This document shows positions 1 to 64,000 of a stretch of 64,000 nucleotides of DNA, piece by piece; the stretch's first letter is position 1, and each line of letters starts with the position of its first letter. A program made the position numbers and the translations under genes. The stretch is from the NCBI RefSeq assembly GCF_006345805.1, contig NC_043004.1:38750001-38814000 (forward strand), read 5' to 3'. A model generated the notes under the pieces. That model did not search any database, had not been told where the DNA came from, and saw nothing but the letters and a program-made list of their open reading frames with translations. Source of the DNA: Octopus sinensis. Taxonomy: Eukaryota.

Positions 1-404
1 TCATGATCCTTCAATAAACAAACAGAGCTGTTATAAAGAAATATACAATGTTACACTCTAGAGAAAGTATAATATATAAAACTAAACAAATGTTTTGCTG
101 ATCGGAATGAGCAGTATGCTTTAAGATGATATATTCCAGAAAGTCCACATAACATCTTCAGAAATCATTTCCTCCCTCTGTAGCACTAAAAACATGGGGG
201 AAGTCGTATTGATATTAATATTCCTTGTCAGGCAGCATCATCTGGTTGAACATAGACTATTTCACACAGCATTTCTACATTCGTAGAAATGTTCACTATT
301 CAAAATAAACTACTAACTGTCTATGTTTCAAAAAAAAAAAATCATGTCATCATGTCATCATCATAAACTTTGTATGACTAAGGTTCAATGATAATTTAAC
401 TCAC

Positions 405-498
405 CTGTTAGATTCCGAAGATTCCTTAATGGTATCAAATGAATGTCGTCTTCAGAATAGGAGGACATATCACTTCCGCCGAAACATTTCATGAAATC
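405..498 (-). CDS. Internal coding exon of the predicted type II membrane protein (DFMKCFGGSDMSSYSEDDIHLIPLRNLRNLT)
   Basis: Minus strand: acceptor TTTTTCTTGAAG at 499-500 and donor CAG|GTGAGT at 404-399. The 94-bp exon is open only in phase 0, which matches the phase-0 donor of exon 2548-2960. It ends with an NLT sequon. Confidence 0.65.
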
Positions 499-547
499 CT
501 TCAAGAAAAAGATGTACATACAAAGATATTCGTATCCACATGGGCAC

Positions 548-596
<49 letters not shown>

Positions 597-644
597 ATAT
601 ATATATACACGGGTGTACATGGTTATGTATAGAATAATATATTC

Positions 645-860
645 TTTTCTATTCTAGGGAGAAGACCTGAAATTTTTGGGGAGTGGGGCCAGTCAATTAC
701 ATCGACACCAGTACGCAATTAGTACCTTAATTTATCGACCCCGAAGGGATGAAAGGCAAAGTCGACCTCGGCGGAACTTGACATCAGAACATAAGACAGA
801 CGAAATACCGCTAAGCAATCCGCCCAGCGTGCTAACGTTTCTGCTACATCGCCGCCTTAG
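645..860 (-). mobile_element. tRNA-derived SINE, family B (head TAAGGCGGCGA..., central GCCTTTCATCC-TTCGGGGTCGATAAATTAAG)
   Basis: Collinear with the copies at 53991-54560 and 51945-52140. Confidence 0.8.
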
Positions 861-953
861 TATAGAATAATATATTACTCAAAGAAATTCCAGCCTTGTC
901 TGATTTTTACATTTCATTTACAATCTTATGATGATATAGTATAAGATAATATA

Positions 954-1193
954 ATTCAATGAACTTATAGAATATTAAATATCCGTTCTGATTGAACTAG
1001 TACTTTCATGCATTAAACTATGCAATCTTCAGGTTCATGTAGTAGTGGTGACCGTTATGCTTTACAATTCATAACTGAAGTGAGATGGCTAACTGTCATT
1101 ACTACTACACGAGCCTGAAGATTGCATCGTTTAATGCATCAAAGTACTAGTTCAAACAGGATGGACATTTAGTATTGTATAAGTTCATTGAAT
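954..1193. mobile_element. MITE with about 100-bp terminal inverted repeats and TA flanks (Tc1/mariner/pogo-type)
   Basis: 952-1052 is the reverse complement of 1095-1195 with about a dozen substitutions. Spacer about 42 bp. TA at both ends. Confidence 0.75.
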
Positions 1194-1195
1194 TA

Positions 1196-1542
1196 GAGGA
1201 GGAGGAGACCCCCTTCGGTCATGAATGACCATGGGATTGCACCTAGAAAGTTACCCTCCGAGGCACAAGTCCGGGCAAGGTTTTTTATGGAAGACCAGCA
1301 GTCGCCCATGCATACCAGCCTCTCCTCTCCATGCCACTGATGTTATCCAAGGGAAAGGCAAAGACCGATGCAGCTTGGCACCAGTGACATCACAACTCAT
1401 TTCTACAGCTGAGTGAACTGAAGCAACGTGAAATAAAGTGTCTTGTTCAAGAACACAACACGCAGCCCGGTCCGAGAATCGAACGCACAACCTCACGATC
1501 GTAAGCTCGACGCTCTAACCACTGAGCCATGTGCCTTCACTG
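1196..1542 (-). mobile_element. tRNA-derived SINE, family C (CORE/V-like body), with 14-bp TSD AGTTCATTGAATTA
   Basis: A-box TGGCTCAGTGG and B-box GTTCGATTC on the minus strand. The direct repeat at 1182-1195 and 1543-1556 flanks the copy. A second copy is at 3295-3604. Confidence 0.85.
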
Positions 1543-1552
1543 AGTTCATTGA

Positions 1553-1655
1553 ATTATATTATATTATATTATATTATATTATATCATATCATATTATATT
1601 ATATTATATTATATTATATTATATTATATTATATTATATTATATTATATTATATT
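1553..1655. repeat. (ATATT)n pentanucleotide microsatellite
   Basis: Direct reading. Confidence 0.95.
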
Positions 1656-1929
1656 ATTGTAAGATTGTAAATAAAACGCGAAAATCAAAGTTGGAATTTC
1701 TTTCAGTAATATATGTGTGTGTGTGTGTGTATGTGGGTGTTTGAGTGAGTGTGTGTATGTTGGCGTGCATGTGTGTGTGTGAGTGTGCGTGTGTGTGTGT
1801 GCGTGTGTGTGTTTGTGCGCGTGTCCTTGATATTCGGGAATATATGGGATCAGCATCTTAAATCCTCTTATCGAAACAGTTATTAACTGAGATTGCCGTT
1901 CTGCTCTTTGGAAATATACATAGACATAC

Positions 1930-2113
1930 GCATACACACGCATACACATACACACATACACTCACACACACACATACACTCACACACACACACATACACT
2001 CACACACACACATACACTCACACACACACATACACTTACACACATACACTCATACACACCGATACGCAGCAATGCACACCGACTGATACACACCGACACA
2101 CACACACATCCAA

Positions 2114-2153
<40 letters not shown>

Positions 2154-2164
2154 ATCATTTTAAC

Positions 2165-2233
<69 letters not shown>

Positions 2234-2250
2234 CGTGGTGGTGGTGGCAG
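1930..2250. repeat. Compound microsatellite (CA)n-derived / (TA)n / (TAG)n / (TGG)n
   Basis: Direct reading. It is the source of several spurious ORFs. Confidence 0.9.
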
Positions 2251-2547
2251 TACTATCAGCAACTCGGAAAATAATATTTAGTAACAAGCAATGAAAAAAA
2301 AGACACATCACAATATAATCAACTAGCATTAAACAGCAAAATGAACTAAATATGTAACGGAAATTTACTAAAATATTAGTACACACTGACACAGGGCTTA
2401 GCAAATGGCGAAACAAAGTTTCATGTCATTTCCACCGGCTACCATCATATCAAACAACCAATTCTCCATTCATCCAACCAAAGATAGCTATCTGACTCAC
2501 ATGGGCAACTACAATACCGTGATTAGATATGCAATGGCTCCCCCTAC

Positions 2548-2895
2548 CGGACAACTACAGCCGTGCACTCGAATGGCTCCGGTGATTATCAGCGTGAGTG
2601 CAATACACATGAGTAGACATCCTGAACAGAGGACGACAAGTTCCCGTCGACGAAAGGGCAGGGAAAAATGTCTGTACGATATCTTGGGTACATATTTTTT
2701 GTGTGCGTTGAATTTGTTTTTGCCTCGGTAATATCCGTCTTCGTCTTCAGCAAATACCGGAATGTGATCGGGTCGTTCAACACGATCGGGTGTTATCAGT
2801 GATTCATACGTTGCTGCCGATGGCGTAACCAGGGATTCGTACGTCGCCGCTGATTGGTTCACATCTACTGACACAGTACCAGCGTCTTTCTCCAT
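2548..2895 (-). CDS. First coding exon of a predicted type II single-pass membrane protein (exon 2548-2960 including 65 nt of 5'UTR)
   Basis: Strong acceptor TTCTCTCCTCTTTTCTAATTTCAG at 2961-2962. In-frame TAA 18 nt before ATG 2895. 116 codons lead to donor CCG|GTAGGG (2547). RRR precedes the hydrophobic stretch ELVVLCSGCLLMCIALTLIITGAI. An internal 11-aa repeat has diverged almost only at synonymous sites. Confidence 0.8.
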
Positions 2896-3037
2896 TGCGC
2901 TGATTTCTGCTTATTTTGATGTCCGTATTTTCTTATTATTATTCTCAAAAAAAAATTTATCTGAAATTAGAAAAGAGGAGAGAATTTTAAACTATAGTAT
3001 ATATCACATAGTAAAAAAAAATAAGGAAGACTTCTTC

Positions 3038-3190
3038 AATATAGATAATGTCAACAGCATCATAAATAAATGTTTGAAAATATCATCACGCTGTAATATA
3101 ACACACGAGGCATGATATCGTAATCAGAACTATGTACAATGCAAACATAACATACAAAGCATAATGATCAGAACAAGACAAAGGCTGTGT
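3038..3190 (+). repeat. About 150-bp sequence duplicated at 7155-7307
   Basis: Ungapped match with about 8 substitutions, both copies ending in a (TG)n tract. Confidence 0.85.
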
Positions 3191-3294
3191 GTGTGTGTGT
3201 GTGTGTGTAGTACGTGATTGAAATCGTTATATTACTTTCTCTTTATCTTTTACTTGTTTCAGTCATTAGCATTTGCTGTGAAAAAAGCCCCACC

Positions 3295-3604
3295 TGCTCT
3301 ATCGGTCATGAATGACCATGGGATTGCACCTAGAAAGTTCTCCTCCAAAGTTGTTTATGGATGACCAACCGTCGCCTATGCATACCAGCCTCAACTATCC
3401 AGGCCACCGATGTTATCCCAGGGAAAGGTTAAAGGCTATAACATCTTGGCGCCTGTGACGTCGCAACTCATTTCTGCAGTTGTGTGAACTGGAGCAACGT
3501 GAAACAAAGCTCAAGAACTCAACACAGAGCGCTGTCCGAGCATCGAACTCACTACTTCATGATTTTGAGCCCGAAGCTCTAACCACTGAGCAATGAGCCA
3601 TCAC
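3295..3604 (-). mobile_element. SINE family C copy
   Basis: Collinear with 1196-1542. Confidence 0.8.
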
Positions 3605-3748
3605 ATTGATATGAAATAGGCTTGCATATATTTGTACGCATACATGCACCCACGCACACGTACACGTATATAGCCTCATAAGGATGGCTTACGGGATTTT
3701 GTGGCGTATATATGGCACTCCTGAATTGGACGCCGGTCCATCACAGGA

Positions 3749-4153
3749 TTACTCTCTTTTTACTCTCTTTTACTTGTTTCAGTCATTCGACTGCGGCTAT
3801 GCTGGAGCACCGCCTTTAGTCGAGCAAATCGACCACGGGACTTATTCTTTGTAAGCCCAGTACTTATTCTATCGGTCTCTTTTGCCGAACCGCTAAGTGA
3901 CGGGGACGTAAACACACCAGCATCGGTTGTCAAGCAATGCTTGGGGGACAAACACAAACACACACACACATATATATATACATATATACGACAGGCTTCT
4001 TTCAGTTTCCGTCTACCAAATCCACTCACAAGGCATTGGTCGGCCCGGGGCTATACCAGAAGACACCTGCCCAAGATGCCACGCAGTGGGACTGAACCCG
4101 GAACCATGTGGTTGGTAAGCAAGCTACTTACCACACAGCCACTCCTGCGCCTA
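3749..4153 (-). mobile_element. tRNA-derived SINE, family A, full length (head AGGCGCAGGAGTGGCTGTGTGGTAAG, CORE-like TTGGGCA-GTGTCTT, internal (TA)n(CA)n, tail (GAGTAAAA)n)
   Basis: More than ten collinear copies in the window. Pol III A/B-box-like head. Confidence 0.9.
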
Positions 4154-4288
4154 CTAGGATTACTAACTTTTTACCAAAAGGGTTGACTAGAACAAGTCGA
4201 TTTCTAGTGCTTTCCTCAAGAATGCAAAGCAAGAAATTGAGAATAATATGATCGTGAATGCAATGGCTAACGACCAAGTCACTCACCT

Positions 4289-4320
<32 letters not shown>

Positions 4321-4589
4321 ACAAACGCACTCACAAACACACAAACCCACATGTGTGCATATAAATTAACCTAGAGTTTCTCATTTTCCCCTTTTTAACA
4401 CGAACTTCAAAATCGCCTTGAAGAACCTAATAGAAAAGGGAGCTCAGAAGCTTAAAGAAAAGGAGCTTCAGATCTCACTCAATGATGAAATTCTGCTTTA
4501 TGTAATGATGACTTTTGATTTACTGTGTATAAATTCGCACATATTTCCACGCTGAGATGCATTATACCTCTTGTATTTCATTCTTCCTT

Positions 4590-5081
4590 TGTTTCAGGTA
4601 TTGAACTCTAGTCATGCAATGGCACCGCCTTCAAATGTTTTCGTCGATGAAATCAACGCCAGTACTTTATCTTGTTAAACCTGCTACTTATTCTATTGGT
4701 CGTACATAAATCAACACTGGTTGCGAAGAGATGGGTTGAGAAACACAAAAGCACGCACATACATATTTAAACACATAGGTATACGACAAGCTTCCTTGAT
4801 TTTCGGTCTACCAAATCTACTGATAGGTCTTTGGTCATATCAGGTCTGTAATGCCGCACTGTAACTGAACGCAAAAAACATGTGGTTGAAAAGCCACCTT
4901 ATTTTTTCTTTATTGCCCACAAGGGGCTAAACAAAGAGGGGACAAACAAGGACAGACAAAGGAGTTAAGCCGATTACATCGACCCCAGTGCGTAACTGGT
5001 ACTTAATTTATCGACCCCGAAAGGATGACAGGCAGAGTCAGCCTCGGCCGCCTTCTTACCACATAGCCATGTCTGCGCCTA
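4590..5081 (-). mobile_element. Old diverged SINE-A copy interrupted by a SINE-B-derived insert at 4901-5051
   Basis: The SINE-A body stops at ...AAAGCCACCTT (4900) and the head resumes CTTCTTACCACATAGCC...GCGCCTA (5052-5081). The insert carries the SINE-B central domain. Confidence 0.65.
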
Positions 5082-5459
5082 TATATCTTGTATATCATAC
5101 ATACATGGTGGCTTCCCCCTCGTTATCGAGTATGGCCATTGCACGAAGCTTAATCAATGTTGTTATCGTGCAATGCCTGTTCAAGAAGATATTTTTTTAA
5201 GTGAGGAAAGGCTGTGCACTGAGTCAATCCCACTCACTAAGCAACAGCAGCCATAATCCGAAAAGAAGAACAAGTCAACGTCATCGGTAACCACTGAGCC
5301 GCAGGTTTTATGTCGGAGTTATCCCAGTTATCTGAGTTGCCTTCTCCTAGAAGGATGCCCTGACAAAGGCTAGGAGTCCTTCACTCCCAATGGTTTAACT
5401 GCGCGATCGGGTATTCAATCCGATTATTTATATGTCCCCGCGCATGATACAGCTTTAAG

Positions 5460-5655
5460 ACATTTATTGGATGGTCGTTGACTCTCAAGAGTTCCTCCGC
5501 CCTTTGACGGGCTTTGTTTTCCATCCCGCAGAGTGACCAATAAACACCCTCCTCACCAACCTTGGTGGGGTTGCCGGTTTAGTCGCCGACGACCCGACCA
5601 TGCAACAAGTAGTACTGGGTTACATGTTACCAGTTGCACTCGAAAGTGACCTGAC
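5460..5655 (-). mobile_element. Probable RTE-like LINE 5' UTR fragment
   Basis: GC-richer block with GGCGACTAAACCGGCAACCCCACC on the minus strand, resembling RTE leaders. Recognised from memory only. Confidence 0.3.
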
Positions 5656-5700
5656 ATACATACATACATGCATACATAGCTACATACATACATACATATA

Positions 5701-5779
<79 letters not shown>

Positions 5780-7154
5780 CATACATACACACACTTACAC
5801 AGGTACACAGTATATACGTAAGTATGCATGAATGTATGAATGTATGTAGTGTCTGATATCACCATTTACTTGGTATATTTATAATATTTATATCAAGAAA
5901 GGACCGAATGCAGAGAACTGCTTTAATGATTTTATTATGTACTTCCTTGTCTCCTCATCGCCACCCAATTCATTTCCATCTTTATTATATTCAGTTCTCT
6001 TTCTACGTTTCTTAATTTAAGTTTTCTCTTTTTTAAAAAGCCAATGTCCAGAACATTTATGAGACTTCCTTTACCACTCGCCATTAAACACTATCTTCAG
6101 ATCTATTATAATATTATATATAGTTTATGTCACTCTATTCTTTGGATTTGGAATTTCATATATATTAAATATACAGCACCACATAATTCTAAGTTCAAGC
6201 AAATTTTCTTTATAAGAATTTTAACGTTGCCTTTCATCATATGCACAAGTTGTATGTATCTCAAATATCAATAAAAAACTTTCTCCTCTGGGTGATATTT
6301 TCTTGAAGATTATATAACATTACATGCGCAAAGAAGCGAAATCATGTTGATAAATGTTTGTACCCTCTCAATTTGCACATGAATGCTACGATTCTACAAT
6401 GGAAAGTTGCGAGATATTTGTGTAATTTTGTTGATGCCCATCACAAGTAAACACAAGTTCAAACAATATGTGCTATGGAAAGAAACAAACTGAATTTATA
6501 GAAGTAGAATATTATAATTATTTACAAGAAGAATGCTTGTTCTTTAAAACAAGGTTGAATATGCATATGGATGGGGTGGACGACTCAACAACATTTTGGT
6601 TTCTCCATGGACACAAGATAAGATTCGGGGGAATGATCTTTAGCTCTAACAAGAAGAAGTTCTTTCAACAGTTATATAAAACGAGGACAAACTGGCAGGT
6701 GTTTAATTTCAGTTGAAAATCCTCTGGATATTGCGTCATGTAACTTCGACGGCGCTTACTAGCCTCTAAGTGTCAAAGTGCATCCACGGACTAAGTCACA
6801 CATATGTGAGTTTTAGCATGATGAGACATGGAAAGACACTTCTTGGTAAGAACTCCTTGACGGAGGAATACCAACACACACTCGGAAATTTGCAAAATTT
6901 CATCAGATGAATCGACGTAAGCATATCATCTGAACATCATTACGGCCATAACCAGAAAACTACAAGGAGTTACCAATATAGATGGTCAAAGACAACTGCT
7001 TTGGACAAAATACCCATATAGTTACTCTTATTATGAAGTATAATTTTTTTTTGTACAGGAAAAAGAAACATCATGAAATTCTTGATTCGTAAAGAGGGAG
7101 ATGAGTGCAATCAAGTAAGCTAGATGTGAAAGCCAGTGCCAGGCATCTAAGAAT

Positions 7155-7307
7155 AATATAGATAATGTTAATAGCATCATAAATAAATGTTTGAAGATAT
7201 CATCACGCTGTTATATAAAACACGAGGCATGATATCGTAATCAGAACTATGTGCAATGCAAACATAACATACAAGGCATAATGATCAGGACAAGACAAAG
7301 GCTGTGT
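7155..7307 (+). repeat. Second copy of the 3038-3190 sequence
   Basis: Direct alignment. Confidence 0.85.
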
Positions 7308-7896
7308 TTATGTGTGTGTGAATCTGTGCTCGTGTGTTTGCGTAAGTGCCGTGTGTGCGTTTGTGTGTGTTTGTGTGTGCATGCTTTATATGCTATCTTC
7401 TACTTTTATACTAATACTGCAATAATGTAGTAATTTAAATTTTATTTTTAAGAAAGCCGATGTTCAAAATATATCTTATTTGAGTTTTGAGAATGATCGC
7501 TTTTTTTGTATAAGTACACTTAGACACGTATAAATATACAGAAATTCGGCTTCCATACGCACTTGAGTGACAAACTAACCTACATTCGGATATCAAAAAT
7601 TTCGTATAATATTTTCGTTATCTTATTTTAATTGAACTAAAAGTAGATCAATACTCACGCGATTAGTTGTATGCTCCCTACGCGCATCAAAACTCATACA
7701 CATAAACATACAAACACGCTCTGCGAGCACACGTACACGTGTATGTGTATATATGTATGAACATATGCATGTGGAACAGTGTTATATTTGATAAAACCAC
7801 AAACTGAAAATTACGTGCTCTGACATTTTTTTGTATGACATTTTAAAAGAATTTCTCATAAACATAAGGGAAGTCAAATTTTCAAACTCGTACATA

Positions 7897-8106
7897 TACT
7901 CTTTACTCTTTTACTTGTTTCAATCATTTGACTGCGGCCATGCTGGAGCACCGCCTTTAGTCGAGCAAATCGACCCCAAGACTTATTCTTTGTAAGCTCA
8001 GTACGTATTCTATCGGTCTCTTTTGCCGAACCGCTTAGTGACGGGGACGCAAACACACCAGCATCGGTTGTCAAGCAATGCTAGGGGGACAAACACAGAC
8101 ATACAA

Positions 8107-8204
<98 letters not shown>

Positions 8205-8366
8205 GACAGGCTTCATTCAGTTTCGTCTACCAAATCCACTCACAAGGCATTAGTCGGCCCGGGGCTATAGCAGAAGACACTTGCCCAAGATGCCACGCAG
8301 TGGGACTGAACCCGGACCATGTGGCTGGTTAGCAAGCTACTTACCACACAGCCACACCTGCGCCTA
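7897..8366 (-). mobile_element. SINE-A, full length, with expanded internal (TA)n
   Basis: Collinear with 3749-4153. Confidence 0.9.
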
Positions 8367-9487
8367 TATGTTAACACGTCTTTTATTTTATTTTCTTATC
8401 TGTCTCCCGAAGATTGGTGAGGAGATAGAATCGTAAACGCGTCGAACAAATTGCTCAGCGGCATTTCTTCAAACTTTTTATAATTTAAGTTTGAATTCCA
8501 CCGACGTCAACAGTGCCTTTCAACCTTCTTGACTTCCTTCTTCCTTCTCGAGTTCATTTTGCTGTTTAATGCTAGTTGATTATATTGTGATGTCTTTTCT
8601 TCTACTAGTATACGAAGTTAAAAAATTTTTAGTTACGTAGAAATTATGTAAAAAAACTGCCGTTCAAACCGAAAAGATCCCAATTCTCTCTCTCTCTCTC
8701 TAAATACAAATAAGTATAAACTCTAAGAAATCTTCTGAGACCTATTTTCACTTATTAAGTAAAGGACATGAATTCAGATATTTCAGGTAAAATAAGATGT
8801 ATAGAATGACGTACACAAGATCTCTCTTGGATGGAGAGAGAAAAGAAATACCTAGCAGCAAATGTTAGCAACTCTTGGAGAAAACTGTCGACGTTCTGTT
8901 GAATTTCAGAATTTAATTTGCATAAAATTTGACTTTCATGCTTAAGGGGAAATTATTTCTTTGTTACACGAGAAAATGGTAGCAAATGACGTTTTACTCA
9001 GATTAGCTTGCATCATTAAGTGTAGCTTTCTCAAAATAGTCCATTCAGCAAAAATGAATGTTTACTAGTTTGAGCAGTTTGGGCAGGGAGTAATGAAAAT
9101 ATTTAGAAAGGTGCGTTGTGGAAATTATCTCTTGTAAATCACTAGCATTAATGTTAATTGTGCAAATAGTTTCTGAAATGTGGAATAACGTGTGCAGATG
9201 TTATCACCCATACACGCTTGTTCTTCTCAACAGGTTGTTTATTATATCTTGCATAAAACTAAACTTAGTAGAGGAGTGGATTCGTGTTCGAAAAAATAAC
9301 CGAATTCAAGGCACAAACATGTATATATATATATATATATATATATATTCACAACGGCCTCGAACACACAAGTGCAAACAAGGGAGACAGAGAAAGGCAG
9401 AATGCCACTTATATTTGAACACTATACAAATATTCCTTTAAAAAAACTTTTCTTTTAATTTTTCTAAATTTAATTATTTAATCGTTA

Positions 9488-9525
9488 CAGTTGAAAAGGT
9501 CTCAAAATGACCGAAACCGGTACTG
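9488..9525 (+). ncRNA. Minimal type I hammerhead-ribozyme-like motif (Penelope pLTR type)
   Basis: CAG-TTGAAAA-GGTC(tcaaaat)GACC-GAAA-CCGG-TA-CTG: stem I CAG/CTG, stem II GGTC/GACC, palindromic stem III ACCGGT, GUA site, core with U3/A8 in place of C3/G8. Confidence 0.55.
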
Positions 9526-9576
9526 AAATGTTCTTTATAAAATTATTTTAGCATTTTCTATTTTGACTTGTTTTTT

Positions 9577-9588
9577 CATATATATATA

Positions 9589-9664
<76 letters not shown>

Positions 9665-9677
9665 GTATATATATATA

Positions 9678-9726
<49 letters not shown>

Positions 9727-9770
9727 CATATATATATATATATATACATATATACACACATATATATAGG
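9577..9770. repeat. (TA)n microsatellite
   Basis: Direct reading. Confidence 0.95.
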
Positions 9771-9932
9771 ACGGGCTTCTTTCAGTTTCCGTCTACCAAA
9801 TCTCTCCACAAGGCTTTGGTCGGCCCGAGGCTATAGTAGAAGACACTTGCCCAAAGTAACAAGCAGTGGGGCTGAGTATAGAACCATGTGCTTGAGAAGC
9901 AAGCTTCTTACAACACACCCACGTTTGCGCCT
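9771..9932 (-). mobile_element. SINE-A 5' half (head plus CORE-like part), directly downstream of U6
   Basis: AGGCGCAAACGTGGGTGTGTTGTAAGAAGCTTGC...GAAACTGAAAGAAGCCCGTC on the minus strand. Confidence 0.85.
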
Positions 9933-10045
9933 AAAAATATTGAACGCTTCACGAATTTGCGTGTCATCATTGCGCAGGGGTCATGCTAGTCTTCTCTATA
10001 TCATACCAATTTTAATATATATATATATACTGCTGAAACAAATAT
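9933..10045 (-). pseudogene. U6: Full-length U6 snRNA pseudogene
   Basis: Minus strand ...TAAAATTGGTATGATATAGAGAAGACTAGCATGACCCCTGCGCAATGATGACACGCAAATTCGTGAAGCGTTCAATATTTTT matches U6. The ACAGAGA box is mutated to ATAGAGA. Mostly transition changes, plus a small TA expansion. Confidence 0.92.
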
Positions 10046-10717
10046 ATGTAAGCATAAATTATGAATAAGATGATCTGTTTAATATAACCTGTGGTTAAAG
10101 AACTAAACGAGCACGAGAAGTGTTGAACTAGTTTAGACTGGTTCTTGGGGTTATATCACGTGTGTCTACTTATGTTCGTCCAGTAAAGATTCCAAGCTGC
10201 GCAGAAGTACTTATAAAAAATGCTATGTATACTAGGCATAGCAGTATATCAGTCTGTTCGCCTGTAGCGAGTATAAAATATATTCATTCAAATATTAAAA
10301 CAATGCTTGCGCGCGTGTGTATGTGTGTGTGTGTGTGTTTGAGTATCTGTATGAGAAAGAGAGAGAGAGAGAATAACTTGTGATCGATCGATTATTGTTG
10401 TATACATTGAAAGCCAGATGGTATAATGATGATGAAAAGATGATGGTTTTCTTTCAATTCATGAGTTACGTTTGTGTGTTTGTGAAAGTCTGTGTGTTTC
10501 TGACTGTATGTGTCTATGTGTCTTTGTATGTTTTATTTTGTTTTACTGCTCGCTTACATAATCGCTAAGAGCAAAAATATTAACAAATCTTCGTTTTCAA
10601 ATTTAATCAGTAACTGATAACGTACCAAAATATATACTGTCTGGAAATTTAAACAAAAAAGGTTGTTGATATGTCTTTGCCTGAATATATTCTTTTTTTT
10701 TATTTGTATTTTATTAG

Positions 10718-11163
10718 AAAGTAATCAAAGGTCAACCTGACCACAAATAAAATTATGCAGAATCGAAGGAAGGAAGCGAAATTATTCGTCTTGCCATATA
10801 TAGAGTAGATAATTTTTTAAACAAGTCCTGTTTTATCTTATCAAGATTCTGATTCTTGTTTTAGGATGCCTAGTGTAGAATTCTAAAAGCAGAAGATACT
10901 GTAGGAAAGTAGTACCTTTCTGAAGGTCACACAAATTCAAAGTAATCAAAGTTAAATCTGTCCAGTAAGTGAATTATGTAGAATCGAAGGAAGCGTAATC
11001 ATTCGCCTTGCCAAAGAAAGAGTAGATAATTTTATAACAAGTTCCGTTTTATTTTATCTAGTTTCTGATTTTTGCTTTAGGACGCCTATTGAATAATTCT
11101 AAAATCAGAGTAGCGTTTGAAGATAATGTAGTAAAGTAATGCCTTTCTGAATCACACGAATTC
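10718..11163. repeat. Diverged tandem duplication, two units of about 221-225 bp
   Basis: Both units begin AAAGTAATCAAAG (10718, 10939) and end CACAC(A/G)AATTC. Confidence 0.8.
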
Positions 11164-11591
11164 ATATCTAGAATTGTAAGAATTTAGAAAAAACATTATT
11201 TAAATCAATTTTCACTACCATTATTTATCAATAAACGCAACTCTATCATCACTACTACTGCCAACAATACCACTATCTCTGTCATCATCACATCACCATC
11301 ATAACCACTGCATTCACCATAATTATAACCATCTTCACTATCGCAACACCATCGACCTCAATCACCATAACCACCACTATTCTCAAGTATCATGATGGAG
11401 AATATATATCTGTAACTTCTGAAATTCAATCATATATGAGTTATCTTCTACGCGCTAGACAGAGGTATTCATGGTTCCTAAGTCATGACATGGTTACTCG
11501 TTTCCAATAAAGTTATTGATGTATTTTAGTATCCACAAAGGAAGGATCATGTTACTTGAGACAGCACATACTCCTATTCTGATTATATATA

Positions 11592-11895
11592 CAGTGGAAC
11601 CTCGGTCTAAGAACGCTTCTTTTCATGAACAAATCGGTTTACGAAGAATATTTCGAACATAAATCGTCTCGGGTGACGAACCGTGTTTCAAGCAAGGCAC
11701 ACGCAAACCAACAACGTTTGACGATAAGCTGGGAGTATCAGTTGCTGTGAAGCTTTTGCTCAGTGCACATACCTGGTCGAGTTCACCGTGGCTGTTCTTG
11801 AATTTTGTATGAGAAAGATAGTTTCGGATTACGAGCATTTCGAGTAATGAACGGCTTTTAGGAATGAATTAATTCCGTAAACCGAAGTTCCACTG
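11592..11895. mobile_element. pogo/Tigger-type MITE
   Basis: TIRs CAGTGGAACCTCGGT / ACCGAAGTTCCACTG with TA target duplication on both sides. Confidence 0.85.
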
Positions 11896-12524
11896 TATTT
11901 TAAAATGTTCCTACGGTCTAAATACAAATGTTACCTATACATAGCCGTAATACCTCCTATTAGTTTCAGACCGATTCCATTCCAAATATCCATTAGTGGA
12001 ACATAATTTTCTACTGTACTATTAAGTGCAGTACATGTGTCGCCTTACATTACGGTCTTAAATATTTATCGAGGATAACATGTAACGAAAACTCACTAAG
12101 TCACTAGAAATGCACAGAGGAGTGACTGTGTGATTAACAAAATCGCTTCGCGAAGATATTCCTTTGTGTCCAATTCTAATGCCCCTCATTGCGCAGTTAC
12201 TTTTTATGATAGCATAGCGTTGATTAAAATTTTATGAGCGTTTGGCCATCGTGTGTTCATGCGTGCGTTAGCTTGTAGATGCGTGCTTGTGTCTTGGTGT
12301 ACATAATATAACAATGCCTGGGTATCGTATCAGAGTAGCACGATAACCAATAAGATAGGAAATAAAATGTGATTTGACGCAGAATTTACTGCTTTTATAA
12401 CAAATATAGTTGCTATATTTCGGAATGGTCATTTTTTGCCAAATAAACACACGCACTATATACTCGTTCATCACTTCAGCTATATTATTATTATTATTTT
12501 AGTGTCTGTTGTCTGAAATCTTTT

Positions 12525-13020
12525 AGTTAGTTAGTTAGTTAGTTAGTTAATTTGGCCCAAAAGCAAATAGCAAGGCCATGTAGGGGGACATGGAGTTAAG
12601 TACAGGGTGGTGTTCATGTAAAGAGTTCAGGCCACTTGAGGTCAAGGGAGACTTTGAACAAAGCGGTCGTCGGCATCTTCACCATCTCGTCTGGCAGCTG
12701 TTCCACGGATCCGCAACCCGGACGGAGAAAGCTCCTCTCTTTCGATTGAGATGAAATCGTCGCAGGTAGAGCTTTTCGGAATGACCCCGCAGCCGACGCT
12801 CTGGAGCAGGAGGGAAGAACAGCTCTTTCGAGAGGTTACACTTTCCGCTTATGATGTTGTGGGCGAGAATGAGATCACCACGGCGGCGGCGTTTTTCAAG
12901 AGAACAAAGGTCGAGCGTCCTCAGCTTTTCTTCATAGGACAAATTTTTGAGACCATGAACCATGCGGGTAGCCAGCTTCTGGACTCTTTCGAGATGCTGT
13001 CACAGATCCCCTGACCCCTT
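12525..13020 (-). mobile_element. CR1-clade LINE 3' fragment
   Basis: LERVQKLATRMVHGLKNLSYEEKLRTLDLCSLEKRRRRGDLI is the typical CR1 ORF2 C-terminus. It is followed by a 3'UTR and a (TAAC)n tail. Confidence 0.9.
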
Positions 13021-14214
13021 CAGCCACTCTCCATCCCATGTGACTCCACCGGTTTCAGTGTTCTTGCTGTTTAAACCCAAGCCATTTGAGATCGAGACAA
13101 CGTATGGCTAAAGGGTTCTAAACATGACAATATCATTTATTGTTTTATCCAAGATTATGTTGTATTGATTCCTACACGTACACATATATGCATACATACA
13201 AACATCTATCCATCCATCCATCCATCCATCCATCCATCCATACATACATACATACATACACACATACATATATGCGTACATACATGCATACATACATACA
13301 TACATACATACATACATACATACATACATACATACATACATACATACATACCTAAATACATTCTCTCGCATATACAAACACTTATATAATACAATAAGAT
13401 GTGATTTCATGGTGATATTGGAAATATCTCTAACTGGTGATGCTATGAAGCTGAACCCTTTCTTCACTCCCTTCTCTCTCATCTCTCTTTCTCCCCTCTC
13501 TAATTCTCTATCTCTCTCTTTCGCTTGTTAGTTCATCCAGAAATATATTGTTACATAAGTCAATGTGATGTTTGCTAAATTTCTTTTTGTTTTTTTTTTA
13601 TGAAAACATAGAAGGCCATTTTGATACAAAAAATATTCTTCCGGCATTTCAAATGTGTGATTCGTTTTTGTTGACGGCTATACTTAATACGTTGAACACA
13701 TTTAATTAATCATCATTATTGAAGATGATGTGACAAGACTAATAAGAGTTACATTATTGAACGGGTATATCTCTTCGTGCGATAGCATTGCAGCGTCCAC
13801 AAGATATGAGCATTGCTATTGCTATTTATAAATTCTTTTATTTAAAAGATTCTGATATTTGGTAACAAAATTCCTTATTTAGGGTGTTTACTAATAATTC
13901 TTTACTTTCAATTTAATTTTGCATTTGTTTCATTGTTGTAGTAGTAGATTCTATTGTAAAGTTTATTGTCGCTTGGACGCGGTGTTCATCAAACTTTAGC
14001 TTAAATGACCTTCCAGGTTTGACTCATTCATTCATATATCAGAGTCTGTGTTGCTCTCCCTACGATATCTTGCATTATTCTAGACGATGGTGTCTGATTT
14101 CCTGAATAAGTTTGAGTGCATGAGGAGGTTTAAACACGTTTATCTGAATTGAAGTTATTCAGTTTCAAACCACAAACACTGAGTTCTTCACTCCCTTCTC
14201 TCCCCCTCTCTCTA

Positions 14215-14291
<77 letters not shown>

Positions 14292-14708
14292 AATAGTAGA
14301 ATCAGGGAGAAAGAAAAATGAGACACATGAAAACTGAGAGAGAGGGAAGGAGAGAGTGGAAAAGATTGTAGAGATTAAACCTTCGACTATAGAGTAACGT
14401 TGCTCAAAATCCTTGAATAATTTACACTACAACAATTTTTCAGATTTATTTTCTAAATTTTTGCCCATTCAACAGCATTTCGATCTTTTGTCATCCCCAT
14501 TTCCCTTTCCGAGAAAAAGAACGGTGTGATTGAGGGTTCGTTGATTGATATTTCTCAAAGCTTCCTTGTAATATGGTGTCCAATATTTTATACGCATTAG
14601 GAAGTGCCCGGTTTGTAGTTTCTGAATACAAACCCAGCATTTACACTGAGTACATACATACACACACATATATGCGTGAAGTATGTTTGAGCATAAATGC
14701 GCATCCGC

Positions 14709-14750
<42 letters not shown>

Positions 14751-14907
14751 AATGACTGACGACTAGCATCGTGCAGGAAACGCAAGTATACCAACGAATT
14801 TGAATCAAACTGTTTTGATCCATATATATATATATATATATACACACATGTATGTATGTATATATATATATATATGTATGTATGTATGTATTTATGTGTA
14901 TATATTT

Positions 14908-15204
14908 GTGAAGGCACTTGAGTAGGGTGTTGCACTCACGATTGCGGGATCGTGGGTTCGAATCCCAGACGTGGCGCTGCGTTGTGTTCTTGAGCAAAGC
15001 ATTTCATTTCGCGTTGTTCTGCGATCATTTCGTCATCTGGCATGTGGCACAGGGAACATCTGTACAGTTAATGGTGATTTGATGGAGGGAAGGAGCCTAG
15101 GTGTACCCAAACATCTGATCTCTATAAACAAATCATCCGTCTGGCTGTTCGGCAAGAAATTACCGAACCATCATACGTCATTTAACGATGGGAGAATCCA
15201 TGAT
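14908..15204 (+). mobile_element. tRNA-derived SINE with family-C-like body and a distinct 3' tail
   Basis: GTGAAGGCAC... head, B-box GGTTCGAATCCC, body GTTGTGTTCTTGAGCAAAGCATTTCATTTC. Confidence 0.7.
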
Positions 15205-15211
15205 GCACACA

Positions 15212-15279
<68 letters not shown>

Positions 15280-15289
15280 TATATATATA

Positions 15290-15482
15290 TATATAAAGTT
15301 AATCCAAACAAGAAAGCACAAAAAAACACAACAACGCGAGGACGTGGAACAAATATAGTATTATTGGACGCTCAGGAAAGAAAGAAAGAAGGAGGGTTTA
15401 ACGTTTCGAGCGTAGCTCTTCGTGGGAAACATAGGAGAAGGAAAGATCCAGAGAAGAGAAGACAGAGGAAAAAAATCGCCAT
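15290..15482 (-). mobile_element. Short pLTR-like element with hammerhead-like motif, between microsatellites
   Basis: Minus strand GAAGAGCTACGCTCGAAACGTTAA...TTCCTGAGCG, shared with 34812-35072 and 37377-37550. Confidence 0.55.
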
Positions 15483-15833
15483 ATATATATATAGATATAT
15501 ATATAATTAAAAATGAGGGTGTCTAAAAGACACCAACATGCCGAAATAGCAGTCGAAACACTGACTATAATACCACGTTAAATGTTCATATCGCACCATC
15601 AGGTAAAGCGGAGGGACAAAACATACAAGCAAAAATTATTGAATAATTCAAGATCCAAGGATTTCTGGTTCTGCTTTAGATAAGCTTTACCGTCATCAAT
15701 TGATTGAATATATCAAGGGTACATCAATACAGATATATATATGCACAGCAAACGATATACTTACATATACGAGCGTCGCCCATACATACATATGCACGTA
15801 TGGACACAGCCAGTGTGAATCGATATTATCCTC

Positions 15834-15876
<43 letters not shown>

Positions 15877-17271
15877 CATAAGAGGAACAAAATGGAGATT
15901 AATTACTGTGTGTCTTTATTCACAACGAACATTTCGACCTATTCGTGTATGGACTGGTGCACGAATATAAAATTATTACCAATGTGTTTGTGTGTGTGTG
16001 TGTCTGTGTGTGAGTGTGCGTGCGTGCGCATTCATTTATTCACCTTTAGTTAAGGGTTTGGAAAAATAGTGTCTGTTTAAGTATTTGCCTTTCATAGCGC
16101 ATACACATGGGAGCATTTGAAGAGGTATTATGCTTGTCAATTGTTTATACAAACTAAATTATGTACCTGTATTTAATGTCTGTTAATGAACCGCGCATTA
16201 GATGATGTGATGAAATATTTTATTAAAAAACTCTCCTATTTTGCTTTGTTCCCTCTATGCCGTCCATAATATACCCAACTGAGGAATTCAAACAAAGAAT
16301 GCTTGAACAATAATACGAATCTTCCTCATGGATTCCCTTCAAACATACAAGAATGCACATGGAATTTTGTGAAGCAGGTATATTGCAGTGTATTTGCGTG
16401 TGCGTGTTTGTGTGTAAGTGTGTGTGTACGTGCGTGCATGTGTGTATGTGTGTATTTGTGTGTGTCTTGTCTCCATTTAGATATTCCATAAAACACTTTA
16501 TGAAGGAAATGGAAATAAACATATTTATTCATTAAGCTATCCTTGTAGCTACCAATTTAAGGCGATTGAAAATGAAAGCGAAAAGCAAGAATTATCATTT
16601 TTTTGTATCCGATATTGATTTGGAAGAATTCTTAGAATTCGATTATTTATATCCAGACCATCGCACATATGATCATGAAATTATTCCTCAAAACCATTTA
16701 TATCACTCTTAGTGAATTATGGGCCACCAGTGTTTTAATAAAAGAGTTCTGAAATCTACAATAAATTATTACTTGCTCCGAAAAATCTTCATTTATTTTC
16801 TATAAATTGTTCTGTTCCAAAGAGCCAAGAACGAAGTTTGACAGTAACTTCTGGAGCGGAAGATAATAAATTACTTGAAAACTTGTTCTTTCTTCAAGAA
16901 AAATATCGGTTCTAATTTAGCAAGGCATCGTATTAATATCATTTTCGTTATTTCTTCGCAGATAATTATATATAACTCAAAGATTTGAATACAAATTCGA
17001 TTCCAGTCTGTCAATCTGGACAGCATAATTTATAACGCTGTTCAACCTGCTATTTAGAATTCATGCTGGTTCTTCCAAATATGTAATGTTCGGAGAGTTT
17101 GGAGTTATTACGTCATCAATAGATATTTGGTTGCCAAAAAGTTAACACTCTGTCATCAGAACAAGACAGCAGCTGCATTAGTCACAAGGATATCTGGAAG
17201 CGAGTTAATACTTATTATTGAATTTTATCTATTACAACTGAATTAACAGTTAGAATATATGTCTATGCTTG

Positions 17272-17573
17272 TGTGGAGGCACATGGCCTAGTGGTTAGAG
17301 CAGCGGACTCGCAGTCGAGGGATCGCGGGTTCGAATCTCAAGCCGGTCGATGCGTGTGTTTATGAGCGAAACACCTAAGTTCCACGCGGCTCCGGCAGAA
17401 GATAATGGCGAACTTCTGCTGACTCATTCGTCACAACTTTCTCTCACTCTTTCCTCCTGCATCTTGCAGCTCACCTGTAACGGACCGGCATCCCGTCCAG
17501 GTGAGGAACCTATACGCCATGAAAACGGGAAACCGGCCCTTATGAGCCAGGCATGTCTCGAGAAGGAACAAAC
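17272..17573 (+). mobile_element. tRNA-derived SINE, family D body with tail T1
   Basis: A-box TGGCCTAGTGG and B-box GGTTCGAATCT. Body shared with 41627-42024, tail shared with 49838-50071. Confidence 0.85.
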
Positions 17574-17866
17574 AGCATGTGTATGCTACCTTCATAACAT
17601 TTTAGTGAATTGACCAGTAATATGGTTTTGTGTATAAAGGCGAGTTTCTCAAATCTAAGTAACAAGAAATAACGGAAACACACACGTGTATATTTGATTA
17701 ATTCAAACAATCAATAATTCCTAATATCATGTTTTACTAAGGGAAGCAATATTTTCATGTCTTATCTCCTTGTATTCCACCTGCATGTTATATCAAAGTT
17801 TTGCTTAACAAGAGATAACACAACTACGGTCACTCACTCATTCATTCATTCATTCATTCATTCATT

Positions 17867-17899
<33 letters not shown>

Positions 17900-19031
17900 C
17901 ACACACACACACACACACACATATGCACGCATGCAATGATGCATACATATATACATATCTAATTTTCCTAACTCATTGTATCAGTCTCGCTCTGTCTATA
18001 TGATGATGATGATGATGATGATGACGATGATGCGTTTTGCTTTCGGGAAACGGAAAAATCAGGAATAATCCTGCGTATGGTATTGTTCTTAAATTTGTAA
18101 CCCCTTTTGCTAATGTTGCTGAGGTTCCACCTTGTGGTTTATGTTCTAGTAAACGCTTTCCTGTCATTGTAGATTGTGATCTGGCTCATTTTATTATATC
18201 AGATATTGTGGTGGGGCTTGTGCTATGAGATTAGTAGATGGTTTTCTTATTCATTGATGTCGCAATGGGACGATCACCATTGGGTATTTTCCCCCTTGCC
18301 TCACATAGTAAGGGTTTACTACAATTCACCATCCCCTGGATGTCGAGGGGAGAGGAACTGTTCGGTCAATGTATATTGGTTTTGTTAGAGTTGTTATCGT
18401 AATTTAGTGAGGACACACTATTAAGAGTTTCTGTTTTTCAAATTGCTTGCTATCATATTTGTGTGTTTGGTTTCTGTTATCCTTGATGATTCGGTTCCTA
18501 TTGCTGCGTTTGATTCTGCTATTCTTGCTACTGGTGTTGCTGATTTTGAAGGGGTTTGTATTGATCACTAAACAGCTTTTCACCTCCCTTGCCAAAGGTA
18601 CAAAGCATTCTGCTGACTGATGTCACAGTATATATACCACTTTGATATTTGGCATCCACTTGAACTTCTGATAGATTAAACGACGTCGGTGATTTGGATC
18701 GATGGTTTTAATTGAGTGTTGCAAGAGCAGTTCAAATGTAAGGAGCTCAATAAATCGCTAATGTCTTGAACGCCTTATTGCCCACTAACTACACTCATTT
18801 AAAATAATTAACATCAGTCATAGTAGATTTTCATTTAGAGTTTCTTTTGTTGCTCCCTATTCTATTTAGGATAGTAATAATAGATGCTCAAAGGAGAAAT
18901 ATGCATTCTCTATATTTTCATTTCCTCTTCATTGAGGCATAAGACCACCACTATTCTATGTTGACTTCCATTTCTAATATAACATATGGAATCTCCCATA
19001 TCTTTCCAACATTGTTTTTGCATACACTTAC

Positions 19032-19343
19032 GTAGGGATGGCAACTATTCCAGCTTTCCTGACGAGCATATGTTCTTTAAGTAACAGTATGTGAGTAATA
19101 AAGATATGCTTTTGATGGTGGAGGGTCAGGCAGTAATGATGTCGGTAATAATAACTGTTGTCTCCGTCAATTTGCTTACAGCCTGCTGGTAGTAGCGGTA
19201 ACGGTAATGTGGGCTTCGTTGTTATTTCGCCTGCTGCTCTCACTGCATGACGTGTAGGTGATGTTTGTGTGGTAGGTGCTATTTTGAAGAGCGTGACCAG
19301 TGTAGACATATTTGTTTCACTGTACTTATTGTGCTTCTTTTTG
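19032..19343 (-). other. Candidate upstream (probably non-coding) exon of the minus-strand gene
   Basis: Acceptor TTTTCTTCTTCAATATTCAAG and donor TAC|GTAAGT bound a 312-bp non-repetitive block. Confidence 0.25.
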
Positions 19344-19404
19344 CTTGAATATTGAAGAAGAAAACACACCCAGTGTATGAGGATAAAATAAATTTTCATT
19401 TGTA

Positions 19405-19610
19405 TCTCTTTACTCTATACTCTTTTACTTGTTTCAGTTATTTGACTGTGGTCATGCTGGAGCACCGCCCCAGTCGAGCAATTCGACCCCAGGACTCATT
19501 CTTTGTAAGCCTAGTACTTATTCTACCGGTCCCTTTTGCCGAACCGTTAAGTTAGGGGACATAAACACACCAGCATCGGTTGTCAAGCGATGTTGGGGGG
19601 GACAGACACA

Positions 19611-19650
<40 letters not shown>

Positions 19651-19727
19651 CGACGGGCTTTTTTCAGTTTCCGTGTACCAAATCAGCTCAGAAGGCTTTG
19701 GTTGGCCCGAGGCTATAGCGGAAGACA
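19405..19727 (-). mobile_element. SINE-A, 5'-truncated
   Basis: Collinear with 3749-4153. Confidence 0.85.
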
Positions 19728-20333
19728 AGCTGTCAAATTTAGCCCCCGAACACCTGAATGTGTATATGTATGTGTATATTGTGGGCATATATATGTGTAT
19801 ATTGTGTACAGGCTTGTATACCCATTGCAGCACTGAATTTTTTTGTGCTGGATTAAGGTACGACAAGATGAGGAGTATGTTACAGTAAGGACCACAAGCC
19901 ATGTGAAGGGAATGTCCAGGGGAACAAACTGCATGTAAAATACTTGGCCTTTTTCGCTGAGAGTTGATGGTGTTGCTTTGCCTTGGTTGTTTCCCAAAGC
20001 AAGTGTCAAGACGGAAGTAAAGTTATCACTGCCCCACCCAAGACTACGCCCTGAAGTAAAGACAAACCAATACGTTCGCAACAGCTATGGAGCAGCAGGG
20101 AATGCAACATATATTAGTTAAGTATAACAGATTCCCTATAGGATTTTCATATTTTTTAAAAACATAATTACCCCACAATGTAACAGACGTTTACTATTAT
20201 AGTATTATAGAAACATACGACTCCACCTCTCTATAGTCTCATTCAAAGCTACATAACAGGCTTTTTGTGAGCACACACATACACATATAGACGCACATAA
20301 AGAAACATAAATATATATGTAAGCATATGTATA

Positions 20334-20364
<31 letters not shown>

Positions 20365-20712
20365 AATGTACGTATATGTATGCATATATATACATATATT
20401 TGCATATATATATATTTCTTGTTTCAGCTCAGATCTAATTTAAACATAATTTTTGCACATATAAGGGCTTTAAAAAATTAAAATATAGTTTATTGTATTG
20501 AACGTTGATAAAGTGATATAATGGTCTGATGTTTGGGGTTATATATTTAAGAAGGGTTCCAGGAAAACACGGAGCGGTTTAGGAACCCGAGGATGTACCT
20601 CATGAAACACGTGTTGCCAAGTAATAAAACAGTAGGTATGTAAAATAAAAAAAAAAAATTCTTTTTATATGGTGAGATGTAGGGGCCTACTATCTCTAAA
20701 TTAAAATATATA

Positions 20713-20769
<57 letters not shown>

Positions 20770-20774
<5 letters not shown>

Positions 20775-21058
20775 TCCGTAATAATGAAGGGTGAAATTAA
20801 TTAATTTGGAAAAATTATCAATTACACCAAGTAGTCTTCGGCATGTAAAAGCCTCATTCGAGGAAATTTAAGTAATACTAAGCAATAAGGTTTAGCAACG
20901 AGTTGCCTTCCACATACCGAATTTAGAAATAGCAGTCAAAGGGTTATAGCTATTTCTTCCACTAAAAAGTGGAAGAAATAGCTATAACCCTTTGACTGCT
21001 ATTTCTAAATTCGGTATGTGGTAAGGCAACTCGTTGCTAAACCCTTATTGCTTAGTAT
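20770..21058. mobile_element. Short element inside (TA)n ending in a 184-bp near-perfect palindrome
   Basis: Arms 20875-20963 and 20968-21058, loop AAAA, two 1-nt bulges. (TA)n on both sides. Confidence 0.85.
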
Positions 21059-21162
21059 ATATAATATAATATATATATATAATATATATATATAGATATA
21101 CATATATATATATATATATATATAATATATATATATATATATGTAGTTGCATATATACTTAT

Positions 21163-21226
<64 letters not shown>

Positions 21227-23347
21227 CGTAGATAAATAGATAGATAGCATAAAATGTTAATATATGGCAATATTTAACGAACTCCAACTATTTTATTCTT
21301 CCGTCTCGTTGCTCTGTTGAAAAACCGAATTTTAACGTAAATCACTGACCGAGCGTAAATTAATGTTTATGGATAACTTGGTAAAAAAATTCCATTATTA
21401 GATTCACCCAACTCCTCACTCTCCTTCACATTCACACTCTTACACACATACACTCGCGCGCGCGCGGGCAAGCAGACACAGATATGTATAAACAACACTC
21501 ACTGACTCCGCACGTACCAGCAGCTAACATCTGTCAGTCCTGCAGACTACAGAGAACAGGGTGGTGAATGAGAAAGTGAGGAAGCACTTTCGGAAATGAC
21601 GGTGGAGTCCAACGCTTGATTAACAATATCGTCCGCATTTCTAGCACTTAAGGATTTTCTACAACTGAACGAAAGTTTTGAAAATTCATTTTTTCATGTT
21701 TGATAATTTTTAAACTCCCCGCTTCTAAATCTTTATGACACAAGCTGAGGTTAACTTGTCTTGCTTTCTGAGTGTCAATGCCGATTGAATTACTTTTTGT
21801 CACGCTTGTGCATCGAAAAATATCCTGGATGTTTTTAATGCCATGGGGCAATACCTAGGATGACTTATAGTTATGTAAGCATAGGAATGCTGATGCTACT
21901 GAGGAGAACCCTAAAATGGGGACATAACAAATGAACTTAAGTTGATAATTGTGTTCAATTCAGGCCTAAATGTTTGGAAATATTACCGCTTCACATCTGA
22001 AATATTGTTGTAGATGCCTGCACTTATACAAGCCTTGAGCAGAACTGTTTCAGCTAGCTTCCATTTCATAGGATACATTGTATAGTGTGTTGGTGTTGTC
22101 CTCAGTTTCGGTGGTTTTTGATCAGCTTTGTTTTGTCTAAAATGTTCAATGAAATGGCCATCGTCACTTGGTGGTGCTCCTAAACATATATTCCGTCATT
22201 GGATTTTTATAATTGACAGCGATTTGTCTTAGTGGTCAAACTAAATGAAACGTTTATAGTAACCATTTCACATTGCACAATTCAACGTCTTAACAGGTAA
22301 GTACATTAAAAACTACTCCAGAAAATTCCAGGGACTATGATTATACTACTTGGAAGTGGGAATCATTGTGAGCTGTGTTCTTTGTTTATTTTTTTCTAAG
22401 GACAAGCTTTTCGTCTATCAGTTGAAAAGGATGAAGACGACAGGGAAGTTTTGGCTTCCACTATATTTTGTAAAAGCCTGTAAAAAAGTGGTAAAACTGT
22501 CATGGTTAAATTGTCTAATTATAATTGCCATTGCGTAAAGGAATTTCCCTTCGAAGAGTTTTAGAAATTAGACATTCAGTGTAGTATACCAAGAATTACA
22601 GGATGTGATTGCTTTTCCTCATTTCTAGGTGCTGTTCTCGCACTTCGTTGTTCGATTTTGTTGTTGCTTAATATATATCTTCATATATCTATTAAAGCGT
22701 ATGTAGAGTTACTATTGATCTCAACAGTTTATAACCCCTACTATATCTTGCTTCTAGCTTTTGCACTGAAGCTACCTTCTTTTGCCCATTTGACCTATAA
22801 AGAAAATCACTACTACTATTGCAATGATTATTAGTAATATTACTAGAGAAATAACAGCGTAGGCCAGACTATATATTGGAAATGGTCTTATCTCTATTAG
22901 ACAATACACCTGCATTATTTAATGAAGACGATTATTATCTGAGCAGATATTTATTTTCATAATTAAAACGAGAATATCATTATCTAGGAATTATGTCGAT
23001 AGCATTTTGAAGATTTTGACAGATTCTATCTGATAAGTGATTACATTTACGAAAGACAATTATGCACTCATTATGTCTTGTTTAATATAAATGATTAATT
23101 CAGTATCTATAGCAACAGAATCATTTTTAAATAGAAAGAAAGATAAAAGAGAGTAATTTCATTAGATTTTGGGATATTCAAATCTTTGTCATATATATGA
23201 TGTATGAGTGCGTGCGCTCGTGTAGTGAATTATTCTTGTGTCAAATTTGATGCAATTTTAGATGCTTCAGAAAATTCAGTTTTGCACCATATTCTGTGTA
23301 TTCAGCATCTAAGTATATTCAATCGTGAATCTGTATGTTCCAGCATA

Positions 23348-23744
23348 TCTTTTACTCTTTTACTCTTTTACTTGTTTCAGTCATTTGCCTGTGGCCATGC
23401 TGGAGCACCGCCTTTAGTCGAGCAAATCTTTGTAAGCCTAGTACTTATTTTATCGGTCTCTTTTGCCGAACCGCTAAGTTACGGGGACGTATACACACCA
23501 GCATCGGTTGTCAAGCGATGGTGGGGGAACAGACAGACACACATACAAACACACATACATATATACATATACATATATACGAGAGGCTTCTTTCAGTTTC
23601 CGTCTACCAAATCCACTCACAAGGCTTTGCTCAGCCCGAGGCTATAGTAGAAGACACTTGCTCAAGTTGCCACGCAGTGGGACTGCACCCGGAACCATGT
23701 GGTTGGTAAGCAAGCTACTTGCCACACAGCCACTCCTGCGCCTA
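23348..23744 (-). mobile_element. SINE-A, near full length
   Basis: Collinear with 3749-4153. Confidence 0.9.
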
Positions 23745-24448
23745 TATGTTTATGAAAATATACTTATGTATTCACGATTAAATGCCCGTGTATGTACTCA
23801 TGTTATAGGTTAAAATACTAGAGTCTGTTACTTATTTAAGACCTAAATGTTAATAGAATACTAAGTTTCTAGCTACCTACCAGCATTTTTTTTCACACTA
23901 AGGAAGATAAGAGAAATAGACTAAGAAAGAAACAGTTAGGAGATATATATTACAGACAGTGGTTGTAGAAGCTTCTGTGGTGTCGTTGGTGTTGATAATA
24001 ATGAATGGTGAAATATACAGATACAATTATGCGATTAGCATTCACATAAGATGTAAAAACAAAAGAGAAAGAGATAGTGTCAAACAAAAAAAAAGAAAAT
24101 AAAGAGATGATAATAGCACATGTTGACGGAGGTGATGAGGGTGGTGGGGACTTCTAATTATCAACACGCAAACGTGTAATGTATATATAAACGTATAATG
24201 TATATATAAATGTATAAATGAGTCTGCGCGTGCGCGGTGCATGTTTCATTGATGATTTTGTTTACCTCCGACACACTTCATTTTTCATTTTTACGTCACG
24301 TAGTACTTGTTACAACATGTTTTTTAATCTTTTCTCTTAGATACCAGTAATTAGTTTCAATTGTTCCTTTTAATTAAGAATAGGTTTTCTAGATTTGGGG
24401 ATATCCAGCTGAAATAGGGTGAAGCAGCTTCTTTATATTTTCTGCTTG

Positions 24449-24528
24449 TATATATATGTAGGTAAGAATGATAGTATATATATATATATATATATATATA
24501 TACTATCATTCTTACCTACATATATATA
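24449..24528. repeat. Perfect 80-bp palindrome centred on (TA)n
   Basis: GTAGGTAAGAATGATAG-(TA)14-CTATCATTCTTACCTAC with TA flanks. Confidence 0.9.
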
Positions 24529-25051
24529 ATTCGTTTATTTATCTATTTATTTATCTACTTATTTATTTTTTATGTATCTATCTCTCTTTCTCATAAGTAT
24601 CATAGGTAATTGCCTATATGGCCGTTGTGTGTGTATTTCTCTGTATGTATCTGTGTATTATTTACGGCTTTTTTCCTTTTCCCTTTCTATTCACATACCT
24701 ATTCTTTTTAATCGTGTGATGAGGTGTGGTTGTGGGTGTTACTTAAGATTTGTAGACATTTGACATCTACTACTAGCGTATTCGCAACCAAATACCTCTA
24801 CAGTCGGAGTCCGGAATTACCATACTCTTATATATATATATATATGAGATGCAGCATGAAGCTTTGTCAGTGAACAGGTCGCAGTCTCAAAGCGATGAAA
24901 ATATTTTGATAAATTAAATTTAAATGTTGAAGTGAATCTAATGGTTTTGTGTGTTTCTTAAATGGCTTATAAACACTTTCCACGCTGCAATGGTTTTCGT
25001 TCCAGCACACGATCGCAGATCAAGTCACTCACTATGCAAGTACATCTCTCC

Positions 25052-25086
<35 letters not shown>

Positions 25087-25626
25087 ATATATATATATAT
25101 GTCAGAAAGGTTCAGTTCAGTTAGAGCAGTTTTACTTTGGTGGTGGGGGTAAAGTTAGATTTCTAATAAAGATTCTTCATAATAAATTTGTAGCTTGCTA
25201 TTGCAAGTACTTCATTAAAAACATGAAAATTTTACAAGTATAAGGTGTATTATGAGCATTTATAGAACACAGTTCTCTATAAAGTCAACAAACAGTAAAA
25301 GATGGATAAGAGATGTTAAAAGTTTGATAACATTTTAATCCATGCATACGATCGTTTCAAATGGTAACACCAACACCTGGAAATATGGAAGATATTTAAA
25401 TTAATTGTAATTAATTTAATTATATATTACTATTCTCGTCAGTGCAAAAAAATGAAGTAAAGATCAGAAAAGTCCTAACAGAAGAAGAAATATTTTGTTA
25501 CAGGAGACAGCATTTAGTCCGTGTCGGATAACTCATCGATATTAATAAAAATAATGTGAAAGATGAAATATAAAATATAAAAACAAGATTATGTAGTGTT
25601 GAGTGTAGTTATGTGTATATACATAA

Positions 25627-25729
25627 AAGGCGCAGGAATGGCAGTGTGATAACAGGGTTGCTTCCCAACCACGTAGTTCCGGGATTAGTCCCACTGCATG
25701 ACACCTTACAAGTCACTCGAAGATCGTCG

Positions 25730-25735
<6 letters not shown>
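25627..25735 (+). mobile_element. Diverged, internally deleted SINE-A head
   Basis: AGGCGCAGGAATGGCAGTGTG...GTCCCACTGC...GTCGTATA. Confidence 0.6.
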
Positions 25736-25762
<27 letters not shown>

Positions 25763-25765
25763 TTG

Positions 25766-25806
<41 letters not shown>

Positions 25807-25836
25807 TATTATATATATATATATATAATATATATA

Positions 25837-25875
25837 TAGGCGCAGGAGTGGCTGTGTGGTAAGTAGCTTGCTAAC
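25837..25875 (+). mobile_element. SINE-A head, split by the 2.2-kb insertion (continues at 28101)
   Basis: TAGGCGCAGGAGTGGCTGTGTGGT followed by the TSD AAGTAGCTTGCTAAC. Confidence 0.85.
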
Positions 25876-26558
25876 GCACATGTGCAATTAGTCAGTTGCT
25901 TCCTGTTCAGCCAGAGTGGACGCGAGTCAATCAGCTCCGTCCAATTAAAGAAAAAAAACCAAAAACGGAAAGTTGTCGAGGTAAGTGATTTTGTTTATTG
26001 TGAGTTGGGCATAATTTATTGCGTGCCAATTATTATTTCAGTAAGTTGTGTCCAACTCTGAGACAATTTCGCCTGTTCTCGGCGGCTGCCGTTTTTGTGT
26101 TCATTGAAAAAAAAAAAAAAACAGTGGAGGGGCGTATCCTCAGAATTCAATACATTTACTGTTACAATTACCGTTGGCGGTAGCCAGTGCTGTGTTTGGG
26201 TTTGTTGAATTTATTCCCTTGTCAGAGTACTTCGCAAGAAAATTATAAAAATAAGCCACTATTGGATTACCTTTCGGACCCATTTTTGTGGAGGTTGTGT
26301 TGCAGTTACGGCGCTCCAGGTTCAATCCAGAGCGGGAGTACCGCAAGGCCAGAATATTTTTGCTGTGTTTTTTCTGTTTATTAACTTTCTTTTGAACTTC
26401 ATTGATTTTTTTCTTTATTGCGACTTTCCGTTAATTTCCTCCCTTCTGTTGTGCTTTCTCCTTTTTGTTTTTTCAAAAATCTATCAAATTTTATTTGGGC
26501 TTTTGAACTTTTTTCTTCCTACTTTTGAGTTTAATTTGAATATATTTTAAAAAAAAAC

Positions 26559-27796
26559 ATGGCAATGAAAAATAACAAAATTTTGGAGTGGGAAATCATA
26601 CCACCTAAAAAGTGGTTAAAAGACCGTGTGATAGGACGGTGGTGTTGAGAACCTACTCCAAGGCACTTGACACCATCGCCCTATTCGAAAAGACGGCAAT
26701 TGAAAAGGAGTTGGAAGAGTATTTGCCAACAATTAAATTCATTTCCAGGGGTGTCAAATATGCAACGGTGTGGTTGCTATTTGACACCCCTGAAGAAGCT
26801 TGCAAATTTGCTAGCAAACCCCTGGAGGGTAAGGAAATCTTATTCCTGCACACGTACAAAAAAAAAGAAATTGATGAAAGCTTGGATTTGCGGACTGCCA
26901 CCCGACATAGAACCCGAGTGGATAGAGGAGACTATCCGCCGGGGTCTGTGTGACAGCGAAACTAAGCTCCTCAATGTAAAAGTTCTTCCTGCGGCTGCTT
27001 GGGTTGGGTCAAAAGCAATTTTGACCCTGTGGACCCAATCAGCCAATCTGGTTCTTCCAGATTTTTTGAAAATGGCCGGGTGCAGGTACCCGGTGATGCT
27101 TGAGGGTCGCCCCCCTAAGTGTCATCGGTGCTTGGAGTCCGGCCACATAAAGAAGAACTGTCCCCGGGAACAAAATAGGATCCCGGAACAGTTAAGTAAA
27201 ACCCCTCTAGAAGAGGGAGCGATAACGCCGAGAAAGCAGAGGACTCCTCAAACAGAGGCCGAAAGAGAAGGTGAGCAACAATGGGTGCTCACCAAAGGAT
27301 AATAGGGATGAGGAGAGGAAGGCGAATCTTCCAGCCACGGAGGAGACGCACCCTCCCTCAGTTGAAAAGGGAAAAAAAAAGAAAAAGAGGAAGAAAAACG
27401 GGACATTACCGGCTGTCAGTGTAGCACCGGAATGTCCCGGAACTACGTCGGTTGGGGTTGTGCCACCGACAAGAGAAGGAATACCGTTGGCGGAAACTGT
27501 GCCGCCACGAAAGAACTGACGTATTGGTCCTCTTCTATAGAGGAGGAGAAATTGAAAAAGTGATGGAAGAGCACTACAAGGGAGCACCTTTAGCCTTCAC
27601 ACAGGACCCCGAATGGCCTCCGCAGGTAGCTGTAGAGGCCGTGGCGTTCGACGTAACGCTTGGGCTAAAGGAGCTCAATGAAGATTATAACTTGGTCCGG
27701 GCGACGCGAACTCGGAACTTGACTACGTTCAGGGAGGCGTGGTTGATGGTGGAGGCGCGGGTACAAGCTATTTCGAGGACGATATGTAATTATTGA
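26559..27796 (+). pseudogene. Frameshifted ORF1/gag-like protein (RRM-like region, zinc knuckle CHRCLESGHIKKNC, basic KKKKKRKK tract)
   Basis: ORF-track pieces 26612-26953, 26667-27302, 27271-27519 and 27452-27796 join by frameshifts, one at the A9 run 26858-26866. CX2CX4HX4C at 27120-27161. Confidence 0.75.
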
Positions 27797-27804
27797 ACTG
27801 TTAT

Positions 27805-27930
27805 TATTACTAATGGACTTAAGTCCAAAATTGAAAAATTGTAAGAGGATTAATACCTCGTTTTGTATTAATAATGGACTGCTAAGTCCAAAAATTGGAA
27901 AATTGTAAGAGGTTTAATACCTCGTTTTGT
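27805..27930 (+). repeat. About 60-bp tandem duplication in the element 3'UTR
   Basis: TAATGGACT..AAGTCCAAAA..GTAAGAGG.TTAATACCTCGTTTTGT occurs twice. Confidence 0.85.
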
Positions 27931-28100
27931 GTTTATCTTAAAAAGAAAAATGTTTTAGAGAACGAAAGTCGGCGGGCGCTTTTTGTCTTCTCCCATCCTT
28001 ATCATCTTTCTTTCATTATCATTCACCTCATTAATGTCCTCGTCCAGCCCGCAAAGCTAACTTAATCTGTGTACTGCCTTTATGGCAAATGTTTTGAAAA

Positions 28101-28490
28101 AAGTAGCTTGCTAACCACCACATGGTTCCGGGTTCAGTCCCACTGCGTGGCATCTTGGGGCAGTGTCTTCTGCTATAGCCCCGGGTCGACCAATGCCTTG
28201 TGAGTGGATTTGGTAGACGGAAACTGAAAGAAGCCTGTCGTATATATGTATATATATATGTGTGTATGTGTGTTTGTGTGCGTGTGTGTGTATGTCTGTG
28301 TTTGTCCCCCTTGCATTGCTTGACAACCGATGCTGGTGTGTTTAAGTCCCCGTCACTTAGCGGTTCGGCAAAAGAGACCGAAAGAATAAGTACTGGGCTT
28401 ACAAAGAATAAGTCCCGGGGTCGATTTGCTCGACTAAAAGGCGGTGCTCCAGCATGGCCGCAGTCAAATGACTGAAACAAGTAAAAAAAA
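28101..28490 (+). mobile_element. SINE-A remainder after the insertion
   Basis: Resumes at the TSD and is collinear to the tail. Confidence 0.9.
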
Positions 28491-28519
28491 AAAATATGTA
28501 TATATCTTTGTGTGAGTGT

Positions 28520-28680
28520 ATCTGTGTTCGTCCCCGTCGCCTTCACTTGACAATTGATGCTGGTGTGTTTATGTCCCCGTAATTTAGCGGGGACATAATA
28601 GAATAATTACTTCGACTAACAACTTTAAGATGTTGCTCCAGCAGGGCCGTAGTCAAATGAATGAAACGTCTAAAGGAATA
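28520..28680 (+). mobile_element. Diverged SINE-A 3' fragment
   Basis: GATGCTGGTGTGTTTATGTCCCCGTAA...GCTCCAGCAGGGCCGTAGTCAAATG. Confidence 0.7.
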
Positions 28681-29299
28681 CATAACACATGCATACATAC
28701 ATGCATACAAACATACATACATACGTACGTACACACAGACATACGTATATAATTTCATCATCCCATAACCTTTTCCTGTCTGTTTCTCTCTCTCTCTCCA
28801 TTTCTTCCTCTCATTCGTCACTAACATTTTTTGTACTTTTTACTAGCAATGAAGATTGCAATAAATTTCTTGATCATTTTGACGCCTTCTCATATTAATA
28901 TGTAAATCTTAAAGGCGCAGAATTCTCAATATATGTGATAAGATACTTGAATGATATTGCATGTATGACAGAAACCGACATGAAATGAATAGGGAAGCGG
29001 AGATTATTATCACAGAATCAAAGCCGATACAGGCATCATCATCAAGGAAAAACAAATATCTCTCACTTAGATCTAACGCAAGGAAACTGCTGACTCAAGA
29101 TTAGAAATAAGGAATAGACAGAAGGAATGCATTCAAGCATTACTAAGTCGATTTATTCCACAAAATGGAGAAAATATTTTCCTTGTCGTAAAAAGATGGT
29201 CAATGAATTGGGGCAAGATCATTATAGCTGTGACCCTAGAGGCTATAAATCATTTGATTTACAGCTTTCTTTGGTTATTGGCTGCTCCCCAGAGCTTAC

Positions 29300-29530
29300 C
29301 TTCGAGACACAGGGCCTATTTAACATTTCGTCTTGCTTATGTCGCTGGTGGGGAGATAAATATTCGCCATCTTCAGCGCCGAGGAGGCCACCAGATCAGG
29401 TGATTTCGACTTCCTTCGTTTCGTCAATGATAGACGTTTGACCACAAGAGATAGCAGTATCTCATCCTCCAGTCAGCGAGATATATATAAAAACTGTGCC
29501 AGAACAGGCGCTGGTGTCGCGATTAGCCAG
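29300..29530 (-). promoter_or_regulatory. Candidate promoter / first exon of the minus-strand gene
   Basis: Locally CpG-rich. Minus-strand donor AAG|GTAAGC at 29299. YY1-like AAGATGGCG at 29373-29365. TATATAAA on the plus strand at 29484-29491. Confidence 0.35.
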
Positions 29531-29598
29531 TGAGCTAATGTATGCATATACACACATCTCTATGTGCATGTGCGTTTGTGTGTGGTGTGTGTGTGTGT

Positions 29599-29643
<45 letters not shown>

Positions 29644-30651
29644 CGTAATGCAGACAGAATCATACTAGTACTTGAGTTCAGAAGAACGTTCAGTAAAATT
29701 TGGAGAACAGATGAAGTTCTCACAGAGTGAAAGAACTTAAGATAGTTGAGAAGAGCGATTTGCACAAATATGGAAACCTGTTAATTCTGGTGATGCAGAA
29801 TAATGTTTGCATGAAAAGGAAAGATAGGAACGCACAAAATTTTAGGTAGGTTTCATGTTCAGATCTTTACAATAGGTCTATTATTTAGTCGGCGTACAAG
29901 ATGTTCAATTCCAGAAAGCATTTGACAGTGGTAATCTTGGCCGAAGATAATGTGAAAACACAGTTTACTATCGTTTTATCTGCCGGAACTTCATAACATT
30001 CGGCAGCTCAGCCACACTGGTTGCACAAACCGTTCAGTAAAACAAATATACGAACTAAACATTATAGTCACTTTATTGATTCCATAGGTTCACTTAAAGG
30101 CATAATTAAACGCAACAGTCTGGAAATACAGAAGAGTTTCTATTTAAAATATACCAGATAGTCTTTATCAAATTTCATGATTCAAGTTAAAAATCTCTCA
30201 GTTGCAATAGTCTCTATTTGGTAATGTTAAAATTTTATCGCATATGTCCGACGAAAATGCAATTACCTGATATATAAAAGAACTGTATCTCTCAGATGTA
30301 ATGTCTATTAAGTTGTCAGATCATTACAGAATAAATTTATCGCATGATATCTATTAAAAAATCAATTTTAAATATCGTGTGTCTTCTGCATACCAATTAC
30401 ACAGACAGACACACACACACACACGTGCTCACCTAAGCACACACACGCACGCGCGCACACACACGCACACACACGCACACACACCACACACACACACACA
30501 CAAAATACGCTTTCTTTGTGTGCCTATATATATATATATATATATAATATATATATCACAATAATCGGCTTTAGTTAACTCTAAAACAGAAAGGGTTGGA
30601 GCTGAGTCTAAAATGCCTGATAATCTGTATAACACACACACATTTTAATAT

Positions 30652-30701
<50 letters not shown>

Positions 30702-31259
30702 CAGTGCGTATGTGTGCCTGTCTGTAAATGCTTGTCTCTGAGTGTCTGTATACATGTATTGTATGCAGTATGTTTGTATGTATTTATGTATTATGTATTT
30801 ACTCATTCACTTACAAATTTTGCTTAAATTTTGACCGCCTTACCTCTTGGTAGCTTGGTTGTAAAAGTAAACATCTTTTGTATATCATCCTTGAAAGTTT
30901 AAGACGGTCGTTCTGAATTTGATAGTCCCAGATATGATCATTTGTAGTAAATGTATTAAGGATTTGCGTTCTCTCCCCAAGAACGCAAGGTCAGCCATAC
31001 TTTGCTCCAGACGGGTTGATAAGTATCCTGTTTCTCTAATAATAATTATTATAATTGGTATGAAATTGGACGTGTATCTAGAGTACTGGATTTGCAATCA
31101 CCTTGTCAATAGTCCATAGATGTCCCCTTTCTCTTGTATTTTTCTAATCCCATTGAAGTTCAGAGGGTAGATTATCGCCACAACAAAACATATATTTTCC
31201 TTGTATTAGGACCCAACAGTATTTCAACGGTTGTGTTTTATATGTATGTATTTATGTAC

Positions 31260-31301
<42 letters not shown>

Positions 31302-33186
31302 CGTTACAGTTGTTGATGTTCGACCTCTCTCGCTCTATCTATCCATCTATCTATCTATCTATCTATCTATTTAGTTATGTATACACGCATGTATATATGT
31401 GTGTGTGTGTATGTCTGTATCTCACGTAAATATATACATAAGAAAACACTCTTCACTGAAATACTGAGATATGAGGAAATTCGTAGCCAAACATTATTAG
31501 CTACCAAATATTATTACAAATAAATATTTGCTAGAAAATTTTGCTTTTTATTTTTACCCAATTTGCTTCTTTTATGAAACGCATACTCCTGCCAATCTCA
31601 TTTCTTACCAGTTAACACAGCACTTTATAGATATATAATTCTCTCATACGGATTTCAGGTATTCATAAAGTAGATTGTGGTGAAAGCATGATAGAATATC
31701 CTCTGCAGGGAAAAAGAGCGCCAGTGACCAGCTCATTGAATAACTTGAACATAATTATCTGCTTAAATCTATATAGAAATTATATTTGTTATGTCTTATG
31801 ACTCAGATTCGATAATCATTTTCTTTTCTCTTACCAAATACATTTTTCATTTCAGATCTTCTCCCTTGCCAAACAAAAACAATAATGTTACTATCCACTC
31901 CATAGAAATAAATTGGCGCACACGTTTTGACTCACATATACAAGTGTATATGCTTCCAGCACCAATGTTAGTTTACGCATGTCTGTACATGCGTGCCAGT
32001 GTGTGAGATTATATATATCTATGTCATAGAGCGTGCTTATGTGATTTAGAAAATTTCCTTTTTGATTTCTAGTAAATAGGAGAGCTATGAACAGGAGGAT
32101 TGCACACGTACAATATAAGTATATTTTGAAGATTCTTAATTTCCCGGAAGACATCATTCTCAAGAAAACAGGAACAAACACAAATATAATTTTCCATATA
32201 GTAACAGGAGAATATAATTCGGGTGTGATATTTGAAAATTCCAGGAAACGGGATTTTAAAAATATTTACACTCCTAACTTCTCGGAAATGACGTATTACG
32301 AAAAATAGAGAAGCCATGATACTTGCACGCATGCATACATACATAAATGCATAGCTGCATGCATACATAAATACATAAATGAATGTGCTTTTGCGCGCAT
32401 CTGTGTTTCTGTATGGAGTTGGGGAGGCGTGCATATTATGATCAAGTCCAGGCATAGTATATAAATCAAAATAAAATGAAGTCTTGATAATTTATTCAAC
32501 ATCAAAGCACCAGACGAGATGTGTTAAATATTCAAAGGCCAAATTCAACCTAAAATTGTTATAAATTTCCTTCATTGAATTAGGAGGAATCCGACCCAGG
32601 ATGATAATACAATTCGTCTTATTCATCGTAAATTCTTATCGTAACATATGTACATTTGAAGTGAAAGGGACGAAAGATATGTTACTGCACCTGCTAAAGG
32701 CCTGTAATAACTCGTTACTGGAACTGACATCTGATGGTCGGGAATTTCTGCGCCGAATAACTTTCCCTAATTAGCGCCACAGAAATGAGAGACACGGGGG
32801 AATAGTAGCAGAAGAAATACTTGGCTATCTTAAATCGGAATGTTAAAATAAAGCTATAAGAAAAATATTAAGAAATCGTGCGAATAAGTTGTCAGTCAAG
32901 ATATGATTGGCAAATAGTTACTAATTTCTTATTCCTTGGTTGTGATTGATAATTCTTGTTCTTTTGTTTTTTATCGACCAGAGAACTGTTACATTTTTAG
33001 TAAAACCTTACGATATGAAATTAAAGTGCAGATTGGTATCATGATTTACGAGTGCCAGTCGTAAGTATTGGATTACACAAGCAGCTGCTGTAAGCACATA
33101 CTCACGAACACATACATGCACACATACATACATACATACATACATACATACATACATACATACATACATACACACACACACATGTA

Positions 33187-34575
33187 TCAGGTTGGTGCAA
33201 AGGTAATGTCCGAGTTTTTAGAAAACAGTTTTAGATATTGTGACGTATATTTGCCATTTAAATATGGCTAACCCCTAAGGGTGGATGCTCCTGTAGTTTG
33301 TAGCCCCAAGAGGACACCTCCTCCAGCTGGCTATAGATACACTTTCTTTGCCCTATCAGTATTTGCAAAGGGAAGCCATCCTTCCCGTATTCAACTTATG
33401 ATGCACACGGACTCGAGTTTCTAGGTATTGGCCCGTCATCGGCGTGTGACAATCATAGACAATCAAATATACGTCACGATGTGTTGCAGCTACTGTTTAT
33501 AACTCGCTCTAAGATTTGCTATTGGTAGCTTTAGATATATTTTTTTTTAAATTGTGCCTCTTGCAATGTATTAAAAATGTCACAATGAGTAACACATTTT
33601 CCTTTCACATTCTGATTTTAATGGCCATAATATTCTGCTATATTCGCACTCATGTGTGTGCCATTTAAAGATAACTTTAGACACATCTTACTCTGTAAGT
33701 TTCATAAAGGTGTCAATACAAGCACAGCAGCGTAGTCTCTTCAGAGAGTTTATGGGGATGATGTAGGGAGTGAAATAGGTTGCAGGAGATGGTTTTTCTC
33801 ACTTTCGATTGGGGGTTTGAGTTTGAAAGACGAGCCGAAAGAAGGTCGTTCAAAACAACTTGATTCCGAGGAGTTGGAAACTGTTGTCACAGAAGATCCA
33901 ACCGCTACCTGTAGAGAACCTGCATACAACGTAGCCCATACAAACTGTTCTACACCAACTGGAAAAGATCGGAAAGGTTTCAGTGGTTAGAAAATGAGTC
34001 CTGCACGAACTATCTCCAGAGAGTCTGCAGCAGCGTGTTGTTTGTTGTCAGTCATTGCCTTCGCGACACCTTAAGGAACCATTTTTAGGGAGACTTGTTA
34101 CAGGTTAGCATAACGTTAAACGCCGCCAATCGTGGATCAGTCGAAGAGGGAGACCTGTTCAACAACAAAGAAGTGGACTTCATCCAAGAAAGATTATGTT
34201 GAGTGTACAGTGGGATACTGAAGGAATTGTCCATCATGAACTGTTAGACATTAATAAACAATTACTGATAATCTCTACTGTGATCAACTTCATCGTTTGA
34301 AAGCTGCTTTGGACAGAAAGCGACGCAGCTTAGTCAACAGAAACAGTGTCATTTCTACTCCGATAATGCTCGTCCTCACCTAGCTCGAATGACCAAATAT
34401 CTCTTGGAAGAGTTTGACTGGGAAATATTGCTTCATCCTTCATATTCTCCAGATATTTCTCCTTCTGATTGTCACTTATTTCGGGGACTACGGAACCATT
34501 TGAATGGTCTTATGTTGGCATCAAGAGTAGAGATTGAAGACATGTTGGATTCCTATTTACAAGCGCGGCGTTTAT
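33187..34575 (+). mobile_element. Degenerate mariner (DD34D) transposon
   Basis: TA plus left TIR TCAGGTTGGTGCAAAGGTAA. Broken transposase with GLHPRKIMLSV.WD and DNARPH...HPSYSPDISPSD (34 residues between the Ds). No right TIR seen. Confidence 0.9.
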
Positions 34576-34588
34576 AAGCTTATTGACA

Positions 34589-34650
<62 letters not shown>

Positions 34651-34780
34651 GTGTGTACTAGCAGTATCGCCCGGCGTTGCGGTTTGTTTAGACCCTTTAG
34701 AATTAGAATTTTTGGTGTTAACAGGGTCCGATTTGAATTTTTTCTTCTACGGAAGGAAGAGATAGCCTTGTTCTATCATA

Positions 34781-34811
<31 letters not shown>

Positions 34812-34812
<1 letters not shown>

Positions 34813-35072
34813 CATGAGACGCTCTCGCGTCTCATGTTTGATCTTTGACCTCTGGCCGAAATCAGATCGCCATGTTGATTCGTTAGTTACTGCACGCATT
34901 TTTTTTCTCTCCTTTCTGTGTTTTTTTTCTGTCTGTGTATCTTTCTGTTGAAGAGCGTAGGCTCGAAACGTTAAAGACTTGTTTTATTTATATTTCCTGA
35001 GCGCCATCTAATACAATTGTTTGTTTGTTTTCCACCTGCCTTCGTCTTTTGTCTATTTTCATAAGTTCCCGT
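34812..35072 (+). mobile_element. Short pLTR-like element with hammerhead-like motif, inside (TA)n
   Basis: TCTTT-CTGTTGAA-GAGC(gtag)GCTC-GAAACGTT-AAAGA at 34940-34977. An 11-bp-arm hairpin sits at the left junction (34812-34837). Confidence 0.6.
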
Positions 35073-35113
35073 TATATATATATATATATATAATATAATA
35101 TATATATATATAT

Positions 35114-35165
<52 letters not shown>

Positions 35166-35261
35166 TATATATATAGTATATATATATATTGTATATATAT
35201 ATATATATGTAATATTATTATATATTATAATAATATATATAATATATATATATATATCTAT

Positions 35262-35295
<34 letters not shown>

Positions 35296-35785
35296 CATAC
35301 TATACATATATATATGATGATATATATTATTAATACGAAAAACCCCCTCCAGCTACATCCCGAAAATTAATTTCTTTGCCGAATTTCTACAATGTTTACG
35401 GCGATTCGTTTTTATATCTTGATTTTTTTCTTTTTCATGCTATTTACGCATGCTTGCACGCGTGGTGAACACAGTTCACGTCAAACAGCTGACTGAATAA
35501 AATTCATTATTCAATGCATGGAATAAGGCCTAAACAAACACATTATCGATTTTTGCACTTGCGAGATGAATTTCGGAACAGAAATAGCGCAGTTCAATTT
35601 TCATTCGCCTAAACTTTATGTTACCCATTTTTGGTGGTTCTACGATTTGTTGGCTAGGAAGAGATGTGCCGGGAATTTAAATACACAGACACACACACAG
35701 ATACACACACAGACACACACAGACACACAAGTTGAATTTTATTATATATATATGATATGTATATATGTATATATATATAATATAT

Positions 35786-35817
<32 letters not shown>

Positions 35818-35989
35818 CATGCATACATATGTTTAATGCATACATGCATAATACATACACGTAATACATACATGTACATGTACACACATATACGTACATG
35901 CATGCATGCATACATACATACATACATACATACATACATACATACATACATACATACATACATACATACAATGAGATACACACAGTGCT

Positions 35990-36660
35990 TCCAACGACCA
36001 GTTTTTAGTAACGTCGAAAATATCGTTGAAAGCACATGTCCATAATACTACGAATTATGAAGAAACAGAGATCCGGAATTCTAAACCATTCAGTTAAGCT
36101 TGGGCACATTGCGGTAATACAAAAAGTAATGCAGCTAAGTTGACTAGTCACGTGTGGAGATTGACAGCCAACTCCATACCACCTACAATCAAGTGGGGAA
36201 ATCCAAACCATATGCTAATGGATCTAGGAAGGAAGTGTAACTTATGCTAGTAGAAAGATTTAATATTCTTCTTAGATCCAAAATTCCAACACTCTACTTA
36301 AAATCCAGTTCTCGAACTTTAGTAGGTGTAAACTCATAGAAAGATTACCTTTGTAGAATTGAAGGACACCACCCGCTACGGTCAAAGTTGTTTTGTCGAA
36401 GACTGACAATTTTTCTGTTATTTCGTTCTATACGAAAGGCATTAATTGTGGTTTCTGCAATCGGAGAGGACGGGGCCTCAGTTTTATTGCTTCCGTTTCC
36501 CTCTGCTCGTTCTATTTTTGCATCAACATTTTTTTTTGCGTTTCTCTTTTCGTTTATTTTTCTTATTTTCTCAATATCCGGCGTCCTTGCCTCAAAACTA
36601 TATGTAACGCTTAAACAGCGCCTGAAAGATTACTTGGAGATACAGGCCGTATTTTATAAA
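35990..36660 (+). mobile_element. Degenerate Penelope-like element: GIY-YIG C-terminal part plus pLTR-like 3' region
   Basis: Frameshifted translation KLTSHVWRLTANSIPPTIKW...KPYANGSR..CNLC resembles the PLE GIY-YIG tail. Confidence 0.6.
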
Positions 36661-37305
36661 TCTGGTTAGTTAAAGCATCATTATAGTATGAGACTATTAA
36701 TAACTCTTTCGGTTGTGCTTTAACATGATATTTATCTCTCACTGGATGCAGTACTTTATGTATGTATTATGTATGTATGTATGTCTGTATGTATGTATAT
36801 TTATATTATATATATATACTATATATATATAATATATATATATATATAATATATATATAATACATATACATATACGTATACATATACATACCATATATAT
36901 ATATAAATAATATATATATATACGTACATATATATATGTATGTATACGCGTGTTTGTGTATGTGTGTGTCTGTGTGTCTTTGTGTATGTATATATATGTG
37001 TGACGTTTAGGTTAGGGAAAATATGTTTGTGACATATTGCATCTTCTAGAGGCAAATCTACTGCAGTTACAGTGAAAAAAATTTTTTATGAAAAAGTTAT
37101 GAAAGTACCATATCTGCCAATGCTGCCCATTGAGGGTGGCCTAAGAATCAGAAACGCGGTGCGTGGGAATCTGATCGAGGGAAATGCTGCGCAGATATGA
37201 TTTTTTTAATACATCTTACTTTTTCTTTCTCCAAGGTAAGTACAGTAAATTTAACTTTAGAACGTAAAGTACGCATATGCCCTGTAACTGCTTGCCACAG
37301 ATGGT

Positions 37306-37376
<71 letters not shown>

Positions 37377-37378
<2 letters not shown>

Positions 37379-37550
37379 GACGCCATGATAGATCGTTAGC
37401 CACTACACACATTTTTTTCTCTCCTTGTTTTCTGTGTCCCTTTCTGTAGAAGAGCGTAGGCTCGAAAGGTAAAAGACTTTTTCTGTTCCTGAGCGTTATA
37501 GTAATACATCTGTGTTGTTTTGTACACCAGCTGTTCTTCGTCTCCCCAAT
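37377..37550 (+). mobile_element. Short pLTR-like element with hammerhead-like motif, inside (TA)n
   Basis: CTTT-CTGTAGAA-GAGC(gtag)GCTC-GAAAGGTA-AAAG at 37440-37475. Homologous to 34812-35072. Confidence 0.6.
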
Positions 37551-37624
37551 ATATAACTATATATATATTAAGATAATATATTATATATATATATATATAT
37601 TATATATAATATATATATATATAT

Positions 37625-38030
37625 ATACTCTTTTTACTCTTTTACTTGTTTCAGTCATTTGACTTCGGCCATGCTGGAGCACCGCCTTTAGTCGAGCAAA
37701 TCGACCCCGGGACTTATTTTTTGTAAGCCCAGTACTTATTCTATTGGTCTCTTTTGCCGAACCGCTAAGTGACGGGGACGTAACCACACCAGCATCAGTT
37801 GTCAAGCAATGCTAGGGGGACAAACACAGACACACAAACACACACACACACATATATATATACATATATACGACAGGCTTCTTTCAGTTTCCGTCTACCA
37901 AATCCACTCACAAGGCATTGGTCGGCCCGGGGCTATAGCAGAAGACAGTTGCCAAAGATGCCACGCAGTGGGACTGAACCCGGAATAATGTGGTTGATTA
38001 GCAAGCTACTTACCACACAGCCACTCCTGT
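37625..38030 (-). mobile_element. SINE-A, near full length
   Basis: Collinear with 3749-4153. Confidence 0.9.
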
Positions 38031-38297
38031 ATATATAATTAAACAACAGGTTGTACGGTGCGCGACGTCGATAAATCAAATTTTGGGCAAAATCTGCCTC
38101 TGGGAGAAGCAACTATGACTTTCTAGAAACCAACTAATGAGGAAATCTTCTGTGAATGATATGTGCGTCTTGTTTCTCTCCTGTTTTCCGTTCCTATGTT
38201 ATCGTCTGTGTTATCGATTATGTTATGTTATCACCCATTTTCTGCATGTTATGTGTTGCTCCATTCTTCATATCATGTTCTTTTCGTTCTACCTTTG

Positions 38298-38378
<81 letters not shown>

Positions 38379-39174
38379 GTCAGTTCGAGGGAGTTCTAAC
38401 ATCCTTAAGGATTATGCAATCCAAGATATTCGACTAATTCACAAATATCATATAATGCGAAAGTCACTTATATATTAGGGATTATTGTAATTGTATTATT
38501 GATCTTGAAGGAAAGAAAATGGAAAGAATTGGATTTATGAAAAATTTATTTGCATTATATTATATATATATATATACATACATATATATAATATATATAT
38601 TATATATATATATATAATACATATATATTACTTAATAGCCATTTATCTATCTATTCATTTTTATTTTATTATTTATTTCATCTTTTATTTCGTTTTTACT
38701 TTATTTCATTTTATTTTATAATCCATGAATATTTATAACTCGCCACCTAGATGCACTTACTATATATAGCATTTTAATTCTTTCCCTTTTTAACGCACTA
38801 TAAACTCTCTATGCGTCCTTCAAAAATGATAGCCTAAACCCTACAAGCTCATAAAAACCCTGAATGTATAACTGTTTTCATAGAATTTAAAAATATGCTT
38901 ACAATTTCTAATTAATTATGGGATAGTGCAGAAACACTCTGTACTATCTTCTTAGATTCTTTTAAATTCTTTTTGAGATTTACAACTTATAATCAATTTG
39001 TTTGTATTGTAATGTTTTTAAAAGAAACTGTTCAACAATTTTTAAAATACAAATAGATTTTCCCTGCATACATACATACATACATACATACATACATACA
39101 TACATAGATACATACATACGTATATTATATATCTATATAAATTTGTATGTATGTTTGTGTGTGTGTGTACGTAT

Positions 39175-39214
<40 letters not shown>

Positions 39215-39278
39215 CTGATATGCTTACGGATTGAGAGATAGATATATAGATAGATAGATAGATAGATAGCTAGCTAGC

Positions 39279-39318
<40 letters not shown>

Positions 39319-39914
39319 AGAGAGAGAGAAGAAAGAAAGAGATTCAGATGTATTGTAGCACATAAACATTAGATTGAATGTTTTATATTTATCCAAAAGC
39401 GAGTAAATGTCTAAGGGCAATGGAAATTTTTGTAAAGAAAAAAAATGCTACCGCATTATTAAGCTGCATATTGTGATAGCATCTGTTTATCACTCACATT
39501 GTTGGTATGTCAGGTGAACTCTGGAGTTATAGACATGTCAACTAAATGGAAACCTTCCTTTAGTCTTCTGATTGCCAGAATATTCTGGTAACTGATCTGA
39601 ATATTAAATCCATTGACACCAAAGCAGCTACAACACAAAGGCACCACGCACAAATGCAACCACACACCTGCGAATACATACATACGCAGATACATACAAA
39701 CATACTTGTATGTATGTATGGGTGTGTATATCTTGCTGTTAAGATACAACCAGAAATGCACTTATACAAAGCACATTAGGCATTTTATCATATTTCTGCA
39801 CATTTGTATACACACACACACACACACACACACATATTTACATATATATGTATGTGTGTGTGTGTATGCTTTTGAGGTAGTTGTTGCTCAATAAATTGTT
39901 ACTGAGCTTGATCA

Positions 39915-40935
39915 TTTCTTCATATTAACTCAAGAAATGAAAAAAATCTGCAGTCATAGTTGCTATACATGCAAACCAGAGGTTTAGAGATTAGCAACTT
40001 TCGAAATATTGTAAGATCAGTTCTACAGAAAGCTTACTTGGAATTGGAGGCATGTGTTGGAAATGTTTCAACTGAATGAAAGAGAAAATCATTCACAATG
40101 CTCAGACACTAAAAGGACACAGGAATTTATATATCAAGTTCAAAACATTATAGATGAAAACTCCAGAAGCACAATGAGGTCGACTGCTAAAAAAATTCGT
40201 AAAAAAATTCGTATGTCAGAGTGGACTATCAGAACTGTAGTACATCATCACATTCGATACAAATCCTATATAGTAAGGGAAGGCCAAAGACACAGGAAAA
40301 CCGTCTCATCCGTTCAAAACGGTTATTTAACGAAGTGAAAAATCCGTACGAACAAGAAATGCTTTGGCTTTTGTCCGACCAAAAAAAAAAAATGACTAGG
40401 ATCAAAAGTGTAACAAGAAATGACATGTGGTTATGTGCAGATCCTCCTGAAAAAGCCAGAGTGATGCACACGAAATTTCCAGCAACTGTGATGGTTTTAG
40501 GAGTGGTGAATAGCGAAAGTCATCTGATTCCTCCCCACTTTTTTCCACAGGGCCTTATAATTAATGCTGCTGGATACATTGAGGTACTGGAAACTCTTAT
40601 CAGACCCTGGCTTGATGAAGTATGCCATGGAAGATCATACGTGCTTCAACAAGACTCAGCACCTTCTCAGAAGGCCATAGTCACCCAAGAAGGGTTGCCA
40701 GACAAATTTTACGATTATGTAGCACCCAGTATGTAGTCTCCAAACTCGTCGGATTTGAACTGTATGGACTACGTGTGGAGCACTGTTGAAAGGGAGACTA
40801 ATCGTCATCCTCATAATTCCGTACCTATTGTCCAGGTGATGTCCGAAATGAATAAGAACCGTAGTGTCAGCATGCCAGCAGTTTCGGTTCCCCATTGAAT
40901 CGGTCATCGAAGCCGAAGGTGGTTTCATAGAATAA
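39915..40935 (+). mobile_element. Degenerate maT (DD37D) Tc1/mariner-superfamily transposon
   Basis: VMHTKFPATVMVLGVV, QQDSAP...SPNSSDLNCMD (37 residues between the Ds, reading through one stop), C-terminus EAEGGFIE*. Confidence 0.85.
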
Positions 40936-41030
40936 TTTGCTTTCAAAACCATTATCAAGGCAAATTGCACAAATATAGTTGTTTTATTGTATACCAAAAC
41001 TATTCTCAAATACCCCTAGCACTCTGGATA

Positions 41031-41126
<96 letters not shown>

Positions 41127-41523
41127 TGTGTATCGTCCTTAGTCGAAAGACACCTGTTGTTATGTCCTGTTATTATTTTATTGTATTTATTATTGTATTT
41201 ATATTTGTGTAACTTTCTCCAATTTTTCTGACCTTGTTTTTGTATACATTCGTTGCTGTCTTCCAAGGAATCTAATGCTTTTAGCTTAGTTTTTCCTTGG
41301 GGCTGGCTAGATTGGAGCAATCTCAAGAATAATCAGCCGAAATTGCGACGACAATCTGGTGCTTGACTGAGGACAGATAACTTCGAATGACCCGACCTTG
41401 TTTTCTTTGTATCGTCTATCTGGATTTTTTGCGTTCTTGTCCCATTTTGTATTTTATATATGTATATATATGTGTGTGTACGTGTGTGTGTGTGTGTATG
41501 TATTTAGATGGGCAGATATAGAT

Positions 41524-41560
<37 letters not shown>

Positions 41561-41626
41561 CCTACCTACCTATCTAACTACCTACCTACCTACCTACCTA
41601 CTACCAACATGTATACATACCAGTAT

Positions 41627-42024
41627 GGATGGATGGATGGAAGCACTCCGTCGGTTACGACGACGAGGGTTCCGGTTGATCCGAATCAACGGAACAGCCT
41701 GCTCGTGAAATTAACGTGTAAGTGGCTGAGCACTCCACAGACACGTGTACCCTTAACGTAGTTCTCGGGGTTATTCAGCGTGACACAGAGAGTGATAAGG
41801 CCGGCCCTTTGAAATACAGGTACAACAGAAACAGGAAGTAAGAGTGAGAGAAAGTTGTGGTGGAAGAGTACAGCAGGGATCACCACCATCCCCTGCCGGA
41901 GCCTCGTGGAGCTTTAGGAGGTTTTCGCTCAATAAACACTCACAACGCCCGGTCTGGGAATCGAAACCGCGATCCTATGACCGCGAGTCCGCTGCCCTAA
42001 CCACTGGGCCATTGCGCCTCCACA
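41627..42024 (-). mobile_element. tRNA-derived SINE, family D body with tail T2 ending in (TCCA)n
   Basis: A-box TGGCCCAGTGG. Body shared with 17272-17573, unrelated 3' part. Confidence 0.85.
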
Positions 42025-42399
42025 TACCGGTATATACGCTTATTCACATAGGAAATTTCAGACAAATACATATTTGAATACATACATTCACGCATACATA
42101 TATTTATCAGTACACACCAAGAAAGACACAAGATCTGAGTAACAAACATAAAGCTATAGCTCCAAACAGGTCTTCATTTCAGTCCTAATCATTATTAACC
42201 GGCATTAAATAAACACATAAATCAATATATATTAAGCAGAAGTGTGGCAGGAAGAATGTAAGGAAGGAATAATGGTTAACGTTATTGTTATACGGCTTTG
42301 CACGGGCTGACAATCGGGGAATTCTTAGAAGATCCAACATCTGTTTCTTTTAAATACGATAACCCTACTTTTATGCATATATACATATATCAAATCATG

Positions 42400-42810
<411 letters not shown>

Positions 42811-42900
42811 AGGGAAAGTTTACGAAAAAAAAAAGAAAGACGAAGACAGGTGGTGTACAAAACAAACAGATGTATTTGTATAACGCTCAGGAATAGAAAA
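42811..42900 (-). mobile_element. 3' fragment of the pLTR-like family seen at 37377-37550
   Basis: Reverse complement contains TTCCTGAGCGTTATACAAATACATCTGTTTGTTTTGTACACCACCTGTCTTCGTC. Confidence 0.65.
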
Positions 42901-43666
42901 AGTATATATATATATGCACGCAACCAAACACATATACACTATATATACCATAAGCTGCGGAAGTTTATCATTAAGGAAGTTTGCAATAATATAAAGTAGC
43001 CAGAAAGAGCCTCATTTCTGAAAGTGACGGATTTGAACGGAAATAATCTACAGCTGGATAGGATTATATTTCTAAGGTGCATGAGTTTTGTATAAGAAAC
43101 AATTTTCTGATCTTTTTTAGTCCGCCATGTTCTTTATATAAGCTGGTATAGGAAAGAGTGTATTAAAACAGTATACTCGTTTCTTTCATAATATTGAATT
43201 TCTCTACTAAATAATTCTGATTATTAATAGTAATTATTATTAATATCAAAGGCAAATTAATTATGAACAGGGATACTTATTGTTATCGTATGTAACAAGG
43301 ATATTGTGTCTGCCAGACATCCGTGCTATCTGTGAAGTCACAAGGAACTCTGACAGGCAATACTTTGAGCAGTACAGCAGGTTTTAGCAATATAACAAGA
43401 TTGTAGGGCATTTCTAAAGTGTCTATATGTTTGTTTAGGTATGTTAGTATTGAACCTAATGCTCTGATGACAACAAGAACAAACTTAATGTTTGACTATA
43501 GCAACTGACACATCTTGGCGTTTTCAATTTTCAGGTCACCATATTCGTCCACCTTTCTCTTTCTATCTACATATTTATCAACGATACTAGTTTACAAAGA
43601 TTCCTACGAAGAGAACGATAAGCAGTTGGTGCATGCGTGTGTCAGCGCGCGCGCTTGTGTGTGTAT

Positions 43667-43728
<62 letters not shown>

Positions 43729-43984
43729 CTAGGAACGAGAGACAAAGAAAGATTAGGAAAGCAACATAATGCAAATGTACAATTTTCTAACTTCAATAGT
43801 AAGATAGCAAAGCACCGTGAGGAAGCAAAATGCAAAACAATATTTTAAAATAGGCAAAACGAGAGATCAACTAAATTTTAATTTACTTACGATGATGAAG
43901 AAAAGAATAGACATTTGCATCTATCTTCATATTGAGAAAATAATCCTGGTTTAGACTAAAGTTCGCAAAACCCACATGGAACAC

Positions 43985-43985
43985 A

Positions 43986-44082
<97 letters not shown>

Positions 44083-44217
44083 GTTATTATTATTATTATT
44101 AAGGCGGCGAGCAGGCAGAGTAAAAAGCTCACCGGCATTTCATCCGTATTTACATTTTGAGCACAAATTTCTGCCGTTGTCTTCTTCTTCTTCTTCTTCT
44201 TCTTCTTCTTCTTCTTC

Positions 44218-44280
<63 letters not shown>
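43985..44280. repeat. Two (CTT)n(ATT)n compound microsatellites around a short SINE-B head stub (about 44100-44145)
   Basis: Direct reading. Confidence 0.85.
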
Positions 44281-44281
<1 letters not shown>

Positions 44282-44559
44282 CAGCCATCAACCAGTAGGG
44301 GCAGTACATAACCTCGAGAATTTTAACGTTAACAATTTATGAAGGTATAGTACTGTTAAGAAAAATTGATGTCTTTCTCGAGGAAACAATTAAGAGCTCT
44401 ACTTAAACAGGATAATATGCAGATTCTGGGACGGGCATTGCTACCCGAAAGAAAATGTGCTCGTAATTGGCAATCTGTGGTTAGCTAAGGCTCACACAAA
44501 GTGAAGAGTCTTCTCTATCCAGCTCATTCATTGTCTTAGCATTGATGACACGTGACACT

Positions 44560-44798
44560 ATACTCTTTTACACTTTTACTCTTTTACTTGTTTCAGTCAT
44601 TTGACTGTGGCCATGCTGGAACACCGCCTTTAGTCGAGCAAATCGACCCCAGGACTTATTCTTTGTAAGCCTAGTACTTATTTTATCGGCCTCTTTTGCC
44701 GCACTGCTAAGTTACGGGGACGTAAACACATCAGCATCGGTTGTCAAGCGATGTTGGGGTGGGGGACAAAAAAGACACACAAACATACACACACACAC

Positions 44799-44837
<39 letters not shown>

Positions 44838-45004
44838 TACGACGGGCTTCTTTCAGTTTCCGTCTGCTAAATCCACTCACAAGGCTCTGGTCGGCCCGAG
44901 GCTATAGCAGAAGGCACTTGCCCAAGGTGCCACGCAGTGGGACTGAACCCGGAACCATGTGGTTCGTAAGCAAGCTACTTACCACACAGACACCCCTACG
45001 CCTA
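44560..45004 (-). mobile_element. SINE-A, full length
   Basis: Collinear with 3749-4153. Confidence 0.9.
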
Positions 45005-46879
45005 TGTCAACCCGTTTCTATTATATTCTCCGAACCTGTTTTCTAGTATTTTATTTCGTTGTCGTCAACCTTGGAAAAGGTAGCGGAAAGTTAATATAAT
45101 ACTGCGCTACTCCCTTACACTTTTGAATATATTTATTCGTAGTTTTCTTTCATTCCCATTGCTTCTATTTTCTAAGAACACACCTTCTTCATTTATCATT
45201 TGTTTCTTACTAGTACAGTCTAGTACGAAGTGTCAATGGCCAACTTGCAGCGCTTAGTGACACCTTATTACAGAGTATACTGTACAAATAAACGAATACT
45301 GAATCCAACAAAACGGTCTAAATTACTCTTACAATGTAAATATTATTGTCAGCAAACCTTCTCAGGAAGCAAAGCAATCACAACTACACGTACACACAAT
45401 CACAAACACACACACATACACACATAGGCGCATTCACACAAATACACACACGCGCACACACAAACAAATACACGTATGTATATGGGTGGGGCGTGTGTGT
45501 GTGTGTGTGTGCGTGTTTGATATGAATGAGTGTGAAAATGTCTATAAAGATATGTGTGGAGTAGGGGTATGTATATCTGTATGTATCTATGTTTATACGT
45601 CATTCTCTCTTAAAAGAGACAAAGGTAAAATATAACTAAAAAGATTCGACCGCCATGATCATAAGTCTGTTTGGCCAGGAATGCTATACGAGTCTAAACG
45701 ATCACAACAACTACAAAATAAACAAAATGCAATCCTTTCTTTGGAATTGAGATTTTGCAGCAATATATTGAAGAAAACTATTGATGTGGTTTGAATAAGA
45801 CAAGACAATATCGAAAGAGAGAAATATGTAATCGATTCAATTCACTGTAGTATTTAGTTTCTACTTACTTTATCGCCAATTCACCCAGAATATATATAAA
45901 GGTCAAATAGAAATCGACAATCTCAACTCAGATTGATATTGAAAATTGAAGATAAGTAATTACTGCAAAGGAATCAAAATGATATTCTAGATTTCCAGAC
46001 TACACGCTCCGTTTATGATAAAATAACATTGTAAAAACATTAAGTGGAATGCGTCGAATATATTTCAGTGTACCAGGAATAGCACATACAGTTACGCATG
46101 TATACATTCACATAAACACTCGCATGTTCACACACACACGAATACACACGTTCACACGAACAAAAACACACGTGTGCGTATGTGTGCTAGTGTGTCTGTC
46201 TGATTGTGTGTGTGCGAGCAATTTGACACACTGAGGGTGGTCTAAAATTTAAAGGAAAAACAAAAAAGAAGTAATCGCTATTAATATCTATTTATTTACA
46301 TTCTATTGAAAAGAAAAATGAAATGAAAATTCAATGAAGAGAGGATCCTGCCTGTATCAACAAATGTCGAAAGCAATGGACGTGTGGCGATGTTCTGATA
46401 TCCAAGAATAAGGATAATCCCAAGTAAGGGAAGTTATTAAACTAGCAAAATTATATATGTGACACTCTTTCGGCGGTGATTGATAAATGGACATCAAACA
46501 ACGACATTGTAAGATTTCTCGGTCAAAAACTAACAACTGTCCAAAATTTCCTCAGTAAATTTAAGACAGATTAAACCATGTACACAGAATGACACAGCAT
46601 TCGCTACTACAAAATAAACTTGGAATGGATGCAGCTCAATGTAAAATACAGAAATGCTTTTTAATATACATACACACATAGGTATTTCGGCAGACTTTAC
46701 GTTTGAGCGCAAATTTCGTCCAGGTCGACTTTTCATTTCCTACTTTGGGGTCGATCTAATCGGCATATCGCCGAAATTTCTGGCCTCGTATCAAACTTTG
46801 AAATCAATATATATATATAAGATGAAATACATCAGCATATCTTATTGCTACTTTCGGTACAAATGAAAACTTGAAGTTT

Positions 46880-47620
46880 AATCTCAGGCCTAAAGGCAAA
46901 CAGGGTTGTTATTCTGAAAGTAGAAACACCGTCGCAAATTGCATGACATACAGATACCAGGGCAAACAGCTACTAAAGATGAAAAATCCATGTTGTTTTG
47001 GTGTCTACACTGAAAAATATTTACGAAGGAAGGTAAACGCCAGGGCTTATTAATACACATAAAGCTGGCCTGTTTGAAAATGATGGAAAACAAGCTTAAG
47101 TTTCTGACTAAGAAAAGCAGAAAATGGCTTCTCTCACGAAGTTGAGCCGTAATAAATCAATTTAGGAACACTTTTCGAAATATTACCTTCCATTTCAGCA
47201 CAGCCTTCAAAAAATAATATCAAACTAAATAACTTGAATATAAAGTCTTGCATCTTGTGGAGAATGCCCCAGGTTTGTCCTCAGATCTTATTATTTTACA
47301 GCTAATATTTAGTTAGCTTTTCTGTATTCAAACACAGCGAGATTTAATTCAGATTATGCAGGAATGAATTATTACTACACACAAAACCATCTTTTTGCGG
47401 TGCACTTTTAAAAAATGATGTTCTGATATGGTAAACCTAAACGTACTTTAAAGGAATTCTATCTTAGTTACCATATCTTGAGTGCTATTGAAAATTTGAC
47501 AGCAGAAGATGAGAAAGAAAAATACAGAACAATTGTATCTTGTCTGAACTAAAATATGTCCAAGTTGAATTGTAGCCGACCCGTGTTTTGAATAGAAAAT
47601 ATAGTCTTTATTGGAAGAGT
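46880..47620 (+). mobile_element. Highly degenerate pogo/Tigger transposase remnant
   Basis: LEYKVLHLVENAPG...DLIQIMQE*II resembles the Tigger motif LPFKVLLILDNAPGH...SLIQPMDQGII. Confidence 0.45.
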
Positions 47621-48294
47621 GTTAGTGTACTGGACGAATTTTGATTTAATAAAAGAAATAAAGTTGGTGCGTTTGTATTTGAATCATCTAATAAAGAAAA
47701 ACTTAACGAGGGCCTCCCCGAGGTGGAAAATCCCCGATTTAGCGATGCAGATAAAGGGTTGAGAATGCAGAACCATCTTGAAATATAATAACTAAAACTT
47801 TGAGGTTTTCTACAATTTTATATAAATTGATATGCAGTTCCAACGCATTATACAAAAAAGTAGAAAATCTGCGCTGCCACGAATCTTGGAGATGTATTTC
47901 ATTAAACAATGAAACCATTGATTCCTATTAACCATTTTGAAGTGTCTATAACGCCGTTTATTTTTTTTAGTTTTCATTTACAACTATGGCTAGGAGTATA
48001 TAACGGCAGCCACATTAAACTCATTGTAAAAATAAGTTTCACTTCGCTTTGCTCAATTCCTTGAGTTACGAACAACGTTAAGTGAAGACTGGCTTTATAT
48101 GTATACACTATATCTGTATATCCATTTAAGTTTAGCTATAGCATGCAACTCTTCCGTGCATTATGAATATTATTATTATTCAGTAGTTTTATTTTTATAT
48201 ACCAAGGTAGCTCTGTGTGCCTTGGGTATGTGCTCTGGTTTTCTGTGATGCTCTTATGGTTATTATTTAGATTGTTATAATTTTATCATCATCA

Positions 48295-48330
<36 letters not shown>

Positions 48331-49599
48331 TATTATTATTATCATCATCATCCTCATCCTCCTCCTCCTCCTCATCATCATCATCATCATAGCTGTTCTT
48401 TCAGCGAAAAGGAAACCTTATATCAATTGTCTTATTTTATTCTAGTTGAATAAAAGTCGCCGTAGCTTGTCTGATATATCAGTGCATAGAAAATTTCAAG
48501 AAAACTGTTATAGCTACCGAGCTTTTTTTTCACATTTTAAAAATCATTATTTGCAACTATAAGGCCTGACTGCTGTCATCAGCACTTCACCGTATTGCTG
48601 ACAAAGACATTTTAGTATTAAGTTTGAAATATGCTACGCTATAAAATGATTTCTGATGGGAACGGTATGGAGAAGAGAGAAAATATATAGCTAAATTGAC
48701 CACATTAGTATACAATGATCAGCTTAAGTTCGTCTATGTACGCATACTCTCTCCTGTTTCTGATAATTCAGATAAAAAAAAGTACTTCATATGCTTCGTG
48801 CCACATAGTATTTCATGATCGTTAAGGAATAGACAACAACGAATATACACCAACACAACTTTATATGAAGCAATTAATAAAGGAATCATTAAACTGAACT
48901 ATAGTCAATTTTAAATATTACTCTACTTTCGGATGTCTATCTAACGATAATGTCAAGACCAATATCTTTTGTAATTTAGCATGGTAAACGAATTATTTTG
49001 ATTACGATAATGTAATTTCTATATCAAAAACATGTGATGCGAATGGCAATTGTGTATTATTTGAATTAGACACCAGCAGTAATAAAACAAGAAAATAATA
49101 TCTCTTTAAATAGTTGCTTATGATGTTTTGTTAACCCTAATCTAATCACGACAAAATAAAACAGCATTGTGATATCATGTTTTTATATTTATATTAATAT
49201 CAAGAGGCTAGAAGTGACTAATATCTTGTCATGTTAATTTAGATAATATACTGGTAGTCATATTATAACGAGATAAATGGAAACGTTTGTCTCGTGGATC
49301 TTTTTTCTTTTTTTTTCTGAAAGGGAGGGCGTTGGGGTTTTATTGAATAATACAGTGAGATTCTGGAAATGAGGAAAAGCTGTGGATATATCATATATGT
49401 CTATACGTATGTATGCACGAAGCAGTGTGTGTACGTAACTTCGTTATGTACACACAGTTACAAACAAATACACACAATTAAACACATATACATACATACA
49501 TTCATACATACAAATATACACAAAGAGGAGCAGCTCCATCCAACTCGCAACTTCACTAGAAACTGTACTAAGGAGAGCCAATCATTTTGAAAGGCGATG

Positions 49600-49645
<46 letters not shown>

Positions 49646-49837
49646 ATATATATACACCTACGTGCATACAACTACACACACACTATTATTCGTTGGAAAT
49701 TATATGCAGCACTGGATAAATATTTCTCACCGTCAAGTACGGGAAATTAAATAATCGCCATAAAGTAAAATTTTACAATTCAATCACCAGCACATCAAAA
49801 ATATTAAGATTTTACTGTATCTCAACTGTAAAAAAAA

Positions 49838-50071
49838 GTTACCTTCTCGATTCATGACGGCCGGTTTCCCGGTTTCCATGGCGTATAAATTCCTCACTTG
49901 GACGAGACGCCGTTCCATCGCAGGGTTACTCATTTTTGCTGGCTGAGTCAACTGTATCAACATGAAATGAAATGTTTTTCTCAGAAACACAACGCGTCGC
50001 CCGGTCCGGAAATTGAAAACAATTTTATGATCATGTGTTCAACACATAATCAATAAGCCACGTACTTCCAC
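49838..50071 (-). mobile_element. Diverged SINE with family-C body and tail T1
   Basis: Body like 1196-1542. Tail CGTCC...GTGAGGAA..TATACGCCATG.AA.CGGGAAACCGGCC like 17272-17573. Confidence 0.7.
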
Positions 50072-50299
50072 TTACTTTCTAACTGATGTAGAACAATTCA
50101 ATGTCCAGCAAGTCATAATTTTAAGATAAACTTTAATGCTAATTTTTCTCCAGTAGTTTTTGATACAACTGGGGAAGGTAATTCTATCAGTGAAATTATA
50201 TCTTTAAAATATTATCTAGGAATAATATTGGTGATAAATAGTGAGAATAATCTTGGTTTGGCACCTAATTCCGAAAACAGAATTAGTACTTATTATTTT

Positions 50300-50720
50300 A
50301 ACCATGAGTGCTACAAACGACTTTAGAAACAATTTTATGTGCGTGTTAGAAAATGAAGAAAATTATATATCAATGTATAGTAATTGTAAGGAATCCTACG
50401 TATTATTACACATGTTTTTATGCTACAATTTTGAAATCGAGATTACATAACTGTTCGTTTTCATTTAAGTTTACGAGGATACGTAATCCTAAGACTCTTA
50501 GTAAATGCATTTGGGATTTAAAAGACAGAAACACTAACTACGATATGAAGTAGCTAGTTATTAGTTACGCTCCATCGTACAATACTGGTAATTTTAATTG
50601 AGATCTTTGCCGAGAGTAACTATATTAAACAATTTCTTCGAAATTAAAATCATCTAATTGTAGAACTAGATTTACGTTGAAATGATCCAAAAATGTAGAA
50701 AAAATATTTCCATAACTGTT
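50300..50720 (+). mobile_element. Degenerate Penelope-like GIY-YIG endonuclease region
   Basis: IIYQCIV...LKSRLHN..SF...TLSKCIWDLKDRNTNYDMK*LVISYAPSYN matches the PLE motif LSKxIWxLK...YxIxW. Confidence 0.7.
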
Positions 50721-51944
50721 TCTGTAGTGAATAGCACCTTAATTACAATTGTATTTGCTATAATCTGATTAGCATAATATTTCTAAATTTTTTAGCATAC
50801 ATAAATAGCTACATAGCTAAATGTCGTGACGAAGAATTTTTTACTGACGCCATCATAAGTTTAAATTCAAAAGTGGCTTTTGTTAGAATATTATAGTCCA
50901 TTTTAACGTTCTTTTTGAATGCGTCTGTATATTATAGACATTATTGCAGTTCGCTTTGAATTTAACGTGCATTGGGTTACATTGATATATTTGTGATAGG
51001 ATGAATTTTCTGATATATTGGTTTGATTGGCATTTTATACCACTTTTGTTTATATCTACATATGACACAATAGAAACGATAGTTGGTAATGTTTGGTGTA
51101 ATCCTCAGACAAAGATGTGACTTTTCTTCATTCTTGTTCATGCTGTGTGTGTGTGTATGTGTATGTATGTGCGTGTGCGTGCATATGTGTATGTATGTGT
51201 GTTCTATTTTTAATTACTCAATGTCTTCCGCTAAGAAAGGAACTGGTATATAACAAAGATACAAATTTCTTTCATCAGAATGCAAATAACTAAAACACAA
51301 AAATGACATATACTGAAATTAGCAAAGTCTTGCAGATTCGTATTGTTTTGCTTATGGATTGTAATGTGCGATTTACTTGGTTGGTTCTTTTTTCTGAAAA
51401 CCCTTTCTAGGTAATTATTTAGGCATTTACCAACCAAAACAAATGCATCCATTTTTATTGATATAAATGTGAATTTATGATATGGATATAGAAGCCGAAG
51501 ATTTCAAAACTATCCTCTTGCTCTTTGATTTCCGAAGATATTCATACCAGGGTGACACCTGATCTCTATGGCAGAACACACTTTTATTGTCTGACTCCAA
51601 TTACTATATCCCGAGTTTTGGGTTTACATTTGGAAGAAATTTTGATGGGTACGATCCACCAATCACCAATATTACTTTTATTGATTTTTACATCATTCTG
51701 TCGGATAGGAATATCTTTGCAATTATATTCTTAATTAGTTCACCGTTGAGAATTCAGAATAGAGGTATGTGTGTGGGGGTGAAGACATGATTGCGCACGT
51801 GAATATCTACATATATTTGTGTTCGTGTGTGTGTGTCAGTCTATATGTCTGTATCTCTGTTAGCGTGTTTATCCGTATAAAACAGAGACAGATATATGCG
51901 TATATATCCAGCTACACACACATGTATATAAGGAGATTAAGGTG

Positions 51945-52140
51945 GTAACCCGGAAGAACCATTAGCATGCCAGGAAAAATGCTTAGCACTATTTCGAACG
52001 TCTTCACATTTCTGAGATCAAATTCCGTCGAGGTCGATTTTGCTGCTCTTCCTATGGGGTTCGATAAATTAAGTACCAGTTAAACACAGGGGTTGATATA
52101 ATAGATTCATCCCTTCTGGCCTTGTACCAACATTTGAAAT
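51945..52140 (+). mobile_element. SINE-B, diverged
   Basis: GGGTTCGATAAATTAAGTACCAGTT central domain. Confidence 0.7.
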
Positions 52141-52359
52141 CTATATATAAGGAGATGATTAACGGAAACCTCACGACTTGTCTGCAAATAAATTACGCAA
52201 GGTATTCCGTCCGAAATGAAGTGATAATGAGAGACACTGAGCAATGATATTCACATGGAGCTCTGGACGCCGGCGAGAATCGACAGGCTGGTCTGCTGTC
52301 GGTGTATGAAGTGGGTGCGTGGGGCAACCAGGAAAACTTTCAGATATCCCTGGCCAAGT

Positions 52360-52752
52360 ATTCTTTTATTCCTTTATTTGTTTCAGTCATTTGACTACGC
52401 TAATGCTGGAGCATCACATTTAGTCGAGCAAGTCGACTCCAGAGCTTATTCTTTGTAAACCTAGTACTTATTCTATAGGGATCTTTTGTCGAACCGCTAG
52501 CTTACGGGACGTAAACAAACCAGCATCGGTTGTAAAGCGATGTTGGCGGACATACACAGACACACAAACATATACACACACATACATACATACATATACG
52601 ACGGGCTTCTTCCAGTTTCCGTCTACCAAATCCACTCACAAGGCTTTAGTCAACCCGAGGCTATAGTAGAAGACATTCGTCCAAGGTGCCACGCAGTGGG
52701 ACTGAACCCAGGACCATGTGGTTGGTAAGCAAGCTACCTACCACACAGCCAC
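52360..52752 (-). mobile_element. SINE-A
   Basis: Collinear with 3749-4153. Confidence 0.85.
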
Positions 52753-53517
52753 GTTGTTGATGATAACATTGCCTCTTCGAAATATATTCAAACAGGCACA
52801 AAATTATCGACAGATATGCTGAGATTAACGAGAATGAAGCCCCTAGTCTCTTCTGGAGTAGTGTGGATTTAAAGAGGTATTTCGACTAGGGAAGACATGA
52901 GCGTTTAGCTTCCTCCTGGACCACATAAGGGCATCGGATTGGTAGGGCTTGAGATTGTGGGAACAAAATAAATTCTGCAACCATGGAGTGTAAAACAAAC
53001 AACAAATGAATATCGATATGTTTTTATCAGACATGGAAACTTGATTCAAGCGTAGTTTGTGTCGAAACACTAGATTTTGAAAGAAAAACTACATTTTGAG
53101 AATTCTCTAAATGATATCAAATAATTCAGGAGTGTGAATTATATCATTACTAAGGAGAAGTAAATTACTACGCGTGATTAAGCATTGGTATCGATATTAT
53201 ATTACATAAGAAATTCCACTTCTTATTTATATGATGGCCTGTTAATAATTAAATGCAGAATATATTAATGTGTATTCAGAAGAATGGCAAATAAAGCTAA
53301 ATGATTGAGTGGTTCTGTTTAGCGAACGGTATATGATTCTCGGCAGTTTCTCTTAGGCAATAGAAATATATAATGTCTACTGTATTTCAGCATCATTTTT
53401 TTTTTATCTAAACCAGAATTACACACTAACATACACAGACGCACACTTACGCAAACAACACATACACATGAATACAGACAATACTCGTTCGCACAAACAC
53501 ACACAAGCACATGACTG

Positions 53518-53563
<46 letters not shown>

Positions 53564-53990
53564 TGCATGTATAAATATATATGCTAATATTGAAAATGTA
53601 ACAGTTTGAGTCATACATTATGAAGTATTCAATATTCCTGCTCACATAATCTAATGAAAAGTTAAATTGTTCCTCTAAAATTAGTGAACCAATTTGCATT
53701 TTTTTCCTTTCTTATTGTTCGATATATAAGTCGGAACAGAACATGCATTCAAACCAATCATAAGCCCATAAGATAGTATTAAAACTATAGGGCTCGAAAT
53801 TAAAAATGAGAATATACTATAGGTACATTGTAAATACACCGGTAGGCACAGGAACATTATTTCTCCAAAACTGACTATATTCATTTATAAAGAAAAATAA
53901 GAAAACTACAGAATAAACACATGAAACTCTTGAACTTAAAGCGTACATATCAGTTGTTATTACTATGGTTATTATTATTGATGTTATTAT

Positions 53991-54560
53991 TAAGGCGGCG
54001 AGCTGGCAGAATCGTCCATCTTTACGTTCTGAGTTCAAATTCCACCGTGGTCCTCTTTGCCGTTCGTCCTTTTGGGGTCGATAAAATAAGTACCAGCTGA
54101 GCACTGGGATCGATGTAATCAACTATTCGCTCCCCAAACGTTTCTGGCCTTGTGCCTATAGTAGAAATGATTTTAGGCGGCGAGTTGGCAGAATCGTTAA
54201 CGCACTGGTATAAAAGCTTAGCAGTATTTCGCCCGTCGCTAGGTTTGCAGTTCAAATTTCGCCGAGATCTACTTTGCCTTTCATCCTTTCGGGAATGATA
54301 AATTAAGTACCAGTGAAAGTTTGAGGTCGATGTAACCGACCAGTCCCCTCCCCAAAAATTCCAGGCCTTGTCCCTATACTAGAAAGAATTATTAAGGCAG
54401 CGAGCTGGCAGAATTCTTAGCACGTCGCGCAAAATTTCTTAGCAGTATTTCCCCCGTCTACACTTATTTAGCTCAAATTCCGCCGAGGAATTTGGGTCGA
54501 TGTAATTGACTTAGATCCTCCCTCGAAATTACTAATCTTGTGACAAAATTTGAAACCAAT
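53991..54560 (+). mobile_element. Three head-to-tail SINE-B copies
   Basis: Heads AGGC(G/A)GCGAG(C/T)TGGCAGAAT at about 53992, 54174 and 54393, each joined to the previous tail. Confidence 0.85.
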
Positions 54561-55361
54561 ATTAAGTACTCTACACCGATTTGCACTAAATCTCGCACAT
54601 ATAATTTTATCTTCTCGTTAACTATATAGAAGTTAAACAATCACTTGAATGTTAAATGTGCCTTGCATCTCACACTTCGGTAACAATAGAGTAATATCAT
54701 CTATATATTCCCTTCATGTTGCCTTATGTACTATCATATTAACTGAAATTGATAATGATAGAATTCTTTTAATGGTCAACGCTACAGATATTTGCATCTC
54801 AGGCTACAACTTTTGGTAAGTCTGGTTCTAATTTTGCTTTACTCTGACTTGAAAATCAGCTTTGGTATTTTGTTGCAAATTTGAGTTTTATTACAGCGTT
54901 ATTTTTATGCTTACTTAAAGTAGTATACCTTGGTGTCGTCTCTAAGAATTCGTATTTAATCATTTCAACTTTACATGAGGTTTATTTCTGTCGTTGAACT
55001 TTCTCTCCTGGTAAATTTTTATCAATTAGCTAAGATTTTTTAGACTTTTAATCATTAACTACTGTATAATGAGCATGGTTTGGAATAACACTGTCAATTA
55101 TAAAACTACTACTCAGTTTATTTAGACGTCCTTCCGGTGCTAAGTAACTGATGAAACCAGTTTCAAGTTCAGTTTATCAAACCGGTGAGATCGGAAACAT
55201 TGCTTGATGTACTAGCATTAAAACATAAATAAATGAACCCGAATATGTCTCAATATACTAGTTAGAGTTTTATGTGACTGAAAACTTTAGATCAAACTAC
55301 TATCTTTCTAATATCGTGATAGCACTGATATAAAATTAGAAATATACGCCCGTCATATCCC

Positions 55362-55530
55362 CATCATCATCATTGTTCGACCGTGGTCGAGACAATGGAA
55401 TTCACCATGCTACGCCAGACTTCACGGTCCACCATAGCATTACAGAGGTCCTGTTGCTGGATGCCTGTATCCCTGGAGATTACATTAGGGTAGGAGAGTG
55501 TGCACCCTCTGGTATCGCGAGTAGATGGCT
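55362..55530 (-). mobile_element. RTE-clade LINE 3' end
   Basis: ISRDTGIQQQDLCNAMVDREVWRSMV...* followed by a (GAT)n tail. Confidence 0.75.
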
Positions 55531-57039
55531 TATCATCACTATAAACGTGTATAGCTAGAAGTAAAGATTTACAAAATATTGCCAGCTATATAGCCTCTCC
55601 GCCAGTGTTCCAATTATGCATTCAAGCATTCTGTAATATATGCAAATCCTATTACGTTATAATAAATATTTACAAACTATCAACATATTTCGAGCTTAAA
55701 GTAAATTTTAATCAATATTGTAATTTTACACTGTATTTATGAAGCAGATATCTAAAAATATTAACACGTTCATGTAATGATTGCTTGAAAACTTTGTTCC
55801 GAATATTTAATGCAATTGGTAATACAGCTATAGCTATAGTGTGATGAAAATCAGCAATAAATTATGAATAATGTAATAAATTTCAGTGAGAAGTAACAGT
55901 TCGTTGACTTTTACGTTACTGGCTTTTCTCAATTCATGCATTACATTATTGAACTGCATTAGCAAATTACTGTAACAAATCACTTAATTCCATTGTAATT
56001 ACCTTGCTTCCGTGATTTGTGCTACTAAAATTGCGCGTTGATATGAATAAAAGTAGTTAAGAATACGGCAAAACCAATTTCATTTATTTTGTAATAAATT
56101 ATTACTGACTGGACAAAAATATCTTTAATATAATTTCCAAGTAAAGCTAAAAATAGCTATGTATCAGAAAGTGGATCAAAGTTGAACTGTGCCGCTTTGG
56201 AAAAATAGTGTAAAATGACAAGCAGTGTGCTCCAGTGTGTGTCTGAACCCAATAGGATTCTACAAGGCATATACCTCAACCGATATGCAATCATCTCCAC
56301 TGCAAAAGGTAAGTACAATAGGCATAGGCAGACTGGACAACCTCCCGGTGTTCCTCACGGTCTAGGGCCCCAAATCTAATCTATGTATATTGTGAAAAGC
56401 CGTCAATAAAAACACTTTAGGCCCAGTGCAGCGATTTACGCGACAACGGAGAGAGGGGCTAAGATGGCCCCGCTTACGACTTTTTATTCAAATAGTTGAG
56501 ACTTACTTAACTCGGACATCATAAGATAGAAATTCTTTTTCGATATCACTCAGGTGCTTATGTCTGTCTCTCAGATTAAGAGCCAAAGAGGAAGCCTCTA
56601 CATGGTACCAGTTAGATCGCCCTCAAATCATACATTACCATAGTTAAAACTGTGGCGAGATTGTCACAGTTGGAGTAAATTTGAATAGTGTAGGTTTGCT
56701 CAACGCAGAATAACCAGGAAACAACAAAAATTTCACAGACGAGAAAAAAAAATCAGACTGCAAGTTGCACACATTGTGATCAGTCGTGTAACCAATGCAT
56801 ACTCTGTTTGCCGGATTATGTTTAAGCGGATATAAACAGCAAGAAAATAGAATTACCCTGTTGAAAATGGCTGGTGGAATTAAACAGCTTCAAGGATTTA
56901 TCATTATAATTGTATTGATGTGCAGCAAAATTACCACTATCGCTTCCACCACGACCACCACAAACATCACCAACACCGACTTCACTATCGTCATCGTCAT
57001 CATCATCCTCATCGTCATCATCATCATCATCATCATCAT

Positions 57040-58073
57040 CAAAGGAATATGAATATCTAAGTGAATTCCGAATACAACAAATTCCAGAATTAGACGTGCT
57101 AGAAACAAGCGCAGAAAAAGCTGAGCACATGAAAACCCGTGCTAAAACTGCTGCCTTAGATATTCTGACTGATAATTGGCAAGAAAAATCTCTCAGTGGC
57201 AAATACCCAAAGAGAGCGAATAGTGGCGATGTTGACATAACCCTTACCCATCAATGGCTTCTGACTTAAAATCAGAAACAGAAGGGCTTATCATAGCAGC
57301 CCAAGATTAATGCCTACCTACTAGGAACTACCGGGCCAACATATTAAAGAACGGCAGCACCCCAATATGTCGTGTATATCAACAACAAAATGAGACCATT
57401 GATCTTGTTGTCTCTATGTGCAGTTTCCTTGCGCCTACAGAGTATCTCAACAGGAATGACAGAGCTGCACAATATATTCACTGGGTAATTTGCAAAAACC
57501 TTGACTTGTCACATGATAAAAACTGGTGGGAACACAAACCACTCCCATTGCTTGAAAATGATCACATCTCAGTCTGGAACTTCACCATTCAAATTGACAG
57601 AAAGATAGATGCAAATAGGCTAGACATCATATTGAAAATCTTCAGGCAAAAATCATGCCTCCTCATTGATATGACTATCCCAATCGATATAAACGTATCT
57701 GTCAAGACCTACCAAAAACTGAGCAAGTAAGTATAAAGATCTTGAAAAAGAAATTAGCAAATGTGGAACCTGAAGACTAAAACAATACCTGTTGCCATAG
57801 GAGATAGCAAAAGGAGATAATTGCTACCTAGCGCAGATACCAGGAATCCCGAAAATGACAGAAATACAAAGATAGTACTCATGAGAACTGCCCATATCCT
57901 ACGTAAAAGACTGTCTATGTAATCCCAAATTTTAAAACAAACATAATTTTCTTATAGAATCGTAAACAGTCTCAAGAACAACACCAGCATGAACTTCTAA
58001 CTTGATGTCTCTTGAGGTCTTTGGGTGAGACTTGGAGCCAACAGGTATAAATGCAAAGCAAAAGTTAGACATA
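57040..58073 (+). mobile_element. R4/Dong-like non-LTR element, 5'-truncated and decayed (copy 1)
   Basis: Collinear with the 3' part of copy 2. It lies between (CAT)n and (TAA)n. Confidence 0.85.
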
Positions 58074-58083
58074 AAATAATAAA

Positions 58084-58114
<31 letters not shown>

Positions 58115-58149
58115 TAATAATAATATAATAATAATAATAATAATAATAA

Positions 58150-60157
58150 GTATGAGATCATGGAGAACCACACTAACTCTCGAACAGTGACAAGGAATCC
58201 CTAAATGCTGGTGATGTAAAAATTCGTGTGGCATTTTCCAGGGTGACTCACTGTCACACCACTCCTCTTTTGTTTATCCTTAATAATCTCTCTCAAAGCT
58301 GCTCAATGACGCGCAGTACGGGTATAAAATGTTTGATAAAAATATAAATCATCTCGTTTACATGGATGATTTAAAGCTTTTTGCAAAAAATGATCAACAA
58401 CTCAAGGGCTTACTAGCGATAGTCAAACAATTCAGTGACGACATCAGAATGCAATTCGGCCTCGATAAATGTGCAAAGGCTACCTTTATCAAAGGAAAAA
58501 TGACAGAAACATCTAACGTTAACCTGACCAACAGAATGTCATAAAAGAACTAGACCCAGCGGAGAGCTACAAGTACCTAGGGGTAATTGAAGGGAACGGA
58601 ATAAGGCATTCAGAGATGAAGGAAAGGATCAGGAGAGAATGCTATCGAAGAGTGAGAGCAATACTCAAGACAGAGCTGAATGCAAGAAACAGGATCGAAG
58701 CAATCAATGCATTAGCTATACCAGTCGTGATACAGTTTCAATATTGTTAACTGGTCAATTACTGAAATATGTCAGCTCGACAGAAAAATAAGGAAACTGT
58801 TGACAATGCATAGAATGCACCACCCTAAGGCAGATACAGAACGACTCTATCTGCCAAGAAAAGAGGGAGGCCGTGGTCTTTTGCAACTGGCAATAACAAT
58901 GAAGATTGCTACAATTGGCCTAGACACCTACCTGAAAAACTCTGAGGACTGGATGTTAAAACTTGTCTCAAAACATGAAAACAGAAAGCATCATACTCAG
59001 TCACAAAACAGGCAAAGGAATATCTAAGTGAATTCCGAATACAACCAATTTCGGAATTAGAGATAGACATACAAGAAACAAGCACAGAAAAAGCTAGGCG
59101 CATGAAAACCCGTGCCAAAACTGCGGCCTTAGATATTCTGATAATAAATGGCAAGAAAAACCTCTCTACGGCAAATACCCAAAGAGAGCGAATAATGCAG
59201 ATATCGACAAAGCCCTGACCCATCAATGGCTAATGGCCTCTGGCTTAAAATCTGAAACAGAGGGGTTTATCATAGCAGCTCAAGATCAATGCCTACCAAC
59301 AAGAAACTACAGGCCAACATATATTAAAGATCAGAAGCAGTCCACGTGTCGTGTATGCAAGCAACAAAATGAAACCATTGACTATGTGGTCTCCAAGTGC
59401 AGTCTTCTAGCGCCTACAGAGTATCTCAACAGGCACGATAGAGCTGCACAATATATTCACTGGGTAATCTGTAAAAACCTGGATTTGCCCCATGAAAAAA
59501 ACTGGTGGGAACACAAACCACCCCCAGTGCTTGAAAATGACCACATCTCACTCCTCTGGAACTTCACCATTCAAACTGACAGGAAGATAGATGCAAATAG
59601 GCCAGACATCATATTGAAAGACTTCAAACAAAGAACATGCCTGCTCATTGATATGACTGTCCCAATCGATATAAACGTATCTGTCAGGACCTACCAAAAA
59701 CTGAGCAAATATAAATATCTTGAAATAGAAATCAGCAAAATGTGGAAGCTGAAGACTAAAACAATACCTGTTGTCATAGGTGCCCTGGGAATGATAGCAA
59801 AAGGGGCTGATAGCTACCTAACTCAGATACCAGGAAACCCAAAAATGGCAGAAGTTCAAAAGATAGTGCTCATGGGAACTGCTCATATCCTACGCAAAAT
59901 ACTCTCTATGTAACTCAAGGTTTAAAACAACCATAATTTCGGTTTAAAGAGGAAGGGGAAAAAAAAAAAAAAAAAGAAAAAGAAAAAAACCTTTTTTTTT
60001 TTTTTTAAACATTCATTAGTACACAATCCCCACCCCCCAAATATATGGCACACTAGGCATAACAACAACATGAACTTCCAACCCTGTTGTCTCTTGAGGT
60101 CTCTGGGTGAGACTTGGAGCCAACTTGTACAAATATAAAGCAAAAGTCAAACATAGA
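58150..60157 (+). mobile_element. R4/Dong-like non-LTR element, 5'-truncated (copy 2): RT, CCHC and REL endonuclease
   Basis: GIFQGDSLS, HLVYMDDLKLF, CRVCKQQNETIDYVVSKC, RHD, RPDII, IDMTVP, KLSKY. ORF 59233-59913 is open. (TAA)n on both sides. Confidence 0.9.
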
Positions 60158-60172
60158 ATAATAATAATAATA

Positions 60173-60363
60173 ATTCTGTTGTGTCTGGGGAGAGTCATTC
60201 TCTTTTAGTGCCTTATTATTTAACACACTCACCGGTACAATTTCCACTTATTTCTTATTTTTATTTTCTAAAACTTTCGTTGCGTCTTGCAACCTTTTCA
60301 ATAGTCTTGAGTGTGTTAAATAAGGCACTAAAAGAGAATGACTCTCCCCAAACACAACAGAAT
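60173..60363. mobile_element. Fold-back element with 56-59-bp inverted arms and a hammerhead-like spacer
   Basis: Arms 60173-60231 and 60308-60363 differ by one substitution and a 3-nt indel. The spacer on the minus strand reads TTGAAAA-G-GTTGC(aagac)GCAAC-GAAA. Confidence 0.75.
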
Positions 60364-60439
60364 ATGCTTCAACACACGAACTCATATAAAGAATCTTGCA
60401 AACAAATCCAAAAACGAAAAATAATAATAATAATAATAA

Positions 60440-60488
<49 letters not shown>

Positions 60489-61072
60489 CATAATAATAAT
60501 AGAGGGGAGACAAAGAAAAAGATGAAGGAGGAGGAGGAAGATGATGAGGAGGAGAAGAGGGAGGAGTTGTTCTTGTCATTGTTGTCACTATTCTTGCTAC
60601 TGTTCTTGTCACCTTCCATTCATTTCTCCTTCTGTTAGGTTTCGAACCTCCGTTAGCACCTTAATCAGTAACACAGCAGCACTAACATCACCATTCTTAA
60701 AGCCAACTCTAACTTTACTACATGAAACTGCAAGAGCACTCTAGCAACACAATCAAAACTACTATTGCTATTACTACTACAATTACACCTACCATCACAA
60801 CTTACATCACACTTAAGGAATACTAACAGTTTCATCACAACCATTACAGACCTCACCTTGTAGAAAGACAACGAACATTATACTAACGATTCAATACTGC
60901 CAGCACCAGATCATTCAAATCACTAATATAGACAGCATTTCCATCAAGCAACCAATGAGTCAAGGAACCAAACACAAATCTTCCTAAGGCATTATTCCAA
61001 CTTACTTCAACTTGATTTAACATTTTATATTGCCAATGATTACATATTATATAATTATTGGTATTGTTATAT

Positions 61073-61119
<47 letters not shown>

Positions 61120-61506
61120 TATATAATATTCGTAATTCTCTTATTTGTTCTTCGCTGTTGTATTCATCGAGAAATTTTGCTTGTGTTCGTTTTTGGCCAA
61201 GACGATTTTTTGTTATTTATTTATAAATTCATCTCTTTTTGCTTTATGAATGGCTGTACGGTAGACATTAATTTCCGAGTATAGAGTCATTTGTCTCATT
61301 TTATGATTCGTTGCTGAAATATTTAACTAAGCACTGACACACACACACACACACAACACACACAGACATAGACGTAACTACGTATATACAAACATACATA
61401 TATACAAATGTGCATGTATGTATTTATATGTATGGATATCTAATATATATATATACACACACATAATCTCAAACACGCACACACATGCATATGTGTATAT
61501 ATATAT

Positions 61507-61541
<35 letters not shown>

Positions 61542-61560
61542 TGTGTGTGTGTGTGTATGT

Positions 61561-61614
<54 letters not shown>

Positions 61615-63350
61615 GCGTATGTGTGTATATAATATATTTATGTACATATATATATATATACATACATATGTATATACATATGTGTGTGTGTGTGTGTGTG
61701 TATATCAGGAGCAAAGCATAGCATTGATATGAGTAAATACGCACGGAAAATCACATACAATATAGAAGTTCAAGTCGTTAGATCGAGATTATGATGAGAA
61801 ATGCAATAAGATAGTATTCAGGTATGAAAAGTAGCCAATCAGTATTCGCAGTCCTCAACCTCTGAAGTGAACGCGAGGATGTAAAGAAATTGGTGATGGT
61901 CTCCGTCATTAGTAAATCGTCACCAGGGGAAATGGGTATATTTATTTGCAGTGAAAACCAAAAGAGATTTCAGGCCTTGCCTTACGTTTGAGAGTGAAGA
62001 ACAGAGAATGAAAAGCAAGGAGAGGAACACGTGGAAGGCAGAGAAAGTACTGTTTGGCTTTTAAGGCTAATCGTAAGTTATAGAGCCAATGTATAGCATT
62101 TTGGGTTTTTGTATTTGGTTTGCGAGATTCTTTATAGAACAGACCAAAAAGAAGTCATCGAAAATGTTGACGGTGGCAATAAAAGTATTTTCACAAGCCA
62201 AACGTTATTGACTCTTTAACTAAAAAATTAAGCACACGATCAAGTAGGTAATTAGATAGATATATAACCAATGACTAATAATAAAAGAGTGGAATTGATG
62301 CATTGAGGGCAATGTCAATATTGCCGTAATGACTCTCCCTAGACACAATATCATGTATAATAATTTTGAGAGAAATTTCAATGTAAGTTTTATTTTTCTA
62401 CTGCTTTTGACGATTTAAACCACACAATCAACGTAAAGCCTATACCATTTCTCTAAACACGTTTTAACGATCAGTCTCATTCTTCTCATTTCTCAGCGTA
62501 TCGTTATAGATAAGAGAAAGGTATTCAAAAATACCACTCCCAAAAAGACATTGAGGTCATGACAAAATGCTGTTTATCATAGCATTATGAGGGTATGGAC
62601 TTAACAACAAATCTCAATTTATATATCAATAGCATCAGTTTACTTTAGGTAGATGGCTGTATCGAGGGAAAATGCTAAATTCTGCTTGCTTACTCATGTA
62701 CATTGGTTACACAAAATCCTGTCGATATTGAGGATAACTGGAGTATTTCTGATGTCGCGCTTAGTGAAGCAGTGTCGCGGAAGATGTTAACATGTTATCA
62801 TACTCATCAGTTATCAGAAACAATACAAAAGTATTGTAACATGTCAGATACAACTAAACAATATAACAAGATAATGTTAGAAACAATATATTAAATTCTA
62901 ATTAGATAATTATAGAAGGGGAGTTTTCCTATGCTACAAATCAAATGCCTACTGAAAAATATTCATCAAGCTGATTTATGCATCATTTAAAAATGGCTGT
63001 GATATCTCGATCGTTACAATGGTACAATAATCCAAAATTATATGTTGATGTTCCAATATTCCTTTGAGCCTTCTAGTGCTAACATGCAGTAATGAATAAA
63101 CGTACGTAATCTCATCGAATATGGTTCAAATTAATCTAAATTTGCTCTCCTTCCAGGAGAATGGAATTGAAGAAAGAAAAGCAAACTTGAATTATGTGAA
63201 TCAAAAGTCGTTCAATCGAGAGAACAATGTACGTATTATATAGGCAACAGATTTTCTCATTGTGCATTCGTAATAATGTCAATGGCATTATGCAATGGAG
63301 ACCATAGAAAGAGGTGCAGCTGTGTATATGTGTGTGTATGTGTGTATGTA

Positions 63351-63506
63351 TAGGCGTAGGAGTGGCTGTGTGGTAAGTAGCTCGCTTACGAACCACATGT
63401 TTCCGGGTTCAGTCTCACTGTGTGGCATCTTGGGCAAGTGTGTTCGGATATAGCCTCGTGCCGACCAAAGCCTTGTGAGTGGATTTGGTAGACGGAAACT
63501 GAAAGA

Positions 63507-63541
<35 letters not shown>

Positions 63542-63760
63542 CGTGTTTGCGTGTCTGTGTTTGTCCCCCTAACATCGCTTGACAACCGATGGGGGTGTGT
63601 TTACTTCCCCGTAACTTAGCGGTTCGGCAAAAGAAACCGATAGAATAAGTACTAGACTTACAAAATAAGTCCTGGGGTCGATTTAGTCGACTAAAGGCAG
63701 TGCTCCAGCAGGGCCACAGTGAAATGACTAAAACAAGTAAAAGAGTAAAAGAGTAAGAGT
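63351..63760 (+). mobile_element. SINE-A, full length
   Basis: Collinear with the reverse complement of 3749-4153. Confidence 0.9.
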
Positions 63761-63770
63761 ATGTATGTAA

Positions 63771-63813
<43 letters not shown>

Positions 63814-64000
63814 CATATATATACACACATGCACGCTCACATGAGAAATTAGATAGAAATCGCATGTAGAAAAAGGAAAATTAGCAAAATGTTCGCTTCT
63901 CGAAACGAAGTTTTGTTTCATTTTTCTTTCTTCGTCTTGCAACCTATTGCTATCTTACATTCACTAAAATGAAAATTAAATACTACATAATGATATAGAA

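Follow-up and report, generated by a model that had tools for sequence, protein, structure and literature searches.

Animal F-type lectins, such as the Anguilla anguilla agglutinin (AAA; PDB 1K12) and striped bass FBP32 (3CQO), are mostly secreted and often carry tandem domains. The hemITAM receptors Dectin-1 (CLEC7A), CLEC-2 and CLEC9A are type II single-pass proteins with a YxxL-bearing N-terminal tail, one motif per chain, and a single C-terminal domain of the C-type lectin fold. In ITAM chains, e.g., FcRγ, DAP12 and CD3ζ, or Drosophila Draper with its kinase Shark, paired motifs of the form YxxL/I-x(6-8)-YxxL/I lie in the C-terminal tail of type I proteins. The two tyrosines are 11 residues apart in most vertebrate ITAMs, and acidic residues upstream of the tyrosine are common in ITAMs but not universal. 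Sorting signals of the YxxΦ class, such as those of the transferrin receptor (YTRF) and the asialoglycoprotein receptor, combine a tyrosine with a bulky hydrophobic residue at +3; they lie in the N-terminal cytosolic tail, at a distance of some tens of residues from the membrane. The origins of ITAMs have mostly been inferred from vertebrate chains, and the innate immune receptors and signalling of cephalopods are poorly known. In oysters, the ITAM receptor CgIgR was shown experimentally to recruit a tandem-SH2 Syk, CgSyk (PMC6994640). Our literature searches for membrane-anchored F-type lectins in molluscs and for the gene and protein accessions studied here found nothing, and the search for octopus Syk returned no relevant paper.

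The analysed window, a stretch of 64,000 nucleotides, belongs to Octopus sinensis chromosome CM016866.1 (GCA_006345805.1) and was 100% identical to the fetched locus L012 across 5895 overlapping bases. Positions 2960 to 405 of the minus strand correspond to coding exons 1 and 2 of LOC115215166 (XP_029640203.1, 293 aa, “uncharacterized protein”), whereas coding exons 3–6, encoding an F-type lectin domain, lie outside the window. On L012, whose position 5895 is the window edge, the coding exons (P0013) map to 3001-3348, 5398-5493, 8969-9103, ~27692-27796, ~29162-29296 and 36487-36570. The first coding exon begins with an untranslated part (2896–2960, minus strand) behind an acceptor AG at 2962-2961, the polypyrimidine tract and CAG|A of which are kept in O. 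sinensis, O. bimaculoides and Argonauta hians; in transcripts of the cuttlefish-like species, an upstream non-coding exon is spliced in 10-11 nt before the ATG. An in-frame TAA stands six codons upstream of the ATG at 2895. From this ATG, coding exon 1 (2548–2895, minus strand, residues 1-116) is open for 116 codons up to the donor CCG|GTAGGG at 2548/2547 and encodes the cytoplasmic tail, the transmembrane helix and the juxtamembrane HGCSCP. Cross-species DNA conservation extends from the ATG to the donor GT. Intron 1 (499–2547, minus strand; GT 2547-2546, AG 500-499) is followed by coding exon 2 (405–498, minus strand; AG|GAT ... ACAG|GTGAGT, phase 1), which encodes DFMKCFGGSDMSSYSEDDIHLIPLRNLRNLT, i.e., residues 117-147 and the first base of G148, and thus the stalk DFMKCFGG...NLRNLT with an N145-L-T sequon. 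The start of intron 2 (GT 404-403) occupies positions 1–404 of the minus strand. Translations of the two exons were 100% identical to residues 1-116 and 117-148 of XP_029640203.1, respectively. Intron 1 is packed with microsatellites and a tRNA-like SINE; ARAGORN called no tRNA on the SINE-like elements. No paralogues were found within the window.

The 2548/498 junction predicted in the earlier note from the sequence alone proved to be exactly that of the RefSeq model XP_029640203.1, and 13 assembled transcript contigs from a related cephalopod, encoding a 282-aa product (P0004), contain the homologous junction. A word-indexed protein search had returned only the genomic ORF of a related species, and the spliced product was recovered by an exhaustive search of representatives. 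One of the source SRA runs, SRR23936172, derives from Sepia esculenta larvae. In the searched collection, no Octopus transcript crossed the exon 1/2 junction, and only unspliced or partly spliced contigs (P0014, P0015) were present. In L003, a contig of a related cephalopod, the 10 kb that follow exon 1 did not contain exon 2. P0004 and a genomic read-through ORF (P0006) with the same exon boundaries as here indicate that intron 1 is longer in that species. Across species, this intron spans approximately 2.0 kb (O. sinensis), 1.7 kb (O. bimaculoides), 6.3 kb (Argonauta), 8.7 kb (the bivalve Solemya velum) and >10 kb (L003). The gene has RefSeq models in two Octopus species, its O. vulgaris orthologue is named FTP domain-containing protein in UniProt, and the structure of six coding exons is common to cephalopods and Solemya. 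The protein family is molluscan.

The encoded product is a single-pass type II membrane protein, consisting of a cytoplasmic tail, a transmembrane helix, a short Cys-containing stalk and a C-terminal F-type lectin domain. The type II topology suggested earlier is supported by several features. Residues 86-108 (LVVLCSGCLLMCIALTLIITGAI; 2572–2640, minus strand), a signal-anchor preceded by RRR (82-84), form the sole strongly hydrophobic segment (Kyte-Doolittle 19-residue mean of 2.84, the highest in the protein). The flanks carry five K/R on the N-terminal side versus two on the C-terminal side, an N-terminal signal peptide is absent, and the C-terminal lectin fold contains conserved cysteines, putatively disulfide-bonded, and five N-x-S/T sequons. 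AlphaFold placed a helix at 83-105, in a full-length model (4 sequences, pLDDT 38) that was otherwise unusable. The succession of RRR, membrane helix, Cys-rich stem and NLT sequon was likewise found in exons 1 and 2 as described before. The YESL motifs discussed below are predicted to be cytoplasmic, because the charges flank the helix in accordance with the positive-inside rule, no signal peptide is present and the C-terminal domain is of an extracellular type. The 85-residue cytoplasmic tail is probably disordered.

The Pfam search with the two-exon peptide gave no match, and the family could be named only after full-length relatives had been found. The ectodomain matched PF22633 (39.8 bits versus a cut-off of 27.8, E 7.2e-10), with PF00754 remaining below its cut-off (24.7 versus 28.2). 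Sequence matches in the PDB were FBP32 (3CQO, E 2.5e-14) and AAA (1K12, E 0.004). An AlphaFold model of the ectodomain only (8 sequences) reached a pLDDT of 82 and a pTM of 0.81, and its top Foldseek matches were 1K12 (E 3.7e-10, TM 0.78) and 3CQO (TM 0.81); the best structural matches overall were these two, the lectinolysin lectin domain and SpX-3 (TM 0.73-0.81). The ectodomain is thus, on sequence homology and predicted fold, an F-type lectin (fucolectin/FTP) domain. In the alignment, C189/C286 and C243/C259 correspond to conserved Cys pairs, equivalent to the C50-C146 and C108-C124 disulfides of AAA, whereas the vicinal Cys-Cys is missing. The fucose-binding motif H-x(24-26)-R-x-D-x4-R/K was not found, as the cephalopod His/Arg/Arg triad is replaced by R/K/H or Q, with C(T/S)HT changed to CSRT and NRxDCCxxR to ISKDT..HTSPQR. 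Because of this replacement, lectin activity itself is uncertain. The Solemya relative keeps the H, R and D of the motif, but not the last R, and amphioxus and metagenomic relatives keep it in full. The analogy with Dectin-1-type type II lectin receptors drawn in the earlier note consequently stands as far as a lectin fold is concerned, but this fold is F-type rather than C-type. A Golgi glycosyltransferase or other enzyme was ruled out since no enzyme domain is present; identification as a Golgi enzyme with YxxL acting only in sorting was among the outcomes that, according to the same note, would speak against its reading. An LRR protein, prompted by the string LIPLRNLRNLT, had no support, and the F-lectin fold ruled out a TNF-like ligand. 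With its single domain, membrane anchor and signalling-type tail, the octopus protein differs from the known animal F-type lectins, and an F-type lectin domain that is anchored in the membrane in type II orientation and joined to a conserved cytoplasmic tail constitutes a previously undescribed architecture.

Within the tail, two adjacent 33-bp units encode SAATYESLVTP (copy a, 2821–2853, minus strand; Y19 at 2841-2839) and SAATYESLITP (copy b, 2788–2820, minus strand; Y30 at 2808-2806), the latter keeping the ancestral LITP. They differ at 9 of 33 bases, corresponding to seven synonymous codons and one V/I codon (GTT/ATA), and yield Y19ESL-x7-Y30ESL, with 11 residues from tyrosine to tyrosine; all that had been said of the sequence on these points, i.e., the two-copy peptide, the count of synonymous codons and the motif spacing, was found to hold. 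Tandem Repeats Finder did not list the repeat, as the identity of the two copies (73%) falls below its threshold. The tandem peptide (10/11 identical) is conserved in three octopod genomes. Two copies of the motif TYESLI.P are present in O. sinensis, O. bimaculoides and Argonauta hians, but a single one in cuttlefish-like cephalopods (P0001-P0004) and in Solemya (P0010, VTYESLIP); a sister subfamily (P0007, P0008 and Ostrea P0018) has no tyrosine motif at all. Both tyrosines and their spacing are kept in orthologues from the three octopods, whereas the cuttlefish-like cephalopods and Solemya have one motif only; orthologues lacking the tyrosines or their spacing were among the outcomes that the earlier note had given as speaking against its reading, and this one is thus in part observed. 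Since the motif is single outside the octopods and double within them, the in-frame tandem duplication is an old octopod event, later than the divergence from the single-copy cephalopods and earlier than that between Octopus and Argonauta. The single-copy orthologues display the pre-duplication state, which supports the origin of the tandem motif by local duplication. Copy a of O. bimaculoides and of Argonauta differs from that of O. sinensis by 2 and 8 bases, respectively, and copy b by 2 and 4, all of them synonymous and with an identical copy a peptide. Over the 33 bases, the differences number 2-8 among a copies, 2-4 among b copies and 9-11 between a and b copies. The single-copy species show 6-9 differences from copy b and 8-12 from copy a, and are thus slightly nearer to copy b. 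Reading the single-copy sequence as an a/b chimera left by loss through unequal crossover was also considered; the site pattern was mixed and uninformative. On this distribution, the single YESL is the ancient conserved feature of the family and the ITAM spacing an octopod novelty. An ITAM role cannot, therefore, be the original function of the family, which ancestrally had a single YESL, a state that is still widespread.

Between Octopus and Argonauta, exon 1 has a dS of 0.92 and a dN of 0.004; comparison with the single-copy species gave a pS of 0.72-0.78 and a dN of 0.04-0.05. The dN/dS lies at approximately 0.004-0.02. Both 11-residue units are free of non-synonymous change between octopod species over a dS of approximately 0.9. 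The contrast of dS and dN in exon 1 indicates strong purifying selection on both tyrosines and on the 11-residue distance between them, and the two copies have evidently been frozen at the protein level since the duplication, with saturated synonymous sites. The purifying selection on the peptide that had been proposed from the two copies of one genome is thereby borne out by dN/dS and by comparing the copies across octopods. The tail and transmembrane segment are more conserved than the ectodomain (99% versus 95%, and 94% versus 87%). Further invariant tail blocks are D43, P46 and K-Y68-V-P70, and a conserved acidic cluster (EDEDG/EEEDG/DEVEE) follows the YESL motif. As the whole tail, and not the motifs alone, is extremely constrained, constraint by itself does not single out SH2 docking.

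The reading we favour, tentatively and at somewhat below even confidence, is that of a lectin-type type II receptor whose YESL motifs would dock SH2 proteins, in an ITAM-like manner in octopods. The lectin-fold ectodomain would bind a glycan or another extracellular ligand, and receptor clustering would then lead to tyrosine phosphorylation of the YESL motifs. A receptor with one motif could act like a hemITAM or an ITIM-type tail, whereas in octopods two phosphotyrosines 11 residues apart on one chain would offer the modal ITAM geometry to the tandem SH2 domains of a Syk-family kinase. In their unphosphorylated form, the YxxL motifs may additionally mediate uptake through AP-2, as they do in ITAM and hemITAM receptors of vertebrates. 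The ITAM pattern is present in the predicted cytoplasmic segment, and when the 85-residue tail was shuffled, Y..[LI].{6,8}Y..[LI] appeared in 0.4% of trials. The pair resembles ITAM chains, including Draper and CgIgR, in its YxxL-x7-YxxL spacing, its predicted location in a cytoplasmic tail and its conservation across octopods. It differs from them in its position near the N-terminus of a type II protein, in the absence of acidic residues upstream of the tyrosines (D/E-x-x-Y), both copies reading S-A-A-T-Y, and in its recent, within-cephalopod origin by duplication of a single motif. The likeness to hemITAM receptors comprises the type II single-pass layout, the YxxL in the N-terminal tail and the single C-terminal lectin-type domain, and an invariant juxtamembrane cysteine (C113) could allow dimers. 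In contrast to these receptors, the octopus protein has an F-type jelly roll instead of the unrelated C-type fold and two motifs in cis, and its YESL follows SAAT without a DEDG lead; DEDG occurs at residues 51-54, where it precedes YYRG.

A close rival, possible although we would not call it probable, is that the motifs act solely as sorting signals. Unphosphorylated YxxΦ would be read by the μ subunit of AP-2, AP-1 or AP-3, the protein would be an endocytic or recycling lectin, and the duplication would add a second adaptor site. Many type II lectin receptors are endocytic. YxxL fits YxxΦ exactly and lies in a long disordered tail, far from the membrane: such signals reside in cytosolic tails and need a distance of 7 or more residues to the membrane, and the YESL motifs at 19 and 30, with the transmembrane segment starting at ~86, are 55-66 residues away from it, much like the signal of the transferrin receptor. 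One motif suffices in most of the family, and the acidic cluster behind it recalls many sorting tails. However, AP μ mainly constrains Y and Φ, yet T-1, E+1, S+2, I+4 and P+5 or P+6 have been kept from bivalve to octopus, so that the x positions and flanks, unlike those of known YxxΦ signals, have persisted for >500 million years. Moreover, a redundant second signal would be expected to drift, whereas the motif was duplicated and both units remained free of non-synonymous change. Neither point is decisive, because the whole tail is constrained.

The tail might instead hold another docking or regulatory module, either a proline-directed Ser/Thr phosphosite (L-[VI]-T-P) or a single ITIM-like motif recruiting a phosphatase, the tyrosine spacing being incidental. 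The conservation of the whole 11-mer with a T-P dipeptide in each unit is compatible with this, and the invariant D43, P46 and K-Y68-V-P70 point to further tail partners, but Solemya has YESLIPN without T-P, and the dipeptide is thus not ancestral. As for the ITIM consensus (I/V/L/S)-x-Y-x-x-(I/V/L), the bivalve V-T-Y-E-S-L agrees with it, whereas the cephalopod copies, including both in the octopus, have Ala at -2 and fall outside it. Tandem-SH2 phosphatases usually need a wider spacing, SHP-2-type tandem motifs lying approximately 20-30 residues apart. We consider such a module improbable. A non-functional origin, i.e., a mispredicted exon, a pseudogene or a neutral repeat expansion, could account for the O. 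vulgaris protein model (P0011), which lacks the whole tail, and for the lack of a junction-spanning Octopus transcript in the searched collection, but it is contradicted by conservation bounded by the ATG and the donor GT, the low dN/dS, the use of the junction in 13 transcripts of a related species, the same exon structure in a bivalve and the RefSeq models in two Octopus species, and we regard its probability as negligible.

Within the favoured reading of SH2 docking, a more specific proposal, which we judge unlikely but worth stating, is that an ITAM arose independently in octopods when a single, half-billion-year-old YxxL on a membrane-bound F-type lectin was duplicated in tandem. The duplication would have converted a hemITAM- or ITIM-like receptor, signalling as a dimer or through one SH2 domain, into a receptor that engages a tandem-SH2 Syk-family kinase bivalently in cis. 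If true, this would be a dated, stepwise example of the origin of an ITAM, and it would reveal a lectin-Syk axis of pathogen or self recognition that uses another lectin fold than vertebrate Dectin-1/CLEC-2, with which it would be convergent. At least one proteome, that of O. vulgaris, annotates the protein without its tail. The family provides a natural experiment, in which the same receptor carries one motif in the bivalve and the cuttlefish-like cephalopods and two at ITAM spacing in octopods, both states being under strong purifying selection. Should the motifs serve as phosphotyrosine docking sites, this comparison would offer a direct test of whether, upon duplication, a tandem-SH2 Syk took the place of a single SH2 domain or AP-2 as the reader.

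The 116-codon open reading frame on the minus strand begins at an ATG at 2895, six codons downstream of an in-frame TAA, and runs to a consensus donor (CCG/GTAGGG) at 2548/2547. Exon 2 (498-405, minus strand) follows an AG at 500-499, encodes DFMKCFGGSDMSSYSEDDIHLIPLRNLRNLT and ends in the phase 1 donor ACAG/GTGAGT. These are the first two of the six coding exons of LOC115215166 (XP_029640203.1, 293 aa, "uncharacterized protein"); the gene extends over 33.5 kb and only this pair lies inside the window. The O. sinensis genomic locus used for comparison (L012; GCA_006345805.1, chromosome CM016866.1) was 100% identical to the window across the 5895-base overlap. The 2548/498 splice proposed in the earlier note is the RefSeq junction, and its homologue was used in P0004, a 282-aa product of a related cephalopod, which occurs on 13 transcript contigs assembled from several RNA-seq runs. 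One of the sources, SRR23936172, is Sepia esculenta larvae according to two papers. The AG at 2962-2961, an acceptor preceding a 65-nt 5' leader, was conserved in O. bimaculoides and Argonauta. In the related cephalopod contig L003, a 76-nt block (7062-7137) approximately 2.9 kb upstream of the ATG shares 76% identity with the transcript 5' UTR and probably represents a first exon that is non-coding and conserved. The O. vulgaris model P0011 (CAI9726646.1; window 2610 downward) begins at M96 within the transmembrane helix and lacks the whole cytoplasmic tail, and the tyrosine motifs are thus absent from that annotated proteome.

The tail contains two tandem 33-bp units, copy a (2853-2821, SAATYESLVTP) and copy b (2820-2788, SAATYESLITP), both on the minus strand, which together give the peptide Y19ESL-x7-Y30ESL. 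The copies differed at 9 of 33 bases, and the seven synonymous codons and the single GTT/ATA (V/I) replacement described previously were all recovered. The repeat was absent from the Tandem Repeats Finder output, whose threshold is too high for a pair of copies sharing 73% identity. Only in octopods does the protein show the core ITAM pattern; shuffled versions of the tail matched it in 0.4% of trials. Further along the tail, the acidic DEDG at residues 51-54 (window 2743-2732) is the same as the hemITAM lead of CLEC-2 and Dectin-1, but is followed by YYRG rather than YxxL; the cuttlefish-like species and the bivalve sequences also retain an acidic cluster here, EEEDG and DEVEE respectively.

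Both copies, with V in the first and I in the second, were present in O. sinensis, O. bimaculoides (XP_014790257.1) and a sequence labelled by its source as Argonauta hians (GAB1606499.1). A single copy (..NQ[ST]AATYESLITPERVERP..) was found in three related, distinct genomic sources (loci L001/L002, L004/L005 and L003) and in the P0004 transcripts. The protobranch bivalve Solemya velum, whose full-length orthologue P0010 has 42% identity and the same six-exon structure, likewise carries one copy (SSVTYESLIP), as does a second bivalve-like sequence, P0005. The motif was absent from a sister subfamily (proteins P0007, P0008 and Ostrea edulis P0018). The tyrosines and their spacing were kept in the three octopod proteins, while the tandem arrangement did not extend to the single-motif cuttlefish-like and bivalve orthologues. 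Orthologous copies (a-a, 2-8 differences; b-b, 2-4) were closer than paralogous ones (a versus b, 9-11 of 33 bases), so the duplication is older than the Octopus/Argonauta split and was not homogenised by gene conversion. Between Octopus and the single-copy cephalopods, synonymous sites were saturated (pS 0.72-0.78) and non-coding DNA was unalignable, which fits a deep octopod/decapod-type split.

Against the single-copy species, conservation of the window opens at the ATG and ends at the donor GT. For exon 1, dN was 0.004 at a dS of 0.92 between Octopus and Argonauta (one amino-acid change in 116 codons), and 0.04-0.05 at saturated dS between Octopus and the single-copy species. Across the 22 repeat codons, all 12 differences separating O. 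sinensis from Argonauta were synonymous. Conservation was higher in the tail and transmembrane helix than in the lectin domain (99% versus 95% in Argonauta; 94% versus 87% in cuttlefish-like species). From these comparisons, the purifying selection suggested earlier is well supported, in octopods, for the two tyrosines and the distance between them.

The protein has no N-terminal signal peptide. Its only strongly hydrophobic segment (residues 86-108) is preceded by RRR (82-84) and flanked by five K/R on the N-terminal side versus two on the C-terminal side, and the C-terminal domain holds conserved disulfide cysteines and five N-x-S/T sequons. These features predict an N-in/C-out orientation, in agreement with the type II topology first proposed. 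Residues 149-293 matched Pfam PF22633 (F5_F8_type_C_2; 39.8 bits, curated cut-off 27.8), and matches among solved structures included FBP32 (3CQO, E 2.5e-14), eel agglutinin (1K12, E 0.004) and bacterial fucose-binding modules. A full-length AlphaFold model built from four sequences was of no use (pLDDT 38), whereas one restricted to the ectodomain and based on eight aligned sequences gave pLDDT 82 and pTM 0.81, its closest structural neighbours being 1K12, 3CQO, the lectinolysin lectin domain and SpX-3 (TM 0.73-0.81). The ectodomain is therefore predicted to have an F-type lectin fold. The protein belongs by homology with F-type lectin domain proteins, yet the fucose signature H-x(24-26)-R-x-D-x4-R is not kept in cephalopods, where CSRT replaces C(T/S)HT, ISKDT..HTSPQR replaces NRxDCCxxR and the vicinal Cys-Cys is absent; the bivalve relative retains the H, R and D. 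Its layout is like that of the hemITAM C-type lectin-like receptors Dectin-1 and CLEC-2, but the protein is not one of them, since its lectin fold differs and it lacks DEDG-YxxL. Among the papers searched, none dealt with LOC115215166 or with a family of type II membrane F-lectins. In the tail and in residues 66-116 (window 2548-2700), K/R-Y68-V-P70, D43, P46 and the juxtamembrane T105-G106-x-x-R109-x-H111-x-C113 were invariant in both subfamilies, with or without YESL. The YVP block matches no known motif, and C113, which looks unpaired and exoplasmic, might form an interchain disulfide.

Intron 1 is rich in microsatellites (551-2224), namely (TA)29 at 551-607, (ATTAT)21 at 1553-1657, TG/CA-rich arrays at 1714-2059, (AT)16 at 2117-2149 and (AGT)20 at 2165-2224. 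Two minus-strand copies of a tRNA-like SINE, starting GGCTCAGTGGTTAGAGC...GTTCGATTC, lie in intron 1 (~1240-1545) and upstream of the gene (~3290-3600); ARAGORN called no tRNA in either. A dispersed repeat of ~400 bp has at least 10 window copies at 82-96% identity (among them 3752-4154, 7894-8366, 9746-9933, 23355-23744, 28101-28505, 37588-38029, 44573-45004, 52359-52752 and 63351-63761), with several more in the other introns of the gene in L012. The regions 26612-27796 and 59233-59913 look like retroelement remnants, with one ORF bearing a CCHC zinc knuckle (18.7 bits) and another a weak zf-RVT match (18.4 bits), both below the Pfam cut-off. Positions 3000-64000 showed no further conserved cellular gene.

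Tentatively, we favour phosphotyrosine docking by analogy with known receptors, with an ITAM-like reading in octopods. Their two YESL motifs would suit the tandem SH2 domains of Syk-family kinases: a Y-to-Y distance of 11 residues is the spacing seen most often in ITAMs and suits tandem SH2 domains that lie close together, but not SHP-2-type phosphatases, which use wider spacing. Molluscs possess such a pathway, as the oyster CgIgR bears an ITAM and co-precipitates with the tandem-SH2 kinase CgSyk (PMC6994640). Against ITAM-like reading stand the absence of acidic residues upstream, the sufficiency of a single motif in most of the family and the conformity of the bivalve motif to the ITIM consensus. 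The main rival, possible and nearly as likely, is that the motif acts only in sorting, as a YxxΦ signal in an endocytic lectin. From bivalve to octopus the residues around the tyrosine, at the x positions and in the flanks, are kept (T-1, E+1, S+2, I+4 and P), and AP-2 alone fits this conservation less well than does a reader that recognises a specific sequence. Docking and sorting are not mutually exclusive. A docking or regulatory module of another kind is unlikely, and an artefact is barely credible; a small remainder of the probability is assigned to none of these readings. What the earlier note observed was borne out and strengthened, and its interpretation is supported in part. Its structural and evolutionary claims held, and the lectin ectodomain lends weight to the receptor analogy, with signalling as a putative role. 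A lectin-fold ectodomain anchored in the membrane, combined with a disordered tail whose tyrosine motif is deeply conserved, would be the layout of ligand-clustered phosphotyrosine-docking receptors.
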